This document shows, piece by piece, positions 1 through 64,000 of a stretch of DNA of 64,000 nucleotides. Below the pieces are notes generated by a model. The model made no database searches, was not told the DNA's origin, and worked only from the letters and a program-made list of their open reading frames with translations. The stretch lies in the NCBI GenBank assembly GCA_964400165.1, contig CAYNSX010000008.1, positions 91 to 64,090 of the forward strand, written 5' to 3'. The stretch comes from an uncultured bacterium (GTDB taxonomy: Bacteria > Armatimonadota > Hebobacteria > CAYNSX01). The position numbers were made by a program, and so were the translations under genes. Numbering within the stretch: position 1 is the first letter of the stretch; each line of letters begins with the position of its first letter.

Positions 1-27
1 ACGCCGGCTTCAGCCGGCGTTGTTCTA
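1..27 (+). terminator. GC-rich hairpin (acgccggc-ttca-gccggcgt) followed by a T-rich tract; probable terminator of a gene upstream of the window
   Basis: Perfect 8-bp inverted repeat with a 4-nt loop, followed by tgttct. Confidence 0.3.
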
Positions 28-202
28 CTAGCCCGGCCACTTCATGGCCGGGCGCGTGCCGCCCCACCCGCCCCTCGGCTTCGCCGGGCACCCTCCTTCG
101 CCAAGGCTTCGGACGGCAAGCCCTCTCCCCCTGGCCGACACGAGCCACCGGCTCGGGCAGGCGAACGGGAGAGGGAACAGATGTGAACTCCCTCTGTTGG
201 TT

Positions 203-229
203 CCCCCTCTCCCAATTCGGGAGAGGGGG
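203..229. repeat. REP-like hairpin CCCCCTCTCC-loop-GGAGAGGGGG
   Basis: Perfect 10-bp inverted repeat. Same stem recurs at more than 8 loci in the window. Confidence 0.6.
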
Positions 230-280
230 TCAGCCTGCTCTCCGAAGCCTTGGCGAAGGAGAGGGGGTGAGGACGACTGT

Positions 281-301
281 CCCGGCACTGAAGTGCCGGG
301 C
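281..301. repeat. Hairpin cccggcac-tgaag-tgccgggc, the inverted copy of the element at 2384-2404
   Basis: Same palindrome on the opposite strand at 2384-2404, with a shared flanking tgattcag. Confidence 0.45.
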
Positions 302-529
302 TGAATCACACCGACACTGCTGAAGGTCTTCCGCCCTCGACTGAAGTCGGGGCGGCCTCGTTTCCTCGCCGCTGATTGCATGGTCGCCCTCACCCGGCCT
401 CGCTGCGCTCGGCCACCCTCTCCCTGAAGCGGAGAGGGACATCGCATCATCCCTCCTGCAAAATCGATCCTCGTTTCCTCGTTTCCTCGTTTCCTTGTTT
501 CCTCGCTGGTCGTTACACTGTTCCCGCCC

Positions 530-2326
530 ATGGCCGACCGCGATTACATCCGCAATTTTTGCATCGTGGCGCACATTGACCACGGTAAATCCACGCTCGC
601 CGACCGGCTGCTGGAGAAGACCGGCCTCGTCGAGCGCACCCAGCGCGAGCAGGTACTCGATTCGATGGACCTGGAGCGGGAGCGGGGCATCACCATCAAG
701 GCGAGCGCGGTGCATCTCGCCTATCACGCCAAGGACGGGCACACCTATCAGTTGAACCTCATCGACACCCCCGGGCATGTGGACTTCAGTTATGAGGTGT
801 CGCGGGCGCTGGCGGCCTGCGAGGGGGCGCTGTTGGTGGTGGACGCGGTGCAGGGCGTCGAGGCGCAAACGGTGGCGAATGCGCACCTGGCGATCGGCGC
901 CAATCTCGAAATCGTGCCCGTCATCAACAAGACCGACTTGCCGACTGCGGATGTGGCGCGCGTCGGGCAGGAGTTGGAGCAGGTGATCGGCATCAGCGCC
1001 GACGACGCCATCGCGGTGAGCGCGAAGGACGGCACGAATGTCGATCTGCTGCTCGAAGCGATCGTGCAGCGCATCCCGCCGCCGACCGGCGACCCGGAGG
1101 CGCCGCTGCGGGCGCTGATTTTCGACTCGCACTACGACTCGTACCGCGGCATCGTGTGCTATGTGCGCGTCGTCGAAGGGACACTGACGCCCGGGCAGCG
1201 CATCAAGTTCCACATTACCGGCCGGGAGTTTGAAGTGAGCGAGGTCGGCGTCTTCGAGTTGCAGCCCAAGGGCACGCAAGTGCTGGCCGCGGGCGAGGTC
1301 GGCTATGTCACCGCCAACATCAAGTCCATCGGCGATGCGCGGGTCGGCGACACCATCACCGACGCCCGGCGCCCGGCGGCGACCCCGCTGCCCGGCTACC
1401 GCGATGTGAAGCCGATGGTGTTCTGCGGCTTCTATCCGACGCAGGGGGCCGATTTCAATGTGCTGCGCGAGGCGCTGGAGCGGCTGCAACTGAACGATGC
1501 GGCCCTGCGCTTTGAACCGGAAAAGTCGGCGCTCGGGCTGGGGATGCGCTGCGGGTTCCTCGGGCTGCTGCACATGGACATCGTGCAGGAGCGCCTATCG
1601 CGCGAGCAGGACCTCGAATTGCTCGCCACCGCGCCGAGCGTGGTGTACCGTGTCACGCTGAAGGGCGGCGAAGTGGTGGAAATCGAGAACCCGTCGGAGA
1701 TGCCGGACCCGGGGAGTCTGGAGCGGGTCGAGGAGCCGTTTCTGCGGGCGACGCTGATCTCGCCGGCGAATTTCGTCGGGCCCTGCATCGAACTCTGCGA
1801 GGAGCGGCGCGGGATTCAGATCGCGCTCGACTATGTGTCGCCGCAGCGCGTGGTGCTGACCTACGATCTGCCGCTCGCCGAGGTGCTGCTCGATTTCTTC
1901 GACCAATTGAAGTCGCGCACGCGGGGTTACGCCTCGCTCGACTACGAGTTCGCCGGCTTCCGCGAGGGCAGCCTGGTGAAGGTGTCGATTCTGCTCAACA
2001 GCGAAGCGACCGAGGCGCTCTCGTTCATCTGCCCGCGCGACCGCGCCTACAAGCGCGGCAAGGCGCTGGTGGAGCGCCTGCGCAAGATGGTGCCGCGGCA
2101 ACAATTCGAGATCCGCATTCAGGCGGCGATCGGCGGCAAGATCATCGCCTCGGAGCGCATCGCGCCGTTCCGCAAGGAAGTGCTGTCGAAGTGTTCCGGC
2201 GGCGACATCACGCGCAAACGCAAACTGCTCGACAAGCAGCGCGAGGGCAAGTCAAAAATGCGGCAACTGGGCAAGGTAGAGTTGCCGCAGGAAGCGTTCC
2301 TGGAAGTGTTGCGGGTGGGGGAATGA
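530..2326 (+). CDS. lepA: Elongation factor 4 (LepA), translational GTPase
   Basis: N-terminus [22 protein letters not shown] with a GTP-binding P-loop. Length 598 aa is typical for LepA. Confidence 0.95.
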
Positions 2327-2383
2327 GGGGCGCACGGACTTCAGTCCGAGGCGCAAGTCCGCTCGCAGTGGCATTGTGATTCA

Positions 2384-2404
2384 GCCCGGCACTTCAGTGC
2401 CGGG
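2384..2404. repeat. Hairpin gcccggcac-ttcag-tgccggg (small REP-like element)
   Basis: Palindrome shared with 281-301. Confidence 0.45.
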
Positions 2405-2610
2405 ATTGTGGATCACCACTTCGACTCCACTGAATTGACGGCGAATGACCGACCCCACCTGCCTGACCCGCTCCGTCGGAGCGGGCGGCACCCCGCCCTG
2501 GCTGTGCCAGGGACAGGGGCCTAACCCCTCCCCGTCTACGGGGAGGGGCAGAGACAACAGAGCAGGCGGGGAACCGCGGCTGGTAGAATACCGTCCTACG
2601 GAGGACGCGG

Positions 2611-3645
2611 ATGCGAGCGATGACCCTGGCGAGAGCGCTCCTGGTGGCCTTGGCGGGCCTGGCCCTGGCGGCTGAACCCGCCCCGGCGCCGCCACCGGCC
2701 CCGTCGCAGGCGGCGCCGGTCAGCACGGCGCCCATCTCAGCAGAGGCGGCCTGGCTGGAACTGGGCAGTCTGCGCGTCTATGAGGGCGACGCCCGGCGGG
2801 CGTGGCGGCCGATGGCCTTCGACTCGTGGGGCAGCGGCTTTGCCGGCGAGACATGGGGGCCGGACCTGTACTTTGTCGGGCCGCGGGTCATCCAGGTGGT
2901 CTCGCAGGGCTATCACAGCGGCGGCATCCTGAAGTTCGAGAGCCCGCTCGACCTGCGCCAGGCGTTCGCGGAGAAGGGCTGGATGCTGGAAATGCGCATC
3001 AACCTGGTGTCGCCCACTGGCTCGGCGCCGGCGCCGTTTCCGACGGCGGGCGGCGAAGCGCGCGCCGCGGCACGCGCGCCGGCGCGACCGGCCGCCGACC
3101 GCCCGGCCGTGGAGAATGTCTCCTTGCCCATCTTTCCGGCGATGCGCTTCCTGCGCCTGCAACTGCAAACACCGAGCGGCCCGATGCTGGCGCCGCGCGT
3201 GTCCATTGATGCGCCAGGGACCGTGACGGCGCGCGGCTGGGTGCATGTGGCGCTGCCGCTGGCCGACTTCAAGAGCATCGGGAACGCGGTGGACGGCCGC
3301 GTGTTCGCCATCGAGATTTCGTGCGACCGGCCGCAACTCTTCCACATCGGGCAAATCCGCGTGACGCGCGACCTGCAGCCGCTGACGGTGACGCTGGCAA
3401 GCGAGCCGTCGGTGGCGCGAGTGGGCGGACAAGTGCGTTTCCGCGCCACTGTGGACAAGGGGCTGTCGCGGGTGCGCGTGCGCTGGGATTTCGACAACCG
3501 CAACGGCGTCACCGCGCAGGCCGAGGGGACGAATGTCGGCAATGTCTTCACGCAGCCGGGCACTTACACGGTGACGGCGATTGTGGACGACTTCGTCGGC
3601 TTCAAACCGATGGTAACGCAGACCGTGACGGTGACCGTGCAATGA
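2611..3645 (+). CDS. Secreted hypothetical protein with a C-terminal PKD/Ig-like domain
   Basis: Signal peptide MRAMTLARALLVALAGLALA. C-terminus VRWDFDN..GTYTVTAIVDD is PKD-like. Confidence 0.55.
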   Translation: MRAMTLARALLVALAGLALAAEPAPAPPPAPSQAAPVSTAPISAEAAWLELGSLRVYEGDARRAWRPMAFDSWGSGFAGETWGPDLYFVGPRVIQVVSQGYHSGGILKFESPLDLRQAFAEKGWMLEMRINLVSPTGSAPAPFPTAGGEARAAARAPARPAADRPAVENVSLPIFPAMRFLRLQLQTPSGPMLAPRVSIDAPGTVTARGWVHVALPLADFKSIGNAVDGRVFAIEISCDRPQLFHIGQIRVTRDLQPLTVTLASEPSVARVGGQVRFRATVDKGLSRVRVRWDFDNRNGVTAQAEGTNVGNVFTQPGTYTVTAIVDDFVGFKPMVTQTVTVTVQ

Positions 3646-3721
3646 GGCGCGTCTCCACCGCATGAGCGGCCGCCGCACGATGCAGAGGAAGCCCGCCCCC
3701 TCGGGGTGGGCTTTTTCATAG

Positions 3722-4645
3722 ATGGCCGGCGCTCCCGACTTTTCCATGCGCCTCGGCGCGCTGACTCTGCCCAGCCCGGTGTGGCTGGCGGCGGGCTGCT
3801 GGGGCTACGGCGAGAACCGCGACCCGGCGGTGTATGCGGGCGTCGGCGCGCTGGTGGTGAAGACGACGACACTGCAACCGCGTGCCGGCTTCCCGCCGCC
3901 GCGGATGGTAGAGACGCCCTCGGGGATGCTCAACGCCATCGGATTGGAGAACCCGGGCATCGAAGCGGTGGTGCGAGAGAAACTGCCGGCGCTGCGCGAC
4001 TTCCCGGTGCCGGTGATCTTGAGCATCGCCGGCGAGACGGTGGACGAGTACGCGCAACTGGCGCGGCGGGCGGCGGAGAGCCCGGTGCCGGTGGCGCTCG
4101 AGTTGAACATCTCGTGCCCGAACACCGACAGCGGCGGGCTGGAGTTCACCTGCGACCCGGCGGCAAGCGCGGCAGTTGTCCGCGCCGTGCGGCCGGTGTG
4201 GCCGCGGCCGCTGCTGGTGAAACTGGGGCCGGTGACCAACATCGCCGCCGTCGCGAGGGCGTGCGAGGAAGCGGGCGCTGATGCGCTCACCGCGGTGAAC
4301 ACTTTTCGCGGGATGGTCATCGACACGGACACGCGGCAGCCGGCGGTCTCGGCGGGGGCGGGCGGGCTGTCGGGGCCGGCCATCCGGCCGCTGGCGGTCT
4401 GGTGCGCGCACCAGGTGACGCAGGCGGTGCGCATCCCGGTCATCGGCGTCGGCGGCATCAGCAGCGGGCGCGATGCGCTGGAGTTCCTCCTGGCGGGGGC
4501 GGCGGCGGTGCAAATCGGGACGGCGGGGCTGCTCGACCCGCTGGCGGCGGCGCGCATCGCCCGGGAGCTGCGCGACGCGCTGGCGCGGCAGAGTGTGGAA
4601 CACATTGCTGCGGTGCAAGGGGCCGTGCAAACCAAACCTGCTTGA
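3722..4645 (+). CDS. pyrD: Dihydroorotate dehydrogenase, class 1 catalytic subunit
   Basis: NISCPN active-site Cys and GLENPG motifs. 307 aa. Confidence 0.9.
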   Translation: MAGAPDFSMRLGALTLPSPVWLAAGCWGYGENRDPAVYAGVGALVVKTTTLQPRAGFPPPRMVETPSGMLNAIGLENPGIEAVVREKLPALRDFPVPVILSIAGETVDEYAQLARRAAESPVPVALELNISCPNTDSGGLEFTCDPAASAAVVRAVRPVWPRPLLVKLGPVTNIAAVARACEEAGADALTAVNTFRGMVIDTDTRQPAVSAGAGGLSGPAIRPLAVWCAHQVTQAVRIPVIGVGGISSGRDALEFLLAGAAAVQIGTAGLLDPLAAARIARELRDALARQSVEHIAAVQGAVQTKPA

Positions 4646-4685
4646 CCGCAGGCGCCGGCGGCTGATAGTCTGTGGTGTCCTTTAA

Positions 4686-4705
4686 TCCTGTCCCGAGAGG
4701 CAGGG
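4686..4705 (+). promoter_or_regulatory. Candidate PyrR-binding RNA loop (tcccgagaggca within stem cctg..cagg) in the pyrR leader
   Basis: Matches the PyrR binding-loop consensus UCCnGAGAGGCU. Sits ~240 nt upstream of pyrR. Confidence 0.4.
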
Positions 4706-4834
4706 AAGGCGATGCAGCGAAGCTGTGCACCATCTGCGTTGGCACATCTGGCGACCCGCTCGCGGCGCGCGAGGGGGTCGTTTTGTATGTGGGGGCAGCC
4801 GTCCTCACCCCGCGCATCGCTGCGCTCGGCGCGC

Positions 4835-4860
4835 CCCTCTCCCGCAGAATGGGAGAGGGG
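4835..4860. repeat. REP-like hairpin cccctctccc-gcagaat-gggagagggg
   Basis: Inverted repeat of the same family. Confidence 0.5.
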
Positions 4861-4886
4861 CAGAAGAAAAAACTTCATTTCAATTT

Positions 4887-4913
4887 CCCCCTCTCCACTT
4901 GTTGGAGAGGGGG
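4887..4913. repeat. REP-like hairpin ccccctctcc-acttgttg-gagaggggg
   Basis: Inverted repeat of the same family. Confidence 0.55.
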
Positions 4914-4944
4914 CAGGGGGTGAGGGAGCTTTGGAGATGACTAC

Positions 4945-5490
4945 ATGACGACGAAGACGCTGGTCATGGATGAGGGCGACATCCGCCGCGCGGTGACGCG
5001 CATCGCCCACGAAATCCTCGAGCGCAACCGCGGCGCCAAGGACCTGGCGCTGGTCGGCGTGCGCACGCGGGGCGTGCCGCTGGCGCAGCGGCTCGCGCAG
5101 TTGTTGTCCGACATCGAGAAGACGCCGGTGCCGGTGGGCATTCTCGACATCACGCCATTCCGCGACGACCGGCCCGAGGGCGGCGCCGCGGCGTCCGGGA
5201 ACGGCGGGAGCGAGATCGGCTTCTCGGTCGAAGGCAAGCAGGTGGTGGTCGCCGACGATGTGCTGTACACGGGCCGCACGGTGCGGGCGGCGATGGATGC
5301 GCTCATCGAATTTGGGCGGCCGCGCACCATTCAACTGGCGGTGCTGGTCGACCGCGGGCACCGCGAGGTGCCGATCCGGCCCGACTTCGTCGGCAAGAAC
5401 ATCCCGACCGCCGAGCGGGAGCGCATCACGGTGCGGCTGCGCGAACTCGACGGCGAAGACGGCGTCTATGTGGAGCGGCCCGCGGCATGA
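4945..5490 (+). CDS. pyrR: PyrR, bifunctional pyrimidine operon attenuation regulator / uracil phosphoribosyltransferase
   Basis: PRTase-type fold motifs (VVADDVLYTGRT). 181 aa. First gene of the pyr operon. Confidence 0.95.
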   Translation: MTTKTLVMDEGDIRRAVTRIAHEILERNRGAKDLALVGVRTRGVPLAQRLAQLLSDIEKTPVPVGILDITPFRDDRPEGGAAASGNGGSEIGFSVEGKQVVVADDVLYTGRTVRAAMDALIEFGRPRTIQLAVLVDRGHREVPIRPDFVGKNIPTAERERITVRLRELDGEDGVYVERPAA

Positions 5491-6578
5491 CCGACCGCGA
5501 TCTCGTCAGCGTCGGCGATGTGCCGGTGGAGACCATCGAGCAGGTGCTCGATCTCGCCGGCGCATTCGCGGACGGGCGCACAGCGAATGACATCGCGCGC
5601 GGCAAACTGCTGGCGACGCTGTTTTACGAGCCCAGCACGCGCACGCGGCTGTCGTTCGAGGCGGCGATGCAGCGACTCGGGGGCGGGGTGTTGAGCGCCG
5701 CCGAGATGAGCAGCAGTTCGGCGGCGAAAGGCGAGACGCTGCACGACACGATGCAGATGGTGTCGGGCTACGCGGATGCGGTCGTGCTGCGGCACCCGTG
5801 CCCGGGGGCGGCGCGGGCGGCGCAGTCCGGGGCGCGCGTCCCGCTGGTGAATGCGGGCGACGGCGCCCGCGAGCACCCGACGCAAGCGCTGCTCGACCTC
5901 TTCACGCTGCGCCGCGAGACGAAGCGGGCGCGCGGTTGGGCGGTGGCGCTGGTGGGCGATCTGCGGCACGCGCGGGCGGCGCACAGTCTGGCGCTGCTGC
6001 TGGCGCGGTTCGACGCCCGGCTGCACTGCGTGGCGCCGCGCGGTTTGCAGTTGCCCGGGACGCTGTTGGCGCGCCTGCAAGAACTAGGCGCGGCGCCGGT
6101 GTTGCACGAGCGCCTCGAGGAACCGTGGGAGGGCACGCCGCTCATCGCGCAGACGGATGCGGTGTATGTGATGCGCGTGCAGCGGGAGCGGTTTGCGAGC
6201 GCCGACGAATACGAGCGGGCGCGCACCGCGTACCGCATCACGCCGCAGACGCTGGCCGAGGCGCGCACGGATTGCGTCGTGCTGCACCCGCTGCCGCGGG
6301 CGGGGGAACTCGACCCGGCGGTAGACAGCGACCCGCGGGCGGCCTACTTCCGGCAGGCGGCGTACGGCGTGCCGGTGCGGATGGCCGTGCTGGCGGCGAT
6401 GCTGGGGCTGACGGACTTCGAGTGGCGGACGACTGCTCCGGCGGCGCTGCCGGCGCCGCAGCCCTGCGGCAACGAAAAGTGCATTTTGCGAAACGAACCC
6501 AATTTGCCCGCCGAGGCGCTTGCGTACGAGAGCGGCGCCGTGTGCGCGTACTGCGAGCACGCGCTGGGCGGCGCCTGA
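5487..6578 (+). CDS. pyrB: Aspartate carbamoyltransferase catalytic chain, with a C-terminal Cys4 extension resembling the PyrI zinc domain
   Basis: STRTR and HPxQ motifs. ATGA overlap with pyrR. C-terminus CGNEKCILRNEP...CAYCEH. Confidence 0.95.
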   Translation: MTDRDLVSVGDVPVETIEQVLDLAGAFADGRTANDIARGKLLATLFYEPSTRTRLSFEAAMQRLGGGVLSAAEMSSSSAAKGETLHDTMQMVSGYADAVVLRHPCPGAARAAQSGARVPLVNAGDGAREHPTQALLDLFTLRRETKRARGWAVALVGDLRHARAAHSLALLLARFDARLHCVAPRGLQLPGTLLARLQELGAAPVLHERLEEPWEGTPLIAQTDAVYVMRVQRERFASADEYERARTAYRITPQTLAEARTDCVVLHPLPRAGELDPAVDSDPRAAYFRQAAYGVPVRMAVLAAMLGLTDFEWRTTAPAALPAPQPCGNEKCILRNEPNLPAEALAYESGAVCAYCEHALGGA

Positions 6579-7975
6579 TGGCGGACGGGCGGCGCGTCGT
6601 GGTGCGCCGGGTGCGGCTGATGATTCCGGGGATGCCGGACGAGGTGACCGATGTAACGGTGGGCGGCGGCGCGGTGACTTTCGGCGATGCCGGTCGCGCC
6701 GATGGGCGGCAGGTCAACGGCGAGGGGTGGATCGCGGCGCCGGGGCTGATTGACCTGCATGTACACCTGCGCGAGCCGGGGCAGACGCACAAAGAGGACA
6801 TCTGCTCCGGCACGCGGGCGGCGGCGAAGGGCGGGTTTGCGGCGGTGGTGTGCGAGCCGAACACGACGCCGCCGCTCGCCGACGCCGCGACAATCGGGGC
6901 TTTCCGCAACGCGCTCCGGGCGTCGGCATGCGTCGAAGTGTATGCGAAGTCGGCGATCACGGAGCAGCGCGCCGGGCGCGTGCCGGCGATGGCGACGCAC
7001 AACGAAGTGGTGGTCGGGCACAGCGACGACGGCGACCCGGTGGCGCAGCGAGCGGTGATGGCAGCGGCGTTTCAGCGGGCGCACGAAACGATGGCGGTGT
7101 GGCAAGCGGACCAGAATGTGTGGGAAATGGACGAGGGGCTGCGCAAGTCGGCGCTACCGCGGGTGGCGCCGAAGATGGCCGATTACCTGCCGCTGTTCCT
7201 GCTGCACGAAGAGGCGACGCCCGGTTCGCTCGGCGCGCTGGCGGCGGAGCTGGGAGAGGCCGACCCGTATGCCTACGAGGCGCGGCTCATAGCCCGCGAC
7301 TTGGAATTGCTCGAAGCGACGCCCAAACCGCGGCCGTTCGTGCATTTCTCGCATGTCACTCTGGCGGAGTCGGTCGAGCACCTCCGGGCGGCGAAGGCGC
7401 GCGGGCTGCCGGTGACCGCCGAAGCGACGCCGCATCACTTGACGCTCTCCGCCGACGACATCCCCGGCCGCGACCCGAATTGGAAGATGAACCCGCCGCT
7501 GCGCAGCCGCGCCGATGTCGCGGCGCTGCAAGCGGCGCTGCGCGACGGCGTCATCGACTGCATCGCCAGCGACCACGCGCCGCACACACCCGCCGAGAAG
7601 GCCGCCGGCTGGGAGGCGGCGCCGTTCGGCTGCATCGGGATGGAGACGACGGTCGGCGTCGTGCTGACGCGGCTGGTGGATGAGGGCGTCATCACGCTCG
7701 AGCGTGCCATCGAGGCGCTGTCGTACGCGCCGCTGCGAGTGCTGCTGCGCGATGGCTGCGCCGGACAAGTGCTGACCGCGGAAGAGATTGCGCAGCGCTA
7801 TCCGGTCCGGCATCTGACCCTCATCAACCCCGCCGCCGAGTGGACGGTCGAGCCGGCGCAATTCGAATCGAAGTGCCGCAACACGCCGTTCGCCGGCTGG
7901 CAGCTGCGCGGGCGGGTCGAGATGACGGTGGTGAACGGCGAGGTCGTCTTTCCGTTCGCCGGGGGGAGCGCGTGA
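6578..7975 (+). CDS. pyrC: Dihydroorotase
   Basis: HVHLREPG metal-binding motif. Start ATG overlaps the pyrB stop (ATGA). The longer track ORF 5798-7975 is an upstream artefact. Confidence 0.9.
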   Translation: MADGRRVVVRRVRLMIPGMPDEVTDVTVGGGAVTFGDAGRADGRQVNGEGWIAAPGLIDLHVHLREPGQTHKEDICSGTRAAAKGGFAAVVCEPNTTPPLADAATIGAFRNALRASACVEVYAKSAITEQRAGRVPAMATHNEVVVGHSDDGDPVAQRAVMAAAFQRAHETMAVWQADQNVWEMDEGLRKSALPRVAPKMADYLPLFLLHEEATPGSLGALAAELGEADPYAYEARLIARDLELLEATPKPRPFVHFSHVTLAESVEHLRAAKARGLPVTAEATPHHLTLSADDIPGRDPNWKMNPPLRSRADVAALQAALRDGVIDCIASDHAPHTPAEKAAGWEAAPFGCIGMETTVGVVLTRLVDEGVITLERAIEALSYAPLRVLLRDGCAGQVLTAEEIAQRYPVRHLTLINPAAEWTVEPAQFESKCRNTPFAGWQLRGRVEMTVVNGEVVFPFAGGSA

Positions 7976-9105
7976 TGGCGTCGCGCCGCCCGCACGAGGC
8001 CTGCCTGGTATTGAGCGACGGCACCGTGTTCCCCGGCCAGTCCATCGGCACGCCGGGGACAGCGGTCGGCGAGGTGGTGTTCTCGACGGCGATGACGGGC
8101 TATCAGGAGATGTTGACCGACCCCTCGTACCGCGGCCAGATCCTGACGCTCACCTATCCGCTCATCGGCAACTACGGCACGACCGCCGAGGACGCGCAGT
8201 CGGACCGCGTGCAGGTGGCGGGGCTGATCATTCGAGAGTTATCGCCGGAGCCGAGTTCGTGGCGCGCCGACGAGGGGCTGCGCGAGTACTTGCAGCGCGA
8301 AGGTGTCGTGGCGCTGGCAGGCATCGACACGCGGGCGCTGACGCGGCGGCTGCGCACTGCGGGCGTGATGATGGGCGTCCTCACCACTGAACTCTCACCA
8401 AAGCGGGCGCTGTCGCGACTGAAGGCGGCAAAGAACTACGGCGACCTCGACTTCGTCGCCGAGGTGACGGCGAAGGGCTCGTATCAGTGGCGCGAGGGGG
8501 CGCACGGGCAGTCGGAGTTGCGCTTCGGAGAAGGGCCGGCAGTGTGCGTGGTGGACTACGGTGTGAAGCGCAACATCCTGCGTTACCTGGCGGCGGAGGG
8601 CTGCGAAGTGTTCGTCTTCCCGGCGCAGGCGAGCGCGGCGGAAGTGATGCGCCCGAAGCCGGATGTGGTGGTGCTCTCGCCGGGGCCGGGCAACCCGGCG
8701 CGCCTCGACTACGCCATCGCCACGGTGCGCGACCTGCTCGAGACGAGCGTGCCGCTGGTGGGCATCTGCCTCGGGCATCAGTTGCTCGCTCACGCGGCCG
8801 GCGGCGGGACGGTGAAGCTGAAGTTCGGGCACCGCGGCGCCAACCACCCGGTGCAAGACCTGGCGACCGGCGCGGTGCGCATCACCAGCCAGAACCACGG
8901 CTACGCCGTGGACGCCGCGACGCTGGCGGGCAGCGGCTTCGAGGTGACGCAGCGCAACCTGAACGACGGCACCGTCGAAGGGCTGCGCCACACCAGCAAG
9001 CCGGTGTGGTCGGTGCAGTACCACCCCGAGGCGAGCCCCGGGCCGACGGACAGCCGCGGGCTGTTCCACACCATCGCCGAGATGGCGGGGAGCGCCGGGC
9101 GATGA
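7975..9105 (+). CDS. carA: Carbamoyl-phosphate synthase small (glutaminase) subunit
   Basis: LVLSDGTVFPG N-terminus and the GICLGHQ catalytic Cys motif. ATGA overlap with pyrC. Confidence 0.95.
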   Translation: MASRRPHEACLVLSDGTVFPGQSIGTPGTAVGEVVFSTAMTGYQEMLTDPSYRGQILTLTYPLIGNYGTTAEDAQSDRVQVAGLIIRELSPEPSSWRADEGLREYLQREGVVALAGIDTRALTRRLRTAGVMMGVLTTELSPKRALSRLKAAKNYGDLDFVAEVTAKGSYQWREGAHGQSELRFGEGPAVCVVDYGVKRNILRYLAAEGCEVFVFPAQASAAEVMRPKPDVVVLSPGPGNPARLDYAIATVRDLLETSVPLVGICLGHQLLAHAAGGGTVKLKFGHRGANHPVQDLATGAVRITSQNHGYAVDAATLAGSGFEVTQRNLNDGTVEGLRHTSKPVWSVQYHPEASPGPTDSRGLFHTIAEMAGSAGR

Positions 9106-9620
9106 CGCGCCATCAGTTTGCCGAAGCGGTAGCGGAGCACTTGGGCGGGCTGCTAGCGCGGGAGTTCGGCGGCGCGGTGCGGGTGACGGCGGGGGTGCAT
9201 CTGCCGGTGGCGGTGCGGTGCGTTCCAGCGTCCAGCGGCGGCTGGGAGTGGCGGGTGGAGACGGCGCCGGTGGAGATTGTGGTGCATGCGTCGGGTGAAG
9301 TTTCGCTGGCCGGGGTGACGACGCCGGTGCCGCTGGTGTATGCCGTCCTCGCCCCTTCCGACGAGCCGGCGGACCTCGCCGCGCTCGGGCAGGCGGCGGC
9401 GGGGGTGCGGGCAATCTTCCCGCACGCGCAGGGCTACCTGCTCGGCGAGGCGCTGGAGCCGAAGGCGGCGCTGGCGCTGCCGGGGTTCGACCGGGTGTAT
9501 CCGCAGTGGGAGCATGAGCACCTGGGCAAGCGGCGGGTGTGGGTGGATGTGCGGCGGCACCTGATGCACCTGGAGTTGTCGGGGGTGTTGCCGGGCGGGC
9601 AGTTTGGAGACCGGGAATGA
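9102..9620 (+). CDS. Hypothetical protein (172 aa), first gene of a three-gene insertion between carA and carB. C-terminus GGQFGDRE is shared with the downstream Fic protein
   Basis: ATG overlaps the carA stop (ATGA) and the stop overlaps the Fic start. No recognisable motif. Confidence 0.6.
   Translation: MTRHQFAEAVAEHLGGLLAREFGGAVRVTAGVHLPVAVRCVPASSGGWEWRVETAPVEIVVHASGEVSLAGVTTPVPLVYAVLAPSDEPADLAALGQAAAGVRAIFPHAQGYLLGEALEPKAALALPGFDRVYPQWEHEHLGKRRVWVDVRRHLMHLELSGVLPGGQFGDRE
9592..9620 (+). repeat. 29-bp direct repeat copy 1 (cgggcgggcagtttggagaccgggaatga) spanning the 3' end of the hypothetical gene and the RBS/ATG of Fic
   Basis: Identical except 1 nt to 10362-10390. Confidence 0.75.
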
Positions 9621-19264: not shown

Positions 19265-19723
19265 CTACGGCGTGCGGAAACTGGCCTGCACTTTGTAGGA
19301 AATGCCGCCGGCTTTGGTGGCGCGACCGATGACGCGCTTGGCGCCCTCGGACGGCACCCGGCCGGTGATGTTCACCGCGACGCGCTGGTAGCCGTCGTCG
19401 AGTTTGACCGTGCCCTGCACCGCCAGGCCGCCATCCATCTGGAACCAGGCCATCAGGGTGTAGTCGGCGGTCACGGCTTTGTCGTCGCCGGTGAGGCGCC
19501 CGCGCAGTTCGCCGGAGGCGGTTTTCTTTTCGGTCAGTGTCAGGCGGTCGAAGTCGAAGGCGGAAAACCACTCTTCCATGCCGTCACCGCGCTCGGTCAG
19601 CAAACCGGTGAGTTTCAATTCGATTTGGCGCGCGCCCGCGGCAGGGTCCTTGGCTTTCGCTGAAGGGTTGATGGCGGCGGGGAGGAGCAGGGTCAGGACG
19701 AGGGCGGTGAGCAGCAGTCGCAT
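19265..19723 (-). CDS. Secreted protein of unknown function, stand-alone paralog of the N-terminal domain of the TlpA-like protein at 18011-18910
   Basis: Signal peptide MRLLLTALVLTLLLPAA. Homology seen directly in the sequence. Confidence 0.6.
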   Translation of the reverse strand: MRLLLTALVLTLLLPAAINPSAKAKDPAAGARQIELKLTGLLTERGDGMEEWFSAFDFDRLTLTEKKTASGELRGRLTGDDKAVTADYTLMAWFQMDGGLAVQGTVKLDDGYQRVAVNITGRVPSEGAKRVIGRATKAGGISYKVQASFRTP

Positions 19724-19836
19724 GGGTGTGCCTCCACCTGGATGTTCCGCACCACGGGGGGCGGATTCATGTTGCGCTGCGTCATCCACCGTCGCGCGCA
19801 GACGCCGCGGCGAATCCCCGCTAAGATTGCGGCAGG

Positions 19837-20946
19837 ATGCGCACGCTGCTGGAACCCGCCCTGCGACAGACGCCGCTGGCCGCGGCGCACCGGGCGCTGG
19901 GCGCCCGGCTGGTGGATTTCGCCGGTTGGGAGATGCCGGTGCAATATGGCGGCATCATCGAGGAGCACCTGGCGGTGCGGCAGGCGGCGGGGCTGTTCGA
20001 TGTCTCGCATATGGGGCGGCTGCTGCTGCGCGGCGCCGCGGGCGAGGCGCTGTTGCAGCGGACGGTGACGCGTGATGTGGGGCGGCTGGGGCTCGGTGAA
20101 ATGGCGTACACCGCGCTGTGCCGCGAGGACGGCGGCGTGCTCGACGACTTGATTGTCGGCCGCGGGCGCGAGGGGTTTTTCGTGGTGTGCAATGCGAGCA
20201 ACCGCGACACGGTGCGTGAATGGCTGCTCGTCCACGCGGACGACCCCGAGTGCCTCGTGGATGTCTCCGACGAGTGGGCCCTGCTCGGCTTGCAGGGGCC
20301 GCGGGCGGAGGCGCTGTTGCAGCCGGTGTGTGACGCCGGCTTGGCGGCGATGCCGTATTTGGCGTTCACTGAAGGCGTGCGCGTCGCGGGCAGCGAGGCG
20401 ATTGTGACGCGCACCGGCTACACCGCCGAGGACGGGTTCGAGATCTGGTGCCGCCCCGCCGACGCCGAGCGCACCTGGCAGGCGCTGCTCGACGCCGGCG
20501 CAGCGCCGTGCGGCCTGGGGGCGCGGGACTCGCTGCGGCTGGAAGCGTGCTATCCCCTGTACGGGCACGACATGGATGAGACGGTGAACCCGCTCGAGGC
20601 GGCGATTCCATTCGTGGTGGATTGGGAGAAGGACGACTTCATCGGCCGCGCCACACTGGAGGAGTGCAAGGCCCGCGGGCTGACGCGGCGGCTGGCAGCG
20701 CTGCTGCTCGACGAGCCGGGCGTGCCGCGGCACGGGTATGCGGTGCGCGTCGGCGACGCGGAAGTGGGGCGTATCACCAGCGGGGGGCACTCGCCGACGC
20801 TGCGCCGAGCGATTGCGCTGGCGATGCTTGAGACGCCCTACTGGAAGCGCGATTCCGCGGTGCAGGTGGACATCCGCGGCCGCGCGGTGCGGGCGCACAC
20901 GGTGCGGATGCCGTTCTATCGGGGGAGCGTGAAGGCGGGGCAGTAG
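19837..20946 (+). CDS. gcvT: Glycine cleavage system T protein (aminomethyltransferase)
   Basis: GWEMPVQY, FDVSHMG, GYTAEDGFE motifs. Confidence 0.95.
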   Translation: MRTLLEPALRQTPLAAAHRALGARLVDFAGWEMPVQYGGIIEEHLAVRQAAGLFDVSHMGRLLLRGAAGEALLQRTVTRDVGRLGLGEMAYTALCREDGGVLDDLIVGRGREGFFVVCNASNRDTVREWLLVHADDPECLVDVSDEWALLGLQGPRAEALLQPVCDAGLAAMPYLAFTEGVRVAGSEAIVTRTGYTAEDGFEIWCRPADAERTWQALLDAGAAPCGLGARDSLRLEACYPLYGHDMDETVNPLEAAIPFVVDWEKDDFIGRATLEECKARGLTRRLAALLLDEPGVPRHGYAVRVGDAEVGRITSGGHSPTLRRAIALAMLETPYWKRDSAVQVDIRGRAVRAHTVRMPFYRGSVKAGQ

Positions 20947-20960
20947 TGCGCTCGAAGCAG

Positions 20961-22697
20961 TTACCAGCGAAAACCGACTGAGTAATCCTCGCCGACTTCG
21001 CGAAACTTCAATTCATATCCGCTCAATCCGCCGTCGGTGACCAGCAGGCGCACCGTCAGATTCTCTAGCGGATGCAAGACGCCGTAGGCGCGCGCCATCA
21101 GGTAGCCCATGAGGTCATCCCGAACCGGTGCGGGCAGCGTCTTCACTTCCACTGGTTCCCCCTTGAGCAGCGCCTTCCGTTGCTTCGACGACAAACTCGG
21201 CAGCGAGCGCAGGAGGAATCTGAGTTGTTCCACCACAGCCACATCGCGTCCGAGGCTGACTTTTCTCCAGCCGAACGCCCCGGCCCGGTCGAGTTGGAAT
21301 TCGTTCAGCGCCGCCAGCGTCGCCAGGTCTTCGATGGGCAACCGCTGGCCAGGGGCGGCGAACTTCCGGTTCAGCAGTCCATTGAGCAGGCCGGGAGGGG
21401 CTAGGACTGCGGCGTGCGCCTCCCAGTCCGTAGACCGAACCCGAATGATGTCGCCCTGTCTCGAAATCTGCACACGAACAGACTCAGTCATGGACTGCAA
21501 GACATCGCGCACCGGTTCGTCTTGCGCATTCAAATTCACATCAGGCGTTTCCGGATAGGCCTCGGCGACGACTGTCACTTTCAGTGTAGCGGCGAGATCG
21601 ACAAGAAACTCGCGCAAGCGTGTGTTTCGGTCGCGCAAAGTGACCCGCGGGTTGTCACCGTCCCAGGAGACGATGCCCGGCTTTTGCGACTCCGGGAGCG
21701 GGTCTTCAGCGGGCGGCGCACCCCAGATTTCTTCGTTAGTGGGCTCTGCTTGCAAGTCCTCCTTCGAACGCCAATCGTGAAGTGACAAGGTCGCTGGCGC
21801 CCTTTCTCCCGGCGCAACGACGACTTGGGCGGAGACATGTCCCGAGTCGCCGAAGAACACGAGCGCGCGAGACGCGTGCGTCTCAAATGCAGCACGGGCG
21901 CGGCGCAGGCGGTCGTAACCCCGTTGCTCCCGTTCGCGTTCTTCGCGGGGGAGAGTGCTGAGGTAGGCGTCCATCTCCTCTTCATCCCACATTTGTGAGG
22001 CGATGTGTACGAGGCAGAGTTCATCAAGGGCTCCCTGGGTGGACTCGGAGAGCCGATCGTACGGAAAGTTGAAGAGGCACTTGAAGTTGAAATCCCCACC
22101 CGCGGCATACCTTTTCAGTGCCGCGACCAGCGCCGTACGGCCCTCGCTTCCGATCTCGGACAGCACCAGCCGGCCCAGCGCCCGCCCGCCGCGGTCCAGA
22201 CCCCAATAATCGTCGCTCGAAAACGGCCGGGCGATGGCCAGAAGGTCTTTGGCCTCGCGCACATGGCGGTCGGCGACGAACGGCTCAAGGTCGGCGGCGG
22301 CCCGCTCCGCATCTTGGCGCCGAGGGTCCTTCGCCGGTTCGAGTAGTGCTCGGACTTCCTGCAGTTCGCGCACCGTAACGGGCAACGGCGCGAGCATTTC
22401 CTGTCCAGTCAGAGCGGTCGTCCATTGCCCGCGCAGGCACCAGGCCACCGCTTCGCGCAGCGCGACGGGCTCGGCTCGCTCGGCCCCGAAGACCGCGAGC
22501 GCGCGGTCCCGATACCACGAGGCCGTCGTCAGTTTTCGATGTTGCAGTGCACCCAGCCGCTCCACGAACTCGGAGACCGCAACATAGGCGTCTTTCGGCG
22601 GGGGTTCTGTTTCGCGCGGCTCCGGGGGCAGCGTCACCAGCAGAATCGGGACGGCCCCGACCAGCACGAATCGTCCGAGACCTCGGCGTTTCACCAT
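20961..22697 (-). CDS. Hypothetical exported protein (578 aa) encoded antisense between gcvT and gcvPA
   Basis: N-terminal hydrophobic segment. No recognised domain. Confidence 0.5.
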   Translation of the reverse strand: MVKRRGLGRFVLVGAVPILLVTLPPEPRETEPPPKDAYVAVSEFVERLGALQHRKLTTASWYRDRALAVFGAERAEPVALREAVAWCLRGQWTTALTGQEMLAPLPVTVRELQEVRALLEPAKDPRRQDAERAAADLEPFVADRHVREAKDLLAIARPFSSDDYWGLDRGGRALGRLVLSEIGSEGRTALVAALKRYAAGGDFNFKCLFNFPYDRLSESTQGALDELCLVHIASQMWDEEEMDAYLSTLPREEREREQRGYDRLRRARAAFETHASRALVFFGDSGHVSAQVVVAPGERAPATLSLHDWRSKEDLQAEPTNEEIWGAPPAEDPLPESQKPGIVSWDGDNPRVTLRDRNTRLREFLVDLAATLKVTVVAEAYPETPDVNLNAQDEPVRDVLQSMTESVRVQISRQGDIIRVRSTDWEAHAAVLAPPGLLNGLLNRKFAAPGQRLPIEDLATLAALNEFQLDRAGAFGWRKVSLGRDVAVVEQLRFLLRSLPSLSSKQRKALLKGEPVEVKTLPAPVRDDLMGYLMARAYGVLHPLENLTVRLLVTDGGLSGYELKFREVGEDYSVGFRW

Positions 22698-22820
22698 CGC
22701 AGCCTCCGCCGAGCGCCACCTGAATCATGCCTCTTCGCGCGCTGGGCTGCAACTTGCCCCGCCGAGTACAATGGCTTTGAAGCCCCCAGATGCGCCACTA
22801 GCGGGGCTGCGCGCCCGCAG

Positions 22821-24173
22821 ATGCCCTATTTCGCCAACACGGATGCTGAACGCGAGGAGATGCTGCGCGCCATCGGCGCGGACAGCATTGATGACCTGTT
22901 CGCCGACATCCCCGCCGCCGCCCGCCTGACCGACCCGCACAACTTGCCGCCCGCCGCCTGGGAAGAGGAGTTGCGCCGCGACTTCGGCGCGATGGCGGCG
23001 CGCAACCGGACGCTGCTGTCGGGGCCGTCCTTCCTCGGCGCCGGCGTCTACCGGCACTTCATCCCGGCGGTGGTGGACCCGCTCATCTTCCGCAACGAGT
23101 TCTACACGGCCTACACGCCCTACCAGCCCGAGGCGAGCCAGGGGACGCTGCAGGCGACCTTCGAGTTCCAGTCGCTGCTGGCCGACCTGCTGCAGATGGA
23201 GGTGGTGAACGCCTCGATGTACGACGGCTCGACGGCGCTCGCCGAGGCGATTCTGATGGCGGCGGACCTGACGGGGCGCGGGCAAGTCATTCTGTCGGGC
23301 GGGCTGCACCCGGAATACCGGCGGGTGGTGCAGACCTACCTGCGCTCGCGCGGGCTGGAACTGATTCCGGTCGGCGGTATCGAGGGCGAGGGCGTGACGC
23401 CGGCGGCGACCGTGGCGGAGCGCATCGGCGACGGCACGGCGTGCGTGGTGGTGCAGCAGCCGAACTTCTTCGGCTGCGTCGAGGATGTCGGCGCGCTGGC
23501 GCAGGCGGCGCACGCCGCCGGCGCGCTGCTGGTGCAGACGAGCACCGACCTGACCGTATTCGGCGCGCTGAAGCCGCCGGGCGCGTGGGGCGTGAACATC
23601 CTGGCAGCGGAAGGGCAATCGCTCGGCGTGGCGCCGGGCTTCGGCGGGCCGCACCTGGGCATCATCGCCACCGAGGAGCGGTTCGTGCGGCGGATGCCGG
23701 GCCGGCTGGTGGGGATGACGAAGGACATCGAAGGGCAGCGCGGCTTCGTACTGACGCTGCAAACGCGCGAGCAGCACATCCGCCGCGATCGCGCCGCCAG
23801 CAACATCTGCACGAACAACGGCCTGCTCGCCATCGCGGCGGCGGTGTACCTCGCGGCAGTGGGGCCGGAGGGGCTGCGGCGCGTGGCGCTCCACTGCGTG
23901 CAAGGGGCGCACCGGCTGGCGCGCCTGCTGGGCAATCTGCCGGGAGTCGGGCTGATGTTCGAGGCGCCGTATTTCCACGAATTCGTGCTGCGGCTGCCGA
24001 AGGATGCGGCGGAAGTGAATGAACGCCTGCTCGACCGCGGCATCATCGGCGGGCTGCCGCTGGGCGACGAGTTCCCCGAATTGCGCAACTGTATGTTGCT
24101 GTGCGTGACCGAGACGAGCACGCCCGACGACTGGCGGCGCCTCTACGACGCCCTCAAGGACATGACCGGATGA
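22821..24173 (+). CDS. gcvPA: Glycine dehydrogenase (decarboxylating) subunit 1
   Basis: MPYFANTDAEREEMLRAIG N-terminus typical of GcvPA. The longer track ORF extension is an artefact. Confidence 0.9.
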   Translation: MPYFANTDAEREEMLRAIGADSIDDLFADIPAAARLTDPHNLPPAAWEEELRRDFGAMAARNRTLLSGPSFLGAGVYRHFIPAVVDPLIFRNEFYTAYTPYQPEASQGTLQATFEFQSLLADLLQMEVVNASMYDGSTALAEAILMAADLTGRGQVILSGGLHPEYRRVVQTYLRSRGLELIPVGGIEGEGVTPAATVAERIGDGTACVVVQQPNFFGCVEDVGALAQAAHAAGALLVQTSTDLTVFGALKPPGAWGVNILAAEGQSLGVAPGFGGPHLGIIATEERFVRRMPGRLVGMTKDIEGQRGFVLTLQTREQHIRRDRAASNICTNNGLLAIAAAVYLAAVGPEGLRRVALHCVQGAHRLARLLGNLPGVGLMFEAPYFHEFVLRLPKDAAEVNERLLDRGIIGGLPLGDEFPELRNCMLLCVTETSTPDDWRRLYDALKDMTG

Positions 24174-25630
24174 GCGAGCCGCTGCTGTCGGAGTTGAGCC
24201 GGCCCGGGCGGACGGGGGCGCTGCCGCCGGAGCCGCCGGGGCCCGATGTCAGGGAGCTGCTGCCGGCCGACTGGGTGCGCAGCGACGGCCCCGACTTGCC
24301 GGAGTTGTCGCAACCGCAAGTGGTGCGGCATTTCGTGCGGCTCTCGCGGCTGAATTATTCGGTGGACACGAATTTCTATCCACTCGGGTCGTGCACGATG
24401 AAGCACAATCCGAAGATCAACGAAGAAATCGGGCACCTGCCCGGGTTCCTGTGGGCGCACCCGCTGCAGCCCGCCTCCACGGTGCAGGGCGCGATCGAAA
24501 TGCTGTACCGCCTGCAAGAAGCGCTGTGCCGCATCGCCGGGATGGACGCATTCACGCTGCAGCCGGCGGCGGGGGCGCACGGCGAACTGACCGGGCTGAT
24601 GATGGTGAAGCGTTACTTCCAGGAGCGCGGTGAGTCGCGCACGCAGGTGCTGGTGCCCGATAATGCGCACGGGACGAACCCGGCCTCGGCGGCGATGCTG
24701 GGCTTTCAGGTGCAGTCGGTGCCGTCGGACGCGCGCGGGTTCGTGGACCTCGACGCGCTCGACGCCCGCCTGTCGAAGAACACCGCCGCCATCATGCTGA
24801 CGAACCCGAACACGCTCGGCATCTTCGATTCGCAAGTGCTCGAAGTGACGCGGCGGGTGCACGACGCCGGCGGGCTGCTCTACTACGACGGCGCCAACCT
24901 GAACGCGCTGCTTGGCATCACGACGCCGGGCGCGCTGGGCTTCGACATCGTGCACCTCAACATGCACAAGACTTTTTCGATTCCGCACGGGGGCGGCGGG
25001 CCGGGGGCGGGGCCGGTGGGCGTGAAGGCGCCGCTGCGCGACTTCCTGCCGGTGCCGCTCGCCGCGCAGGCCGAGGACGGGAGTTACTGCTGGGATTACG
25101 ATTTACCGCACACAGTCGGCAAGGTGAAGGCCTACCACGGGCACTTCCTCAACCTGGTGCGCGGGCTGGTGTACATCCTGGCGCACGGGCCGGACGGCCT
25201 GCGGCGCATCGCCGAGGATGCGGTGCTCAACGCGAATTATCTGCTCTCGCAATTGAAGGACGATTATGGCGCGCCATATCCGGGCTACTGCAAGCACGAG
25301 TTCGTGCTGTCGGCGTCGCGGCAGAAGGCGCTCGGGGTGCGGGCGCTCGACATCGCCAAGGCGCTGCTCGACTACGGCTTCTACGCGCCGACCATCTACT
25401 TCCCGCTCACGGTGGATGAGTGCCTGATGATTGAGCCGACGGAAACGGAAACGAAAGAAACGCTCGACGCCTTCGCCGCCGCCATGCGCGACATCGCCCG
25501 GCGGGCGGAGAGCGACCCGGAGTCGCTGCGCCAGGCGCCGGTGACGACACCGGTGCGCCGGCTGGACGAGGCGGGGGCGGCGCGCAAGCCGGTGCTGCGG
25601 TGGAAGCGGGAGGCGGCGGCGAAGGCCTAG
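24170..25630 (+). CDS. gcvPB: Glycine dehydrogenase (decarboxylating) subunit 2
   Basis: PLP-binding NLHKTFSIPHGGGGPG motif. ATGA overlap with gcvPA. Confidence 0.95.
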   Translation: MSEPLLSELSRPGRTGALPPEPPGPDVRELLPADWVRSDGPDLPELSQPQVVRHFVRLSRLNYSVDTNFYPLGSCTMKHNPKINEEIGHLPGFLWAHPLQPASTVQGAIEMLYRLQEALCRIAGMDAFTLQPAAGAHGELTGLMMVKRYFQERGESRTQVLVPDNAHGTNPASAAMLGFQVQSVPSDARGFVDLDALDARLSKNTAAIMLTNPNTLGIFDSQVLEVTRRVHDAGGLLYYDGANLNALLGITTPGALGFDIVHLNMHKTFSIPHGGGGPGAGPVGVKAPLRDFLPVPLAAQAEDGSYCWDYDLPHTVGKVKAYHGHFLNLVRGLVYILAHGPDGLRRIAEDAVLNANYLLSQLKDDYGAPYPGYCKHEFVLSASRQKALGVRALDIAKALLDYGFYAPTIYFPLTVDECLMIEPTETETKETLDAFAAAMRDIARRAESDPESLRQAPVTTPVRRLDEAGAARKPVLRWKREAAAKA

Positions 25631-25645
25631 TCACCTCTCCCCCCG

Positions 25646-25672
25646 ACCCCCTCTCCAACAAGTGGAGAGGGG
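25646..25672. repeat. REP-like hairpin ccccctctcc-aacaagt-ggagaggggg
   Basis: Same family. Confidence 0.55.
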
Positions 25673-25696
25673 GACACGGTTCATTCAGAGCACTTC

Positions 25697-25724
25697 GCGC
25701 CCCACTCATGGGGCGCTCTTTGTG
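25697..25724 (+). terminator. Rho-independent terminator after gcvPB (gcgcccc-actcat-ggggcgc + tcttt)
   Basis: 7-bp GC stem followed by a T tract. Confidence 0.45.
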
Positions 25725-25796
25725 AGTCCGGCCCATTCAATGAATGCCACTACCCGCCCAAGTCCTCCTCACCCCGCTCCTCGCTTTGCTCGTCGC

Positions 25797-25875
25797 GCCC
25801 CTCTCCCGAATTGAGAGAGGGGCAACTGATGGACCGCTGTTTTCCTGTCCCCCTCTCTCCATCGGGAGAGGGGGC
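25797..25875. repeat. Two REP-like hairpins (gcccctctccc-gaattga-gagaggggc and ccccctctctcc-atc-gggagaggggg)
   Basis: Same family. Confidence 0.5.
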
Positions 25876-25935
25876 AGGTGGGAGAGGACGCCATGCGACA
25901 CCGCGAAAGCGGAGACTTTCCGGTAGACTCAAACC

Positions 25936-27120
25936 ATGAAACTCGCTCCGCGCCTGCAAGGGTTGCCGCCCAACATCTTCGCCGTGGTGAACGACAAGAA
26001 ACTCGCCGCCGCGGCGCGGGGGGTGGATGTCATCGACCTCGGCCAGGGGTCGCCCGACCTGGCGCCGCCGCCGCAGGTCGTCGAGGCGCTCTGCCGCGCG
26101 GCGCGCAACCCGGGGGCGCACCGCTATTCGCTCAACCGCGGGCGGCCGGAGTTGCGCAAGGCGATCGCGTCGTATTACCGGCGGCGGTTCGGCGTCGAAC
26201 TCGACCCCGACCGCCAAGTGCTGCCGCTGGTCGGGTCCAAGGAGGGCATCGTCCATCTGCTGCTCGCCATCATCGGCGACCGCGAGCAAGTGTTGTGTCC
26301 GAACCCGGCCTATCCGGCGTATGCGATGGGGACGAAGTTGGCGGATGGGACGATCGTCGATGTGCCGCTGCTCGCGGAGAACAACTACCTGCCCGATTAC
26401 GATGCTATCCCGAAGGAGACGCTGCGAACGGCGAAAGCGTTGTTCCTCAATTACCCGAACAACCCGACGGCAGCGGTGGCAACGCTGTCTGACTTCGAGC
26501 ACGCGTTCCGAGTGGCGACCGAGTACGACTTGATGTTGTGCGCGGACTTGGCGTACTGCGAGCTGACCTTCGACGGCTACCTGGCGCCGAGTTTGATGCA
26601 GGTGCCGGGCGCGCCACAGAGGGCGCTGGAATTCAATTCGTGCTCGAAGACCTTCAGTATGGCGGGGTGGCGCATCGGGTTCGCCGTCGGCGCGCCCGAA
26701 TTGATTGATGCGCTGGCACTGGTCAAGCAGCAACTCGATTACCAGTCGTGGTTCGCCATTCAAGAAGCCGCCATCGAGGCGCTGACGCAAGTGCCCGACG
26801 AGTGGATCCGCGAGAATGCGGGCGTCTACCAGGCCCGGCGCGATGCGCTGGTGGGCGGGATGCGCGCAATGGGCTGGCCGGTCGAGCCGCCGAAGGGGAG
26901 TATGTATGTGTGGGCACCGGTCCCGGCGGGGCGGAAGTCGATCGAGTTTGCGGACGAATTGCTGGCAAAGAGCGGCGTCGTGGTGGTACCGGGGATCGGG
27001 TTCGGCGTGCACGGTGAAGGGTTTGTGCGGTTCGCGCTGGTGCAGCCGGAGGAGCGGTTGCGGGAGGCGACCGAGCGGCTGGGCGAAATGAAACTCGATT
27101 GGTCTGCAGTCGCGGCCTGA
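25936..27120 (+). CDS. Pyridoxal-phosphate-dependent aminotransferase, class I/II (aspartate/LL-DAP aminotransferase-like)
   Basis: Fold-type I aminotransferase length, with SKTFSMAGWRIG (PLP-Lys region). Confidence 0.85.
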   Translation: MKLAPRLQGLPPNIFAVVNDKKLAAAARGVDVIDLGQGSPDLAPPPQVVEALCRAARNPGAHRYSLNRGRPELRKAIASYYRRRFGVELDPDRQVLPLVGSKEGIVHLLLAIIGDREQVLCPNPAYPAYAMGTKLADGTIVDVPLLAENNYLPDYDAIPKETLRTAKALFLNYPNNPTAAVATLSDFEHAFRVATEYDLMLCADLAYCELTFDGYLAPSLMQVPGAPQRALEFNSCSKTFSMAGWRIGFAVGAPELIDALALVKQQLDYQSWFAIQEAAIEALTQVPDEWIRENAGVYQARRDALVGGMRAMGWPVEPPKGSMYVWAPVPAGRKSIEFADELLAKSGVVVVPGIGFGVHGEGFVRFALVQPEERLREATERLGEMKLDWSAVAA

Positions 27121-27123
27121 CCG

Positions 27124-28098
27124 ATGACGAAGCCCAAAGTCCTCCTGACTCACCACATTCCCGACCTCGGCGTGCAGCGCCTGCGCGCGGCGTGCGACCT
27201 CGAAGAGAACGCCGACGACCACAAGATGACGCCGGAGGAACTGCGCCGGCGCATCGCCGACAAGGCGGGGCTGGTGTGCCTGCTGACGGACAAAGTCGAC
27301 GACACGCTGCTCGCCGCGGCGCCCGGTCTGAAGGTCGTCAGCAATGTCGCGGTCGGGTTCGACAATGTGGATGTGGCCGCGGCGACGAAGCGCAAAATTG
27401 TCGTGTGCAACACGCCGGGCGTCCTGACGGAGACGACCGCCGACCTGACGTGGGCGCTACTGATGGCAGTGGCGCGGCGGGTGGTCGAGGGCGACCGGTT
27501 CATGCGGGGCGGACAATACCGAGAATGGCTGCCGATGCTGCTGCTCGGCGGCGATGTCCACGGCAAGACGCTCGGCATCGTCGGGATGGGGCGCATCGGC
27601 GTGGCCATGGCGCGGCGCGCGGCAGGGTTTGCCATGCGTGTCATCTATTACGACGCGGTGCGGAATGAGCGGGCCGAGCAGGAACACGGCGCCGAATTCG
27701 TCCCGCTGGAGCGGCTGCTGAAGGAGAGCGACTTCGTCACCATCCACACGCCGCTGCTGCCGGAAACTCGGCACCTGATCAACCGCGAGACGCTCAATCT
27801 GATGAAGCGGACCGCCTACCTAGTCAACACCTCGCGCGGGCCGGTGATTGATGAGGCGGCGCTCGTCGAGGTGCTGCACGCGAAGCGCATTGCCGGCGCG
27901 GCGCTCGATGTCTACGAGAATGAGCCGGCGATGGCGCCGGGACTCGCCGACCTCGACAATGTGGTCATCCTGCCGCACCTGGGCTCGGCGAGCGTCGCCA
28001 CGCGCGGCCAAATGGCCTTGCTCGCCGCGGAGAACTGCATCGCCGTTTTGAGCGGCCAGCGCCCGATGCACCCGGTGAACCCGGAAGTGCTCGGGTAG
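27124..28098 (+). CDS. D-isomer-specific 2-hydroxyacid dehydrogenase (phosphoglycerate DH / glyoxylate reductase family)
   Basis: GxGxIG NAD motif GIVGMGRIG and catalytic His region. Confidence 0.85.
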   Translation: MTKPKVLLTHHIPDLGVQRLRAACDLEENADDHKMTPEELRRRIADKAGLVCLLTDKVDDTLLAAAPGLKVVSNVAVGFDNVDVAAATKRKIVVCNTPGVLTETTADLTWALLMAVARRVVEGDRFMRGGQYREWLPMLLLGGDVHGKTLGIVGMGRIGVAMARRAAGFAMRVIYYDAVRNERAEQEHGAEFVPLERLLKESDFVTIHTPLLPETRHLINRETLNLMKRTAYLVNTSRGPVIDEAALVEVLHAKRIAGAALDVYENEPAMAPGLADLDNVVILPHLGSASVATRGQMALLAAENCIAVLSGQRPMHPVNPEVLG

Positions 28099-28125
28099 CG
28101 CCGCCTTCGCCGCCCGCCGGCCGCC

Positions 28126-29481
28126 ATGACTTACCGCGACGCCGCCGCGTACCTCGCCTCGCTGGTGGACTATGAGCGGCGCCCGCCGACCGTCCCCGGC
28201 CGCGACTTCAATCTCGACCGCATGCGCCGCCTGCTTGGGTTGGCGGGCAACCCGCACCAGCGCCTGCGGGCGCTGCACATCGCCGGCACGAAGGGGAAGG
28301 GCTCGACGGCGGCGATGACTGCCGCCATCCTGACCGCAGCGGGCTATCGCACCGGCCTCTACACCTCGCCGCACCTGGTGGACTTCCGCGAACGCATCCG
28401 TGTCGACGACGCAATGATCCCGCGGGCCGCGGTGGCGCGATGGGTGCAGCGCATCCGGCCGTGGCTGGAGTGTTTGCGCGACAGCCCGGTCGGCAAGCCG
28501 ACTTTCTTTGAGGCCTATACGCTGCTGGCGTTTTGTTACTTCGTCGAGGCGGGGACGGACTTCGCCGTGCTCGAGGTCGGCCTGGGCGGCCGGCTCGATG
28601 CGACGAATGTGGTGACGCCGGTGGCGTGCGCCATCACCGCGCTCGGCCTCGATCACACGAACCTGCTCGGCGGCACGATCGAACAGATCGCCGCCGAGAA
28701 GGGCGGCATCATCAAGCCGGGTGTGCCGGTCGTGCTGGCGCCGCATCCCCCGGCGGCGCGGGCGGTGCTGCGCCGGCAAGCGAAAGAGCGCGCGGCGCCG
28801 GTCGTGACGGTGCGCCGCGGCCGCGTCAGCGGCCGCCCAAGTGGGCGGTCCGTTGTTATCGAGCCGCTGCCGAGCAACGCGATCGGCACGCGCTTCAATT
28901 TGCGCGGGCTGCTAGACACCTATCGCGGGCTGCGCGTGGCCCTCGGCGGCGAGCACCAAGCGCTGAACGCGGCGGTGGCCGTCACACTGGCCGAACTGGC
29001 CACTCGTGGCGACCGGCCGGTGACTCCGGCCGCAGTGCGCCGCGGGCTGGCGGCGGTGCAGTGGCCGGGGCGCCTGCAGGTCGTCCAGCGCCGCCCGACA
29101 GTGGTGCTCGATGCGGCGCACGACGCGCTGTCGGCGCGGCTCCTGGCGCGGTCGCTGCGCGCACTGTTTCGGTGGCGACGGCTGATGCTGGTCGTCGGGA
29201 TGTCAGCGGAAAAGGACGCGGCGGCGTTCCTGCGCGCGCTGGCGCCGCTCGCGGACGAAATCATTTGCACGGCTGCAGACACGCCACGCGCATTGTCGCC
29301 GGACGCGCTCGGCACGCTGGTCACGCGTCACGGAGTTCCGTGGCGTTCCGTGCCGAATGTGCGTGACGCCGTGCGCGCCGCGGTGCAGTTAGCGGGGCGC
29401 GGCGATGTCGTGTGCGTGACGGCGTCGGTGTATGTGGTGGGCGAGGCGCTGCGGGCGTTGCGGCGGACGGCTACTGCGTGA
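28126..29481 (+). CDS. folC: Folylpolyglutamate synthase / dihydrofolate synthase
   Basis: Mur-ligase P-loop HIAGTKGKGST. Confidence 0.9.
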   Translation: MTYRDAAAYLASLVDYERRPPTVPGRDFNLDRMRRLLGLAGNPHQRLRALHIAGTKGKGSTAAMTAAILTAAGYRTGLYTSPHLVDFRERIRVDDAMIPRAAVARWVQRIRPWLECLRDSPVGKPTFFEAYTLLAFCYFVEAGTDFAVLEVGLGGRLDATNVVTPVACAITALGLDHTNLLGGTIEQIAAEKGGIIKPGVPVVLAPHPPAARAVLRRQAKERAAPVVTVRRGRVSGRPSGRSVVIEPLPSNAIGTRFNLRGLLDTYRGLRVALGGEHQALNAAVAVTLAELATRGDRPVTPAAVRRGLAAVQWPGRLQVVQRRPTVVLDAAHDALSARLLARSLRALFRWRRLMLVVGMSAEKDAAAFLRALAPLADEIICTAADTPRALSPDALGTLVTRHGVPWRSVPNVRDAVRAAVQLAGRGDVVCVTASVYVVGEALRALRRTATA

Positions 29482-30073
29482 GGGCGTCGGGGCGCAGGCG
29501 GCGAGCGCCGGCGAACGATCGCCCATAGTAAGCGTCGCTCAACGAATCAATCGTGACGCCGCGGTGAGTGGAGGCGTGGACGAAGCTGTCGCCGCCGAGG
29601 TAGATGCCAATATGCGAGACGGCGCCGCCGCGCAGCCGGAAGAAGACCAGGTCACCGGCCTGGCGCTCGGCGGCGCCGATCGGCTCGGAAATCGCCCAGA
29701 ATTCGTGCACGGTGCGCGGGGCATCGAGGTGCTGCGCGGTCAAGACGCGGCGCACGAGGCCGGAACAATCAATGCCGCGGCGGGTCAGGCCGCCATAGCG
29801 GTAGCGGACGCCGAGGTAGCCCCACGCTTCAGCCACCAGCTGCCCGCGGGCGACAGCGCCGAGATCTTCGGCGCCCTGCGTTTGGTCGGACAGTGACGGT
29901 TGCGTGCCGAGGTTGAGCGCGGCGATGCGGGCCGCGACCGGGTCTTCATGACTGGCGACCAGGGTCGGGACGACGCCGAATCGCTGCGGCGCGCCTGCCG
30001 GCAATGCCACCGCCAACAGGAGCAGGGCGCTAAGGAATTGGCTAAACCGAGGGATGGTCAGTGTACGCCGCAC
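29471..30073 (-). CDS. NlpC/P60 (C40) family cell-wall peptidase, secreted
   Basis: YRYGG..GIDCSGLV catalytic Cys motif. Signal peptide. Confidence 0.85.
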   Translation of the reverse strand: MRRTLTIPRFSQFLSALLLLAVALPAGAPQRFGVVPTLVASHEDPVAARIAALNLGTQPSLSDQTQGAEDLGAVARGQLVAEAWGYLGVRYRYGGLTRRGIDCSGLVRRVLTAQHLDAPRTVHEFWAISEPIGAAERQAGDLVFFRLRGGAVSHIGIYLGGDSFVHASTHRGVTIDSLSDAYYGRSFAGARRLRPDALTQ

Positions 30074-30217
30074 GAGTGAGGGTCCCAGCGCCAGCGAGGC
30101 CCAGCGCCCCGCTGCCTATCTCCACTTCCGAGTGTAGGGAGGCATTCCACATCTGTCAACCCAAATCGCTAAGCGCTTGCTCTCCAATGCCTTGTTCTGG
30201 GTATACTGCGGACATTC

Positions 30218-31111
30218 TTGTTCGAAAGGACAGCGATGACCGACGCGATGGCAGCACTGACGGCGCGCCTCGAGCGCGTCGAGCGGGAGAACCGGCGGTG
30301 GAAGCGCGTGGGCGGCGCGGCGTTTCTGATTGTGACCTCGGCCATCTTCATGGCGTCGAGCAGTGTGCCGGACTTGGTGGAGGCCCAGCAGTTCCAGTTG
30401 CGGGATTCCGACAACCGGGTGCGCGCCATCCTGGGCGCGTCGGCGGGCGGACCGATTTTCGACCTGCGCGATGTGAATGGCAAAGTGCGGGCGCGCCTGG
30501 GCTTGGATGACGACGGACCCGATATGACCTTTTACGACGCGGCGGGCGAAGTGCGCGTGCAAGTCGCCGCGACCGGCACCGGCACCTGGGTGAACCTCTC
30601 GGACGACAACGGCGATGTCCGGGCGTCGATGAGCATGGATGAGCAGCCCTGGATGGGCCTGTTCGACGACGCCGGCAACGAGCGGGTGCAGATCGAAATC
30701 GCCGACAACGGCCCGCATGTCTCGTTGCGCGATACGAACAAACGCGAGCGCCTGCAAGTGCAGCTGTCCGACGACGGGCCGTTCATCCTCTACCGCGATG
30801 CGGACGGGAAGACGCGCCTGATGCTCAACTTGGACGACACCGGCCCCGACTTGAGTCTGCGCGATACCGCCGGGGAAGTCCGCGCGCAAATGGCGCTGGG
30901 CGCAAGCAGCGAATGGTTCGGATTGTATGACGCCGCGGGCAAGCGCCAGGCGACGATGTCGGTCGGCTCCGCGGGCGCCGGCGTGCAGATTTACGACAAG
31001 AGCGAAAACCGCCGCGGCGCGTTCTTGTATGCGGACGACGGCACACCGATCTTGCGGCTGCTCGGCACCGACGGCAAACCGATTTACGAGTCGCCGACGA
31101 AATCGCAGTAA
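30218..31111 (+). CDS. Membrane-anchored repeat protein with ~10 tandem ~20-aa repeats (LRD..G..R..L.LDDDGP)
   Basis: N-terminal coiled segment plus TM (AAFLIVTSAIFMASS). Repeats visible by eye. Confidence 0.6.
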   Translation: MFERTAMTDAMAALTARLERVERENRRWKRVGGAAFLIVTSAIFMASSSVPDLVEAQQFQLRDSDNRVRAILGASAGGPIFDLRDVNGKVRARLGLDDDGPDMTFYDAAGEVRVQVAATGTGTWVNLSDDNGDVRASMSMDEQPWMGLFDDAGNERVQIEIADNGPHVSLRDTNKRERLQVQLSDDGPFILYRDADGKTRLMLNLDDTGPDLSLRDTAGEVRAQMALGASSEWFGLYDAAGKRQATMSVGSAGAGVQIYDKSENRRGAFLYADDGTPILRLLGTDGKPIYESPTKSQ

Positions 31112-31150
31112 CGAATCGGCAGTCGGCAGAGAATCAGCAGCAAATGAACG

Positions 31151-31185
31151 AGACCCCGGGCGAGTCGCTCGGGGTCTTTCGTTCG
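31151..31185. terminator. Bidirectional terminator hairpin (agaccccg...cggggtct) between the convergent repeat-protein gene and valS
   Basis: Imperfect palindrome flanked by T-rich tracts on both strands. Confidence 0.45.
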
Positions 31186-31186
31186 T

Positions 31187-33961
31187 TCAGTCCGCGGCGA
31201 GTTCCTGGAGTCGGTGCTGCAACGCGGCGACGCGTTCCTCCGCTTCGACGCGCTGCGCTTCCGTCTTAGCGCGCACGGCCTCGGGCGCTCGCTCGCTGAA
31301 CTTCGGGTCGGCGAGGCGCGCCGTCAGTGAGTCCAGCCACGCCCGCCCGGTGGCCAAGTCCTTTTCAATCCGGGCGCGCTCGCCGGCGCGCTCTTCTGGT
31401 GACAGGCGCAAGTCAAGCGCGACGCGCACGACGCCGGTCGCGGTGGCCACTTCCTGCGCCGGCGCGTCGGCGGCGAGATCGCCGGCGGCCACGACGCGCA
31501 GGTCTTCGATCTGGGCAAGGCGGCGGAGCGGGGCGCGGTAGCGGGTGACGCTGTCGCCCAGCACGCTGTCGCCGCCCGCCAGCAGGGCCGACGGCTTGCC
31601 GGCGCCCGCGGCCTCGACGCGCAGCCGCCGAACGGCCTCGACGACGGCAATCAGATCACGCAGCGCCTGGTCGGCGGCGGGGTCGTGCCAGTCGGCGGGC
31701 GGCTGCGGCCAGGCGGCGAGCATCACGCTGGCCGGCGCGCCCGTTGCCCGCGGCAGGCGCTGCCACAGTTCCTCGGTGACAAAGGGCATCAGCGGGTGTA
31801 GCAACCGCAGGACCGTGTCGAGCGCGGTGTAGAGCGTCCAGCGGGTCGCGTCGGCGGTGGCGGGATCGCGCAGCGGCTCCTTGCTCAATTCGACATACCA
31901 GTCGCAGAACTCGCTCCACACAAACTGATAGAGCAGTTGCGCCACCGACGACAGCCGCGACTCGGCGAGCGCCGCGTCGACTTCCGCACACACCGCGTGC
32001 AAGCGGCTCAACATCCAGCGGTCGTGCAACGGCAGCGGACCGCTCGGGCGCGTCGGCGCGGCGTCACCGAGATGGGGCAGCGCGAAGCGCGTCGCGTTCC
32101 AGAGTTTGTTGGCGAAGTGCCTGCCCTCGGCGCACTTGTCTTCGTCGAAGCGGACATCCTGCGCCGGCCCGCTCTGCAGCGCGACGCCGAAGCGCAACCC
32201 GTCGGTGCCGTACTGCCCGGCGAGCGCGATCGGCTCGACGCCCGTGCCGAGCGACTTCGACATCCGCCGGCCTTCGATGGTCTGAATGGTCGGGTGCACG
32301 ATGACCTGCCAGAACGGCAGGCGGGCGTCCTCGGCGCGGTCGGTCAGCATGTGCAACCCCATCATCACCATCCGCACCACCCAAAGAAAGAGAATCTGCC
32401 GGTCGGTGATGAGCACATTCGTCGGATAGAAATAGGCGAGGTCGGGCGTGCGCTCCGGCCAGCCCAGCACCGCGAACGGCCACAGCGCCGACGAAAACCA
32501 GGTGTCGAGGACATCGGGGTCTTGCTCGATGTCGCCTTGCGCGGCGGCGTCGGCGCAAGTCGGGCAGCGGGGTTCGCCCTTAATCTGGCACCACTCGTGG
32601 CCTTGCGCGCAGTGATAGATGGGCAGGCGATAGCCCCACCACAGTTGCCGAGAAATCGGCCAATCGCGGATGCCGTCGAGCCAGTCGAGCGTCTGCGCAG
32701 CGTAGCGGTCGGGAATGTACTTGATGCGGCCATCGGCGATGGGCGCCCGCGCCGCGGCGGCCATCTCCTTCATTCGGCAGTACCACTGCGTGGTGAGAAG
32801 CGGCTCGATGACGGTGTCGCAGCGATCGCAATGGCCGAGACTGACGGGATACGGCTCCGTCTTCTCCAGCAAGCCCTGCGCCTCGAGGTCGGCGACGACG
32901 CGCTTGCGGGCATCGAAGCGGTCGATCCCCGCGTAGGGGCCGGCGTGTTCGGTCATGGCGCCGTCGCGCCCGATGACGCGCAGCACGGAGGGCGTGTCGC
33001 GCTCGCCGCCTTTCACCAGCGCGGCGTCACTCGGATACGGCCACAGACCGTGCCGCGACGCGATCTCGTAGTCGGTGGCGTCATGGACGGGCGTCACCTT
33101 CAGCGCGCCGGTGCCGAAAGCGGGATCCACATCGGCGTCGGCAATGATGGGCAGTTCGGCGTCGCGCCAGGTGACCAGCGGCAACCGCACGCGCCGCCCG
33201 ATCACCTGCGTGTAGCGTTCGTCCTTCGGGTTCACCGCCACGGCGATGTCGCCGAGCATCGTCTCCGGGCGGGTCGTCGCCACGATGACGGCGCCGTCGC
33301 CGTCCGCGAACGGGTAGCGGATGAAATACAGCCGCCCGTTCGGCTCGTCGCGGTGCCGCACTTCGAGGTCGGACAGAATGCTGCGGCAGCCCGGGCACCA
33401 ATTGCCGACGCGTTCGCCGCGATAGATGTAGCCGTCGTCATACAACCGCTTGAACGCGGTGTGGACCGCCGTCGCGTACCCCGAGTCCATCGTGAAACGG
33501 GTGCCCTTGATGGTGTTCTCGAAGGGCTGCGGGCGCCAGTCATACGAGCAGCCGAGCGCCCGCCATTGCCCGTGAATGGCGCCGCCGTACTTATGAGTCC
33601 ACTCCCAGCATTTGGCGATGAAGCCCGCGCGCCCGATGGCGTCTTTGGTGATGCCGTCCTGCGCCAGCCATTTCACCACCTGGCGTTCGGTGGCGATGCC
33701 GGCGTGGTCGCAGCCGGGGACGACGCGCACGACCGCGCCCTGCATCCGGCGCCAGCGGGCGAGGACATCGTGGACCAGGTGATTGACCGCGTGCCCCATG
33801 TGAAGCTCGGCGGTGACATTCGGGGGCGGCACGGTGATGCAGAAGCGCTTCGGATTCTTGGGGTCGGGGTCGCCCCAGAAGTAGCCGCGCGCCTCCCACT
33901 CGCCGTACCAGTGCTGTTCGACTGCCTGCGGGTCATACGCTTTCGGGAATTCGGCGGCCAT
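31187..33961 (-). CDS. valS: Valyl-tRNA synthetase
   Basis: Start MAAEFPKAYDPQAVEQHWY, HMGH and KMSKS motifs, C-terminal coiled coil. The upstream in-frame extension in the track is an artefact. Confidence 0.95.
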   Translation of the reverse strand: MAAEFPKAYDPQAVEQHWYGEWEARGYFWGDPDPKNPKRFCITVPPPNVTAELHMGHAVNHLVHDVLARWRRMQGAVVRVVPGCDHAGIATERQVVKWLAQDGITKDAIGRAGFIAKCWEWTHKYGGAIHGQWRALGCSYDWRPQPFENTIKGTRFTMDSGYATAVHTAFKRLYDDGYIYRGERVGNWCPGCRSILSDLEVRHRDEPNGRLYFIRYPFADGDGAVIVATTRPETMLGDIAVAVNPKDERYTQVIGRRVRLPLVTWRDAELPIIADADVDPAFGTGALKVTPVHDATDYEIASRHGLWPYPSDAALVKGGERDTPSVLRVIGRDGAMTEHAGPYAGIDRFDARKRVVADLEAQGLLEKTEPYPVSLGHCDRCDTVIEPLLTTQWYCRMKEMAAAARAPIADGRIKYIPDRYAAQTLDWLDGIRDWPISRQLWWGYRLPIYHCAQGHEWCQIKGEPRCPTCADAAAQGDIEQDPDVLDTWFSSALWPFAVLGWPERTPDLAYFYPTNVLITDRQILFLWVVRMVMMGLHMLTDRAEDARLPFWQVIVHPTIQTIEGRRMSKSLGTGVEPIALAGQYGTDGLRFGVALQSGPAQDVRFDEDKCAEGRHFANKLWNATRFALPHLGDAAPTRPSGPLPLHDRWMLSRLHAVCAEVDAALAESRLSSVAQLLYQFVWSEFCDWYVELSKEPLRDPATADATRWTLYTALDTVLRLLHPLMPFVTEELWQRLPRATGAPASVMLAAWPQPPADWHDPAADQALRDLIAVVEAVRRLRVEAAGAGKPSALLAGGDSVLGDSVTRYRAPLRRLAQIEDLRVVAAGDLAADAPAQEVATATGVVRVALDLRLSPEERAGERARIEKDLATGRAWLDSLTARLADPKFSERAPEAVRAKTEAQRVEAEERVAALQHRLQELAAD

Positions 33962-34152
33962 GGGAAAAGTGATTGTATCGGGATAGGTGTGAGGTGTCAC
34001 GGCAAACGGGAAGAGCACTGTGAAGTCGGCTCGTCGGTCGTGGGAAAGTCGGTGGTCGGGTCGTCGGACACCTCGGCCCCCATTTCCCAACGCTCCTACG
34101 ACCCCACGACCCCACGACCGCTTGTTCCCGCCTCCCTGCCTCCCCGGTCTCT

Positions 34153-35403
34153 CTATCCAGCGAACAACGGATAAGTGCTGCACAATTCGCGCACTTCGGC
34201 GGCGGTGTGCGTGATCAGCGTCGCATCCTGCGGGGCGCGACAGATGGCGGCGATACGCTCGGCGGCCCACTGCATTTCGGCGACTCCCATCCCGCGCGTG
34301 GTGACGGCGGCGGGTCCGAGGCGCAGCGCGTGCATGGGAATGTCCCACGATTCGTTCGGCAGCGGCAGGCCGTTCGACAGGATGCCGGCGCGGGCGAGCG
34401 CCCGCTCGACCGTCATCGCATCGACTCGCAGCGGGCGCAGGTCGCCCATCAGCAGGTGCGTCTCGGTGCCGCCCCAGGCGAGCGGGATGCCGTTCGCTTG
34501 CAGCGCCTCGCCCAGGGCGCGGCAGTTGGCCAGGACACGCTCCATATAGGAGCGGAAGTCGATCGTCATTGCCTCGCCGAAGCAGGCGGCCTTGGCGGCG
34601 ATGACATGCATCGGCGGGCCGCCCTGGATGCCGGGCGCCATCGCGGCGTCAATGCGCTCGGCGAACTGGCCCCGGCAGAGAATGAGGCCGCCGCGCGGGC
34701 CGCGGAGGGTCTTGTGGGTGGTGAAGGTGAGGACATCGCAATATGGCACCGGGTCGGGATGCAGGCCGGTGCAGATGAGGCCGCCGAGGTGCGCGACATC
34801 GCCGAGGAGCAGCGCGCCGACCTCGTCGGCGAGCACGCGCCAGGGCGCCGGGTCGTACTTTGGCGGATACCACGAGTAACCGATGCAAATGATCTTCGGC
34901 TTGTGCTGCAGCGCGGCGGCGCGGGCGGCGCCGAGGTCGAGCAGCCAGGTCTCCGGATGCAGTTCGTATTCAGCACGGCGGTAGAGTTGCGCGGTCAGGT
35001 TGCCTTCGAGCGCGTGCGAGTAGTGCCCGCCCTGAAAGCGCTGCAGTGTCAGGATAGTGTCGCCCGGCTTGAGCAGGGCCGAAAAGCAGACGAGGTTGGC
35101 GACGGCGCCGGTAGCGGGCTGGACATTAGCGTGTTCGGCCCCGAAGAGGCGGCAAGCGCGGGCGACGGCGAGGCGCTCGATGTCGTCCACGATTTCGCAA
35201 CCGGGATAGTGGCGGTGGCCGGGATAGCCCTCGGCGTATTTGTTGGTGAGGACCGACCCCTGCGCCGCCAGCACCGCCGGGCTGACATAGTTCTCGGAGG
35301 CGATCAAGTTGAAGCAGAGGCGCTGCCGCTCGGCTTCCCGCGCGAGCAGATCGGCGAGTTCCGTGTCGGCGGCGGGCGCGGCGGTGGCGGACTGGGCGTC
35401 CAT
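34153..35403 (-). CDS. glyA: Serine hydroxymethyltransferase (copy 1)
   Basis: LIASENY and TTHKTLRGPRGG PLP-Lys motifs. Start MDAQSATAAP. Confidence 0.95.
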   Translation of the reverse strand: MDAQSATAAPAADTELADLLAREAERQRLCFNLIASENYVSPAVLAAQGSVLTNKYAEGYPGHRHYPGCEIVDDIERLAVARACRLFGAEHANVQPATGAVANLVCFSALLKPGDTILTLQRFQGGHYSHALEGNLTAQLYRRAEYELHPETWLLDLGAARAAALQHKPKIICIGYSWYPPKYDPAPWRVLADEVGALLLGDVAHLGGLICTGLHPDPVPYCDVLTFTTHKTLRGPRGGLILCRGQFAERIDAAMAPGIQGGPPMHVIAAKAACFGEAMTIDFRSYMERVLANCRALGEALQANGIPLAWGGTETHLLMGDLRPLRVDAMTVERALARAGILSNGLPLPNESWDIPMHALRLGPAAVTTRGMGVAEMQWAAERIAAICRAPQDATLITHTAAEVRELCSTYPLFAG

Positions 35404-35432
35404 GGGTACTACTGGTTTCGCTGCGAGGGACG

Positions 35433-35993
35433 CTACTCCTGCGCGGTGGCGAGGAGTCGTTCGAGCAGGGTGGTCAGTCCCAATTCGTTTGACCATTTTT
35501 GGAGATATGCGAGATCGAGCATGCCGGCCTGCACGCGCGCAACCGAGAGCGCATCTGTCCACTGCCGCTCCGATTGCGACTCCGCGTGCCAGCGCAACTT
35601 GGAGAGGATAAGATCTTCGGGCGTGCAGACAAAGGCCTGCGTGTCGAGGAACTCTCGGCGACTTCGCCGAGCAAAGGCTTCTCGATCGTACGCCGTGTCC
35701 GCCACTGGCCAATAGTCCACTTTCAATCCGGTCGGTTGATGGATGGCGTTGAAGAGGTCGCGCTCGCTCACCGCTCGTGCGGCCTCGTTCGAATCGAAAT
35801 AGAAGTCCGAACCAAGCGCCCGGCGTAGCGGTTCGATGGCAGCCGCTTCGAGCGCCACCACAATGTCAAAATCGTGCGTGGCGCGGGAGAGGGACCACGA
35901 ACCGAGCGCGACCCCACCAGTCACCATGTATGGAATGCGACACTCCTCCAGCGCGCGCACCACTACGGCCAGGACTGCGCGCAAATCGTTCAT
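35433..35993 (-). CDS. Nucleotidyltransferase-fold protein (MNT-like GG..A...S..R.T.D.D motif), candidate toxin/antitoxin component
   Basis: TGGVALGSWSLSRATHDFDIVV. 186 aa. ATGA-coupled to the small upstream ORF. Confidence 0.65.
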   Translation of the reverse strand: MNDLRAVLAVVVRALEECRIPYMVTGGVALGSWSLSRATHDFDIVVALEAAAIEPLRRALGSDFYFDSNEAARAVSERDLFNAIHQPTGLKVDYWPVADTAYDREAFARRSRREFLDTQAFVCTPEDLILSKLRWHAESQSERQWTDALSVARVQAGMLDLAYLQKWSNELGLTTLLERLLATAQE

Positions 35994-36220
35994 TTGGACA
36001 GTGAATTCAGCACCTTGGCAGCCATCGGCGCGCCCAGCACTCGCCGCAGGAACTCCGCATGAAACTCTGTTTCAGTGAATTCAGGGTGCTGCTGACGAAT
36101 GCCCTGCATCAGCAATTCCCGGGAAATATCCGACAACTGTGCTGCAAGATCTGCGCGCCGTTCCGGCGTCATCGCGCGGAAGATTTCAATTTGCATCCGT
36201 TCGGCATCGCGGGGGCGCAT
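35990..36220 (-). CDS. Small helical protein (~77-88 aa) translationally coupled to the nucleotidyltransferase. Start uncertain (36220 or 36256)
   Basis: ORF whose stop overlaps the NTase start (ATGA). No recognised motif. Confidence 0.45.
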   Translation of the reverse strand: MRPRDAERMQIEIFRAMTPERRADLAAQLSDISRELLMQGIRQQHPEFTETEFHAEFLRRVLGAPMAAKVLNSLSK

Positions 36221-36260
36221 CGCAATCAGTGTAGGCCGCGCCCGGCGGCGCGGCAATGCG

Positions 36261-37571
36261 CTACGGCGTCACCCACCCGTAGACGGGATGCTGGTCGCAC
36301 AGGGCGCGGGCCTCTTCGCGCACTTCGACGCGGAACTCGGGCCGCTCCGGGTGCTGCAAGACGCGCAGCAGCAGGTCGCCGACCTTGTCCATCTCCGCCT
36401 CGCCGAAGCCGCGCGAGGTGACCGCGGGCGTGCCCGGGCGCAGGCCCATCGGGCGATAGGGCGGGCTGTGGTCGAAGGGCACCGTGTTCTTGTTGACGAA
36501 GATGCCGGCCTCTTCGAGCGCCGCCTGCGCGTCGGCGCCGTTCCAGGGCGTTCCGCACAGGTCCACCAGCATCAAGTGCGTCTCGGTGCCGCCGGTGACG
36601 AGGCGGAAGCCGGCGTCCAGCAGCCGCTGCGCCAGAATTTGGGCGTTGACCAGCACCTGTTCCTGATAGGCGCGGAACTCGGGCATCGCTGCCTCGGCGA
36701 AGCAGACGGCCTTGGCCGCCACCTGGTGCATAAACGGCCCCGCTTGCACGCCCGGGAAGACGGCCCGGTCGATGGCCTCGGCCAGTTCCGGGCGGCAAAG
36801 AATGAAGGCGCCGCGTGGGCCGCGCAGCGTCTTGTGCGTGGTGGCAGTGACGACATCGGCGTAAGGCACCGGGTTCGGGTGCAAGCCAGCGGCGATCAGG
36901 CCGGCGGTGTGCGCAACATCGGCGACCAGGTAGGCGCCGATTTCGTCCGCGAGGTCGCGCCACTCCGCCCAGTCGATCTGCCGCGGATAGGCGCTGTAGC
37001 CGACGACGATCAGCCGCGGCTGCCAGGCATGCGTCAGCGGGCGCACGCTCGCCGCGGTGAAGCGTTCGGCTTCCGGGTCGAGTTGATAGGAGACGACGCC
37101 GTAATAGCGCGACGAGAAGTTCACCCGCGCGCCGTGCGTCAGGTGGCCGCCGTGATTGAGCGCCGGCGCCAGGATGGTGTCGCCGGGCTTGAGCAGCGCG
37201 TAATAGGCAGCCATGTTGGCGAGCGCGCCGGAGAGCGGCTGCACATTGGCGTGCGCAGCGCCGAACAGCGCCCGGCAGCGCTCGACGGCGAGGCGTTCGA
37301 CTTCGTCCACCCAGGTGCAGCCGGGGTAATAGCGATGGCCGGGATAGCCCTCGGCGTATTTGTTGCTCATCACCGAGCCGCTCGCCTCGAGGACAGCGCG
37401 GCTGGCGTAGTTTTCGCTCGGGATCAGGTTGATGCAGTGCTGCTGCCGCTCGCGCTCGCGGCGCAGAGCGGTCGCGAGTTCGTCATCGACTTCAGCCAGC
37501 GGGCGCGCCAGCAGATCCGAGAGGGAAGAGAGCAATGAGTCCACTGCGCAAAGTGTAGCGCCAGCGCGCAC
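36261..37571 (-). CDS. glyA: Serine hydroxymethyltransferase (copy 2, paralog). Exact start uncertain (GTG at 37571 or 37545)
   Basis: LIPSENY and TTHKTLRGPRGA motifs. About two-thirds identical to copy 1 by eye. Confidence 0.9.
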   Translation of the reverse strand: MRAGATLCAVDSLLSSLSDLLARPLAEVDDELATALRRERERQQHCINLIPSENYASRAVLEASGSVMSNKYAEGYPGHRYYPGCTWVDEVERLAVERCRALFGAAHANVQPLSGALANMAAYYALLKPGDTILAPALNHGGHLTHGARVNFSSRYYGVVSYQLDPEAERFTAASVRPLTHAWQPRLIVVGYSAYPRQIDWAEWRDLADEIGAYLVADVAHTAGLIAAGLHPNPVPYADVVTATTHKTLRGPRGAFILCRPELAEAIDRAVFPGVQAGPFMHQVAAKAVCFAEAAMPEFRAYQEQVLVNAQILAQRLLDAGFRLVTGGTETHLMLVDLCGTPWNGADAQAALEEAGIFVNKNTVPFDHSPPYRPMGLRPGTPAVTSRGFGEAEMDKVGDLLLRVLQHPERPEFRVEVREEARALCDQHPVYGWVTP

Positions 37572-37589
37572 GCGCGTTGTGCGCAGGGT

Positions 37590-37960
37590 GTGGAAGAGGG
37601 GCGGTGCGGCGAATCAGTGCTTGAAGTGCCAAACGCCCTTCAGCGCCCTCACCCGCCCGTCGCTGCGCTCCGTGCGCCCTCTCCCTGAAGTGGAGAGGGA
37701 CTACGCATCACCCCTCGGTGCAATCCGACCCTTGTTTCCTCGTTTCCTCGTCTTTGGTCTCTCAATGCTTGAAATGCCTTATGCCCGTCATCACCCTCAC
37801 CCGCCCGTTGCTGCGCGCCGGGCACCCTGCTTCGCCAACGCTTCGCAGGGCAAGCCCTCTCCCTGAAGCGGAGAGGGACAACGCATCATCCCTCGGTACA
37901 ATCTGAACCTTGTTTCCTCGCTTCCTTGTTTCCTCGTCTTTGGTCTTTCAATGTTTGAAG
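37590..37960. repeat. Tandem array (2 full plus 1 partial copy, ~180-bp unit) of the dispersed repeat element. Each unit carries a copy of the purH 3' end (ttgaagtgccttatgcccgtcatcacc) and an inner hairpin ccctctccctgaag(c/t)ggagaggg
   Basis: Direct comparison of 37600-37775 with 37776-37955. The last copy overlaps the purH stop codon. Confidence 0.65.
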
Positions 37961-39492
37961 TGCCTTATGCCCGTCATCACCATCGCCAGGCCGCGCTCAT
38001 CGGCGGCGGCGACGATGTCGTCGTCCGACTTCGAGCCGCCCGGCTGCAGGATGGCTGTCACGCCCGCGTCCGCCGCGGCATCAATCGCGTCGCGCTTCGG
38101 GAAGAACCCGTCGGAAGCGAGCGCGGCGCCGCGGGCGCGGGCGCCCGCCTTGGCGACCGCCTGCTTCACTGAATCGACACGGCTGGTCTGCCCGCCGCCG
38201 ATGCCGACCGCGTGCGTGCCCTGCGCCAGCACGATGGCGTTCGAGCGCGTGTGCTTGGCGACGCGCTCGGCGAATCGCAGGCCTTCCCCCTCGGCGGCGG
38301 TGGGCTGCTTCTTCGTCACCACCCGCGGCTCGTCGGCGACCGCAGTATCCATCTCCTGCATCAGCATCCCGCCCGCGATGCGCCGCCAGTCGTAGGTGCC
38401 CTCGGGCGGCGCTTCCAGGGAAACCGTGAGCAAGCGCAGGTTGGCGGACTGCTTCAGAGTCGCCAGCGCGCCGTCCGAAAATCCCGGCGCGGCAATGACT
38501 TCGAGAAACCCCGCGTTCGCAATCGCTGTGGCAGTGTCGTCATCCACCGGCGCATTGCAGGCCACTACGCCGCCGTAGGCCGACAGCGGGTCGCCGGCGT
38601 GCGCGGCACGGAAGGCGGCGGCGAGCGTCGCGTCGCTCGCCGCACCGCAGGGCGTGTTGTGTTTGATGATGCACGCGCCCGGCGGCGGCAGGTCGAGGAC
38701 GAGCGACAGCGCCGCGTCCAGATCGAGGTAGTTGTTGTACGACGGCGCCTTGCCGTGCAGCAGGTGTCCGTGGGCGGCGCCGCTCACCGGGCCGAGCGTG
38801 TCGAGATAGAGCGCCGCGGCCTGGTGCGGGTTTTCGCCGTAGCGCAGCGTGAACGCCAGGTCCCAGCCGCGGGTGATGCTGGGCGGGAACTTGCGCCGGT
38901 CGCCGCCGAGCATGCCGGACAGGTAGTGGGCGATGCTGGTGTCGTAGCGCGCCGTGTGCGAGAACGCGCGCAACGCCAGCCGCTCGCGCCCGGTGAGCGA
39001 GATGTCGCCGCGCTCCTGCAGTTCGGCGAGGACGCGCGGATATTCGTCCGGGTCGGTGATGACGATGACGCCGAGGAAGTTCTTCGCCGCGGCGCGAATG
39101 AGCGCCGGCCCGCCGATATCGATGAATTCGAGACACTCTTCGAGCGTGACACCGGGCCGGCGCGCCGTGTCGGCGAAGGGATACAGGTTCACCGCCACCA
39201 GGTCGATCGGCGCGATGTCGTGCTCCTGCAGCGAGGCCATGTCGTCTTGCCGGTCGCGGCGGGCGAGCAGGCCGCCGTGGATTTTCGGGTGCAGCGACTT
39301 TACCCGCCCATCGAGCAACTCCGGAAAGCCGGTGTAATCGGAGACCTCGTTGACAGGGACGCCCTCGCTCTTGATAAGCGCCGCGGTACCGCCGGTGCTC
39401 ATGAGCGTGACGCCCAGTTCGTGCAGGCCGCGGGCGAAGTCGGCGATGCCGCGCTTATCGGAGACGCTCAACAGCGCGCGGCGGACAATCAT
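37948..39492 (-). CDS. purH: Bifunctional AICAR transformylase / IMP cyclohydrolase
   Basis: MIVRRALLSVSDKRGIADFARGL N-terminus (MGS-like) and AICARFT domain. Confidence 0.95.
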   Translation of the reverse strand: MIVRRALLSVSDKRGIADFARGLHELGVTLMSTGGTAALIKSEGVPVNEVSDYTGFPELLDGRVKSLHPKIHGGLLARRDRQDDMASLQEHDIAPIDLVAVNLYPFADTARRPGVTLEECLEFIDIGGPALIRAAAKNFLGVIVITDPDEYPRVLAELQERGDISLTGRERLALRAFSHTARYDTSIAHYLSGMLGGDRRKFPPSITRGWDLAFTLRYGENPHQAAALYLDTLGPVSGAAHGHLLHGKAPSYNNYLDLDAALSLVLDLPPPGACIIKHNTPCGAASDATLAAAFRAAHAGDPLSAYGGVVACNAPVDDDTATAIANAGFLEVIAAPGFSDGALATLKQSANLRLLTVSLEAPPEGTYDWRRIAGGMLMQEMDTAVADEPRVVTKKQPTAAEGEGLRFAERVAKHTRSNAIVLAQGTHAVGIGGGQTSRVDSVKQAVAKAGARARGAALASDGFFPKRDAIDAAADAGVTAILQPGGSKSDDDIVAAADERGLAMVMTGIRHFKH

Positions 39493-39508
39493 CGGGTCGC
39501 GCGCAGGG

Positions 39509-40636
39509 TCAGGCGTGCGCGACCGCGGGGGCCGCGTCCCACTCGCGAACGATGTTATACAGCGCGTCGCGCTGGATCGGCCGCATCCCCGCCTCGCGGA
39601 TCAGGCGCACCAGTTCGTCCACCGACAGCACCTCGGGCGTCTTGGCGCCGGCGGCGTGCGTGATGCGTTCCTCGATGACGGTGCCGTCCATATCGCTGGC
39701 GCCGTAGCGCAGGCCGGTCTGCGCCATGTGCAGCCCGAGCATAATCCAGTAACTCTTGATATGCGGGAAGTTGTCCAGCATCAGGCGGCCGACGGCGATG
39801 GTGCGCAGGTCTTCAAAGCCGGTCGTCTCCAGGCCCTCAACCTTCTTCTGCAGCGGATTGCCGTCCCGGTGATAGGCGAGCGGGATGAACGCGAAGAAGC
39901 CGCCGGTCTCGTCCTGCAGCGCCCGCAGCCGCAGCATGTGGTCCACCCGGTGCTCGGCGGTCTCGATGTGGCCGTAGAGCAGCGTGGCGTTGCTGCGCAG
40001 GCCGAGTTCGTGCGCGGTGCGGTGGATGCGCAGCCAGCGGTCGGCGTCGGCCTTCTCGGGGCAAAGTTTCTGGCGCACTTCGGGGTGGAAGACCTCCGCT
40101 CCGCCGCCCGGCAGCGAACTCAAGCCCACCTCAATCATCCGCTCCAGCACCTGGCGCTCGGTTAGCCCCGAAATGTCGGCGCACCAGGCGATTTCGACCG
40201 CGGTGTAGGCCTTCAGCGGCATCTGCGGGAAGCGCTCGTGCAAAACGCGCAGGATGTCCAGATAGTGCTCGAACTTCCAGTCCGGGTGCATCCCGCCGAC
40301 GATGTGCAGTTCGTGCGCGTCCTGCAAGACCTCGGCCTTGGCGACCACCTCGTCGAGGGTCATCTCGTAGGCGCCCTCCTGCGTGCGCGCCTCGCGGGCG
40401 AAGGCGCAGAAGGTGCAATGATAGACGCACATATTCGTCGGGTTGATCTGGCGGTTGCTGACGAAATACACCCGGTCGTCGTGCAGGCGGGTGCGCACCT
40501 GGTGCGCCAGCCAGCCGACGGCGTTGATGTACGGGGTGCGGAACAGGCGCACGCCGTCGTCGAAATCGAGGCGCTCGCCGGCGAGGACTTTGTCGCCGAT
40601 GTCGGCAATGTCGGTGTGCTGCAGGAGGTCGTACAT
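39509..40636 (-). CDS. Radical SAM enzyme of the futalosine menaquinone pathway (MqnE/MqnC family)
   Basis: CVYHCTFC radical-SAM cluster motif. ~370 aa, family-typical length. Confidence 0.8.
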   Translation of the reverse strand: MYDLLQHTDIADIGDKVLAGERLDFDDGVRLFRTPYINAVGWLAHQVRTRLHDDRVYFVSNRQINPTNMCVYHCTFCAFAREARTQEGAYEMTLDEVVAKAEVLQDAHELHIVGGMHPDWKFEHYLDILRVLHERFPQMPLKAYTAVEIAWCADISGLTERQVLERMIEVGLSSLPGGGAEVFHPEVRQKLCPEKADADRWLRIHRTAHELGLRSNATLLYGHIETAEHRVDHMLRLRALQDETGGFFAFIPLAYHRDGNPLQKKVEGLETTGFEDLRTIAVGRLMLDNFPHIKSYWIMLGLHMAQTGLRYGASDMDGTVIEERITHAAGAKTPEVLSVDELVRLIREAGMRPIQRDALYNIVREWDAAPAVAHA

Positions 40637-40764
40637 ACCCGCTGTTTCTTTCCCCGTCGTGCGGCCTGATTCCTGTTCAGTGTACGGCGCAGCCGCACGG
40701 CGGGCAAACGGGTATGGTTGTCACGAATCACTGTCCACCGGCGAATAGAGGTTGAGCGCAACAG

Positions 40765-41292
40765 ATGGCGCAGTCACGAGAGATCCCGATCAGCGCCGAA
40801 GCCCTCGCCGGGCCGCACATTGTGGCCGGTGCGATGCACGAACACCGCCCGTTGCTGGTGGCCTTTGCGGCGCGGCTGCTCGGCTCGCGCGACGACGCCG
40901 AGGATGTCGTGCAGGAGGCGCTGCTCGCCGCCCACCAGCACGCGGCGCGCTACGACGGCCGGAGCGGGCCGCGCCCGTGGCTGCTGGGCATTGTCGCCAA
41001 CCATTGCCGCTCGTGGTGGCGGACTCACCACCGACGCCTGCAACGCGAGCGACGCGCGGCAGCCCCCTCGTCGGCCCCCGACCCGGAGCCGAATGGGCTG
41101 GTGCTGGCAGCGGTGTTGGATCTGCCGTTGCGGCTGCGCGAGCCGCTGGTACTGCACTACCTCGGCGACCTCTCGTACCGGGAAGTGGGCGAAGCGCTCG
41201 GACTGTCCGAAGATGCGGCCCGGCAGCGCGTTCACCGCGCCCGCGCCCGCCTGCGCATCCTGTTGCGCGCCGAACTGAAGGAGGTCCTGTGA
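40765..41292 (+). CDS. ECF-type RNA polymerase sigma-70 factor
   Basis: Region 2 (VQEALLAAHQH) and region 4 (SYREVGEALGLSEDAARQRVHRAR). Confidence 0.85.
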   Translation: MAQSREIPISAEALAGPHIVAGAMHEHRPLLVAFAARLLGSRDDAEDVVQEALLAAHQHAARYDGRSGPRPWLLGIVANHCRSWWRTHHRRLQRERRAAAPSSAPDPEPNGLVLAAVLDLPLRLREPLVLHYLGDLSYREVGEALGLSEDAARQRVHRARARLRILLRAELKEVL

Positions 41293-42254
41293 TGCGACAC
41301 CCCGATCTGCAACTGCTGCTCGATGACCCGTCCCGCGCTGACGCTCGCGCTCATTTGGCGGAATGCGCTGCGTGCGCGCGGGAGTTCGCTACGCTCCGCC
41401 GATTGGATGACCACTTGCGCGGCGCCCTGCGTGCCGAAGCCACGCTGCCCGCGCCGGTCGCCGTCCTGCCCTGGCGCCGCCGGGCGCTGACCCGGCGCGT
41501 TCTCGCCGCGACGCCAGCGCTGGTCATTCTGGCAGTGCTGGCGGTGACGCTGCGGCCCGTCCTCTTCCCGGCCGCGCCGACTGACCCCGACGCTCTCGAC
41601 CCCGAGGTGGTGATGAAGAAAGCCGAAGGCGCGATGAAGGGGGTGAAGACCGTACGTCTCGTGACGATCGAAAGGCACATGAACGAACCGGAGCGGACGG
41701 TCGTGGAACACATCATGCTGGACACACGCCGAAGTGAAGCCACCACCACCACTGGCGACCGCACAGTGACAATCCGGAACCGGTCCGGCGCATTCACTTA
41801 CGACTACCGCGCAAACACCCTCCGAATCAACCGCGGAGACAAGAATGCCGAAGATGACAATATGGGTCGCGCGGCGTTCGATGTGGTGCCCTTCATTCGG
41901 GGCTTGCTTGCCGACGCGCGCGAACGGGGGACTGATTTGGTGGTGCTGGCGCAGTTGGTCGAGTACAAGCGGCAGGCGAACAAGAGAATCCTGCTGTCGA
42001 TCGATTTCTCCAAGTCCCGCGGTGCCTTCCAGCCGCGAACGGGCTTGTCCATCCTGCTCCACCCGGACACCTACCGTCTGGCGCCCGGCTCCCACATCGA
42101 TGTCCAGATGAACGGATGGAAGGAAAGGCGAGAGGTCCTCGATGTGGCGTACAACGAATCTTTCGATCCCCTCCTCTTCGATACGCCCATCCCAACCGGA
42201 TGGAAGGTGACCGAAGTCAACGAACCCCCGGCGCCGAACACTGACAGGCCGTAA
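41292..42254 (+). CDS. Anti-sigma factor (zf-HC2 type) with TM segment and periplasmic domain
   Basis: HLAECAACAREF zinc motif, TM ATPALVILAVLAVTL, coupled to the sigma gene. Confidence 0.7.
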   Translation: MRHPDLQLLLDDPSRADARAHLAECAACAREFATLRRLDDHLRGALRAEATLPAPVAVLPWRRRALTRRVLAATPALVILAVLAVTLRPVLFPAAPTDPDALDPEVVMKKAEGAMKGVKTVRLVTIERHMNEPERTVVEHIMLDTRRSEATTTTGDRTVTIRNRSGAFTYDYRANTLRINRGDKNAEDDNMGRAAFDVVPFIRGLLADARERGTDLVVLAQLVEYKRQANKRILLSIDFSKSRGAFQPRTGLSILLHPDTYRLAPGSHIDVQMNGWKERREVLDVAYNESFDPLLFDTPIPTGWKVTEVNEPPAPNTDRP

Positions 42255-42258
42255 TTCG

Positions 42259-43104
42259 TTACAGCAGTATGTCCGCCGCGGTGCAGAGGAAGAGCAGCGC
42301 CGAGACCAGGCCGTTGGCGGTAAAGAAGGCGGCGTTCACCCGGCTGAAGTCATTGGGCTTCACCAGCGAGTGCTCCCAGAGCAGCAGCGCCCCGGTGGCG
42401 GCGACGCCGACGGCATAGAACATCTGCAGCGACATCTGCACGCCCAGCACCAGCAGCAGCGCCACCATCCCGGCGTGGCACGCCCGCGACACCCACAGCG
42501 CCGGCCCGGCGCCCAGCCACGCCGGCAGCGACTTCAGGCCCGCTTGCCGGTCGAAGGCGATGTCCTGGCACGAGTAGATGATGTCGAAGCCGGCGGTCCA
42601 CAGCGTCACCGCCGCGGCGAGGACGACGGGCGGCCAGGCCAGGTCGCCGCGCATCGCCACCCACGCCGCCGCCGGCGCGATGCCGAGCGCGCTGCCCAGC
42701 CAGAAGTGCGACAGGACAGTGAAGCGCTTCGACAGCGAGTAGGTGAGCAACACCAACAGCACGACCGGCGACAGCCGCAGCGCCAGCGGGTTCAATTGCC
42801 AGGCCGCCAGCACCAGCAGCCCCGACCCGACTACTACGACGGCCCATAGAGCCGCCACCGACACCTTGCCGCTCGGCACCACCCAGCGCTGCGTGCGCGG
42901 GTTTTGCCGGTCGAAGGGCAGGTCGGCGATGCGGTTGAAAGCCATTGCCGCCGACCGGGCGCCGACCATCGCCACCACAATCCATCCCACCACGCGCCAC
43001 GCCGGCCAGCCGCCCGCCGCCAGCATCATCCCCATCAGCGCGAACGGCAGGGCGAACACAGTATGTTCGAATCGTATGGCCTGCGCCAGCAGGCGCAGCC
43101 GCAT
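42259..43104 (-). CDS. UbiA-family polyprenyltransferase (MqnP-like)
   Basis: Multi-TM with Asp-rich prenyl-diphosphate motifs (NRIADLPFD). Start placed at the MRLRLL ATG, immediately downstream of an AT-rich repeat. Confidence 0.85.
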   Translation of the reverse strand: MRLRLLAQAIRFEHTVFALPFALMGMMLAAGGWPAWRVVGWIVVAMVGARSAAMAFNRIADLPFDRQNPRTQRWVVPSGKVSVAALWAVVVVGSGLLVLAAWQLNPLALRLSPVVLLVLLTYSLSKRFTVLSHFWLGSALGIAPAAAWVAMRGDLAWPPVVLAAAVTLWTAGFDIIYSCQDIAFDRQAGLKSLPAWLGAGPALWVSRACHAGMVALLLVLGVQMSLQMFYAVGVAATGALLLWEHSLVKPNDFSRVNAAFFTANGLVSALLFLCTAADILL

Positions 43105-43135
43105 GAATAATGAATGATGAATAATGAATGGACTA
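43104..43135. repeat. AT-rich TGAATGA-type repeat (catgaataatgaatgatgaataatgaatgg), inverted partner of 43529-43560
   Basis: Reverse complement matches the ATTCATCATTCA tandem motif at 43529-43560. Confidence 0.55.
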
Positions 43136-43528
43136 CGCCCCACTCCCGCCGCCTTTCGCGAGTCGGCGGAGGGAGGCAATGTAGCCATTCAGTTGCCGAA
43201 TAACCGATCGCGTGCCCTCGGTCAAGCGCTCCAATTGTGCAGCCTTCTCGGGTTCGACAAGTGACATCGTGTGCAGATGATCGATGAGTTCCCACGCGGA
43301 GCCACGAGCGATGTACAAGAACTGAATCCGGTCACGATACCCAAACCGACCGAAGGCCTCCGCGATGTTGGCGGATATCGAGAATGCGGCGGAGAAAGTT
43401 TGCTCCTCGATACGACTCTTCCGCAGCCGGTTAGTCCCAAGTAATGCAACGACCTCCGACTTCAGCGTGCGCGCTTCCTTGTAGAGTGCCATGTCCAAGA
43501 GGTCGCGTGACCCTGGAGTGTCAGTCAT
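43133..43528 (-). CDS. Four-helix-bundle protein (23S rRNA intervening-sequence protein family, TIGR02436-like)
   Basis: 131 aa. The family is well known. The gene is bounded by AT-rich inverted repeats and interrupts the ubiD-ubiX-ubiA array. Confidence 0.7.
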   Translation of the reverse strand: MTDTPGSRDLLDMALYKEARTLKSEVVALLGTNRLRKSRIEEQTFSAAFSISANIAEAFGRFGYRDRIQFLYIARGSAWELIDHLHTMSLVEPEKAAQLERLTEGTRSVIRQLNGYIASLRRLAKGGGSGA

Positions 43529-43560
43529 TCATCATTCACCATTCATCATTCATCCTTTTA
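43529..43560. repeat. AT-rich TCATTCA-type repeat (tcattcatcattcaccattcatcattcatcc)
   Basis: See 43104-43135. Confidence 0.55.
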
Positions 43561-44107
43561 GGTGCGCGAGTACTCTCTCGACGACGAAGTCAACCAAATC
43601 TTCTATCCGTTCGGGCTTGTGATAAAACCCCGGCGCGGCGGGGAGGATAATGGCGCCCGCTTCGGAGAGCGTGAGCAGGTTGCGCAGGTGAATGGTGGAG
43701 AAGGGCGTCTCGCGCACGACGAGCACCAGGCGGCGGCGCTCCTTCAGCGCGACATCAGCGGCGCGGGTGATGAGGTCGTTCGAGACGCCGCCGGCGATGC
43801 GCCCTGCGGTGCCCATCGAGCATGGGCAGATGGCCATCGCCGACCAGGGCCGCGAGCCCGACGCCGCGGGCGAATCAAAATCGCTCGGCCCCCAGCCGCG
43901 CACCGTGGCAACATTCTTGCCGAGCAGCAGGTCGGCGCTCGGGCGCGCCGGGTCGATGTCGAGGCCTAGTTCCTCTTTGATGACAAGCGCCCCGTGCTTG
44001 GAGACAAGCAGGTGCACCGTTTCGAAATCGCACAGCGCCCGCTCGAGAAGTCGCACACCGTACCGCGCGCCCGAACCGCCGGTCATCGCCAGAATCAGAT
44101 CGCTCAT
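43550..44107 (-). CDS. ubiX: Flavin prenyltransferase UbiX
   Basis: MTGGSGARYGVRLL flavoprotein N-terminus. 185 aa. Confidence 0.9.
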   Translation of the reverse strand: MSDLILAMTGGSGARYGVRLLERALCDFETVHLLVSKHGALVIKEELGLDIDPARPSADLLLGKNVATVRGWGPSDFDSPAASGSRPWSAMAICPCSMGTAGRIAGGVSNDLITRAADVALKERRRLVLVVRETPFSTIHLRNLLTLSEAGAIILPAAPGFYHKPERIEDLVDFVVERVLAHLKG

Positions 44108-44152
44108 ACGAATGGGATTCGGCGGCGACGCTGGTACCGCCTTTGGCTGCGG

Positions 44153-45595
44153 CTACTTCAGGCCGAGCGACCCCCACAGCGCATCCACTTTCGCCTGCAC
44201 CGCCGGGCTCATCCGGATGTAGTGCGGCCACGGGCGGTCGAAGCCCTCGGACTTCCATTTGGCCGTCGCGTCGAAGCCGATCTTGCTCCCCAGGTCGAGC
44301 AGCGGCGCCGCGTGATTGAGCGAGTCGACCGGCCCCTTCACAATCTGCACATCGCGCGCCGGGTCGATGTGATTGCCGAGGACGAAAATGACTTCCTGCA
44401 TATCGTGCACATTCACCCAGTCGTCCACGATGATGAGCATCTTGGTGAACATCATCTGCCCCAGCCCCCACAGCGCGTGCATCACCTTGAACGCGTGCCC
44501 CGGATACTTCTTCTTGATGCTGACGACCGCCAGGTTGTTGAAGATGCCCTCGGGCGGCATGTGCATATCCACGATTTCCGGCAGCTGCATTTTCAGCATC
44601 GGCAGGAAGATGCGCACGCTGGCGTAGCCGAGCCAGTAATCTTCCTTCGGCGGCGGGCCGACGACGATGGTGTGATAGACGGGATTGCGCCGGTGCGTGA
44701 TGGTGTTGAGATGAAAAACGGGGTACTGCTCCGGCATCGAGTAGAAGCCGGTGTGGTCGCCGAACGGCCCTTCAGTCGCCAGTTCGCCCGGCTGCACGAC
44801 GCCCTCAAGCACAATCTCCGCCTCGGCGGGCACTTCCTGGTCAATCGTCTTGCACTTCACCAGTTCCACTGACTGCTTGCGCAAGAAGCCGGCGAACATC
44901 AACTCGTCCATCCAGTCGGGCAGCGGCGCCGTGCCGGCATAGAGCGTCACCGGATCGGCGCCGATGACGATGGCGACCTCCATCGGCTTGCCGAGGCGCT
45001 GGTGCGCCCGCCAGTGCTCGGCGCCGCCCTTGTGCGTCTGCCAGTGCATCAGAAGCGTGCGGCCGTCCACCACCTGCAAGCGGTAAGTGCCCACATTGCG
45101 CCGGCCGGTCTCCGGGTCTTTGGTGAAGACAAGCGGATAGGTGATGTAGCGGCCGGCGTCGTCGGGCCAGCATTGCAGAATCGGAAGCGCGCCGAGGTCG
45201 GGCTCGGCGGTCACTTCCTGGCAGGCGCCGCGCTTCACCTCCGTCGGCGCCGCCTTGCGCAGCACATCCAACTTCGGCAGTGCGCCGAGCATCTCGCGCA
45301 GGCCGCGCGGCGGCTGCAGGCGCAGCAGGTCCTCGATGTCGGCGGCGACCTCTTCGATGTCGCTGACGCCGAGCGCCATTTGCATCCGCCGCTCGGTGCC
45401 GAAGACATTGATGGCGAGTGGGATCGTCGAGCCCGTCGGTTGCTCGAAAAGCAGCGCCGGCCCATTCTTGCGCACGACACGGTCGCAGACTTCGGTGATT
45501 TCAAGCACCGGATCGACCGGCACGCGCACGCGCTGGAGTTCGCCGGCGCGCTCCAGATCAGCCAGGAATGCCTGCAGATGGGGTGCTGTGCTCAA
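44153..45595 (-). CDS. ubiD: UbiD-family (prFMN-dependent) decarboxylase
   Basis: 480 aa. Conserved UbiD core with ...HTGFYS.. Confidence 0.9.
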   Translation of the reverse strand: MSTAPHLQAFLADLERAGELQRVRVPVDPVLEITEVCDRVVRKNGPALLFEQPTGSTIPLAINVFGTERRMQMALGVSDIEEVAADIEDLLRLQPPRGLREMLGALPKLDVLRKAAPTEVKRGACQEVTAEPDLGALPILQCWPDDAGRYITYPLVFTKDPETGRRNVGTYRLQVVDGRTLLMHWQTHKGGAEHWRAHQRLGKPMEVAIVIGADPVTLYAGTAPLPDWMDELMFAGFLRKQSVELVKCKTIDQEVPAEAEIVLEGVVQPGELATEGPFGDHTGFYSMPEQYPVFHLNTITHRRNPVYHTIVVGPPPKEDYWLGYASVRIFLPMLKMQLPEIVDMHMPPEGIFNNLAVVSIKKKYPGHAFKVMHALWGLGQMMFTKMLIIVDDWVNVHDMQEVIFVLGNHIDPARDVQIVKGPVDSLNHAAPLLDLGSKIGFDATAKWKSEGFDRPWPHYIRMSPAVQAKVDALWGSLGLK

Positions 45596-46923
45596 CCGCC
45601 GAAGGGGTCCGGCTCCCAGAGTTCACCGGGCAACTTGATGTACCAGACATTCACCAGCGTGTACATGATCCAGAACAAACCCACCGCCAGAACGCCCCAG
45701 ATGAACAGGTAGGAGAGCATCGGCAGGCGCCGCAGTCCCAGCCGCGCGTGGAGATGGAAGTCCCGCGCCAGCCGCTCCAGCGAGCCGGGCAAATCGCCCG
45801 CTCGTTCGCCCGTGCGAATGACGGACAGCGTCTCGCCGTCGAAGATACCCGTCGAGGCCAGCGCGTCGCCGAGCGATGCGCCGCCTTGCAGCAACGGCAC
45901 AATCTGCTTCACCCGCGACTCGAGTGTCCGGCTGCCGCAGGCCTCTGCCGCGGCCTCGACCGCCACACTCGGCGACGCCCCGCCGCCCCAGAGCGCCGAG
46001 AGATTGCCGATGAAGCGTCCCACCGCCGCCCGCCGGAAGGCGCCGCCGACCAGCGGAAGCTTGACCAGCAGCCCGTGTTGAAACTGCTGTCCGCCGCGCG
46101 TCGCGCCGATCATCCGCCACCCGATGAGCAGCGCGATGAGACCGCCGACAATCGGCAGCGTCGTCACCAACGCGCGGCGGGCGAATGCCGTGGTCAGTGA
46201 GTTGATGATGTCGTCGAAGTTGCGCTCCGTCATGTGCAGAATGCCAACGCCGAAGACATCGTTCAGCGCCATCACCAGCGGGATCCCCAGCAGGATGCTC
46301 GGCAACCAAATGATGAATAGATGCCAGTGGCTGATGACGAACCCCCAGCGCAGTTCGATCAACTGCTCGAGGCGCTGCGCCATCTGGCCGAAGACGCCTG
46401 CCAAGTTGCCGCTCAATTCGCCGACGCGAATCAGGCCGAGGTCTTCCTGCGCGAACAGGTCGTGGAACGGCTGTGTGGCGTCGGTCAGCGTGCCGCCGGC
46501 GAAGAGTTCGCGCCCGATGCGCGCGCAGTGCTCGCGGAAGCGCGAGACGCCGCCCTGGCCCAGGTAGTCGAACGCCTCGCCGATGCTGATGCCGGCCTTT
46601 AGCTGCTGTTCCACTTGACGGAAGAGCCGCGCCTTGCGCGAGGCGTTGGGGAAGAACAACCACTCCATCATCCCCGACTCTTCGGTCCAGGGCGTGGCGG
46701 GCGGGCGGGTGGCCTTCTCCTCGAGGGGCGAACGGCGGGGCGGCACGCCGACTGCGGGCGCCGTTCGCGGCATCTCGGGTCGAGGCCTTAGTGGGGCGGA
46801 CTGCGGGCGGGGCGCCTCGGCGGCGGGGTGCAGGTCGCCCTGACACTGAAAGCAGGCCGAGCGCTTGGCGCTGTTCTCGGCCCCGCAGTGGGGGCACTGC
46901 ATCATCCGCAACATCGCCGGCAC
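45592..46923 (-). CDS. Type II secretion system F (GspF/PilC)-domain membrane protein with an N-terminal zinc ribbon
   Basis: CPHCGAENS...CFQCQG zinc ribbon followed by a T2SS-F domain and 3 TM segments. Confidence 0.7.
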   Translation of the reverse strand: MPAMLRMMQCPHCGAENSAKRSACFQCQGDLHPAAEAPRPQSAPLRPRPEMPRTAPAVGVPPRRSPLEEKATRPPATPWTEESGMMEWLFFPNASRKARLFRQVEQQLKAGISIGEAFDYLGQGGVSRFREHCARIGRELFAGGTLTDATQPFHDLFAQEDLGLIRVGELSGNLAGVFGQMAQRLEQLIELRWGFVISHWHLFIIWLPSILLGIPLVMALNDVFGVGILHMTERNFDDIINSLTTAFARRALVTTLPIVGGLIALLIGWRMIGATRGGQQFQHGLLVKLPLVGGAFRRAAVGRFIGNLSALWGGGASPSVAVEAAAEACGSRTLESRVKQIVPLLQGGASLGDALASTGIFDGETLSVIRTGERAGDLPGSLERLARDFHLHARLGLRRLPMLSYLFIWGVLAVGLFWIMYTLVNVWYIKLPGELWEPDPFGG

Positions 46924-46972
46924 CTCACCCGCCCGGAGGATACCACGGGCGTCACTCCGACTCGGACGGCGG

Positions 46973-48064
46973 CTACCGCGTCCGGAACAGCATCACCGTC
47001 CCCACCAGCGCAATCAAAATATTCGGGGCCCACGCCGCCGCCAGCGGGGGAATCACCGACCGCGCCGCCGCGACGCCGAGCAAGTGCCAGAGCACATAGT
47101 AGCCAATGATGATCGGCGCCGCGAGGCCGACCTTCAGCCACGACCCCCCCCGCGCCGGCCGGATGGCGAGCGGAATCGCAATCAGCGCGAACACCAGCGA
47201 CGCGAAGGGCACTGCTACCTTCGTGTGCAATTCCCATTCGAGCAGCCCGAACCGCGCGTCGGTCTTCGCCAGCGCGGTCAGATAATCACGCAACTCGTGC
47301 CAGCTCATGTCGTTCGCGCGCAGCGTCCGCTGCGCAATCGCGCCCGGTGGGTCGAGACCCAGGCCCGCAGCGCGGGCCGTCAGGCGCTCGAACGGCGCCC
47401 AGATGTTCGAGACGCCGCCGGCGCCGCTACGCGAGACGGCGCCGTCCGCAAGCAGCCAGTCATCCTGCTGCCAGGTGCCCGTGCGCGCGCGGATGATCAG
47501 GTCCTCGGAGCCGCCCGAATGCACAGCGTACAACCCGTCGACGCGCCCGTCCCGCGGGCTGAAATGCTCCAGGTAAATGATCCAATCGAGCGCGCCGTCA
47601 GCGCGCAACTTGGTAAAGACAAGGTGGTCGAGCGTGAGCGTGCCATCACCTTGGGCGCGGCGCATCAACTCGTGAAAGCCGCGGTTGGCGGGCGGCACGA
47701 CATACTCATTGAACAGCGCCGCCGACACCGACACCACCAGCCCCAGCAGAACCCCTGGCACGGCAGCCCGCCGGACGCCGTACCCACCCACGCGCATCGC
47801 CGTCAGTTCCTGCTCGCCCGACAGCCGCCCGAAGCCCCACAGGATCGCCGCCAGCAGCGCCATCGGGAACGAGTAGGTCACATACTGCGGCAGACTCAAC
47901 CAGAAGAAGCGAAAGGCGTCGCCCGCCGACATCCCCGTCTCCGACACCAGTTGCGTCAGCCGCGTCAGCACGAAACCGCTGGCCAGCACCGTGAGAAACA
48001 GGAACAGCCCGAAGATGAACGGCGCCAGCAATTCCTTCAGGACATAGCGCGAGAGGAGGCTCAT
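46973..48064 (-). CDS. LptF/LptG-family LPS export permease
   Basis: YjgP/YjgQ topology, N-terminus MSLLSRYVLKELLAPF. Confidence 0.85.
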   Translation of the reverse strand: MSLLSRYVLKELLAPFIFGLFLFLTVLASGFVLTRLTQLVSETGMSAGDAFRFFWLSLPQYVTYSFPMALLAAILWGFGRLSGEQELTAMRVGGYGVRRAAVPGVLLGLVVSVSAALFNEYVVPPANRGFHELMRRAQGDGTLTLDHLVFTKLRADGALDWIIYLEHFSPRDGRVDGLYAVHSGGSEDLIIRARTGTWQQDDWLLADGAVSRSGAGGVSNIWAPFERLTARAAGLGLDPPGAIAQRTLRANDMSWHELRDYLTALAKTDARFGLLEWELHTKVAVPFASLVFALIAIPLAIRPARGGSWLKVGLAAPIIIGYYVLWHLLGVAAARSVIPPLAAAWAPNILIALVGTVMLFRTR

Positions 48065-48066
48065 CG

Positions 48067-48786
48067 CTACATGCTGAACCGCTCGCCGAGATAAAACTGC
48101 CGCGCCTTGGGGTCGTTGGCGAGTTGCGCCGGCGTGCCGGAAGTCAGGATGCTTCCCTTGTGAATGATGTGACTGACATCCGTCACCGACAGCGCCTCGC
48201 GCACATTGTGGTCGGTCAGCAGGATGCCGATCCCCTGCCCGCGCAAGTCATGGATGACATCCTGCAGGTTGGCGATGGACATCGGGTCCACGCCGGTGAA
48301 CGGCTCATCGAGCAGCAGGAACTTCGGCGACGACGCCATCGCCCGCGCCACTTCGACGCGCCGCCGCTCGCCGCCCGACAGCAACTGCGCCGTCTGCTTC
48401 CGCAGCTCCGTCAGATCGTACTGCTGCAGCAACTCCTCGATCCGGGCGCGCCGCTCCGCCCCTGACAATGGCTGCAATTCGAGAATGGCGGCGAGGTTGT
48501 CTTCAACAGACATCTTGCGAAACACCGACGGCTCCTGCGCCAAATAGCCGATGCCGGCCCGCGCCCGGCGGTGCAGCGCCCAGTTCGTGATGTCCGTCTC
48601 GCCGAGGAGCACCCGCCCCCGCTCGCCGCGCACCAAGCCCACCAGCATATAGAAAGTCGTCGTCTTGCCGGCGCCGTTCACCCCCAGCAGGCCCACGACC
48701 TGACCCGGCGCCACCTCGAGCGTCACTTCATTGACGACCCGCCGCTTCCCGTAGGACTTCACCAGCCCGTCAGCGCGGAGGTGCAC
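48067..48786 (-). CDS. lptB: LPS export ABC transporter ATP-binding protein LptB
   Basis: Walker A GVNGAGKTT, LSGGERRR signature, Walker B LLLDEP. Confidence 0.9.
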   Translation of the reverse strand: MHLRADGLVKSYGKRRVVNEVTLEVAPGQVVGLLGVNGAGKTTTFYMLVGLVRGERGRVLLGETDITNWALHRRARAGIGYLAQEPSVFRKMSVEDNLAAILELQPLSGAERRARIEELLQQYDLTELRKQTAQLLSGGERRRVEVARAMASSPKFLLLDEPFTGVDPMSIANLQDVIHDLRGQGIGILLTDHNVREALSVTDVSHIIHKGSILTSGTPAQLANDPKARQFYLGERFSM

Positions 48787-49336
48787 CCGCCCCGCCCCCG
48801 GCGCCCGCCGGCGGCGCCGTGTAGTTCCACTGCATCACTTTCCCTTCAGGTGCTTGCGCCTCGAAATTGACGAACGCGCCCTTCGCCAGTTGCACGCGCA
48901 TCTGCGCCGCGCCCGTGCCCGTGAACATCCCCCCGCCCGCGTCGCGCAGCGTCACGGTGACGGCCTTGCCGAGCAGCGTCGCCGTCTCCTGCGCGGCGAC
49001 ATAGTCGAGCGTCTCGCCCACGGCGTGCAGTTTCATCTCGGCGCCGTCGTCGCCCTTGAAGGTGAGGTCCATCGTCACGCCGCCGCTGGCGTGCGCCGTC
49101 GTCACGCGGTTCTGCCGCAATTGCAAGCGGATGCTCGGCGTCACCAGTGTCAGCCCCGGGAACCGGGCGGTCATCGCCTTGCCGGCGCAGACCAATTCGT
49201 TCGGCGTGTATTGGATGGTGGTAATGCCGTCCATCTTGAGATTGTCGAACGCCACGCTCTGCGGCGGCGCCGCGGCGCCCGACAGCGCCGTCGCCGCACC
49301 GAGAAGCAGCGTCAGCCCCGCCGCCCGCCGCGTCAT
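48770..49336 (-). CDS. LptA/OstA-like periplasmic LPS transport protein
   Basis: Signal peptide plus beta-jellyroll-like sequence. Position between lptC-like and lptB. Confidence 0.55.
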   Translation of the reverse strand: MTRRAAGLTLLLGAATALSGAAAPPQSVAFDNLKMDGITTIQYTPNELVCAGKAMTARFPGLTLVTPSIRLQLRQNRVTTAHASGGVTMDLTFKGDDGAEMKLHAVGETLDYVAAQETATLLGKAVTVTLRDAGGGMFTGTGAAQMRVQLAKGAFVNFEAQAPEGKVMQWNYTAPPAGAGGGAGAPPR

Positions 49337-50022
49337 CGCTGCACCGCGCCCTCGAACCGCAGTGCGCCCGTCATCCGCACATCCTTCAGGCGCGCGTCCG
49401 CTTCCATCCGGTCGCCGCCGGTCAGCCGGGTGGCGCCGCGCACGACGGTGATGTGCCCGGTCGCCGTCAGCCGCCGCGTCACAATGTCCCACACCATCGT
49501 GTCCGCCTGCACCTGCGCGTCCTCCAGCCGGCTGCTCGCCCGCACGCCGCCGGAGAGCGTCACCCGCCGCGCCTTCTCGTCCACGCGCGCCGCCGGCGCC
49601 GTCGCCTCCAGCACTTCCTGGTCGTTCTCGAAGAAGGAACAGCGCACCCCGGTCAGTTCCAGGACGCCCTCATCGCCGCGCCAGTGCACCGATTTCGCGC
49701 TCCCCGACCACGCCCGCCGTCCTTTCAGGTCGCGCACCACTATCGGCCCGCTCGGCACCAAATCGATCGCCCCCGACGACGGCCCAGTGCCCGGCGTCGT
49801 GCCGGGCGGCGGGTTGGTTTCGTCGGTGCCGATCACGACCGGCGGGGTGTTCGCGGGGGGCGGTTGCGGCGCCGAGGCGCACGACATGCCGACCGCGAAC
49901 AGCGCCATCGCCGCCATGCCCGCGGCGACCGCGTGCGGCGAGGGACGGCGGAGCGCGCGGCGCATCATCCTGGTCGGCGCGACGGTAGCATGGTGCGCGC
50001 CGGTGTGTAAAGGAATGTGCAT
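49333..50022 (-). CDS. LptC-like protein (start uncertain)
   Basis: Membrane anchor plus OstA-like domain. Operon context. Confidence 0.45.
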   Translation of the reverse strand: MHIPLHTGAHHATVAPTRMMRRALRRPSPHAVAAGMAAMALFAVGMSCASAPQPPPANTPPVVIGTDETNPPPGTTPGTGPSSGAIDLVPSGPIVVRDLKGRRAWSGSAKSVHWRGDEGVLELTGVRCSFFENDQEVLEATAPAARVDEKARRVTLSGGVRASSRLEDAQVQADTMVWDIVTRRLTATGHITVVRGATRLTGGDRMEADARLKDVRMTGALRFEGAVQR

Positions 50023-50063
50023 AGCGTTTGCCCGTCCCCGTACAATGTGACCGGAGTGGTCGC

Positions 50064-50930
50064 GTGAAAGTCACCCTCGTCAGTTGGACGCCCGAGCCGG
50101 AGCGCATCATCGCCGCCGCCGCGATCCTCTGCTACCAGCGCGCGACGCCCGATGAGGCCTGGGAACAGGCCGCCAGCCCCAAGCGCCAGGAGACCCTCGT
50201 CTCGCGGCTCATTCAGGCCGGTCACTGGAGCGCCGTCGAGCATGTCAGTTTCACCTTCGGCATCGAGGGCATCTCGCGTGTCTGCTCGCACCAACTCGTC
50301 CGCCACCGCATCGCCTCCTACAGTCAGCAGTCGCAGCGCTATGCCGATGTCGGCGATGCGGACTACTTTGTGAAGCCGCCTTCGCTCGCCGAACTCGAAG
50401 CGGGCGAGTCCTGGGGCGACCATCCGCGCTTCGAGGAACTGATCGGGCAGGCCGTGGCCTACTACCGCCATGTCACCGAACGCACCAAGCAGACCGCCCG
50501 CCGCCGCGAGGAGATCTACGAGGACGCCCGTTTCATTCTCCCGCATGCGGGCAAGACCAATCTATTCTGGACGACAAATCTCCGGAATCTGGCGCAAATC
50601 TCCTCCCTGCGGCTCTGCGTGCTCTCCCAGTGGGAAATCCGGCAGGCGATGCTCCTCTGCAAAAAGGAGCTGATGAAGCGCTTCCCCCTGCTGGCCAAAC
50701 TGCTAGTGATAAAATGTATCCGCTGGGGGTATTGCGACGAAGGCGACCGCTGTTGCGGAATCCGGCCCACCCACGAGGCCGTGATGGCCGTCGCCAAGAA
50801 GCACCACGATGAGGTCCTCCGAGTCGACCGTGAGCGAGGCATCAAATACTGGCTCCGTCCCGAAGATGAAGACATCTTCGACCTCCCCCCGCGCCCGCCC
50901 GACACCGCCGAGGTCGAAGGCGAGCGCTGA
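50064..50930 (+). CDS. thyX: FAD-dependent thymidylate synthase ThyX
   Basis: RHRIASYSQQSQRY ThyX motif. GTG start with a GGAG SD 7 nt upstream. The track TTG start at 50028 is less likely. Confidence 0.9.
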   Translation: MKVTLVSWTPEPERIIAAAAILCYQRATPDEAWEQAASPKRQETLVSRLIQAGHWSAVEHVSFTFGIEGISRVCSHQLVRHRIASYSQQSQRYADVGDADYFVKPPSLAELEAGESWGDHPRFEELIGQAVAYYRHVTERTKQTARRREEIYEDARFILPHAGKTNLFWTTNLRNLAQISSLRLCVLSQWEIRQAMLLCKKELMKRFPLLAKLLVIKCIRWGYCDEGDRCCGIRPTHEAVMAVAKKHHDEVLRVDRERGIKYWLRPEDEDIFDLPPRPPDTAEVEGER

Positions 50931-51023
50931 CCTCCGGGACGGCTGCCGCCCGGCGCCGCGTCGCACCCAAAGGAACCGCCAGCCCCGCCCCGTTGTCTTT
51001 GTGAGTGGCAGCGGCGGAGTGGC

Positions 51024-51593
51024 ATGAGCGCCAACCGCCAGCAGCAACTGCGCCAGGAACTGCACCGGCAGTTCGAGGCGCTGGCCGAGCCCTGCCACGG
51101 CGACATTTACCGGTGGGCGCTGCGCCTGACGCGCAATGCCGACCGGGCGGCGGACCTGACGCAGGAAGCGTTCCTCCGCGCCTTTGAAAAGTTTTATCAG
51201 TTTCAAGAAGGGACCAACTTCCGCGCCTGGGTCTCGAAAATTATGGTGAACATCCACATCGCCGACTATCGCAAGCGCCGCCACGCGCCGGATCAGGTCG
51301 CCTGGCAATACCTGACGCGGCCCGACGAGCACCGCCTCGCCGCTGCCGGCAACGGCCAGATGAATCCCGAAGCGGTGTATCTGGCGAAGGCACCCCTGGA
51401 GCGCGTCCGCCGCGCCGTCGACGACCTCCCCGAGCCGTACCGCGACGCGGTGCGCCTCGCCGACTTTGAAGAGTTGCCTTACGAAGAGATCAGCCGGAAA
51501 CTCGCCGTCCCCATCGGCACCGTCCGCTCCCGCATCGCCCGCGGGCGGAAGTTGGTGATTGACGCCCTGCGCCACGAAGCGGAGGCCGGATGA
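51024..51593 (+). CDS. ECF-type RNA polymerase sigma factor
   Basis: Region 2 (DLTQEAFLRAFEKF) and region 4 (SYEEISRKLAVPIGTVRSRIARGR). Confidence 0.85.
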   Translation: MSANRQQQLRQELHRQFEALAEPCHGDIYRWALRLTRNADRAADLTQEAFLRAFEKFYQFQEGTNFRAWVSKIMVNIHIADYRKRRHAPDQVAWQYLTRPDEHRLAAAGNGQMNPEAVYLAKAPLERVRRAVDDLPEPYRDAVRLADFEELPYEEISRKLAVPIGTVRSRIARGRKLVIDALRHEAEAG

Positions 51594-52408
51594 GCCGGTT
51601 GCGCCGCTGGCGGGCGCATGTCATCTGCGCCCTCACCAAGCCCTGGCTCGCCGCCCTGGTCGACGGCGAAATCAAGGGCCGCTGGTGGGCGTCGGTGGTC
51701 GTCAAGCACCTCGAAGAGTGCCCCCCCTGCGCCGAACTCGTCGAGCAAATGCGCGCTACGAAGTCTGTCGTCGCCGACGCCGCCGGGCCCGCCCCCCAGC
51801 CGCCGGCGTCGCTCTGGCCCGCCATCGAACAGCGCCTGGCCGAAGCCCCCGTCCACTACCCGGCGCGCTTCGCGCCCCTGTGGGCGCCGGTGGGCGTCTT
51901 CCTCGTCGCCGTGATCGGCGTCACCATTGTCCTGCTCGCCCGGCACCCCACGCCGGCGCTCGCCGCCGAGCAATTCCGGCGGCACTATATGCAGTCGCTC
52001 CCGTCGCGCAAGTTCGGCGAATTGGAAGTCAGCGACACGGCCGCTGCGCAATCGTGGCTGCAGCAGCGCGTCACCTTCACCTGTCACCTGATGCCGCAGA
52101 TGGCGGGCTATGCGCTGGCGCAAGTCGGCACGATGAGCGACGAGACCGGACGCACCGTCGCCGTCGCGGCCTTCCGCCACGATGATGAATTGGTGGTGCT
52201 CTACGCCATGCCCAGCGCCGGCGCGACGCCGCCGCCCTGGGACCGGGACCGCACCGAGAACGGCGACATCTATGTCACTTCGGTCACGGGCACCTATCTG
52301 GCCTGCTGGGTGCACGGCGCGACGATGTACCTGGCGATCGGCCGGCGGCCGCTGGTGCGCTTCGCCCGCGATTGCCTGGCGGACATGAACGGCCGCCGGC
52401 CCTACTAG
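51590..52408 (+). CDS. Anti-sigma factor, zf-HC2 type, membrane-spanning
   Basis: HLEECPPCAELV zinc motif, TM VGVFLVAVIGVTIVLLA, ATGA-coupled to the sigma gene. Confidence 0.7.
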   Translation: MSRLRRWRAHVICALTKPWLAALVDGEIKGRWWASVVVKHLEECPPCAELVEQMRATKSVVADAAGPAPQPPASLWPAIEQRLAEAPVHYPARFAPLWAPVGVFLVAVIGVTIVLLARHPTPALAAEQFRRHYMQSLPSRKFGELEVSDTAAAQSWLQQRVTFTCHLMPQMAGYALAQVGTMSDETGRTVAVAAFRHDDELVVLYAMPSAGATPPPWDRDRTENGDIYVTSVTGTYLACWVHGATMYLAIGRRPLVRFARDCLADMNGRRPY

Positions 52409-52413
52409 GTCAT

Positions 52414-52722
52414 CTAGTATTCCGCGTCGAGTTCCCGCAAGTACGCCACGATGTGCCAAATCTGACTCGACAGCATCTTGTCGCCGAAGGCTGGCATCGG
52501 ATGCGAGCCGTGCAGCACCCGCGTCACGATCTGTTCGTCCGTCAAATCGCGCAGCCGGTCCTGCAGATTGGCGGCGCCGTTCTTGATGCCCTCGGGCGTT
52601 TGCGCCCGCCCGTCCGGTCCGTGGCAGCGGAAACAATTCTTTTCATACAGGGCCTGGCCGGTCACTTGGTCGCCTTTGTAGGGCGGCGGCGCCGGGGACG
52701 GCGACGCGCAACTGCCCAGCAT
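52414..52722 (-). CDS. Class I c-type cytochrome (monoheme). The N-terminal lipoprotein-like signal may extend further upstream, so the start is uncertain
   Basis: CFRCHG heme-binding motif. The track ORF start (52914) overlaps the upstream cytochrome gene by 125 nt. Confidence 0.65.
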   Translation of the reverse strand: MLGSCASPSPAPPPYKGDQVTGQALYEKNCFRCHGPDGRAQTPEGIKNGAANLQDRLRDLTDEQIVTRVLHGSHPMPAFGDKMLSSQIWHIVAYLRELDAEY

Positions 52723-52789
52723 CACAGTCAGGACGACCACGCCCGGAAACAGCCAGCCCCGGCCCGCGCACCGCGCTGGCCCGCATCGC

Positions 52790-53212
52790 CTACTGCTTGA
52801 CGATGAGTTTCCGCAGGTAGGCGACGACATTCTCGATGTCGTCCGCCGAGAGTTTCGACCCGAACGCATCCATCTTGCCGACGCCGTTGGTGATATTGGC
52901 GGCCAACTGCTCATCCGTTCGCCGGTCGAGGAGGTCGTGCAGGTCGGGCGTGTTCACCGCGCGCCCCATCCGGGCCTTGCCGGTGCCGTCGACATCGTGA
53001 CACTTCGCGCACTGCATCTCATAGACGGTCTTGCCCGCCGCGGCATCGCCCGCAGTCGCCGGTGGCACGGGCACCGGCGTGGTGTTCGTCACCGTGTTGG
53101 TCGCGGGCGGCGTGTTGATGGCCGGGCCACCGGTGCCGATGCAACTGGTTAACATGACCGTGAGCGTCAACAGTCCGGGCAGCGCCCACCGCCAGCCCCG
53201 TCGCCGCCGCAT
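52790..53212 (-). CDS. Class I c-type cytochrome, lipoprotein
   Basis: Lipobox LTSC after signal peptide MRRRRGWRWALPGLLTLTVM. CAKCHD heme motif. Confidence 0.75.
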   Translation of the reverse strand: MRRRRGWRWALPGLLTLTVMLTSCIGTGGPAINTPPATNTVTNTTPVPVPPATAGDAAAGKTVYEMQCAKCHDVDGTGKARMGRAVNTPDLHDLLDRRTDEQLAANITNGVGKMDAFGSKLSADDIENVVAYLRKLIVKQ

Positions 53213-53218
53213 CGCGCC

Positions 53219-53350
53219 CTAACCGATCAGCCCGAAGGCGGCGATGAGCCAAAGCGAGGCGAAAAAGCCGGCGAAATACAGCACATACCAGAGCGCGGTA
53301 AAGTCGCGCTCGGGCGCCGTCTTGGGCGCGTTTTCAGGTTCCGTCGCCAT
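53219..53350 (-). CDS. Possible 43-aa single-TM protein (MATEPENAPK...FFASLWLIAAFGLIG)
   Basis: Untracked small ORF between the MvhD-like and cytochrome c genes. Hydrophobic C-terminus. Confidence 0.3.
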   Translation of the reverse strand: MATEPENAPKTAPERDFTALWYVLYFAGFFASLWLIAAFGLIG

Positions 53351-53780
53351 CGCCGGTCTCCGCCTTCGCTGGAGTTGTACCCCCGCCCGCCTCTTTCGCG
53401 CGCAGGAAATCGGTGAAATCCTTCAAGGTTTGCAGCAGATTGCCGTACTCGCCCGCGGCGAAATACAAGGTGCGCACCCGCTCCTTGTCCACCGACGCCT
53501 TCAATTTCGGCGTCATCGTCCCCGCGAAGCGCTCCTCGCAGAACAGGTTGCCCTCGCGGAAGTGGCAGTCGCCGATCGGGCAGCCGAGCGCGAAGTAGCC
53601 CGAGGCGCCGTTCTTCAGCGCCATCTCGCCCCAGCCGGCCTTGATCATCCCCGAGCACGGCACCTTGATGACGCCGACATTCGGCAACTCCTTCAGCCGG
53701 CCGCGCTCGTCCACTTTCCCCTCATCCCACAGGCGCACCGCCCATTCGCAGCACATCCCGACGATCCGCGGGTCGGCCAT
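53334..53780 (-). CDS. MvhD/FlpD-like iron-sulfur protein (methyl-viologen-reducing hydrogenase delta subunit family)
   Basis: VPCSGMIKAGW...GASGYFALGCPIGDCHFREGNLFCEERF matches the MvhD Cys pattern. Confidence 0.55.
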   Translation of the reverse strand: MADPRIVGMCCEWAVRLWDEGKVDERGRLKELPNVGVIKVPCSGMIKAGWGEMALKNGASGYFALGCPIGDCHFREGNLFCEERFAGTMTPKLKASVDKERVRTLYFAAGEYGNLLQTLKDFTDFLRAKEAGGGTTPAKAETGDGDGT

Positions 53781-54913
53781 CAGGCGTCCCCCTTCGCCAG
53801 CGCCACCACCATCTCATCCAGCGCCTTCTCCCGGTAGCCGGGCAGTTCGATCGCCTGGAAGTTGCACGAGCCGACGCAGATGCCGCACTCGACGCACCGC
53901 GCCTCGAGCACCTGCGCCAGGAACTTCGGCTTGGACCCTCGCTTCACCGCGGTCGGCACCATGATGATGGCGTTCGCCGTGCAGTCCTTGGCGCAGATGT
54001 AACAGCCGACGCACTTCTCCTCGATGACCTCGGCCACATTCGAGTAGGGCCGCTGCGTGTAGTAGGGCAGGAAGAACAGCACCACCGTGATGAAGAACAG
54101 CAGCGCCACCACCTGCACCGCCGGCAACGACGCCGTCAGCACATACGGCAGCAGGAAGAACCAGTCCACTTCCATGCCCGACGGCGGCAGCACCGGGTTG
54201 CCCGGCGTCGCCGTGCTCACCGCCGGATACAGCGCCGCGATCACCAGCAGCGTGCCGAACGCCATCAACTGCAGCGCCCGCGGCGGATACACCACCGCCC
54301 GGCTGATGCGATAGAAGTGCCACCACATCAGGAAGAAGAACAGGAACGGCAATCCGATGTGGAAGAACAGGAACCGCGACAAGGTGAGATCGTTGATCGC
54401 CGCCCCGCCCAGGAAGAACCCCGACAGCCACACGCCGGCGCCCGGAATCTGCCGCAGCGCATCCGCCGTCACTTGCGTAATGAGAATGGCGCGCTCGTCC
54501 CAGGCCAGCACATACCCGCTGATGCCGATGAAGAACACGAACGCCAGCATCACCACGCCCGAAATCCACTGGTTGGTGCGCGCCGCGCGGTACCGGTCGG
54601 TCAGCCACACCCGCAGCAGATGCAGGAAGGAGAAAATGACAAACGCATCGCCGCCGTAGCGGTGCAGACTGCGCACGATGCTGCCGTAGGGCACCGTCGT
54701 CGTGAACCAGGTGACGCTGGCATAGGCGCCTTCGAGCGTCGGCACGAAATACATGAAAATGAAGATGCCCGTCAGCACCTCGAGCCAGAACACCAGACTC
54801 GGCCACGATGAGTGGTAGTAGACGAAATTGAACCGGCTGCCGAACACCTTGTTCAGCAGGCGGTCGATCTGAATCCACCAGTAGCCGGCCGATTTCAGGA
54901 ACGCTTCGTACAT
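53780..54913 (-). CDS. Cytochrome b (b6-like N-terminal domain) fused to a C-terminal 2x[4Fe-4S] ferredoxin domain
   Basis: Heme-ligand His in TM helices (HRYGGDAFVIFSFLHLLRV, FFHIGLPF). CVGCYICAKDC and CVECGICVGSC cluster motifs. Confidence 0.8.
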   Translation of the reverse strand: MYEAFLKSAGYWWIQIDRLLNKVFGSRFNFVYYHSSWPSLVFWLEVLTGIFIFMYFVPTLEGAYASVTWFTTTVPYGSIVRSLHRYGGDAFVIFSFLHLLRVWLTDRYRAARTNQWISGVVMLAFVFFIGISGYVLAWDERAILITQVTADALRQIPGAGVWLSGFFLGGAAINDLTLSRFLFFHIGLPFLFFFLMWWHFYRISRAVVYPPRALQLMAFGTLLVIAALYPAVSTATPGNPVLPPSGMEVDWFFLLPYVLTASLPAVQVVALLFFITVVLFFLPYYTQRPYSNVAEVIEEKCVGCYICAKDCTANAIIMVPTAVKRGSKPKFLAQVLEARCVECGICVGSCNFQAIELPGYREKALDEMVVALAKGDA

Positions 54914-55368
54914 CAGGCCGCCCCCGCCGCTTCTTCTTCCGCCGGCACGAAGACATTCTGATAGACCAGGTCGCTCACCGCCAGCAGCAGCAGAATGGCG
55001 CCCAGCAGCAGCGCAATCTGTTCGTAGTTCCGGCTGACGCCCTTCCGGTCGTTGGTCGCCGGCGCGGTGACTTCGGCGATCTTCTCGCGCAGCGGCCGCA
55101 GTTTTGCGTCCACCTCAATCTGCTTCTCCGCCTGGGCCTTCGCCGACAATTGCGACCGGTATTGGAAGTTCTGCTCCGGATCGAGCGGCTTGTCCGGCGC
55201 GGCGGGCTTCGGGGGCTCGACCTTCGTGGTCGCCAGGGCCACCGTCTGCTCACGCACCGCCGGGTCGTCGAGCGGGCTGGTCAGTTGCACCGTCACCGCC
55301 AGACCGCCCAGCGCGAAACTCGCCAGCGCCGTCGCCGCGAACACCAGCACCGCCAGCGCCACTTTCAT
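54913..55368 (-). CDS. Membrane protein with N- and C-terminal TM segments, unknown function
   Basis: MKVALAVLVFAATALASFALGGLAV and LLLGAILLLLAVSDLV. ATGA-coupled on both sides. Confidence 0.45.
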   Translation of the reverse strand: MKVALAVLVFAATALASFALGGLAVTVQLTSPLDDPAVREQTVALATTKVEPPKPAAPDKPLDPEQNFQYRSQLSAKAQAEKQIEVDAKLRPLREKIAEVTAPATNDRKGVSRNYEQIALLLGAILLLLAVSDLVYQNVFVPAEEEAAGAA

Positions 55369-55631
55369 CGGCGCTTCCCCGTCGGCCGCGGCGCCAGTCG
55401 CGCCAGCAGCCACTCGAATGGCGCCAGCCGCCGCTCCAGTTTCCCACTCGCCCGGAACCGGGCGTAATCCAGAAACGCCACCCCCGTCACGCACACCAGC
55501 ACCAGCAGCGCCGAGGCCGCCAGCCCGAACGGCGCCCACGACGACTGCCCCAGCGCCCGCCACGCGGCGAAGAACCAACTCAACGCCACCACCGCCCCCA
55601 AAAACAGCGTCCACCACAGCGCCCGCTTCAT
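55365..55631 (-). CDS. Small two-TM membrane protein (88 aa)
   Basis: MKRALWWTLFLGAVVALSWFFAAW and LAASALLVLVCVTGVAFL. Confidence 0.45.
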   Translation of the reverse strand: MKRALWWTLFLGAVVALSWFFAAWRALGQSSWAPFGLAASALLVLVCVTGVAFLDYARFRASGKLERRLAPFEWLLARLAPRPTGKRR

Positions 55632-57397
55632 GGCGCCGGAGCCCCTGCCGCCAGTTTCGCCGGCTGCGCCGCCGGCTTGGGCGCCGTCCGCAGCGCGCCA
55701 TACGCCCAGCCCAGCCCGCCGCCCGCCAGCATCGCCACCGCCCAGCCGGGCCACAGCCACGCCAGCCGCCGGGCAACGATGATGCCGACCTCAATCCCCT
55801 CGTTCACATCAGGAGTGGCCAGGTTGTCCGGGATGCCCTGCGCACCGAACACGGCCACCGTGAAGATGAGGAAGTACACCACCATCGCCAGCGCCGTCCC
55901 GCGCCGCGCCGAATCCGGCAGCGTGCGGAAGTGCCAATACATCGCCAGCATGAACGGGATCGCCGGAATGCCCACCGCCAGGTTGTAGAGGACGCGCACC
56001 TGCACGATGTTCTGCGGCCAGGGGCCGAAGTACAAGTGCGCCTCGCTCCACTTGCCCATCGCCATCATCTTTGCGTTCAGCCACAACACCATTCCGTGGA
56101 ACATCCCCGGCGTGCCGTAGGTCGCCGCCCCGGCGCGGTACATCCCCTCGAGGCAGAAGATGTAAATCAGGAACGCGATCGGCACCCACAACGCCAACGC
56201 CGACAACCCGAAGAATGGTTTCGTCTTTCGCTTCTGCGGATATTGCAGCACCCAGCCCGCCAGCACCGCCACGAACATGCTCATATACCAGATGTAGGGA
56301 TCCTTGTTGATGTTTACATAACTGATGATGATCATGAACGAGAACAAGATCCAATACAGCAGCGCCATCACCCCAATGATGATGAACAGCGGCCGCTTCG
56401 ACGCCAGCCGCTCGCGGATGGTGTCGAACCACGGCATCATAATCGCCACCGCCGGCAGCAGCATCGTACCGATGACCGCCGGCACCGGCTTCATCTCCTT
56501 GAACATCTGATACAGCGCCAGGAAATACCAGTCCGACAGCACGGGCACCGGCGTCGTATCCGGGTCGGCGCGCGGGCCCATTGTCGCCGGCAGCATCGCC
56601 GACACGATGATGACCATCAGCGAGTAGGTCACAATCGTCGGCCAGGGCAGGTTCATCCGGCTGACCTTCACCCACGGCGTGTTGATCGCCGGATAGCGCC
56701 GCTTGTAGAAGTGTAGTTCCGTCAGCAGGATGAGCAGCAGCGAGAAGGTGTAGTGCAGCATATAGAACCGCGTGATCGTCGCCGGTCCGATCCCCGACCC
56801 GCCCAGCAGCAGTTGCGCGGTCAGCACCCCCATCCGGGTCAGGCCGAGGTACGGCATATCGTCCATGTAGGTCGGGAAGGTGGCGAAGACCTTCGTCGCC
56901 CAGAACGCCCGCTGGTTCCAGATGAGCAGGTAGCCCGTCAGCCCCGAATACATCCCGAAGAGCAGCAGGATGATGGCAATGGCGTAACTCAATTCGCCGG
57001 GCCGCTTGTATTCGCCGCAGAACACCATCCGGAAGATGCGCGCGGTGATCAGGATGATGAACGCGTCGGCGCCATACTTGTGCACCCCGCGGATGAGCCA
57101 GCCGAGCGGAATGCCGTGTTGAATTGTGTTGATGCTGTCCCAGGCGTTGGTCTCGGTGGGGATGTACCAGAACATCAGCACGAAGCCGGTAATCAAGACC
57201 AGAACGAGGTAGTAGTACGCGCCGCCACCGGCCAGGAACAGCGGGTTCCGGCGCTTCTCCGCATCGGTGGCGTGTTCGTCGAAGAGGTCGAGGTTGTCCA
57301 GCCGGACCCGCCACCAGCGGGCCGTGCGGTCGAGCACCGCCGCCGGGCGCCAGTACGCAAGCAGGCGGTGCAGGCGGCTGGTCTGCACTTCAGGCAA
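55628..57397 (-). CDS. Cytochrome b of a bc-type complex, long form (589 aa, extra C-terminal TM helices)
   Basis: GADAFIILITARIFRMVF and b6/b N-terminal domain features, followed by a subunit-IV-like region. Confidence 0.85.
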   Translation of the reverse strand: MPEVQTSRLHRLLAYWRPAAVLDRTARWWRVRLDNLDLFDEHATDAEKRRNPLFLAGGGAYYYLVLVLITGFVLMFWYIPTETNAWDSINTIQHGIPLGWLIRGVHKYGADAFIILITARIFRMVFCGEYKRPGELSYAIAIILLLFGMYSGLTGYLLIWNQRAFWATKVFATFPTYMDDMPYLGLTRMGVLTAQLLLGGSGIGPATITRFYMLHYTFSLLLILLTELHFYKRRYPAINTPWVKVSRMNLPWPTIVTYSLMVIIVSAMLPATMGPRADPDTTPVPVLSDWYFLALYQMFKEMKPVPAVIGTMLLPAVAIMMPWFDTIRERLASKRPLFIIIGVMALLYWILFSFMIIISYVNINKDPYIWYMSMFVAVLAGWVLQYPQKRKTKPFFGLSALALWVPIAFLIYIFCLEGMYRAGAATYGTPGMFHGMVLWLNAKMMAMGKWSEAHLYFGPWPQNIVQVRVLYNLAVGIPAIPFMLAMYWHFRTLPDSARRGTALAMVVYFLIFTVAVFGAQGIPDNLATPDVNEGIEVGIIVARRLAWLWPGWAVAMLAGGGLGWAYGALRTAPKPAAQPAKLAAGAPAP

Positions 57398-58010
57398 TGC
57401 CGCCCGCCTCCCAGCCGGTCACGCGCACATCACCCTCGGCGGTGACGCTGTAGAAGAACCGCCGCGGCGGCCGCGGCGCCGGGCCGAAGATGACCTTGCC
57501 CGCCTCCGCCAGATCGTAAGTGCTGAAGTGGCACGGACAGGCGAAGACCGGGTTGTCCGGCAGGCGCCCCTCGGGCACGCTGTAGGCGCTGGTGATGTGC
57601 TTCTTGTCGGTCTCGAAATTGAAGATGCAGCCCAGGTGCGGGCAGATGCGCGCGTAGACCGCGATGCCGTCCTTCTTCTCCGACTCCGTCGTGCGCGCCG
57701 GTTCCGGCAGTTTGACGATGTACCCGGGCACGCGCGTGATGTTGATTTTGCGGGGGGAATACTCGACCGACTTCTGCTGAAAGACGAATTCCGCGATCGA
57801 CCAGTCTTGGGCCAGGATCGGGTCCTTGACATTCCCCACCACCTGCTCCGCGCCGGGCGTCACCGACAGCGCCCGCTGCCCCAGCGGGATGGGGGGCGCG
57901 TCCGGCTTGAACAGCCGCAACAGCGACGGCACGATGGCGCCCGCCAGCGACAGCACCGGCAGCGCCGCCAGCCACTTCACCGCTGTCAGCAGAAAACTCC
58001 GCCGTTTCAT
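57390..58010 (-). CDS. Rieske [2Fe-2S] iron-sulfur protein with a Tat signal
   Basis: MKRRSFLL twin-Arg signal. CPHLGC...CPCHFS Rieske boxes. Confidence 0.85.
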   Translation of the reverse strand: MKRRSFLLTAVKWLAALPVLSLAGAIVPSLLRLFKPDAPPIPLGQRALSVTPGAEQVVGNVKDPILAQDWSIAEFVFQQKSVEYSPRKINITRVPGYIVKLPEPARTTESEKKDGIAVYARICPHLGCIFNFETDKKHITSAYSVPEGRLPDNPVFACPCHFSTYDLAEAGKVIFGPAPRPPRRFFYSVTAEGDVRVTGWEAGGIA

Positions 58011-58297
58011 CCGGTCCGCCCTTCCGCACGCGGTCCGTCGTCATCCGCAGACCGCGCCCAGTGCGACGCCGTCGGCGCCTGCCCGTGTGCGCCGCCGGCC
58101 GTGGGCTGCTCCTTCGGAAACGCCGTGCCGGGCCACGCCCGCCAGTTCATCAGCGCGATCAGGAAGATGCACGCCCAGATGACCCACAGCCACCACGGCA
58201 CGCGGCCGATCTTTTCCTTCATCCCGCCGACCTCGAAGATGCGGTCTTCGAGCGGCAGGTGCTCCTGTGACGGGTCGGCGGGGTGTTCGTCGCTCAT
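58007..58297 (-). CDS. Small single-TM membrane protein (96 aa)
   Basis: VPWWLWVIWACIFLIALMNW. Coupled in the operon. Confidence 0.4.
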   Translation of the reverse strand: MSDEHPADPSQEHLPLEDRIFEVGGMKEKIGRVPWWLWVIWACIFLIALMNWRAWPGTAFPKEQPTAGGAHGQAPTASHWARSADDDGPRAEGRTG

Positions 58298-58300
58298 CGC

Positions 58301-58555
58301 TTATTCGTACGACTCCGTTTCGTCGGTCACTTCCAAGCGCGGGAATTCCGCCGCCAGTTCCTGCTCGAACATCCGCCGCGAAGTCTCTTCGGCGTTGCGG
58401 AATTGCCCTGACTTCCACGCCCAGAGCAAGAAGCACGCCGCACCGAGAAAGAAGGTGCCGCCCGCAAAGAAATGCACCGTGTAGCCCGCCGAGGTCAGCC
58501 CCTGCTCGACGACCGGCTGCACCGCGCAACTCGGACACAGCAACGGAATAATCAT
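58301..58555 (-). CDS. Small membrane protein (85 aa), possible cbb3 accessory subunit (CcoQ/CcoS-like by size and position)
   Basis: MIIPLLCPSCAVQ...FFAGGTFFLGAACFLLWAW. The start overlaps the ccoO/P stop. Confidence 0.4.
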   Translation of the reverse strand: MIIPLLCPSCAVQPVVEQGLTSAGYTVHFFAGGTFFLGAACFLLWAWKSGQFRNAEETSRRMFEQELAAEFPRLEVTDETESYE

Positions 58556-59679
58556 TGCGGGTTCCCCGGCGCGCCGGGCGGCGGCACCGCCGGCGTTGTC
58601 GCGGCGGGCGCGGTCGTCTCCGACAACTGCTGCGCCTCTTGCAGGCGCCGCAAGACATCCGGCGGCGGCGTGCCCGGCAGCTTGTCGGCCGGCGCCCGGC
58701 CGGCCAGATACTTCACATAGTTCACCAGATTCCAGCGCTGTTCTTCGTTCAGGCCCCGGCCCCATTCGGGCATCTGCGTCCCGGGCACGCCGGTGCTAAT
58801 GCGCCAGAACAGGTACTGGTCGAGCGCGTTGTACTCGTCTTCGGGTGCCTTCGAACCGAACGGCTTCTCATACTTATCGGTGATGCCGTCGAACCGCCCA
58901 TCGCGGAAGTCCGCCGGGCGCTTGGTGAAAATCTTCCCCGCCGGCCCGTCGCCGCGGCCGAGCGGCCCGTGGCAGGGCAGGCAGTTCTGCTGGAAGATGC
59001 CGGCGCCCGTCCCCACCGATCCCCAACTGATGCCGAGCGTGTTCTTCTTTTCCCGGAACGACACGGGAATGGACATGAAGCGCTCACCGAGCTGATCCTT
59101 CTCGAGCGACTTCTGCCGGTTCTTGCCGAGCGTCTGCAGATACGCGACCAGCGCCTTGGCGTCCTCGCCCGGCTTGTCTGGCGCGCCGTCGAACAGGAAC
59201 GGGAACGGCGCCATCAGCGACCCGGGGAAGACGGTGCGCGGGTTATACAGCCGGGCGTAAAACCAATTGTCGGGGAATCCCCGAGAACCGATGTTGCTCA
59301 AGTCGGGGCCGGTGCGCTCGGTGCCGAGCACATGCGGGTCGTCGTTCACGAAATCCGTCGCTTCCGACACCGGCCCGAAGTCGCGGTCCTGCGGGCGCAC
59401 GAACTGTGTGTGGCAATACCAGCAGCCCTCGCGCAAGTATACCTTGCGGCCCTCGGCGGCCAGCCCCTCGTAGGTGTTCGTCCGGTCCGTCGCCTTCGGC
59501 GCGAAGGTAAACGCCGGCATCCCCACGATCATGAAGGTCGCGGCCAGCACGGACGCCAGCGCGCCGACCGCCAGCAATGGGAAGGTCGGCGACCGGCCCG
59601 GCACCTTCAGCAGGTGCTGCACAATGGCGCCGAAGATGATGACGAACAGCAACACCGCGCCGCCGATGACGATGGCCAT
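58552..59679 (-). CDS. cbb3-type cytochrome c oxidase fused CcoO-CcoP-like subunit (two heme c sites)
   Basis: GCWYCHTQ (CcoO signature) and a downstream CLPCHG. N-terminal TM anchor. Confidence 0.8.
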   Translation of the reverse strand: MAIVIGGAVLLFVIIFGAIVQHLLKVPGRSPTFPLLAVGALASVLAATFMIVGMPAFTFAPKATDRTNTYEGLAAEGRKVYLREGCWYCHTQFVRPQDRDFGPVSEATDFVNDDPHVLGTERTGPDLSNIGSRGFPDNWFYARLYNPRTVFPGSLMAPFPFLFDGAPDKPGEDAKALVAYLQTLGKNRQKSLEKDQLGERFMSIPVSFREKKNTLGISWGSVGTGAGIFQQNCLPCHGPLGRGDGPAGKIFTKRPADFRDGRFDGITDKYEKPFGSKAPEDEYNALDQYLFWRISTGVPGTQMPEWGRGLNEEQRWNLVNYVKYLAGRAPADKLPGTPPPDVLRRLQEAQQLSETTAPAATTPAVPPPGAPGNPQ

Positions 59680-59682
59680 CGC

Positions 59683-61146
59683 CTACGCTCCCGCCGCCGG
59701 CGCCGCGGCGGCGCCGTTGGTCGGCGCGATCCCCGCCGTCGCCGGCTGCCGCGCCATCAGCCACATGTTGTAAGCAAAGAGAATCGCGCCGACTAGCAAC
59801 ATGACGCCGCCGACCATCCGGAAGAAAAACATCGGTCGCAGGTACAGGATGATCTTCTGCACCGGTTCGCCCATCCACCAGCCCATCGATTGCTCGAGGC
59901 CCGCCACCATCAGCGCGGAGAAGAAGATGAAGAAGCCGAGGAAACTCAACCAGAAGTGCGCCCCGATCAGCGCGCGCGACGGCCACTCGCGCTTCAGGAT
60001 GCGCGGCAGAATGTAGTAGATCGCCGCCCACAGCCAGAAGGCAAAAGTCCCCAGCAGCGCCATGTGCGCGTGCGCCACCACCCAGTTGGTGAAGTGAATG
60101 TAGGGGTTCAGCCACTTCGCCGCCTGCATCGGCCCCTGGACGCAGGTCACGAAATAGTGCAGTGCGCCGGCGACGAGGAAGCGCGTCGGCATGTCCTCGA
60201 CAATCAGCCGCCAGCGCCCGCCCAGCGTCATGTAGAAGTTCACCAAGACCGTCAACACGGGCAGCATCAGCATGCCCGAGAAGAACACCGAGATCGTCTT
60301 CAAGTATTCCGGGATCGGCGCCTGCAAGATGTGGTGCGCCCCAATCGGGGCGTAGAAAATCGCCAGCGCCCAGAACCCCACCAGCGACAGGCGGTGCGAC
60401 CAGAGCGGCTGCCGCGACAGGACGGGCAGCAGGTAATAGGCGCCGCCGACGCCCATCGTCGTGAACCACAGCCCCAGGATGTTGTGTCCGTAAAACCAGT
60501 TGGCGATGGCGTCATTGAGGCCGGTCAGATTGACGAAGGCGCGGTTGCCCACCATGAACACAATCGGCATCCAGAGGAAACTGCCGACGATGTACCAGAC
60601 CGACACATACAACTGCTTCTCGCGCCGCAGCGCCACCGTGAACAGGAACCCCACCACCAGCATCCCGAGCGCGGCGACCAGCAGCCAGTCGGCGGGGGCG
60701 ATGAGTTCCGCGTACTCGCGGCCCTCGGTGTATCCGAAAAACAGCCCGCCGATCCCGATGACCAGCGCCAGATTCCAAATCCACAGCGCATAGCGCGCCA
60801 GCGCCGGGCTGTAGAACGGCCGCCGGCACAGCCGCGGGATGATGTAGAGGGCGGCCCCGACTTGGGCTTGGGAGAGGAACCCGAACGCCACGGCATTGAC
60901 ATGCACCGGCCGGGCGCGGCCCATCGTCAGGTACGAGATGTGGCCCCAAAAGTCCGGAAAGACGAATTTGACGGCGGTCAGCACCCCCGCCGACATGCCC
61001 AGCACCAACCAAAAGGTCGCCGAGTAGAACCACGAAACGACAATGCGCTCGGTCTCGGCTTCGCGCAGCTCTTCGCGCTGTGCGGCCTGCTCGACTGCGA
61101 TGGCCTTCGCCATCCCTCTCCCCCCCGGTCCGCCCCGCGAAATCAC
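59683..61146 (-). CDS. ccoN: Heme-copper oxidase subunit I, cbb3-type (CcoN)
   Basis: 12+ TM helices, NWFYGHNILGLW, GAHHILQ, VVAHAHM His-ligand motifs. Adjacent CcoO. Confidence 0.85.
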   Translation of the reverse strand: MISRGGPGGRGMAKAIAVEQAAQREELREAETERIVVSWFYSATFWLVLGMSAGVLTAVKFVFPDFWGHISYLTMGRARPVHVNAVAFGFLSQAQVGAALYIIPRLCRRPFYSPALARYALWIWNLALVIGIGGLFFGYTEGREYAELIAPADWLLVAALGMLVVGFLFTVALRREKQLYVSVWYIVGSFLWMPIVFMVGNRAFVNLTGLNDAIANWFYGHNILGLWFTTMGVGGAYYLLPVLSRQPLWSHRLSLVGFWALAIFYAPIGAHHILQAPIPEYLKTISVFFSGMLMLPVLTVLVNFYMTLGGRWRLIVEDMPTRFLVAGALHYFVTCVQGPMQAAKWLNPYIHFTNWVVAHAHMALLGTFAFWLWAAIYYILPRILKREWPSRALIGAHFWLSFLGFFIFFSALMVAGLEQSMGWWMGEPVQKIILYLRPMFFFRMVGGVMLLVGAILFAYNMWLMARQPATAGIAPTNGAAAAPAAGA

Positions 61147-61339
61147 GCCATTCGCCGGGCGGAGGGGCTTGTACTTTTTTTCACAAAGTCCGGCGAAACT
61201 CTACGACGCCCGCGGCGTCAAGTCAAGACAGACGGGCCGCCCTGACGCGTGCCTCCGACACGGGCGGAGGGGGCTTCGGACGGCTCTGTCGGGTATTCGG
61301 GACAGCCGCCGCGAACCCCTGTGGAACAATTTGACGGGA

Positions 61340-61927
61340 ATGGCTCAAGCGACTGCCAACTCCGCGCACAGCGCGCACACCGTCTCGGCCAACGAGACGG
61401 CGCGGCGGTTGTGCCTGCTGGGAACCATGACGATGGTGGCGCTCCTCTGCCCCGTCCGCCTCGGCCTGATCGTCGGCAACTCCCTGGAGCCGCACATCTC
61501 CACCCGGCAACCCTGCCTCATCCTGCGCGACGAGTATGCCAATCAGCAGCCGCAGCGCGGCGATCTGGTGCTCGTCCGCCTTCAGGGCGATTACCTGGTG
61601 AAATTCATCGCCGCGGTGCCGGGCGATGCCATCTACTACGGGATCGACCGCGAAGGCGCCGAAGTGATTCGCACCGTCTTGCCCGCAACCCAGGGTCACG
61701 CCTCCTGGGCGAGCGGCAACAGGGTGGTCCGCCGGTTGGTCGTTCCCGACGGAGCGGTGTTCGTGATGGGCGGCAATCCCGGTTCGTTCGACAGCCGCGA
61801 TTTCGGGCCGGTGCCCTTCGATGCGCTCCGCGGCCGCGTCGTGCCGGTGGGGCGGCCCCTGTCGCCGGACGGGCACCTGCCCTTCGCCACCGCGCTCTAC
61901 GCCAGCGGCCCCGCCCGCCCGCAGTAG
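61340..61927 (+). CDS. Short S26-family signal peptidase I-like protein
   Basis: GNSLEPHI (catalytic Ser) and VMGGNPGSFDSRDFGPV boxes. 195 aa. Confidence 0.7.
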   Translation: MAQATANSAHSAHTVSANETARRLCLLGTMTMVALLCPVRLGLIVGNSLEPHISTRQPCLILRDEYANQQPQRGDLVLVRLQGDYLVKFIAAVPGDAIYYGIDREGAEVIRTVLPATQGHASWASGNRVVRRLVVPDGAVFVMGGNPGSFDSRDFGPVPFDALRGRVVPVGRPLSPDGHLPFATALYASGPARPQ

Positions 61928-61936
61928 CGTCCCGGC

Positions 61937-62668
61937 CTAGCGGCCGACGGACAATCGCCGCGCCAGCGGTTCGGGCAATCCCGCCGCCAGCATCTTCGCT
62001 TGCACGCGCTCGATGGGGTAGGCGACCCGCCGCACGAACACCCCCCGCAGGTCGCTGTCCACGATACCGTAACTCGCCTTCGGGTTGCCGTCGCGCGGCT
62101 GGCCGACTCCGCCGCAATTCACGATGTATCGGCAGTCGGGGCGGAACATCACTTCACCGCCTTCCCACAACGCAATTTGCCGGCACGCCCCGCCGTCCGT
62201 CTCCTGCAGATAGTACTCCGCCAAGTGCGTGTGCCCGACGAGACCGACGGGCGTCGTCATCGCATCGAACATCCGCGCGGCGTCGGAGGTGTTCTGCAGA
62301 TATTCCATCGGCTCCGGCAGGAGGCCGTGCACCAGTGTGATACCGTCGACTTGCGCTGTCAGCGGCAGGCCGGCCAGGAAGGTCGCGTGTTCCGGCGCCA
62401 GCGTGCGCGCCGTCCATTCCACCGCGGCGCGCGCCCACGGATTGAACGACTCGGTTTCCACGCGTCCGATCGCGGCCAAGTCATGGTTGCCGGCGACGCA
62501 CACCAGCCCCGGTAGTTGCCGGATGCGGGCGCAACATTCGTTGGGTTCCGGGCCGTAGCCGACCAGATCGCCCAGACACAAGACGCGGTCCACGGTCCCC
62601 ATATCGGCGAGGACCGCCGTCAGCGCATCGAAACTGCCGTGGATATCCGCAATGACGCCGAGCCGCAT
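61937..62668 (-). CDS. Metallophosphoesterase (calcineurin-like, YfcE/MJ0936 family)
   Basis: IADIHGS...LGDLVGYG...GNHD motifs. Confidence 0.8.
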   Translation of the reverse strand: MRLGVIADIHGSFDALTAVLADMGTVDRVLCLGDLVGYGPEPNECCARIRQLPGLVCVAGNHDLAAIGRVETESFNPWARAAVEWTARTLAPEHATFLAGLPLTAQVDGITLVHGLLPEPMEYLQNTSDAARMFDAMTTPVGLVGHTHLAEYYLQETDGGACRQIALWEGGEVMFRPDCRYIVNCGGVGQPRDGNPKASYGIVDSDLRGVFVRRVAYPIERVQAKMLAAGLPEPLARRLSVGR

Positions 62669-62700
62669 TCTGCCCGTCGCGCCTCCGCCGCGCGCCGGTG

Positions 62701-63999
62701 TTACTTCGGCGTCTGGGCGTAGCGTTCCCGCAAGACTTCCAGGCCGCGGGCGAGGATGGGGTCGTTCTTCCCCGGCACCTGCTCAATCGGCACGAAACGG
62801 TAGGTGTCGGGCTGTTCGACCGTGATGTCGGGCGCTACGCCGCCGGTGTCGGGGATGATGTTGCCCTTGTCATCAAACTGCTTGTTGATGTCTTCCCCAC
62901 CGGCGGTGTAGTAGCGCGCCGTCACCAGCAGCATCGCCGAGCCGTCGCTCAAGCGCAATATGCTCTGCACCAGGCCCTTACCCCAGGTGCGCTCGCCGAT
63001 GATCGTGCCGACCTTGTGGTGCTTGAGGGCGCCGGCCACAATTTCCGCCCCGCTCGCCGTCCCGCGGTTGACCAGCACGACCAAAGGTAACTTGAACCCG
63101 CGCGTGCCTTCGCGCACCGGGTATTCGCGCAGTTCCTCATCATCGCGCTCGCGCACGAACAGGATGGTCCCCCGCGGGACGAAGTCGCGGGAGATGGCGA
63201 CCGCGCTCGTCAGCAGACCACCTGGGTTGCTGCGCATGTCAAGCACGACGCCCTTGGCGCCCTGTTGCACCGCAGTATCGATGGCGGCGCGAATCTGCCC
63301 CTCGGCCGGCAGACTGAAGTTCGACAAGCGAATGTAGAAAGTCTTGCCGTCCAGCATCTTGCTTTCGACCGGCTCGATGTTGATGCGCCGGCGGACGATG
63401 GTCACCGTTACCGGCTTGGGCTCGCTGGCGCGCTCGAGGTCGAGCGTCACCGGCGTGTTCTCCGGCCCGCGAATCAAGTTGATGGCTTCATCCACCGTCA
63501 TGGCGTGCGCGTCGAGCCGCGGCTTCGGACCAGTGCCGTCCGGGTCGATGCCGACGATGGCGTCGCCCGGCTGAATGCCCGCCGACGCCGCCGGGTAGCC
63601 GGGCATTGGGCTGGCGATCTGCACCCGGCGCATTTGCGCATCCGGGCTCAACAAGTCAGCCTGGCACACCGGGCAGAACCGGACGCCGGCCGCGCGCAAC
63701 GCCTCGCGCGCCGCGTCGCTCAACGGGACCGGGGCCCATTCCAGTTGCGCGCCGATGCCGAAGAAGAACGCGTCCTGGCTCTCGTTGGTGAAATCCACAT
63801 ACTCTTGTGGGTCAAGGTAGCGCGTGTAGAGATCGACCCACCCCGGGCGCACCGCGACGGCCTGCAGCATCCCCTGGATCGCGCTCTTGGCGACGCGCCG
63901 CTGATCCTCCAGTTTCAGCGGCTCGACATACTTCGCTTCCACTTCCCGCAGGGCTTCGGAGAACAGCGCGCCCGTCGAGAAGGCGCGGTCGCTGCGCAC
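62701..63999 (-). CDS. S41-family C-terminal processing peptidase with PDZ domain (N-terminus truncated by the window edge)
   Basis: GGLLTSAVAISRDF (catalytic Ser), VLVNRGTASGAEIVAGALK, TWGKG (Lys region). Confidence 0.85.
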   Translation of the reverse strand: MRSDRAFSTGALFSEALREVEAKYVEPLKLEDQRRVAKSAIQGMLQAVAVRPGWVDLYTRYLDPQEYVDFTNESQDAFFFGIGAQLEWAPVPLSDAAREALRAAGVRFCPVCQADLLSPDAQMRRVQIASPMPGYPAASAGIQPGDAIVGIDPDGTGPKPRLDAHAMTVDEAINLIRGPENTPVTLDLERASEPKPVTVTIVRRRINIEPVESKMLDGKTFYIRLSNFSLPAEGQIRAAIDTAVQQGAKGVVLDMRSNPGGLLTSAVAISRDFVPRGTILFVRERDDEELREYPVREGTRGFKLPLVVLVNRGTASGAEIVAGALKHHKVGTIIGERTWGKGLVQSILRLSDGSAMLLVTARYYTAGGEDINKQFDDKGNIIPDTGGVAPDITVEQPDTYRFVPIEQVPGKNDPILARGLEVLRERYAQTPK

Positions 64000-64000
64000 C

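Follow-up and report, generated by a model that had tools for sequence, protein, structure and literature searches.

Gene organization of the locus

The window, that is, the whole stretch of 64,000 nucleotides that was analysed, carries on its minus strand the genes purH, glyA2, a gene for a 76-aa protein, a gene for a 186-aa nucleotidyltransferase (NTase), glyA1, and valS, in this order. The initial annotation had described the two serine hydroxymethyltransferase (SHMT) genes and the two small genes between them as a head-to-tail quartet, and all four were found to be present, co-oriented, and closely packed. The features are listed below; L085 is the sole close relative of the window, and TA stands for toxin-antitoxin.

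31187..33961, minus strand: valS (valyl-tRNA synthetase); the L085 ortholog has 924 aa and tRNA-synt_1 domains
34153..35403, minus strand: glyA1, divergent, fast-evolving SHMT paralog of 416 aa (PF00464)
35433..35993, minus strand: MenT1-like nucleotidyltransferase of 186 aa, toxin candidate (profile, fold, invariant residues)
35471..36190, minus strand: hyperdivergent cassette core relative to syntenic L085 (no blastn alignment, high dS, low GC3)
35990..36220, minus strand: MenA1-like (Rv0078B-family) antitoxin candidate of 76 aa, predicted all-helical
36215..36261, minus strand: GC-rich hairpin lying after the glyA2 stop and before the antitoxin ATG, with which its outer stem pairs
36261..37544, minus strand: glyA2, canonical ancestral SHMT copy (PF00464, NF000586)
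37572..37947, no strand: purH-glyA2 spacer with 148-186-nt tandem repeats of families D1-D3, outside the TA module
37948..39492, minus strand: purH (AICAR transformylase/IMP cyclohydrolase), 514-aa ORF, first of the co-oriented run

Both SHMT calls of the initial annotation hold, with Pfam and NCBIfam matches above cut-off, and the extent it gave for glyA2 (36261-37571) had to be shortened: the mechanical ORF reaches 37571, and the start is most likely the GTG at 37544, which gives 427 aa and matches the orthologs. The antitoxin candidate most likely begins at the ATG at 36220 (76 aa) and not at the TTG at 36256, a choice made from the gene call and the N-termini of homologs, and its TGA overlaps the ATG of the NTase gene (ATGA). 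The ATG of glyA1 lies 30 nt past the NTase stop; a mechanical glyA1 ORF extending to 35712 overlaps the NTase and was rejected as the gene. The start of valS was inferred from the gene length in L085, and the gene is preceded by its own promoter-like, sigma-70-like site (34000..33972).

The purH ortholog in L085 contains PF02142/PF01808 and is 95% identical at the amino acid level (dS 0.34), and the adjacency of purH and glyA is also present in L167, a relative at 62%. The purH-glyA2 spacer measures just ~70 nt in L085, and the hairpin core of its repeats recurs at positions 415-440 of the window. The hairpin at 36215..36261 folds with -31.8 kcal/mol, yet its z is merely -2.06; its sequence is conserved in L085. 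No terminator was found between the genes of the run, whose junctions are tight, and terminator-like matches within coding regions were at chance level (4 found, 2.7 expected). An Rfam scan of the whole window yielded no riboswitch or other RNA family, including no ZTP or glycine riboswitch near purH or glyA. Transcription from purH/glyA2 probably continues through the two small genes, referred to here as the cassette. They are real genes and not frames that a genome of 67% GC produces by chance: the NTase has many homologs (286 in a word-indexed search, and 2,027 clusters of 50% identity at E<=1e-30 in an exhaustive search).

The nucleotidyltransferase resembles MenT1

The nucleotidyltransferase motif pointed out in the initial annotation proved genuine. 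It reads G26-G27...R37-A-T39-H-D41-F-D43 and fits the pattern hG[GS]-x(9-13)-D-h-[DE]-h; a Thr, at the place of the Ser/Thr phospho-acceptor, stands two positions ahead of the first Asp, and an Arg precedes it. Every family-invariant residue is present; among 46 homologs these are G26, R37, D41, D43, K91, D93, K132, and D147, and T39 is kept in at least 90% of the family sequences. A profile of the 46 homologs matched MenT1 (PDB 8an4/8an5/8rr5) with E 2.4e-8, a sequence link that spans just the N-terminal 72 residues of the NTase and in which R37-A-T39-H-D41-F-D43 aligns to PRFTRDVD of MenT1. When the AF2 model of the NTase (pLDDT 96, pTM 0.91) was compared with the PDB using Foldseek, ranks 1-5 were all MenT1 chains, matched over the full length with E 3e-8 to 4e-6. 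The top match was 8an5_A (E 3.1e-8, TM 0.73/0.70), at just 21-25% identity in the structural alignment.

The catalytic residues of MenT1 are T39, D41, D43, K137, and D152, and R37 has been implicated as well (PMC10435456, PMC11375011). R37, T39, D41, and D43 occupy identical positions in the NTase of the window, and K132 and D147 in its C-terminal half are 15 residues apart, the same spacing as between the Lys and Asp of MenT1. A C-terminal NTase profile did not reach MenT1 by sequence, so K132 and D147 are provisionally equated with K137 and D152 from their spacing and from the fold match.

Profile searches with the small proteins did not place the NTase in a housekeeping family. The NTase itself gave no match in Pfam (even at E<=1), NCBIfam, PADLOC, or PHROG, and phmmer searches of PDB sequences with the NTase or the 76-aa protein returned nothing significant. 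Weak matches to PF08843 (AbiEii/DUF1814), beside DUF6036, DUF2204, and NTP_transf_5, were obtained for 22 of the 46 homologs, and the NTase of the window is not above the Pfam gathering threshold of PF08843.

On a different reading, the pair would be a non-toxic two-component enzyme, an NTase with a regulatory or adaptor subunit, and not an addiction or defence module; small-molecule or antibiotic NTases (ANT(2'')-Ia, LnuA) and repair or modification enzymes are examples. ANT(2'')-Ia, LnuA, and TM1012 are indeed the next-best structural or profile neighbours, 18 of the 46 homologs gave weak matches to Pfam Aminoglyc_resit, and the NTase is without a PADLOC match. However, ANT(2'')-Ia follows the MenT1 chains in the Foldseek ranking with E 8e-5, and the MenT1 matches, which extend over the whole protein, are 3-4 orders of magnitude better. 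Membership of the family does not ensure toxicity, since among the four MenT paralogs MenT2 is non-toxic (PMC7450476).

The small partner and its pairing with the NTase

The 76-aa protein matched PF18993 (Rv0078B-related antitoxin) with E 0.018 and 15.5 bits, below the Pfam cut-off of 27.1. The same family was matched by 22 of 31 partners of related NTases, in a single register and with a best E of 2.4e-12, and some of these partners lie above the gathering score (e.g. 32.7 bits). The matches, which link the partner family to MenA1, suggest that the small partner is a member of the Rv0078B (MenA1) family and a candidate antitoxin. Likewise, rv0078A is preceded by a 68-aa antitoxin ORF (PMC7450476). 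An AF2 single-sequence model of the partner has four helices (pLDDT 93); Foldseek of this model against the PDB gave no significant match, with MenA1 (8an5_C) at rank 14 and E 6.2. A partner profile compared with the PDB matched TPR-like designed repeats alone, which were judged to be spurious helical matches, and scans of NCBIfam, PADLOC, and PHROG with the 76-aa protein gave nothing above threshold. The view of the initial annotation, formed by eye, that neither HEPN nor AbiEi fits the partner agrees with Pfam and PADLOC, in which no HEPN or AbiEi match was found.

In 78 of 83 related loci the NTase is immediately preceded by a homolog of the small partner, whose stop falls at the NTase start or overlaps it. 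In-frame fusions of partner and NTase make up 42 of the 43 long family representatives, one of them being identical on 6 contigs, and covalent fusions amount to ~29% of the top family representatives. We know of no description of such single-chain fusions for MenAT1. Their frequency is what one would expect of the subunits of one enzyme, and the partner could be a regulatory domain of a non-toxic enzyme and not a labile antitoxin. Fused TA proteins exist, however, CapRel-SJ46 and EzeT being known cases that the fusions in this family resemble. The partner family also matches an experimentally validated antitoxin family, and TA cassettes typically show the features seen here: an overlapping bicistron, neighbourhoods that vary, a foreign GC3, and turnover of alleles. 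With these points against it, we regard a non-toxic enzyme as unlikely.

Relationship to known toxin-antitoxin systems

The arrangement is like that of MenAT1 of Mycobacterium tuberculosis (8AN4, 8AN5, 8RR5), in which a short upstream gene for a helical antitoxin overlaps a ~190-aa NTase gene. It differs in that the proteins of the window fall below the Pfam thresholds for AbiEii/DUF1814 and Rv0078B, and in that their subfamily, which includes many partner-NTase fusions, comes from the environment, namely from sediment and soil metagenomes and from plasmids of cyanobacteria. With AbiE (AbiEi/AbiEii) and the DUF1814 proteins of MenAT3/MenAT4 the NTase shares the superfamily and the DxD and C-terminal Lys/Asp motifs; unlike in those systems, the antitoxin candidate is not AbiEi/COG5340 or COG4861, the toxin candidate is ~100 residues shorter, and there is no PADLOC AbiE match. 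In particular, the partner, with 76 aa and a predicted all-helical structure, is not the winged-helix AbiEi (COG5340) of the AbiE type IV systems. MNT-HEPN pairs also combine a minimal NTase fold with a small neighbouring gene, but there the NTase is the antitoxin and a HEPN RNase the toxin, whereas the pair in the window has no HEPN domain and differs in gene order and sizes.

We consider it likely that the 76-aa gene and the NTase gene form a bicistronic, translationally coupled, horizontally acquired TA cassette of the MenAT1 (Rv0078B/Rv0078A) type, of which the pair would be a distant member. The cassette is new, but its kind is already known. The TA-like reading of the initial annotation is in this way upheld and can be given a family, with an Rv0078B-family partner and a MenT1-like NTase; the link that it drew to the glyA duplication is not borne out by the evidence below.

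The two glyA paralogs

Both glyA products contain a full-length SHMT domain and the PLP-binding Lys motif (TTHKTLRGPRG), with PF00464 at E 7e-144 and NF000586 at 551 bits for glyA2, and E 3e-112 and 441 bits for glyA1. They are 50% identical at the amino acid level with saturated synonymous sites, and the fraction of identical codons is 0.63 compared with 0.56 expected from codon usage alone. The copies are old paralogs, quite different from each other and far older than the cassette. The glyA2 product is 99% identical to its L085 ortholog (dN/dS 0.03), 85% to P0244, and at most 62% to all others. For glyA1, no homolog above 53% was found except the L085 ortholog, and a scan of genome contigs with glyA1 gave no relatives, just generic SHMTs of 43-50% identity. 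Its dN/dS of 0.12 indicates purifying selection, and its GC3 of 0.86 is host-like.

Of 119 SHMT columns whose conservation across 118 SHMTs reaches at least 95%, glyA1 departs at 14 and glyA2 at 3. The departures of glyA1 include Asn to Leu in NKN, Leu to Tyr in GGHLTHG, and Phe to Ala in VFPG, residues that we take to contact folate; a literature search on the folate-contacting Asn of SHMT found nothing. The near-invariant residues expected of a canonical folate-dependent enzyme are hence not all kept in glyA1, and its redundancy as an SHMT should not be assumed in annotation.

The 50% identity and the saturation speak against a recent duplication, and the pair should not be annotated as one. 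In an NJ tree glyA1 groups with the glyA2 lineage, but with a bootstrap value of only 37%, too low to choose between duplication and lateral gain. A rare shared RxYPGC motif, which occurs in just 4 of 241 SHMTs, all from the lineage of the two copies, favours duplication of glyA1 within the lineage over lateral gain. Gene conversion between the copies was considered and found unconvincing, the lone identical run of 30 nt falling where the encoded peptide is strongly conserved.

Foreign composition and allele divergence of the cassette

The cassette is compositionally foreign and was probably acquired horizontally: its GC3 is 0.62-0.71, compared with 0.86-0.89 in the neighbouring genes, the neighbourhoods of the NTase differ between L002, L003, and L169, and NTase homologs occur on cyanobacterial and Herpetosiphon plasmids. 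No phage record with the NTase was found.

L085 has both glyA paralogs, with the same slot filled by a very different cassette allele, and in relatives further removed glyA is present once and the site lacks a cassette. The cassette proteins of the window and L085 are 43-45% identical, and the cassette dS is 2.6-2.9, as opposed to 0.27-0.37 in the flanks. The cassette genes have a dN/dS of 0.18-0.21, which indicates purifying selection. In blastn, the core at 35471..36190 remained unaligned between flanks that are 89-92% identical, and pairwise alignment placed the sharp divergence breakpoints within the gene ends, inside the first 10 codons of the module on one side and its last 12 on the other. 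The presence of a diverged allele of the same module in L085 suggests that the slot behaves as a hypervariable TA locus. It resembles core-gene-flanked hotspots, fixed slots between housekeeping genes in which related genomes carry different defence or TA cassettes; unlike in those hotspots, a single TA family accounts for both alleles, and the breakpoints lie inside the end codons of the module and not in the flanking genes.

The allele difference would reflect either replacement of the cassette or an old allelic polymorphism whose flanks were homogenised by recombination. That it arose in place, by fast diversifying evolution of a vertically inherited cassette, is very unlikely. Slot and gene ends are common to both genomes, and the two NTases are mutual best BLAST matches, although by a small margin (166 vs 147-151 bits) that stems in part from the 12-16 C-terminal residues common to both. 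On the other hand, they are not sisters in an NJ tree of 202 sequences, the breakpoints are sharp and not graded, and the saturated dS is 7-10x that of the flanks, which protein-level positive selection does not yield; purifying selection on the cassette argues in the same direction.

The initial annotation had proposed that the cassette mediates or stabilises the glyA duplication. Such a tie to the neighbours, whether through post-segregational killing that keeps glyA1 in place or through cross-talk with valS and tRNA charging, is very unlikely. The slot is filled in both known genomes that have glyA1, the junctions are tight with no terminator between the genes, and aminoacylation is common to valS and to the tRNA acceptor ends that the toxin presumably targets. 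Nevertheless, an SHMT gene adjoins the NTase in 0 of 82 other loci (314 kb), the paralogs are much older than the foreign cassette, and glyA1, with its host composition and purifying selection, can persist without an addiction module. Addiction might in principle stabilise the locus, but nothing in the data requires it. Other small selfish genes lie between operon genes in the same lineage, namely VapBC in L085 and, in the window, a gene for 23S_rRNA_IVP, which favours opportunistic insertion of the cassette.

Proposed function and significance

By analogy with MenT1, the NTase would be toxic and would extend tRNAs with nucleotides at their 3' CCA ends, blocking aminoacylation and translation. 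D41 and D43 would form the DxD metal site, with D93 as a third acid and K132 and D147 contributing from the C-terminal half. The helical partner would bind the toxin and neutralise it by covering the active site, and may also induce auto-phosphorylation of T39. The cassette would be a selfish or defence-type passenger without a specific functional tie to one-carbon metabolism, in an intergenic slot of fixed position between glyA paralogs that are long resident and have diverged in function.

A more far-reaching reading, which we consider rather unlikely, would join several of these observations: the slot might hold an old balanced polymorphism of incompatible MenAT1-like alleles, with recombination suppressed in the cognate core and free at the ends. 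The alleles would then be determinants of strain incompatibility or phage defence, the partner-NTase fusions would represent a sensor-type, CapRel-like MenT branch, and glyA1 would be a neofunctionalised, folate-independent enzyme of the SHMT fold.

MenT toxins have been studied almost solely in M. tuberculosis. The locus is part of a large, uncurated environmental branch of MenAT1-type systems (~2,000 clusters at the identity and E thresholds given above), most of whose members, like the pair in the window, lie under curated family thresholds; the pair can now be named in annotation. The branch offers natural partner-toxin fusions and lets the generality of antitoxin-induced T39 auto-phosphorylation be tested, and the deeply diverged alleles at one slot could be used for mapping antitoxin specificity. 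At position 38, where MenT1 has a Phe that contacts MenA1, the window allele has Ala and the L085 allele Phe.

Gene organization of the glyA locus

The genes from purH to valS are co-oriented on the minus strand, and the two paralogous serine hydroxymethyltransferase (SHMT) genes, glyA2 and glyA1, flank a small gene and a gene encoding a nucleotidyltransferase (NTase).

Genes and spacers from purH to valS (window positions)
39492..37948, minus strand, purH, first in the co-oriented run
376 nt, purH-glyA2 spacer, repeat-bearing
37544..36261, minus strand, glyA2 (mechanical ORF start at 37571)
36220..35990, minus strand, 76-aa gene, antitoxin candidate
35993..35433, minus strand, 186-aa gene, NTase
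35403..34153, minus strand, glyA1
33962-34152, glyA1-valS spacer, about 190 nt, holding a sigma-70-like site
33961..31187, minus strand, valS

This four-gene arrangement had been described in the initial annotation and was confirmed with corrected coordinates. The stop codon of the 76-aa gene overlaps the ATG of the NTase gene in an ATGA sequence, and 30 nt separate the NTase stop from the start of glyA1. The ORF list extends glyA1 to 35712, into the NTase gene, but neither L001 nor L085, a syntenic metagenome contig and the only close relative, has a gene call that backs this extension. On the minus strand between purH and valS, no intergenic terminator-like site was detected, the four hits found being at chance level. 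The sigma-70-like site (GTGACA-17-TACAAT, 34000..33972) lies just 5' of the valS ATG, in a spacer that exceeds its L085 counterpart by about 150 nt and contains short GTCGTGGG repeats. A GC-rich hairpin (36215-36261, minus strand) between the glyA2 stop and the antitoxin start is kept in L085; its outer stem is formed by GCGCAU paired with AUGCGC of the antitoxin gene, with a folding z-score of only -2.06.

The NTase resembles the toxin MenT1

The initial annotation had looked to profile searches for the identity of the pair, and these answered in part: a direct scan of the 186-aa protein gave no matches in Pfam, NCBIfam, PADLOC or PHROGs, whereas a profile made from 46 homologs matched two solved structures at E ~1e-8, a fungal 'nucleotidyltransferase-like protein' (5uvd) and, via GG...PRFTRDVDIVV, the Mycobacterium tuberculosis toxin MenT1/Rv0078A (8an4, 8an5, 8rr5). 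An AlphaFold model of the NTase (pLDDT 96, pTM 0.91) was compared with the whole PDB, and the top five matches were MenT1 chains over the full length (E 3e-8 to 4e-6, TM 0.73/0.70), followed by ANT(2'')-Ia at E 8e-5.

The catalytic centre of MenT1 consists of T39, D41, D43, K137 and D152; the variants D41A, K137A and D152A lose toxicity, and the antitoxin induces auto-phosphorylation at T39 (PMC10435456; PMC11375011). T39, D41 and D43 occur at identical positions in the window NTase, which also has an invariant Lys and Asp 15 residues apart, a spacing as in MenT1 that makes them candidate counterparts of K137 and D152. In the 46-homolog alignment, T39 is nearly invariant, and G26, R37, D41, D43, F81, N82, K91, D93, D127, L130, K132, W135, S141 and D147 are invariant.

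Hundreds of homologs with 35-48% identity, none with a name, were found in metagenomes, and an exhaustive profile search yielded 2,027 clusters at 50% identity with E<=1e-30 and 9,208 with E<=1e-10; the size of this uncurated environmental MenAT1-type branch is of some interest. Homologs with 29-34% identity (H1-H6), all annotated as hypothetical proteins, are encoded on plasmids of Nostoc, Planktothrix, Calothrix, Pseudanabaena and Herpetosiphon, and none was found among 50,697 phage records.

The partner is a probable member of the Rv0078B-related antitoxin family

The 76-aa protein alone matched the Pfam Rv0078B-related antitoxin family (PF18993) weakly (E 0.018, 15.5 bits, cut-off 27.1). 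Its assignment comes from the family: a homolog of the small protein lies directly upstream of the NTase in 78 of 83 loci (80 metagenome loci plus L002, L003 and L085), with its stop at or overlapping the NTase start, and 22 of 31 partners matched PF18993 in one common register, some above the gathering score and the best at E 2.4e-12. In L003 the upstream partner is present although no gene was called there. The gene rv0078A is likewise preceded by an antitoxin ORF, of 68 aa (PMC7450476). A single-sequence model of the partner has four helices (pLDDT 93) and gave no significant match in the PDB, MenA1 appearing only at rank 14 (E 6.2).

With MenT1 as top fold match and most of the 31 partners matching PF18993, the earlier reading of a toxin-antitoxin (TA)-like pair holds, as does the remark that the partner is neither HEPN nor AbiEi; AbiE and MNT-HEPN identities were ruled out, since the AbiEi partner and the HEPN domain, respectively, are absent. 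Among known systems, MenAT1 of M. tuberculosis comes closest: the pair shares its fold, its N-terminal catalytic motif with phospho-acceptor, its gene layout and probably its antitoxin family. Identity is low (21-25%), and the window proteins score below curated thresholds.

Natural fusions of partner and NTase are also of some interest. Among the best 149 representatives of the NTase family at 50% identity (P0363-P0511), 43 (~29%) are long members of 240-299 aa, and all but one of these (42/43) carry an in-frame MenA1-like partner domain at the NTase N-terminus. The fusion P0363 is not a sequencing artefact, since identical copies of it occur on six contigs that come from different samples.

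Partner-NTase fusion copies
L169, 2501-3373
L170, 1833-2705

These fusions are Rosetta-stone evidence for joint action of partner and NTase. They would also suit the main alternative, a non-toxic two-subunit NTase, as would the presence of ANT(2'')/LnuA among the structural neighbours. We rank this alternative lower because the match to MenT1 is much better, most partners match an antitoxin family that has been validated, and the behaviour of the cassette is that of a mobile element. As a TA system, by homology with MenAT1, the NTase most likely adds nucleotides to the 3' CCA ends of tRNAs, which would block aminoacylation, and the partner most likely counteracts the NTase by sitting on its active site, possibly triggering its auto-phosphorylation at T39.

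The cassette occupies a hypervariable slot

The 203-kb contig L085, which comes from a different metagenome, is colinear with the window (84-93% nucleotide identity) and keeps the order purH-glyA2-small gene-NTase-glyA1-valS. Between window position 36191 and about 35470, no DNA alignment was obtained, and within this stretch the NTases are 43% and the partners 45% identical. Synonymous divergence (dS) reaches 2.6-2.9 in the cassette versus 0.27-0.37 in purH, glyA2 and glyA1, with a cassette dN/dS of ~0.2. The breakpoints are sharp, one lying about 10 codons inside the antitoxin gene and the other about 12 codons ahead of the NTase stop, and in a tree of 202 sequences the two syntenic NTases are not sisters.

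Fast evolution in place is countered by the saturated synonymous divergence, the sharp edges and the foreign composition of the cassette. These features fit two histories: either the core of the cassette was replaced, or an allelic polymorphism is old and recombination has homogenised its flanks. The need for toxin and antitoxin to stay matched may protect the core. At position 38, where MenT1 has a Phe contacting MenA1, the NTase has Ala in the window and Phe in L085, which by analogy would fit differing specificities of the alleles. Two deeply diverged alleles in one slot are of some interest in themselves.

The glyA paralogs and the cassette as a passenger

GlyA1 and GlyA2 are 50% identical, and 63% of their identical residues use the same codon, where codon usage by itself would give 56%, so that synonymous divergence has reached saturation. 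The ancestral copy is GlyA2, which shares 99% identity with its L085 ortholog and 85% with P0244; no other sequence exceeds 62%, and the best named matches of GlyA2 are Armatimonadota MAGs. In the 62% relative, purH again lies next to glyA, which is present once and precedes an unrelated BON-domain gene; in the 85% relative, a convergent gene lies 30 nt 3' of glyA, with neither cassette nor second glyA at that site.

GlyA1 is the divergent paralog. Except for its L085 ortholog, no homolog above 53% identity was found across 5.8 billion proteins, and its non-synonymous rate is ~5x that of glyA2 (dN 0.043 vs 0.008), with purifying selection persisting (dN/dS 0.12 vs 0.03). Of 119 near-invariant SHMT columns, GlyA1 deviates from the consensus in 14 and GlyA2 in 3. 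Among the GlyA1 changes, fixed in both genomes, Leu replaces Asn in NKN, Tyr replaces Leu in GGHLTHG and Ala replaces Phe in VFPG, at positions that we take to be folate contacts. GlyA1 may be a neofunctionalised, possibly folate-independent, SHMT-fold enzyme.

Both copies read RxYPGC where other SHMTs read YGGC, YNGC or YHGC, a motif found in 4 of 241 SHMT sequences, all from this lineage, and a neighbour-joining (NJ) tree joins GlyA1 to the GlyA2 lineage with a bootstrap of only 37%. Of the recent duplication and lateral gain that the initial annotation set against each other, the former is countered by the saturated synonymous sites; given the shared motif and the NJ placement, we favour an old in-lineage duplication with later functional divergence, a lateral origin being less likely. 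Amid this saturated divergence, the paralogs share an identical run of 30 nt (35218-35247 and 37338-37367, NKYAEGYPGH codons), which may reflect either a very short tract of gene conversion or coincidence in a conserved peptide.

The idea that the cassette mediated the duplication was not upheld. The paralogs are old and saturated, GC3 of glyA1 (0.86-0.88) is that of the host versus 0.62-0.71 for the TA genes in both genomes, and no SHMT gene lies near the NTase in 82 other loci (314 kb); the cassette therefore arrived later, as a passenger in an intergenic space that was already old. There is no sign of any dependence of glyA1 on the cassette.

Other insertions and repeats

In this lineage, small genes seem commonly to have been inserted, opportunistically, between housekeeping genes, since the window and L085 also differ by two further insertions. 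L085 alone has a FitA-like RHH and PIN (VapBC-type) pair between ubiD and ubiX (1287-1972), where the window has a spacer of ~23 nt (44127-44150). A 131-aa 23S_rRNA_IVP four-helix-bundle gene (43133-43528, minus strand; PF05635, E 5e-17) lies between ubiX and ubiA in the window and is absent from L085. The FitA/PIN pair is a second within-operon TA presence/absence polymorphism.

The purH-glyA2 spacer (37572-37993), only ~70 nt long in L085, contains tandem repeats with a period of 148-186 nt, which include a duplicate copy of the purH 3' end and the hairpin core GCCCTCTCCCTGAAGYGGAGAGGGAC. This core occurs a third time, differing by one mismatch, at 415-440, a long way from glyA, which suggests a dispersed REP- or MITE-like element.

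Follow-up and report, generated by a model that had tools for sequence, protein, structure and literature searches.

The 3' end of the purH gene of an uncultured bacterium, contained in a 64-kb stretch of DNA (64,000 nt; hereafter ‘the window’), is followed by an array in which the last 30 nt of the gene occur three times as direct repeats, separated by two copies of a short repeat element (here termed ‘E’). Read along the minus strand, on which purH lies, the order is end3 (30 nt), E2 (156 nt), end2 (30 nt), E1 (118 nt), end1, unique DNA and then a glyA-like SHMT gene. The array comprises two full ‘purH end plus E’ units of 186 and 148 nt (which are also the spacings between the 30-nt direct repeats), together with a third copy of the gene end alone. 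We regard E as a short (118-156 nt), non-coding and non-autonomous composite repeat of a poorly sampled, uncultured lineage, and the locus as a case of local genome instability that involves no new regulatory RNA or defence system. The history that we favour, although as a whole it falls somewhat short of an even chance, is a single insertion of E accompanied by a 30-nt target duplication, followed by duplication of the whole unit. The features of the locus are as follows.

37948 to 39492, minus strand: purH (AICAR formyltransferase/IMP cyclohydrolase), an intact open reading frame of 514 aa with the Pfam domains MGS and AICARFT_IMPCHas and the C-terminus MVMTGIRHFKH*
37948 to 37977, minus strand: end3, the working last nine codons and TGA of purH, ATGACGGGCATAAGGCACTTCAAACATTGA
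37792 to 37947, minus strand: E2, 156-nt copy of the composite repeat, in which an R octamer run and a middle part are followed by the hairpin, an additional module of 30 nt and GGGTGAGGG; the purH frame runs open through it
37762 to 37791, minus strand: end2, a non-functional copy of the purH end, ATGACGGGCATAAGGCATTTCAAGCATTGA, with two synonymous differences from end3
37644 to 37761, minus strand: E1, the shorter copy of the composite repeat (118 nt), which shares 90.7% identity with E2 when two indels are left aside
37614 to 37643, minus strand: end1, a decayed copy of the purH end, CTGAAGGGCGTTTGGCACTTCAAGCACTGA (translated LKGVWHFKH*), colinear with the sole purH end of a close relative and with the DNA downstream of it
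36261 to 37544, minus strand: glyA-like SHMT gene downstream of the array, with a likely GTG start at 37544 and TACACT at 37552-37557; its upstream block is kept in the relative and untouched by the array

A preliminary description of this DNA had reported the tandem triplication of an element of about 180 bp. The purH end is indeed present three times, but only two full units exist (about 2.2 head-to-tail copies), and Tandem Repeats Finder called neither a period of about 180 nt nor any other long-period array at this position. The repeated segment encodes the C-terminal end of the protein (…MTGIRHFKH*), and because PurH homologues from many phyla share the ending (M/F)TGxRHF(K/R)H, these terminal residues are under selection. 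Decay of the three copies rises with distance from purH: end2 differs from end3 at 2 of 30 positions (both changes synonymous) and end1 at 7 of 30, including an R to W change in the conserved RHFKH motif. Five to six of the changes in the 30 nt of end1 are private to it, more than would be expected from the 9-13% pairwise divergence of the E copies. A duplicated purH end was absent from all 62 further purH loci taken from GTDB representative genomes, and no other gene-end duplication was found in the window or in the corresponding loci of the close relative (together about 130 kb of the lineage).

Repeats of 150-190 nt are capable of confusing short-read assemblers, and an array of this type might in principle consist of collapsed or mis-joined repeats. 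That explanation can be set aside almost entirely. The array recurs without a single base change in an independent JGI metagenome contig (L001), which has an identical purH sequence and differs from the window at 11 of 7255 nt, all of them outside the array; in addition, the two units are separated from each other by 13 substitutions and two indels, which renders their assembly unambiguous. Nine of the 11 differences between the two assemblies cluster in the 5' part of glyA (window 37185-37341, L001 7046-7202), at the contig end, and may stem from exchange with the SHMT paralogue or from reads of the two genes having been mixed.

A comparison with the nearest relative provides the corresponding ‘empty site’. 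Among 5.8 billion protein clusters, PurH has one close relative (95% amino acid identity), the next best matches reaching 54-56%; the best match in GTDB representative genomes stands at 52%, and the closest named relatives of the window's LepA are Armatimonadota with about 65% identity. The close relative is represented by three contigs (L002, L003 and L004) that belong to one species and have mutually identical purH nucleotide sequences, and its four-fold degenerate purH sites differ from those of the window by 22.9%. It has one purH end, followed by 70 nt to the SHMT gene (glyA) without any E. This single end aligns both to end3 and to end1, the DNA downstream is colinear from end1 onward, and the window holds 334 nt extra between the two alignments. 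Because the relative's lone end can be aligned in both ways, the additional 334 nt would represent either an insertion in the window lineage or a precise removal in the relative through recombination between the ends. Copy number is alike in the two assemblies of the window species and zero in the relative, in which (contig L085) the E copy near lepA is likewise missing, along with the whole mosaic of more than 500 nt upstream of that gene. The idea, voiced in the preliminary description, of a mobile or recombinogenic intergenic element that was duplicated together with a gene end is well borne out by these comparisons, in that E is dispersed and insertion-polymorphic and the relative is empty at both purH and lepA. 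The array lies in the purH 3' UTR, upstream of a conserved, promoter-like glyA block, and has no demonstrated function. The hexamer TACACT is placed about 10 nt upstream of the start codons of both lepA (518-523) and glyA (37552-37557, minus strand) and is conserved in the relative, a placement that suggests leaderless transcripts or transcripts with a very short leader.

Several other differences between the two species were observed along the same loci. Between valS and the second SHMT gene, the window has about 150 nt more than the relative (33982-34160), with a 23-nt repeat present twice and ACGACCCC present 2.8 times, and the cassette between the SHMT paralogues differs altogether (ORFs of 186 and 88 aa at window 35433-36256, an unrelated 164-aa ORF at L002 13232-13726). 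A small gene of the 23S_rRNA_IVP family (minus strand, about 43130-43527) separates a UbiX-like flavoprotein gene from ubiA and has heptamer runs in inverted orientation on its two sides (ATGAATA four times at 43103-43130, TCATTCA four times at 43525-43554); the entire cassette (window 43103-43560) is absent from the relative, where a similar ATGAATGA run is found upstream of lepA (L085 9834-9870). The relative, in turn, carries a FitA-like/PIN toxin-antitoxin pair (L002 5043-5728) that is missing at the orthologous point of the window (about 44127-44150). The leader GTCCTTTAATCCTGTCCCGAGAGGCAGGGAAGGCGA upstream of a pyrR-like gene is strongly conserved (window 4680-4720, L085 14085-14125); it looks like a PyrR-binding attenuator, although it yields nothing in Rfam at gathering score.

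Beyond the array, E and its constituent parts are found at the following positions.

385 to 514, minus strand: third full E copy, located 20 nt before the start codon of lepA, lacking a purH end and 87-88% identical to E1 and E2
279 to 384, minus strand: R-H element adjoining the third full E copy, in which a short GAGGAAAC run precedes two hairpins whose loops read CTTCAG; the relative has the same architecture
82 to 129, plus strand: 48-nt module (family D20), 92% identical to the E2 segment that spans the 30-nt module missing from E1, and located in loop 2 of another triplex-type motif
37855 to 37878, plus strand: 8-bp hairpin of E2, CCCTCTCC/GGAGAGGG with the loop CTGAAGC; equivalents at 37677-37700 (E1) and 416-439 (lepA copy)

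Each E copy consists of a 5' ‘R’ part (GACCA followed by three to five GAGGAAAC octamers), a middle part and a 3' part, the last of which has the block order CCCTCTCC, 7-nt loop, GGAGAGGG, 18-49 nt and GGGTGAGGG. The first loop measures 7 nt, and the second loop, up to GGGTGAGGG, reaches 49 nt in E2, against 19 nt in E1 and 18 nt in the copy at lepA. The hairpin and the octamer runs that had been singled out in the preliminary description are genuine: the hairpin pattern CCCTCTCCCTGAAG(C/T)GGAGAGGGA has three matches in the 64 kb against 0.00 expected (at the three hairpin positions given above), and runs of the GTTTCCTC octamer occur at three sites (37730-37751, 37908-37934 and 468-505), well over chance. 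That description had also placed related copies throughout 80-530, next to lepA; one full E copy and the 48-nt sub-module are present there, while the other hairpin modules of the region are unrelated. A profile built from the three E copies, run with nhmmer over 1.6 Mb of fetched sequence, recovered E1, E2 and the lepA copy as the only full copies, plus partial matches to the 3' half.

Searches further afield returned little. An exact-pattern scan for the E core gave no match in GTDB representative genome contigs or in a subset of JGI metagenome contigs; a concatenate of E peptides from all six frames had no match among the 5.8 billion protein clusters; and blastn of E against plasmids and phages gave one marginal Deinococcus match and nothing else. 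The hairpin pattern by itself matched two generic triplex-type hairpins in viral contigs of IMG/VR, the composite E being absent from that set. Uniqueness to two loci and lack of conservation had been named beforehand as an argument against a mobile element, and the composite E is indeed largely so restricted (two loci, absent in the relative), whereas its sub-modules are widespread.

The lineage, in other words, has a BIME/RIME-like set of short modules that combine and nest. The R part of E recurs in the relative, where it is joined to the ‘H’ module and lies 12 nt behind a stop codon. Behind lepA, the H module (a pair of hairpins with the loop CTTCAG) is conserved in both species, and it has five exact sites in the relative's metagenome (L088-L092). 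Nesting is exemplified by a 61-nt insert within loop 2 of a triplex-type motif. Canonical short-loop triplex motifs are also present in the window (for example, at 4885-4925), and unrelated viral contigs contain versions in which the second loop is about 21 nt long and the hairpin loop is again CTGAAG. Modules of the triplex or hairpin kind are found elsewhere 0-12 nt behind stop codons. The 9-mer GGCACTTCA, which the purH end shares with the H hairpins, occurs five times in the window against 0.35 expected, twice in purH ends (37956-37964 and 37622-37630), twice in H hairpins (289-297 and 2388-2396) and once elsewhere (23053-23061); because of this shared 9-mer, a nuclease or recombinase acting on H hairpins might miscut purH at GGCACTTCA.

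Eight hairpins with stems of at least 8 bp, each stem different, carry TTCA or TGAA centrally in the loop (positions 9, 41, 289, 425, 2393, 14890, 37686 and 37864). It is common in this genome for a repeat module to adjoin or overlap a stop codon: the carB ORF (11528-14788) extends about 16 codons into a hairpin repeat module (14740-14790), and the family of that module also begins directly after the TAG of a glycine-cleavage P-like gene (25628-25675).

A different outlook on the array would be that the purH-glyA spacer holds a selected functional RNA or regulatory element (a terminator, a stabilizer, an sRNA or a read-through extension) that was amplified because it is useful. The 8-bp hairpin is kept in all three E copies, and E2, at exactly 52 codons, is open in the purH frame (37792-37977), such that read-through of the TGA would add 62 residues and regenerate the ending MTGIRHFKH*. 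Two of the six frames of E2 are open in any case, so this continuity is probably due to chance, and the length of E1 is not a multiple of three. Rfam gave no match at the gathering threshold across the whole window and, at E<=10 for the locus, only chance-level matches with best E-values of 2-9. When the three E copies were folded on both strands with ViennaRNA, z-scores ranged from -0.9 to +0.7, no better than shuffled sequences, and the single 8-bp hairpin was the only stable structure. The purH strand has no terminator-like site, the relative does with a 70-nt spacer that is free of E, and the lepA copy is antisense to its neighbouring gene. The Rfam and folding results give no support to the earlier proposal of a ‘structured RNA’ (or to membership in a known structured RNA family), and selection for function is a very improbable origin of the array.

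Several established classes of element were also considered and rejected. The term ‘MITE-like’, used in the preliminary description, is not supported in its strict sense: E has no terminal inverted repeats (none was detected by an inverted-repeat scan of 37400-38100, and its 5' end GACCAAAGACGAGG does not match the reverse complement of its 3' end CRCCCTCACCCGCC), and no related transposase is seen in the window. A tRNA-derived, SINE-like origin was dropped after ARAGORN found nothing. A diversity mechanism of the DGR type does not agree with the lack of a reverse transcriptase and with differences between copies that are not A-specific, a CRISPR-like array does not agree with ‘spacers’ that are homologous to one another, and no dif-like palindrome was found that would indicate a dif/Xer site. 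Genes for transposase, integrase or Cas1 were found neither among the 20 window ORFs scanned nor in the annotated syntenic loci.

The relationship between the two units gives an indication of how the array grew. In a global alignment, the unit of end3 and E2 and the unit of end2 and E1 differ by 13 substitutions over 148 aligned nt (91.2% identity), spread over both parts (2 of 30 nt in the purH end, 11 of 118 in E), together with two indels, one of a single octamer and one of a 30-nt module flanked by AGGGY microhomology. The unit boundaries are identical in both. E1 and E2 are 90.7% identical to each other and 87-88% identical to the lepA copy (11 mismatches against 14-16, a difference that is not statistically decisive). 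Duplication of the whole unit is favoured because E1 and E2 are the closer pair and share the same boundaries. The initial event, on the other hand, would have to place E between two gene ends, because tandem duplication of a ‘purH end plus E’ segment leaves no end distal to E.

In the first step of the history that we favour, one copy of E would have entered the extreme 3' end of purH, and the last 30-32 nt of the gene, including the stop codon, would have come to lie on both sides of it; the arrangement itself is observed directly, and the mechanism is deduced from it. Staggered breaks that were subsequently filled in would yield such a target duplication, either by a transposition-like process or during break repair that captured an E copy. 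The upstream gene end would retain the essential …RHFKH C-terminus and stop codon, leaving purH intact, and the downstream end would become neutral and then decay. In a second step, suggested by the uniform divergence of the units, the ‘purH end plus E’ segment would have been duplicated by unequal homologous recombination or replication slippage between the 30-nt repeats, to give the order end3-E2-end2-E1-end1. Later, one octamer may have been gained or lost, and a 30-nt module may have been lost from E1 (or gained by E2) between AGGGY microhomologies. This scenario draws on the empty site, the intact purH gene, the gradient of decay, the alignment of whole units, the dispersed occurrence of E, its triplex motif and the absence of mobility genes.

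Of the families with which the array can be compared, the BoxC/PIT/TM elements of E. coli resemble it in the architecture of the 3' half of E. E1, E2 and the lepA copy all match the three-block order CCCTCTCCC / GGGAGAGGG / GGGTGAGGG on one strand, as tabulated for TM_ECO (PMC4666352), and the two sets are alike in being intergenic, multi-copy, gained or lost between close relatives and often situated right behind stop codons. Holder et al. (2015, NAR, PMC4666352) report that polymerase stalls in vitro at triplex motifs of this type, which also mark intergenic loci that are hypervariable. In the ITxF definition, however, the loops of an intrastrand triplex motif measure 1-6 nt (PMC4666352), whereas loops 1 and 2 of E measure 7 and 18-49 nt, and the triplex of E is a prediction from block order; moreover, E has an extra 5' half (octamer run and middle part) that is missing in E. 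coli. The BoxC/TM pair that immediately follows the hrpB stop codon (hrpB-mrcB) in E. coli MG1655 (L093, 164,5xx) is absent from strain AR_0104 (L094), with no target duplication, and has collapsed to one hairpin in strain 07_3636 (L095). Because the gain or loss of that pair leaves none, a long duplication is not a general property of the triplex module, which on the strength of the analogy would count against the scenario of insertion with target duplication. The empty-site string of AR_0104, TGAAGACCAAAG, resembles the purH/E junction, TGAAAGACCAAAG, probably by coincidence.

BIMEs and RIMEs are, respectively, the REP-containing mosaics of enterobacteria and the mosaic elements of rhizobia. 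E and its companions resemble them in consisting of short hairpin modules in varying orders (R-P, R-H and nested loop-2 inserts), in their intergenic or operon 3' UTR positions and in their restriction to one lineage, and many of the modules start with GACC; unlike them, the modules in the 64-kb window lack a conserved GTAG-type REP signature. BIMEs are not known to duplicate gene ends. MIRU-type VNTRs of mycobacteria are head-to-tail spacer repeats whose copy number shifts through slippage or unequal exchange; they too lie between genes of like orientation and extend across the stop codon region of the first gene, but the units at purH are longer (148-186 nt), few in number (about 2.2 copies) and built around a dispersed mosaic element, and they include 27 coding bases of the upstream gene. 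Insertion sequences with long target duplications are represented by the IS1202 group (about 27-28 bp) and by IS1630 (19-26 bp, at terminators), and a target duplication of about 30 bp together with insertion near gene 3' ends would be common ground with E, which nevertheless has neither terminal inverted repeats nor a transposase, and no related IS was found.

Integrative elements offer a further parallel. They duplicate a gene 3' end as attL and attR, and tandem accretion of ICEs and CIMEs takes place in this manner (for example, at fda in Streptococcus thermophilus). At purH, as in an att duplication, E is flanked by direct repeats that consist of the final few tens of bases of the gene and stop at the gene end, the gene is intact, and the displaced original end would be the distal one of the tandem array. 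A small circle carrying E and its own purH 3' end might have recombined with the chromosomal purH end in a Campbell-type fashion, restoring the gene and displacing the resident end, after which a second, gene-proximal integration would have produced the tandem. A boundary exactly at the stop codon is the hallmark to be expected of an element that rebuilds a gene end; the best-preserved and presumably newest copy adjoins the gene, the oldest being farthest away; end1 departs from the other two ends by more than the E copies differ from each other, as if it had already been different when displaced; and all three ends in the window use TGA, where the relative uses TAG. Against this stand the small size of the inserted DNA (118-156 nt, or a circle of 148-186 bp), the absence of any integrase or other site-specific recombinase from the window and the syntenic loci (one acting in trans from elsewhere in the genome is possible), the lepA copy, which lacks a purH end and indicates that E is not bound to this att site, and the resemblance of E1 and E2 to copies of each other and not to independent arrivals. 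Taken together, these points make integration of a circle an unlikely origin.

A repair accident that involved no dedicated mobility machinery is a better candidate, although still a doubtful one. A break or a stalled fork at the purH end might have been resolved by template switching or illegitimate joining that copied E from elsewhere, or E might have been imported from an allele with E behind its stop codon by homology-facilitated illegitimate recombination, the last 30 nt being re-copied in the process; a triplex- or hairpin-prone repeat, or mis-cleavage at the GGCACTTCA that is shared with the commonest hairpin repeat of the lineage, could have served as the trigger. Triplex-type motifs have been tied to polymerase arrest and local rearrangement (PMC4666352), the excess of GGCACTTCA sites includes H hairpins and purH ends, a GGTG microhomology is present at the E2/end2 junction, similar modules follow closely behind stop codons elsewhere, and the event is unique, as an accident would be. 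On the other side, the microhomology is just 4 nt long, the resemblance of the E 3' end to purH upstream of the junction does not otherwise exceed chance (2.5-10% of random 27-mers do equally well), two precise junctions would be needed in one event, and an accident gives no reason for a boundary exactly at the stop codon.

The first event could be explained by any of four mechanisms, namely staggered breaks about 30 nt apart, an att- or Campbell-type circle, homology-facilitated illegitimate recombination and template-switch break repair. The filling of staggered breaks is preferred because it creates both junctions in one step and does not need an E-borne purH end (which the lepA copy lacks), and in this form the first step is unproven. 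Several observations count against the scenario of insertion and unit duplication. Gene-end duplication is seen at a single locus in about 130 kb of the lineage, and around the lepA copy no duplication is convincing (the two flanks are about 52% alike, judged by eye). At purH, the boundary of the 30-nt direct repeat coincides with the stop codon, and for random staggered cuts this would be a coincidence of about 1 in 30. The divergence of end1, judged from the sequence to be greater than that of the E copies from each other, would also speak against it.

None of the families considered fits fully, and the array is best described as a lineage-specific mosaic repeat with an unusual, gene-preserving insertion footprint. 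It illustrates how an essential gene tolerates insertion into its last codons, through duplication of the gene end, with one copy left free to decay. For gene callers, the pseudo gene ends and the frame left open through E2 are potential pitfalls, and the number of units could be used as a strain marker in this uncultured lineage. An array that comes with an empty-site comparator is a rare footprint, and could constrain how mosaic repeats of the BoxC/triplex type spread. If the 30-nt repeat were a true target-site duplication, such repeats would be moved, at least in this lineage, by an enzyme making breaks about 30 nt apart beside stop codons and possibly guided by the CTTCA-loop hairpin motif that the purH end mimics (GGCACTTCA). 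We consider this improbable, but in that event the purH array would be the first preserved footprint of the enzymatic mechanism concerned.

Follow-up and report, generated by a model that had tools for sequence, protein, structure and literature searches.

Intervening sequences (IVSs) of bacterial 23S rRNA genes are the described systems that most resemble the element considered here, and no other relatives of it have been characterized by experiment. The IVS of Coxiella burnetii is 428 nt long, contains an ORF of the PF05635 family and is bounded by inverted repeats forming a 28-bp stem, with three to four tandem heptamers placed directly upstream of the start codon (PMC4990558). In vitro cleavage and RACE revealed that RNase III cuts within this stem, and the authors of that work described the element as selfish (PMC4990558). 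Studies cited there also place IVSs with an S23p ORF in Leptospira, Brucella and Xanthomonas (cited in PMC4990558). What the IVS-encoded S23p proteins do, and whether the IVSs move, have been long-standing questions since the early 1990s, and to this day the family bears no annotation beyond "four helix bundle protein". The PF05635/TIGR02436 family has no assigned function, and membership in it therefore explains nothing about mechanism.

Two further systems share individual features with this architecture: 1) Avd, a DGR accessory protein that is regarded as a homologue of PF05635 (PMC10053308). 2) The direct repeats of a TAACTGA heptamer that occur between genes of Beggiatoaceae, cyanobacteria and Bacteroidetes (PMC4679880).

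The locus studied here lies in a 64-kb stretch of DNA, the whole of which was analysed and is hereafter called the window. On its minus strand the genes are ordered as ubiD-like, ubiX-like, a 131-aa ORF and ubiA-like, the small ORF being on the same strand as its three neighbors (Table 1). Matches to NCBIfam models identify these neighbors as late menaquinone genes of the futalosine pathway; the aminofutalosine synthase MqnE is encoded 1.6 kb downstream, and the genes within ~7 kb of the small ORF code for UbiX, UbiA, an unannotated 320-aa ORF, an ECF sigma factor, MqnE and PurH. The small gene and two inverted runs of heptamers, which cap it at both ends, together make up a cassette of ~450 bp. 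A search by motif and composition recovered no second copy of this cassette in the window, and no Rfam family, rRNA or tRNA was detected anywhere in these 64 kb. Likewise, no promoter-like site was found on the coding strand in or beside the cassette.

Table 1. Features of the cassette and of the host menaquinone genes around it (positions are those of the window)
Feature	Position	Strand	Remarks
UbiD-family menaquinone decarboxylase, first gene of the array	44153..45595	(-)	mena_SCO4490 equivalog passed
UbiX-family flavin prenyltransferase, mqnM-like, upstream of cassette	43550..44107	(-)	profile match
5' arm	43526..43553	(-)	sense ATGAATG ATGAATG GTGAATG ATGAATG; 4 tandem heptamers, no C
four-helix-bundle protein gene, 131 aa	43133..43528	(-)	PF05635 / TIGR02436
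3' arm	43103..43130	(-)	sense CATTCAT TATTCAT CATTCAT TATTCAT; 4 tandem heptamers, no G
UbiA-like prenyltransferase, mqnP-like, 281 aa, downstream of cassette	42259..43104	(-)	profile match

The product of the 131-aa ORF matched PF05635 ("23S rRNA-intervening sequence protein") with 62.4 bits against a cut-off of 33.8, the match covering residues 12-115 of the protein on a model of 106 positions, and TIGR02436 ("four helix bundle protein") with 70.9 bits against a cut-off of 24. Within the family it is a divergent member, the nearest of 1.8 billion cluster representatives being 42% identical. The residues that recur in an alignment of 36 family members (hereafter A2), namely Q43, S50, N54-I55-A56-E57, G60-R61, R75, S77 and E80, are all present, and with them the conserved NIAE-G-GR and ARGS--E motifs. 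The A2 subfamily profile recovered the structure of Xanthomonas XCC0516 (PDB: 2GSC; E = 2e-28) and also that of 2RLD; by this profile similarity the protein is predicted to adopt a pentameric four-helix-bundle fold. Both structures are themselves uncharacterized and were the only ones matched, and no recognizable nuclease or recombinase motif was found in the protein. As this is the sole ORF of the cassette, no transposase or recombinase is encoded by it. The GC content of the gene is ~55-58%, against 65-74% in its neighbors.

The arms are 28 nt each, 89% complementary to each other and 395 nt apart in a repeat search, both being built from 7-nt units in tandem (detected as the 14-nt direct repeats D1 and D2). 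When the two are paired position by position in the sense RNA, 25 positions form Watson-Crick pairs and the remaining three are all G.U on the sense strand, leaving no true mismatch. With up to 2 mismatches allowed, TGAATGATGAATG occurs 6 times in the window, in all cases within the two arms; 0.65 occurrences are expected by chance and none of 100 shuffled sequences reached 6. The GC content of the arms is 23-30% in a window of 67%, which places them among its most AT-rich 30-mers. Start and stop codons are interlocked with these repeats: of the two ends of the 5' arm, the outer one takes in the ubiX stop codon (43552-43550) and the inner one the ATG of the cassette gene (43528-43526), and the ATG of ubiA/mqnP (43104-43102) lies within the 3' arm at the outer end. 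Thus, the intergenic spacers on both sides of the cassette gene consist of the arms themselves. An independent JGI metagenome contig is 99.85% identical to the locus over 7,255 nt and carries the same sequence, which shows that the locus is not an assembly artefact. These measurements agree with the initial annotation, which had placed a four-helix-bundle gene between ubiX and ubiA, flanked it with inverted heptamer tracts of ~30 bp that differ from the surrounding GC-rich DNA, and set the ubiA start codon inside one of the repeats; its coordinates for the tracts were right to within a few bases.

Comparison with the 23S rRNA IVSs reveals a likeness that, with respect to the Coxiella element, extends to nearly every measure: the protein family is the same, the ORF is in sense orientation relative to the host transcript, the complementary termini form a long enclosing stem of ~28 bp, and the total length is ~430-450 nt. 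The differences lie in location and fate. Instead of residing in helix 25 or 45 of 23S rRNA, the cassette is flanked by ubiX and ubiA, i.e. it occupies an intergenic spacer of a protein-coding operon and holds host stop and start codons inside its arms, and it is accordingly not a true 23S IVS. Further, the Coxiella ORF is apparently decaying and untranslated, whereas the ORF in the window is intact and belongs to a family under purifying selection. Excision by RNase III, which has been demonstrated for rRNA IVSs, would apply to the cassette by analogy. We infer from this comparison an IVS-like design outside rRNA that would work like a 23S IVS.

To judge how the cassette came to its present position we examined the ubiX-ubiA junction in relatives, the spacing of which the initial annotation had proposed to compare. 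The lineage is sparsely sampled, with the identity of MqnP homologues falling from 95% directly to 62%, and the comparison at this junction comprises three lineages. The closest relative, represented by three independent contigs (L003-L005), is 94-95% identical in MqnP, 94% in UbiX and 97% in UbiD at the amino acid level. It displays an empty site, where ubiA follows ubiX after 12 nt with neither a small ORF nor heptamers; the last two codons and the stop codon of ubiX in the window are unlike those of the empty-site ubiX. The third lineage, a 956-bp Logan contig (L002) with a ubiA gene 94% identical in amino acids and 89% in nucleotides to that of the window, is filled at the same junction. 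Its PF05635 gene likewise codes for 131 aa, which are only 53% identical to those of the window. The arms of this allele are 30 nt long, 90% complementary and 392 nt apart, with four heptamers each, and the heptamer ATGATTG/CAATCAT differs from the ATGAATG/CATTCAT of the window at one position that has changed on both arms; the central pair of the repeated unit is thus A-U in the window and U-A in L002, both arms having changed together.

The two four-helix-bundle genes are saturated at synonymous sites (pS 0.75), whereas the adjacent ubiA genes have a dS of 0.40, which indicates that the two cassettes are not orthologues that diverged along with their hosts. Hence, to go by their divergence, they are either separate arrivals or one has replaced the other at the same junction, which is empty in the third lineage. 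Their third codon positions also set them apart from the host, with a GC3 of 0.68 in the window cassette and 0.55 in the L002 allele as against 0.80-0.92 in host genes. The gene is therefore neither universally present at this position, given the empty site in L003-L005, nor host-like in composition. Together with the Coxiella-like architecture, the polymorphism and the foreign composition lend support to the early suggestion of a small selfish or mobile insertion of the kind found in rRNA.

Neither filled site shows a target-site duplication, and no direct repeat borders the arms. We considered the possibility that deletion of a cassette had left a scar in the form of the 43-nt spacer at the empty site, as ATGACGACTCC within this spacer resembles the start of the ORF; however, the alignment was no better than those of shuffled sequences (p = 0.33 and 0.15), and the spacer has no significant similarity to either the window or the L002 cassette. 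A scan of metagenomes recovered no further orthologues at the ubiX-ubiA junction, the best match being 42% identical, and a first scan of genomes with an alignment of two sequences gave no matches. MqnP relatives of ~60% identity are embedded in a different gene order with no ubiX upstream and are thus uninformative on the junction.

We then asked how far this organization extends across the family. Using the A2 alignment, which was built from an exhaustive HMMER search, along with the two-sequence alignment, we fetched 160 loci of relatives from genomes and metagenomes of many phyla. In the 148 loci with enough flanking sequence we compared 170 nt around the start codon with 170 nt after the stop codon and scored their best complementary match without gaps. 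A score of at least 12 was attained by 72% of these loci (median score 14). The corresponding fraction was 6% when a 5' flank was compared with the 3' flank of another locus, 10% when the same flanks were compared in direct orientation, and 0% when the same geometry was shifted by 1.3 kb. In ~92% of the 106 arm-positive loci the best tandem period was 6, 7 or 8 nt or double these values, and the repeat unit was specific to nearly every element (e.g. GGTTATT, GTAATCR, CGAAAYT, GAGATTA, TGGAAAY, GGGATTW and ATTGTTNN). The arms also have a polarity: C makes up 6% of the 5' arms and G 6% of the 3' arms, G exceeds C in 93 of the 106 5' arms, and 47 of these contain no C at all. Arms consisting of element-specific tandem repeats are thus a hallmark of the whole PF05635 gene family. 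Full-text searches, the reach of which ended before most subscription journals, returned no description of such family-wide arms, and one may already exist in print.

Arms differ greatly in their number of units, the counts running from 2 to above 15 without five being favored, and hence do not support a correspondence of one repeat unit to each subunit of a pentamer. The 5' arm of the window cassette contains TGA and ATG in all three frames, and we considered whether such arms act as a stop/start cap independent of reading frame; across the 106 elements, arms with stops in three frames were no commoner in the inward-reading than in the opposite direction. Nor are the arms specific to phages, as viral contigs contributed only 12 relatives, most of which also have repeat arms. 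Among isolated mismatches between the arms, G.U was not in excess of A.C (37 vs 31; 125 vs 118).

The PF05635 genes are co-oriented with the upstream neighbor in 88% and with the downstream neighbor in 85% of cases, the baseline for other adjacent gene pairs at the same loci being 71%. Two or three copies are found within 6 kb at 15 loci, in the same orientation in all but one of these, and where clustered copies have detectable arms, an arm is usually matched better by its own partner than by that of the neighboring copy. One copy is located between tRNA genes (L113). No 23S rRNA was detected at the sampled loci with conserved 23S motifs, a weak test, or at the 20 ORF-poorest loci with an Rfam scan. 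Between related genomes, orthologous copies show roughly the same degree of conservation as the sequences that flank them, and in 11 orthologous pairs dN/dS was 0.02-0.16. In many lineages other than that of the window the gene is passed on vertically at a fixed position, often stably. The strong purifying selection argues that these proteins are functional and do something, for which binding of the arms, control of processing and mobility could be candidate roles. A possible case of transfer is provided by two loci (L145 and L163), the four-helix-bundle genes of which are 97% identical in amino acids and 93% in nucleotides; here the similarity starts within the 5' repeat array, and the left flanks are unrelated.

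These features delimit the cassette from other known elements. As with Avd, its product is predicted to be a small pentameric four-helix-bundle protein, a class of which Avd is a nucleic-acid-binding member; unlike in DGRs, there is neither a reverse transcriptase nor a pair of template and variable repeats near the cassette. None of the genes within ~7 kb of it codes for an RT domain, and its gene is accordingly not a DGR accessory gene; the A2 profile did not recover Avd at E<=0.01. With IS elements, MITEs and eukaryotic Foldback elements the cassette shares terminal inverted repeats, presence/absence polymorphism, small size and foreign composition, and with Foldback elements also termini that are built of short tandem repeats. 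In contrast to these it has no transposase and no target-site duplication, its termini are specific to the element, and G and C are distributed asymmetrically between the strands of its arms. Hence, despite the terminal inverted repeats, it is not a conventional IS or MITE, for which a transposase, a target duplication and a terminal sequence common to the family are all lacking. The TAACTGA arrays are comparable in being tandem intergenic units of 7 nt that often end at a start codon and are missing from close syntenic relatives (PMC4679880). They differ in that one heptamer is shared genome-wide as direct repeats, with no inverted pairs and no link to a four-helix-bundle gene described (PMC4679880).

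Taken together, the locus holds a cassette of the IVS type that resides in an mRNA operon and for which nature provides both an empty site and a second allele. The explanation that we favor, and hold to be probable though far from assured, is that the cassette was acquired horizontally and that, in the operon transcript, pairing of its arms encloses it in a stem which RNase III can cleave. On this account it would have entered the short spacer that separates mqnM (ubiX) from mqnP (ubiA) precisely, in the orientation of the operon, and, having no promoter of its own, would be transcribed within the mqn transcript. Pairing between the 5' arm, made only of G, U and A, and the 3' arm, made only of C, A and U, would then yield a duplex of ~28-32 bp with the ORF looped out between its strands. 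RNase III would cut this duplex as in the 23S rRNA IVSs; such cleavage would release the RNA of the cassette and separate the mqnLM message from that of mqnP, and the pieces of host RNA would stay usable, making the insertion tolerable. With G confined to one arm and C to the other, neither arm would fold on itself and the long-range stem would be favored. The proposed pairing and cleavage derive from the absence of a promoter, the filling of the operon spacers by the cassette and the closing stem itself, which is contained in the minimum free energy and centroid folds of both alleles (z = -4.9 for the window and -4.8 for L002). As a cost that counts against this explanation, the start codons of the cassette gene and of mqnP alike would be sequestered in the closing stem.

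Not all observations bear on this explanation in the same direction. The segregation of G and C between the arms argues for a functional state that is single-stranded, be it RNA or ssDNA, while the absence of a G.U excess over A.C gives no statistical sign that selection acts to keep the arms paired in the sense RNA; they may instead be kept alike as DNA, in the manner of terminal inverted repeats. One alternative accordingly treats the arms as terminal inverted repeats acting in DNA, with the cassette as a minimal transposable or homing element, moved either by the four-helix-bundle protein or by a host or trans-acting enzyme that recognizes the repeat arrays, and with pairing in RNA as a by-product whose only effect would be to let the element survive in rRNA and operons. 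We regard this as possible but rather unlikely, and it is partly compatible with the explanation preferred here. It accounts for the finding of presence, absence and a second allele at a single junction, with alleles that have diverged far beyond the host genes, as well as for the foreign composition, the random spectrum of arm mismatches and the L145/L163 similarity that begins inside the 5' repeat array between unrelated left flanks; moreover, earlier authors had proposed that IVSs are remnants of transposition or mobile elements (cited in PMC4990558). It has more difficulty with a cassette that is present as a single copy in 64 kb, has generated no target-site duplication at either filled site and codes for a protein with no recognizable nuclease or recombinase motif. 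As the unit differs from element to element, each would need a recognition specificity of its own, and the strict segregation of G and C has no obvious rationale in the recognition of dsDNA; the stable inheritance of many orthologous copies is likewise unexpected. The two views could be reconciled if the arms marked the ends of a unit that is mobile or can be exchanged, and if their ability to pair once transcribed permitted this unit to reside in rRNA, tRNA clusters and operons.

Vertical inheritance and conservation similar to that of the flanks, on the other hand, are less readily understood for a purely selfish insertion than for a gene that is resident and serves its host. In the latter case, the repeat arrays would be putative binding sites for the pentameric product, serving in autoregulation, in control of the processing or translation of the neighbors or as an operon insulator, and the polymorphism at the junction would stem from allelic replacement by homologous recombination rather than from mobility of the element. 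The low dN/dS of the family, its co-directional embedding in operons, often with several copies in a row, and the kinship with the nucleic-acid-binding DGR protein Avd (PMC10053308) are all consistent with this proposal, and repeat arrays would suit a ring-shaped multimer such as that suggested by the five chains each of 2GSC and 2RLD. We nevertheless judge it to be improbable. The wide variation in the number of units with no preference for five does not match such a ring, the empty site in a near-identical relative with an otherwise intact mqn set indicates that the gene is dispensable there, and the GC3 is foreign. Moreover, the excised and degraded copies inside rRNA genes (PMC4990558) point to an insertion rather than a host regulator. 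As for the notion that the arms are low-complexity sequence arising by chance or from misassembly, the simple and AT-rich nature of the repeats is all that speaks for it, and it is already refuted by the failure of all 100 shuffles to reach the observed motif count, by the identical locus in an independent assembly, by the same architecture in the second allele and by the agreement of the family-wide controls.

Returning to the IVS-type cassette that we favor, the survey suggests that the majority of PF05635 genes form cassettes, the inverted arms of which are polar arrays of tandem repeats specific to the element. This amounts to a testable rule, namely that across many phyla, and in places other than rRNA, most family members carry their own pair of inverted tandem arrays of 6-8-nt units of fixed polarity. 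If it holds, these genes ought to be treated as cassettes comprising the ORF and its arms, and it would be explained why rRNA, tRNA clusters and operons survive the presence of the same ORF. More speculatively, and with a good deal of doubt on our own part, we propose that PF05635 genes and their arms constitute a widespread, unrecognized class of minimal elements spread over the bacteria as a whole, in which the pentameric protein might recognize the single-stranded arm stem of its own element, with G on one side of the stem and C on the other, and either mobilize the cassette or govern its excision from host transcripts. Were this correct, the class would be found in operons, tRNA clusters and rRNA genes, and the rRNA IVSs known since 1990 would be its visible tip. 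The ubiX-ubiA locus offers a clean natural experiment, with an empty site, a filled site and a deeply diverged allele at one junction of an operon for an essential pathway.

A minor observation concerns the start of the cassette gene. An exact-sequence look-up of the 131-aa product returned no entry, and the public annotation begins the protein at M13 (P0001, 119 aa). Residues 1-12 of the longer product are conserved in the L002 allele.

Examination of the 106 loci in which arms are detectable around a four-helix gene showed that the polarity of these inverted repeat arrays is almost invariant across the family (e.g. L020, L027, L050 and L158). From either end, the strand that reads 5' to 3' into the element is rich in G and poor in C, with G exceeding C in 93 of 106 arms and C being entirely absent from 47. 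The shortest arms at these loci measure 12 nt and the longest 78 nt.

Two or three four-helix-bundle genes were found within 6 kb of each other at 15 of the approximately 160 loci encoding relatives of the window's gene (e.g. L033, L035, L018, L058, L077 and L141). These clustered genes share the same orientation in all but one of the 15 loci, with one or two host genes lying between copies, and where their arms are detectable an arm usually fits its own partner better than the arm of the neighboring copy. Additionally, a four-helix gene is common to two metagenome contigs, L145 and L163, with 97% amino acid identity between the products. Their nucleotide similarity begins inside the 5' heptamer array, the sequences to the left of which are unrelated, and L163 lacks sequence on its right side; this comparison suggests that the two may represent one cassette in two contexts.

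Coordinates of features in the window and in loci from other genomes and metagenomes
Locus	Position	Strand	Feature
Window	10407-10440		AT-rich patch
Window	40765-42254	+	ECF-type sigma-70 gene (175 aa), then ORF of ~320 aa without Pfam domain; between mqnP and mqnE
Window	43492-43528		Start region of four-helix gene
Window	44108-44152		ubiD-ubiX spacer
Window	51180-51215		AT-rich patch
Window	56300-56340		AT-rich patch
L003	4676-5361		FitA-like RHH and PIN pair
L033	1365-6074		Multi-copy four-helix locus
L113	72-155, 180-251, 990-1060	same as four-helix gene	tRNA genes
L113	602-946	same as tRNA genes	Four-helix-bundle gene
L145	890-1380		Shared four-helix gene
L163	2356-2853		Shared four-helix gene

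The public annotation of the window's four-helix gene (P0001, 119 aa) begins at M13. However, the ATG at 43528, within the 5' arm, is more likely to be the start, because the 12 codons preceding M13, including DLLD/EM, are conserved with the diverged allele at the same junction in L002.

In the relative with an empty ubiX-ubiA junction (L003, and likewise L004 and L005) a FitA-like RHH and PIN toxin-antitoxin pair is inserted between ubiD and ubiX, whereas this gap in the window is only a 45-nt spacer. Small accessory modules seem to accumulate in the spacers of the ubiD-ubiX-ubiA operon. In L113 the four-helix-bundle gene lies in a stable-RNA cluster of tRNA rather than rRNA genes.

Elsewhere in the window (67% GC), three short patches with GC of 30% or less bear no sequence relation to the heptamer arms. 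The sigma-70 gene and its companion ORF, which are also found as a pair in relatives, lie on the strand opposite to the menaquinone genes and break up their run.

Follow-up and report, generated by a model that had tools for sequence, protein, structure and literature searches.

The window analysed here, the whole stretch of 64,000 nucleotides, carries an operon of thirteen minus-strand genes (positions 52414-61146) that may encode a complex III-IV unit, the bc part of which would be built from two different cytochromes b sharing out the work of a normal dimer; we put the probability of this reading at roughly 45%. The low-potential chain of such a unit would end in a cytoplasmic three-cluster FeS wire leading to a cytoplasmic acceptor, in place of the quinone at a Qi site. 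The operon comprises ccoN, a ccoO-cytochrome c fusion, a Rieske gene, a long cytochrome b (cytb1), a ferredoxin-fused cytochrome b (cytbFd), an MvhD/FlpD gene, two genes for c-type cytochromes and five small membrane ORFs, with which the total of thirteen is reached (Table 1).

Table 1. Features of the respiratory operon, listed in the direction of transcription
Feature	Position	Strand	Description	Support
Promoter match	61198..61226	minus	sigma-70-like, TTGACT-17-TAGAGT, upstream of ccoN	consensus scan
ccoN	59683..61146	minus	catalytic subunit I of C-family (cbb3) haem-copper O2 reductase	
ccoO fusion	58552..59679	minus	ccoO with one C-terminal c-type haem domain (CcoP-like)	two CxxCH motifs
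84-aa ORF	58301..58555	minus	membrane protein, weakly FixS/CcoS-like	PF03597 FixS 2.7e-4, below cut-off
96-aa ORF	58007..58297	minus	single TM	97-aa gene at same place in close relative
Rieske	57390..58010	minus	[2Fe-2S] protein, twin-arginine signal anchor	PF00355 7e-7, TIGR01416 4e-14
cytb1	55628..57397	minus	long cytochrome b, 589 aa	Cytochrome_B 1.7e-31, Cytochrom_B_C
88-aa ORF	55365..55631	minus	two TM, between both cytochrome b genes	ATGA overlap with cytb1 stop
151-aa ORF	54913..55368	minus	hydrophobic segments at N- and C-termini	overlaps both neighbours
cytbFd	53780..54913	minus	six-helix di-haem cytochrome b (A-F, VDWF ef-loop motif) with predicted cytoplasmic 2x[4Fe-4S] ferredoxin domain	
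FlpD	53334..53780	minus	MvhD/FlpD-type [2Fe-2S] protein, cytoplasmic	PF02662 2.5e-20, above cut-off
43-aa ORF	53219..53350	minus	single TM, overlaps FlpD end	ORF listing
Cytochrome c	52790..53212	minus	mono-haem, lipoprotein-type signal LTVMLTSC	Cytochrome_CBB3 7.6e-16, CAKCH motif
Second cytochrome c	52414..52914	minus	mono-haem	Cytochrome_CBB3 3e-15

Adjoining genes share 1-17 nt or leave a gap of no more than 6 nt, with start and stop codons overlapping throughout the operon; the sole exception is the last cytochrome c gene, whose start is uncertain (ATG at 52830 or a frameshifted ATG at 52786). A preliminary description of this DNA had spoken of thirteen tightly coupled genes; all its features lie on the minus strand at the coordinates it gave, and the overlaps and gaps bear out the coupling. 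The same small ORFs appear in independent gene calls for a contig of a close relative, the proteins of which are about 90% identical. The gene order, which the preliminary description had proposed to look for in other genomes, is kept across many of them at 37-50% protein identity; the ORFs are consequently real genes, and chance reading frames of a sequence with 66% G+C can be ruled out. We infer that the operon is co-transcribed. Only one sigma-70-like match occurs in the region, the one upstream of ccoN; since shuffled sequence is expected to give at least as many, it is weak evidence for a promoter. Next to the operon we found no conserved cytoplasmic partner gene, and no cytoplasmic substrate-converting enzyme is linked to it. 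In some Armatimonadota, a gene for an Mrp/ApbC-type FeS-assembly ATPase comes after the operon.

Profile searches recovered the cytochrome b, Fer4 and FlpD domains that had been predicted, and likewise the cbb3 genes. CcoN, whose likely start is the ATG at 61113 with GGGAGAGGG just before it, matches COX1 (Pfam, 2.4e-83) and TIGR00780 (NCBIfam, 1.8e-82, below the equivalog cut-off), and its best PDB sequence matches are the cbb3 CcoN chains of 9G6B, 3MK7 and 8SMR. It retains the equivalents of P. stutzeri H60, H207, Y251, H257, H258, H345 and H347, while E323 is replaced by Gln, a residue pattern common to 40-41 of 41 orthologs. The ccoO gene starts 3 nt downstream of the ccoN stop, and the fusion of ccoO with a CcoP-like domain stands: FixO is matched by residues 36-165 (1.3e-28), Cytochrome_CBB3/Cytochrom_C by residues 223-325 (Cytochrom_C 4e-15), and NF011054 ('bifunctional subunit II/cytochrome c') at 3e-35. 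The ATG of the FixS-like ORF overlaps the ccoO stop; the gene calls of the close relative include one of 84 aa here, and homologs occupy this position in several loci. The following 96-aa ORF, which overlaps the start of the Rieske gene by 4 nt, had no family match in Pfam and NCBIfam searches. The Rieske protein itself possesses an N-terminal KRRSF motif and the boxes CPHLGC (I) and CPCHFSTY (II), and the six Cys/His residues and the RR pair are all conserved in 105/105 orthologs. Taken together with the conserved O2-reductase residues of CcoN, these ligands make the high-potential branch look functional.

The Rieske/cytochrome b set is not the standard one it had been taken for, as the long cytochrome b is without a haem bH ligand. 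At the helix-B position that aligns with His100 of cytochrome b6 (1VF5), cytb1 of the window carries an Arg, and among 114 orthologs this position is occupied by Arg in 109, by Lys in 5 and by His in none. The helix-D position is Tyr in 77, Phe in 19, Arg in 7, Leu in 6 and His in 5, so that 109 orthologs lack the ligand. The bL ligands and the SDWY motif of the Qo site are invariant (114/114 each). With both bH ligands lost, most cytb1 orthologs possess, by sequence, neither a bis-His bH nor a canonical Qi end. The helix-D His is still present in the window's own protein, and an unusually ligated bH is therefore conceivable in this organism.

The second cytochrome b, only 23% identical to cytb1, is indeed fused to a two-cluster ferredoxin (Cytochrome_B N-domain, 2.4e-30; Fer4_7/Fer4_9 dicluster at residues 300-355). 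Its haem ligands H84, H98, H185 and H199 are invariant in 94/94 orthologs and its eight Cys residues in 93/93. Foldseek aligned it over about 285 columns to bc1 cytochrome b, and in its AF2 model (pLDDT 93.1, pTM 0.88) an N-in start is followed by six TM helices, which predicts that the ferredoxin domain faces the cytoplasm. The Trp of the Qo-like motif is retained in just 54 of 93 orthologs, as opposed to 69/69 stand-alone proteobacterial triple fusions of cytochrome b, ferredoxin and MvhD, and the motif thus appears relaxed. FlpD is a true homolog of MvhD/FlpD proteins; it matches the MvhD chains 5ODC_D and 8RVU_F of solved Mvh-Hdr complexes at 1e-18, and C11, C42, C67 and C72 are kept in 89/89 orthologs. 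The ferredoxin domain and FlpD are collinear with the C-terminal Fd+MvhD part of HdrA2 (positions 571-771), and a triple fusion was modelled as a single rigid body (pTM 0.89). Between the two cytochrome b genes lie the 88-aa ORF, homologs of which were detected by BLAST at the same position in many loci (labels sm85/sm88), and the 151-aa ORF, which had no family match in profile searches; the close relative has genes of 88 and 150 aa at these places. The 43-aa ORF has a counterpart of 43-46 aa, in the same position, among the genes called for the close relative and for Armatimonadota loci, and BLAST detected homologs (label sm46) in several loci.

Where loci provided enough flanking DNA, the co-occurrence of these genes was complete. 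Loci retrieved with cytb1 contained cytbFd in 54/54, FlpD in 50/50 and Rieske genes in 65/65 cases, and cytb1 and Rieske genes were present in 28/28 loci retrieved with cytbFd. The set spans at least six bacterial phyla (Armatimonadota, Symbiobacterium, Sysuimicrobiota, Melainabacteria, Acidobacteriota, Deinococcales and others are among the carriers), a cbb3 oxidase adjoins it in about 70-80% of the loci, and the cytbFd/FlpD module is present in more than 570 species-level genomes. The preliminary description had called such modules unusual companions of bc and cbb3 genes: the linkage stands, always to Rieske/cytochrome b and usually to cbb3, but the combination has a precedent in the PDWF-FeS clade discussed below. 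Given this linkage, the extra cytoplasm-facing FeS route that had been suggested is a reasonable reading, and the predicted position of the ferredoxin domain agrees with it. However, since bH ligation is lost in cytb1, the FeS arm seems to stand in for the normal n-side low-potential end and not to be an add-on. A tie to Hdr-type flavin-based bifurcation is unsupported because the operon contains no gene for a heterodisulfide reductase or a hydrogenase.

These data lend themselves to a model in which cytb1 and cytbFd probably form a heterodimeric core with one type of Rieske protein, and the operon products may assemble into a supercomplex. Quinol would be oxidised at the Qo site of cytb1; the first electron would travel via the Rieske protein to the c-type cytochromes or CcoO, and via cbb3 to O2. 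The second would pass from bL of cytb1 to bL and bH of cytbFd, and from there through the two [4Fe-4S] clusters to the [2Fe-2S] cluster of FlpD. In bc1 dimers, electrons are known to pass from one bL haem to the other. This shared complex is supported by the reciprocal co-occurrence, the gene coupling, the predicted topology, the collinearity with HdrA2, and losses (bH in cytb1, the Qo-like motif in cytbFd) that read as complementary degeneration. The proposal is weakest on which way the electrons run. Flow toward the cytoplasm would need tuned potentials, given that clusters of the ferredoxin type usually have a much lower potential than bH. No gene for an acceptor is encoded in the operon; our guess is a ferredoxin-like or a thiol/disulfide carrier.

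Alternatively, the operon might co-regulate two independent enzymes that are physically not one complex, a view that we hold to be unlikely. The Rieske protein and cytb1 would then be a simple quinol:cytochrome c reductase that runs no Q cycle and releases both electrons via the Rieske centre, bL of cytb1 being structural or a safety valve; cytbFd and FlpD, with the 43-aa ORF, would be a separate homodimeric enzyme that links the quinone pool or a haem-copper enzyme to a carrier in the cytoplasm. The model for the latter is the proteobacterial triple fusion, which occurs without Rieske or cytb1 beside sNOR-like and other haem-copper genes, and cytbFd may consequently be self-sufficient. A subset of our loci resembles the proteobacterial order in having a CcoN-like gene directly after FlpD. 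Moreover, a neighbouring clade of bH-less cytochromes b (P0145, P0146; 34% identity in one pairwise comparison) has no cytbFd in the few kb of readable downstream DNA, so that a mono-haem cytochrome b may not need this partner. What speaks against two enzymes is the 100% co-occurrence both ways over several phyla, the complementarity of the losses (the Qo motif of cytbFd is relaxed only where cytb1 is present), the conserved small membrane ORFs between the cytochrome b genes, and the translational coupling.

Quite unlikely, too, is the use of the FeS arm for electron entry, from a cytoplasmic donor such as reduced ferredoxin via FlpD and the ferredoxin domain to bH of cytbFd. Electrons could there aid quinone reduction at an n-side site of cytbFd, as a hard-wired version of the ferredoxin to b6f Qn route proposed for cyclic flow, or cross the membrane via bH and bL to the Rieske protein, cytochrome c and cbb3, which would make a donor:O2 oxidoreductase bypassing the quinone pool. 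In Mvh-Hdr complexes, MvhD, the homolog of FlpD, passes electrons inward to HdrA. A proteobacterial paralog of the cytochrome b is fused to a BenC-like [2Fe-2S]-FAD-NAD(P)H reductase module (BenC model, 1.4e-55) that oxidises NAD(P)H in known enzymes, which by analogy suggests input from the cytoplasm, and the cytbFd module adjoins terminal reductases in both lineages. Yet the strictly conserved Qo motif of cytb1 and its Rieske partner argue for quinol oxidation as the core reaction, whose second electron would then need an exit. In addition, the transmembrane route would dissipate membrane potential, cytbFd contains no Cys for a haem cn-type cofactor, and a donor-generating enzyme is not encoded nearby. 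It is highly improbable that cytbFd and FlpD are non-catalytic (sensing redox state, aiding assembly or cofactor delivery, or serving as a protective electron sink that drains a stuck bL to limit superoxide formation): the lack of a linked substrate-converting enzyme and the ATPase gene of some Armatimonadota would suit such a role, but haem and cluster ligands are all strictly conserved over large evolutionary distances in this widespread module, and its domains make a continuous wire that befits a main-line electron carrier.

We found no study of this two-cytochrome-b plus oxidase design in the literature; prior mention is limited to the fused proteobacterial relative, named the 'PDWF-FeS clade' with cytochrome b, 4Fe-4S and MvhD parts (Kao and Hunte, 2014, Genome Biol Evol, PMC4122944). 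The members described (Magnetospirillum, Turneriella) have MvhD fused and no Rieske protein in the cluster; since that survey dropped every cytochrome b missing one of the four His residues, cytb1 would have been discarded (PMC4122944). These triple fusions, to which no function is assigned, are retrieved by the window's cytbFd at E ~1e-50 and share with cytbFd/FlpD the cytochrome b subfamily, the xDWF ef-loop motif, the 4Fe-4S dicluster and the MvhD/FlpD module. In the window, by contrast, FlpD has a gene of its own, and the module lies between Rieske/cytb1 and the c-type cytochromes, together with cbb3 genes. A 'complex III/IV' operon in Melainabacteria is noted in PMC6349859 (citing Soo et al.); the term 'MvhD' does not occur in that article, and its passages on complex III speak neither of a cytochrome b fused to a ferredoxin nor of absent bH ligands. 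The Melainabacteria/Obscuribacter loci have the same operon as the window.

The bc1-cbb3 supercomplexes of P. aeruginosa (8SMR) and R. capsulatus (6XKW) likewise join a Rieske/cytochrome b unit to a C-family oxidase; the window's CcoN matches their CcoN chains and the membrane part of cytbFd their cytochrome b fold. In these, however, an ordinary di-haem cytochrome b that has a Qi site is present as a homodimer, and an FeS arm is missing. For both cytochromes b of the window the best sequence match is b6 (1VF5_A; 1e-26 and 2e-31). A functional analogue of an n-side-docked ferredoxin domain is the proposed supply of electrons from stromal ferredoxin to the n-side of cytochrome b6f. In contrast to b6f, the window proteins have no Cys for haem cn, a helix-D His spacing of the bc1 type, helices E-F in the same polypeptide, covalently attached FeS clusters, and one of two cytochromes b without bH ligation. 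The Fd+MvhD module of HdrA2 has the same predicted role of a short FeS electron wire; here, this wire sits on a bc-type cytochrome b without an HdrA flavoprotein, HdrBC or hydrogenase, and just one Cys of the MvhD N-terminal CCxxC is conserved across FlpD orthologs. In anammox bacteria, Rieske/cytochrome b complexes carry additional NAD(P)-oxidoreductase/FeS subunits; these complexes and the QmoABC complex of sulfate reducers follow the same concept, in which low-potential electrons of a quinol-reactive membrane cytochrome b are linked to cytoplasmic FeS/flavin subunits. Qmo differs by its HdrE/NarI-type cytochrome b and HdrA-like flavoproteins, the anammox complexes by multi-haem c and FAD subunits, and we know of none among them that pairs a bH-less cytochrome b with a ferredoxin-fused one. 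At the distal end of the operon, the two c-type cytochromes that had been predicted there both match Cytochrome_CBB3; they are paralogs with 35% identity, and the close relative has a single cytochrome c at this place.

The thirteen minus-strand genes that the preliminary description had placed at 52414-61146 are all present, and every domain that it had named was found by Pfam and NCBIfam. The tight coupling of these genes holds as well: each gene either overlaps the next by 1-17 nt or lies no more than 6 nt from it, and the genes flanking the operon are encoded on the opposite strand. Independent gene calls on a contig that is about 90% identical in protein sequence match the open reading frames (ORFs) of the operon, the small ones included, except for one of the two terminal cytochromes c.

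Genes of the respiratory operon, listed from ccoN onward, with a mark on those whose domains the Pfam and NCBIfam searches confirmed
Gene or product	Position	Strand	Domain match
ccoN	59683-61146 (likely start 61113)	-	Pfam, NCBIfam
ccoO-cytochrome c fusion	58552-59679	-	Pfam, NCBIfam
84-aa FixS-like ORF	58301-58555	-	
96-aa ORF	58007-58297	-	
Rieske protein	57390-58010	-	Pfam, NCBIfam
cytb1, 589-aa cytochrome b	55628-57397	-	Pfam, NCBIfam
88-aa ORF	55365-55631	-	
151-aa ORF	54913-55368	-	
cytbFd, 377-aa cytochrome b-ferredoxin fusion	53780-54913	-	Pfam, NCBIfam
FlpD/MvhD	53334-53780	-	Pfam, NCBIfam
43-aa ORF	53219-53350	-	
Mono-haem cytochrome c	52790-53212	-	Pfam, NCBIfam
Second mono-haem cytochrome c	52414-52830/52914	-	Pfam, NCBIfam

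The Rieske protein and the long cytochrome b encoded beside it (cytb1) had been taken for a standard pair, and this is the part of the preliminary description that has to be given up. The Rieske partner itself looks fully functional to judge from its conserved residues, as the cluster ligands in its CPHLGC and CPCH motifs, the disulfide cysteines and the arginine pair of its twin-arginine motif are kept in 105 of 105 orthologs. In a HMMER alignment of cytb1 to cytochrome b6 (1VF5), the two b6 residues that ligate the outer, p-side haem (bL), His86 and His187, are matched by histidines, and His100, which ligates the inner, n-side haem (bH) from helix B, is matched by an arginine; this exchange is also seen in a BLAST alignment with the second cytochrome b of the operon, the ferredoxin-fused cytbFd. 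Among 114 aligned cytb1 orthologs from genomes and metagenomes, both bL ligands are invariably histidine, the ef loop always contains the Qo motif Ser-Asp-Trp-Tyr (SDWY), and the helix-B bH position is occupied by arginine (109) or lysine (5) and never by histidine. At the helix-D bH position, tyrosine (77), phenylalanine (19), arginine (7) or leucine (6) replaces the ligand in 109 of the 114 proteins; the window cytb1 is one of the five in which histidine is kept. This census rules out a standard Rieske/cytochrome b complex with an add-on, and from it the family is predicted to bind haem bL only, to have its Qo site intact and to lack a canonical bH/Qi end. Likeness to bc1/b6f complexes thus extends to the Rieske ligands and disulfide pair and to the position of the Qo motif in the ef loop, but the Rieske-partnered cytochrome b falls short of the four axial histidines that define these complexes, all of which are present in cytbFd. 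The Qo motif of cytb1 begins with a serine, which is not among the residues (P/A/G) that Kao and Hunte (2014; PMC4122944) list as common there.

Two further residues bear on the Qi site. The histidine that presumably lies five residues beyond the bH ligand in bc1 (bovine sequence) is absent from both cytb1 and cytbFd, and so is Cys35 of b6 (haem cn). If bH is absent, cytb1 could not possess a canonical Qi site; Qi residues are too variable between lineages for sequence by itself to decide the matter. At 50% identity, the cytb1 family resolves into about 15 clusters, which make up a tight clade (E <1e-79); the next cytochrome b clade follows near 1e-46. Members of the latter (P0145 and P0146; L175:498-1664, L178:131-1567) carry an arginine at the helix-B bH position together with a PDWY motif; P0145 is 34% identical to cytb1, and one member of this clade is followed by two small ORFs and a PQQ-like beta-propeller protein. 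A 686-aa protein (P0147) considered as a cytbFd-cytb1 fusion was dismissed, as its N-terminal 365 residues contain neither a cytochrome b nor a Fer4 domain.

cytbFd is 23% identical to cytb1 and collinear with it across helices A-F. Its four histidines (84, 98, 185 and 199) and the eight cysteines of its ferredoxin domain (301/304/307/311 and 340/343/346/350) are invariant. In the AlphaFold model (pLDDT 93.1, pTM 0.88), six transmembrane helices and the customary surface helices precede a ferredoxin fold, and Foldseek matched cytbFd to the cytochrome b chains of bc1 over about 285 columns. Since cytochrome b starts on the n-side, the model places the ferredoxin domain in the cytoplasm. The product of the overlapping next gene, FlpD, exceeds the PF02662 gathering cut-off by far (73.2 versus 22.3 bits); the domain searches bear out both the ferredoxin-fused second cytochrome b and its MvhD-like neighbor. 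FlpD can be aligned with MvhD chains of known structure (1e-18), and its Cys11, Cys42, Cys67 and Cys72 are kept in 89 of 89 orthologs. In sequence, the ferredoxin domain of cytbFd plus FlpD corresponds collinearly to the ferredoxin-MvhD part at the C-terminus of HdrA2, and a proteobacterial protein that unites cytochrome b, ferredoxin and FlpD/MvhD in one polypeptide (triple fusion) is modeled as one rigid body (pLDDT 93.6, pTM 0.89). Taken with the conserved cysteines, these models predict that cytbFd and FlpD form a wire of two [4Fe-4S] clusters and one [2Fe-2S] cluster on the n-side of a di-haem cytochrome b. MvhD-type systems are known with HdrA or [NiFe] hydrogenase; in contrast, no HdrA-like or hydrogenase-like gene was found among the 13 operon genes or among the conserved neighbors in related loci.

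A search with cytbFd yielded 246 cluster representatives, and its relatives, present in more than 570 species-level genomes, occur in two arrangements. Group A comprises two-domain proteins like that of the window from Armatimonadota, a Symbiobacterium MAG, Sysuimicrobiota, Ca. Fervidifonticultor, Melainabacteria/Obscuribacter, Holophagaceae and other Acidobacteriota, Deinococcales and Firmicutes MAGs. The gene order proposed for comparison is indeed kept in this group, as a block of cytochrome c, Rieske, cytb1, a small transmembrane ORF, cytbFd and FlpD. cytb1 and Rieske lie upstream in 28 of 28 group A loci found from cytbFd. In the reciprocal scan, seeded on cytb1 and covering 80 metagenome loci, partners were counted only at loci with enough flanking DNA, and cytbFd (54/54), FlpD (50/50) and Rieske (65/65) were present throughout. 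The operon family amounts to well over a hundred loci in at least six phyla. Group B, from Proteobacteria and a few others (e.g., L001:5642-13613, L007, L012, L061-L092), lacks Rieske and cytb1; here, a triple fusion directly follows an sNOR-like set (COX2-like, COX1, often UbiA, SCO1), with nirS close by. A 167-181-aa protein comes after the triple fusion. Often, two more genes join it there, one for a divergent COX1-family protein and one for a cytochrome b paralog whose fusion partner is a BenC-like NAD(P)H reductase, a [2Fe-2S]-FAD-NAD(P)H module. The divergent COX1-family protein (460-470 aa) retains H72, H220, H352 and H354, is devoid of a conserved helix-VII His pair, and had no sequence match in the PDB. 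By its position, the triple fusion is a candidate counterpart of 'orf1' in the norSY-senC-orf1 cluster of AOB. The Qo-like motif also differs between the groups: LDWF is invariant in group B (69/69), and the VDWF of group A keeps its Asp in 90 of 93 orthologs and its Trp in only 54 of 93, a relaxation that would fit a handover of quinol oxidation to cytb1.

Literature searches recovered a single relevant paper, which covers the proteobacterial fusion alone (Kao and Hunte, 2014; PMC4122944); in these searches, the arrangement with two cytochromes b was undescribed. Its 'PDWF-FeS clade' holds cytochromes b with a 4Fe-4S domain and MvhD from Magnetospirillum and Turneriella, and a member from Alicycliphilus fused to a ferredoxin/flavin reductase; the corresponding gene clusters have no Rieske protein, and no function was assigned. 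Only cytochromes b with all four histidines were kept in that survey, so that cytb1 would have been excluded from it. cytbFd resembles this clade in its xDWF motif, in its 4Fe-4S dicluster fusion with eight invariant cysteines, and in that triple fusions are its nearest relatives outside the two-domain group. It differs in that FlpD is encoded by a separate, overlapping gene instead of being fused, and in the Rieske protein and second cytochrome b upstream at all two-domain loci. A 'complex III/IV' gene combination has been noted in Melainabacteria (PMC6349859); the term 'MvhD' is absent from that paper, and its complex III passages are silent on a ferredoxin-fused cytochrome b and on missing ligands. 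By its parts the operon belongs to the Rieske/cytochrome b and cbb3 families, but its assembly departs from both bc complexes and the PDWF-FeS clade.

The distribution of cofactors, with Qo and bL only in cytb1 and with bL, bH and the FeS wire in cytbFd, the presence of a Rieske protein and an oxidase that both look functional, and the strict co-inheritance lend themselves to a heterodimeric bc core of cytb1 and cytbFd as the simplest model. Rieske, cytb1, cytbFd and FlpD probably form one functional unit. Quinol would be oxidized at the Qo site of cytb1, its first electron passing via Rieske and c-type haems to the cbb3 oxidase, and its second from bL of cytb1 across to cytbFd (bL, then bH) and onward through the FeS wire into the cytoplasm. 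It is established that electrons pass from one bL haem to the other in bc1 dimers; the counterpart of this transfer between cytb1 and cytbFd is what we infer here. To this model, with the second electron leaving via the FeS wire, we assign a probability of about 0.45. A caveat is that the window cytb1 has kept one of its two bH ligands.

Alternatively, cytbFd could function as an enzyme in its own right, sharing no more than its regulation with Rieske and cytb1. The triple fusions of group B act without either partner, and the clade of P0145 and P0146 is likewise bH-less, with no cytbFd in its readable downstream DNA (the upstream DNA being cut off); set against this is the unbroken co-occurrence of cytbFd with Rieske and cytb1 in group A. 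The direction of flow may also be the reverse, with electrons entering from the cytoplasm through the FeS arm, as the paralogous cytochrome b fused to a BenC-like reductase suggests. Outward flow to a cytoplasmic acceptor is a tentative assignment, held with slightly less confidence than the heterodimer model. The most far-reaching version of that model appears unlikely to us: an obligate heterodimer with bifurcation at Qo, in which O2 reduction by cbb3 would pull the high-potential branch and the second electron would be driven through the membrane and along the three-cluster FeS wire to a low-potential cytoplasmic carrier such as ferredoxin.

On the oxidase side, cbb3 CcoN chains of known structure match CcoN with E-values from 1e-70 to 1e-62, and it holds the equivalents of P. 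stutzeri H60, H207, Y251, H257, H258, H345 and H347, which are kept in 40-41 of the 41 orthologs whose genes lie upstream of related operons. Subunit I of the C-family is marked by six His ligands (low-spin haem b, haem b3 and CuB) and a helix-VII Tyr cross-linked to a CuB His. Since these are all kept, CcoN is a C-family O2 reductase, and an NO reductase is ruled out. The position of P. stutzeri Glu323, which forms a hydrogen bond to the haem b3 ligand, is taken by Gln in the window ('VQGP', 60135-60150) and in 34 of 41 orthologs, and by Gln or Thr in 40 of the 41 linked to this operon type; this substitution suggests a distinct subclade of C-family oxidases. The gene after ccoN encodes a FixO domain (1.3e-28) and one extra Cytochrome_CBB3 domain, so that CcoP is represented only by a single c-haem domain fused to CcoO and by no separate protein. 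With ccoN within the flank at 25 of 32 metagenome and 13 of 20 genome loci, some of these being a degenerate CcoN-like gene downstream, the link to cbb3 is frequent and not obligatory, and an invariable association is ruled out. At 12 loci (L015:11586-13136, L016, L039, L041, L127, L130 and others), from Sysuimicrobiota and certain other lineages, FlpD is directly followed by a CcoN homolog of full length that shows 26% identity across 433 residues and precedes CcoO-like genes. It is without the CuB, haem b3 and Tyr residues, retains at most a shifted low-spin His, and looks from these losses like a cofactor-poor 'dead' oxidase subunit.

In the textbook view, Rieske/cytochrome b complexes are homodimers of a di-haem cytochrome b that run a Q cycle. 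In the operon family described here, one cytochrome b would possess the outer haem and Qo only, and the other both haems, ending in cytoplasmic FeS clusters. If the two reside in one complex, this would offer a naturally occurring system in which to test how electrons cross from one half of a bc dimer to the other, would show how a Qi site can be replaced, and would test whether bifurcation at Qo can supply low-potential electrons to the cytoplasm. Such a supply has been proposed for anammox bacteria, and the reverse, ferredoxin-dependent cyclic flow, for b6f. Should ferredoxin be reduced, this would constitute aerobic, quinol-driven ferredoxin reduction by a natural bc dimer dependent on inter-monomer bL-to-bL transfer; if the reduced ferredoxin passes its electrons back via an NDH-1-type complex, a 'ferredoxin-extended Q cycle' would ensue. 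The annotation of 'complex III/IV' operons is affected in Melainabacteria, Armatimonadota, Deinococcales, Acidobacteriota and Symbiobacterium, and it should not be presumed that these operons give the proton yield of a normal Q cycle.

The 3' end of the operon varies: the roughly 90% identical contig has a single terminal cytochrome c versus the two of the window, which are paralogs with 35% identity. In the start region of the last one (52780-52835), the ATG at 52786, 4 nt past the previous stop, is in the wrong frame for the haem domain, and the in-frame ATG at 52830 entails a 41-nt overlap with the previous gene; either an indel in a G+C-rich run or an unusual overlap accounts for this ambiguity. 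None of the small operon ORFs matched a Pfam or NCBIfam family, and BLAST detected no kinship between them and the proteobacterial 167-181-aa protein. A promoter scan returned a single site, upstream of ccoN, a number equal to chance expectation; terminator-like matches fell only within coding sequence, and an Rfam search of the window found nothing. In some Armatimonadota, the operon is followed by an Mrp/ApbC-type Fe-S cluster carrier ATPase (L003:11897-13018, L005:11983-13086), which is absent there in the window. The best match among the species representatives returned is at 46% identity, and a diderm cell is suggested by the LPS-transport genes of a closely related contig. An ECF sigma-70 factor (51024-51593, plus strand) and a putative anti-sigma protein of 272 aa (51590-52408, plus strand) converge on the 3' end of the operon and stop 5 nt from it, and this pair is also found there in the close relative.
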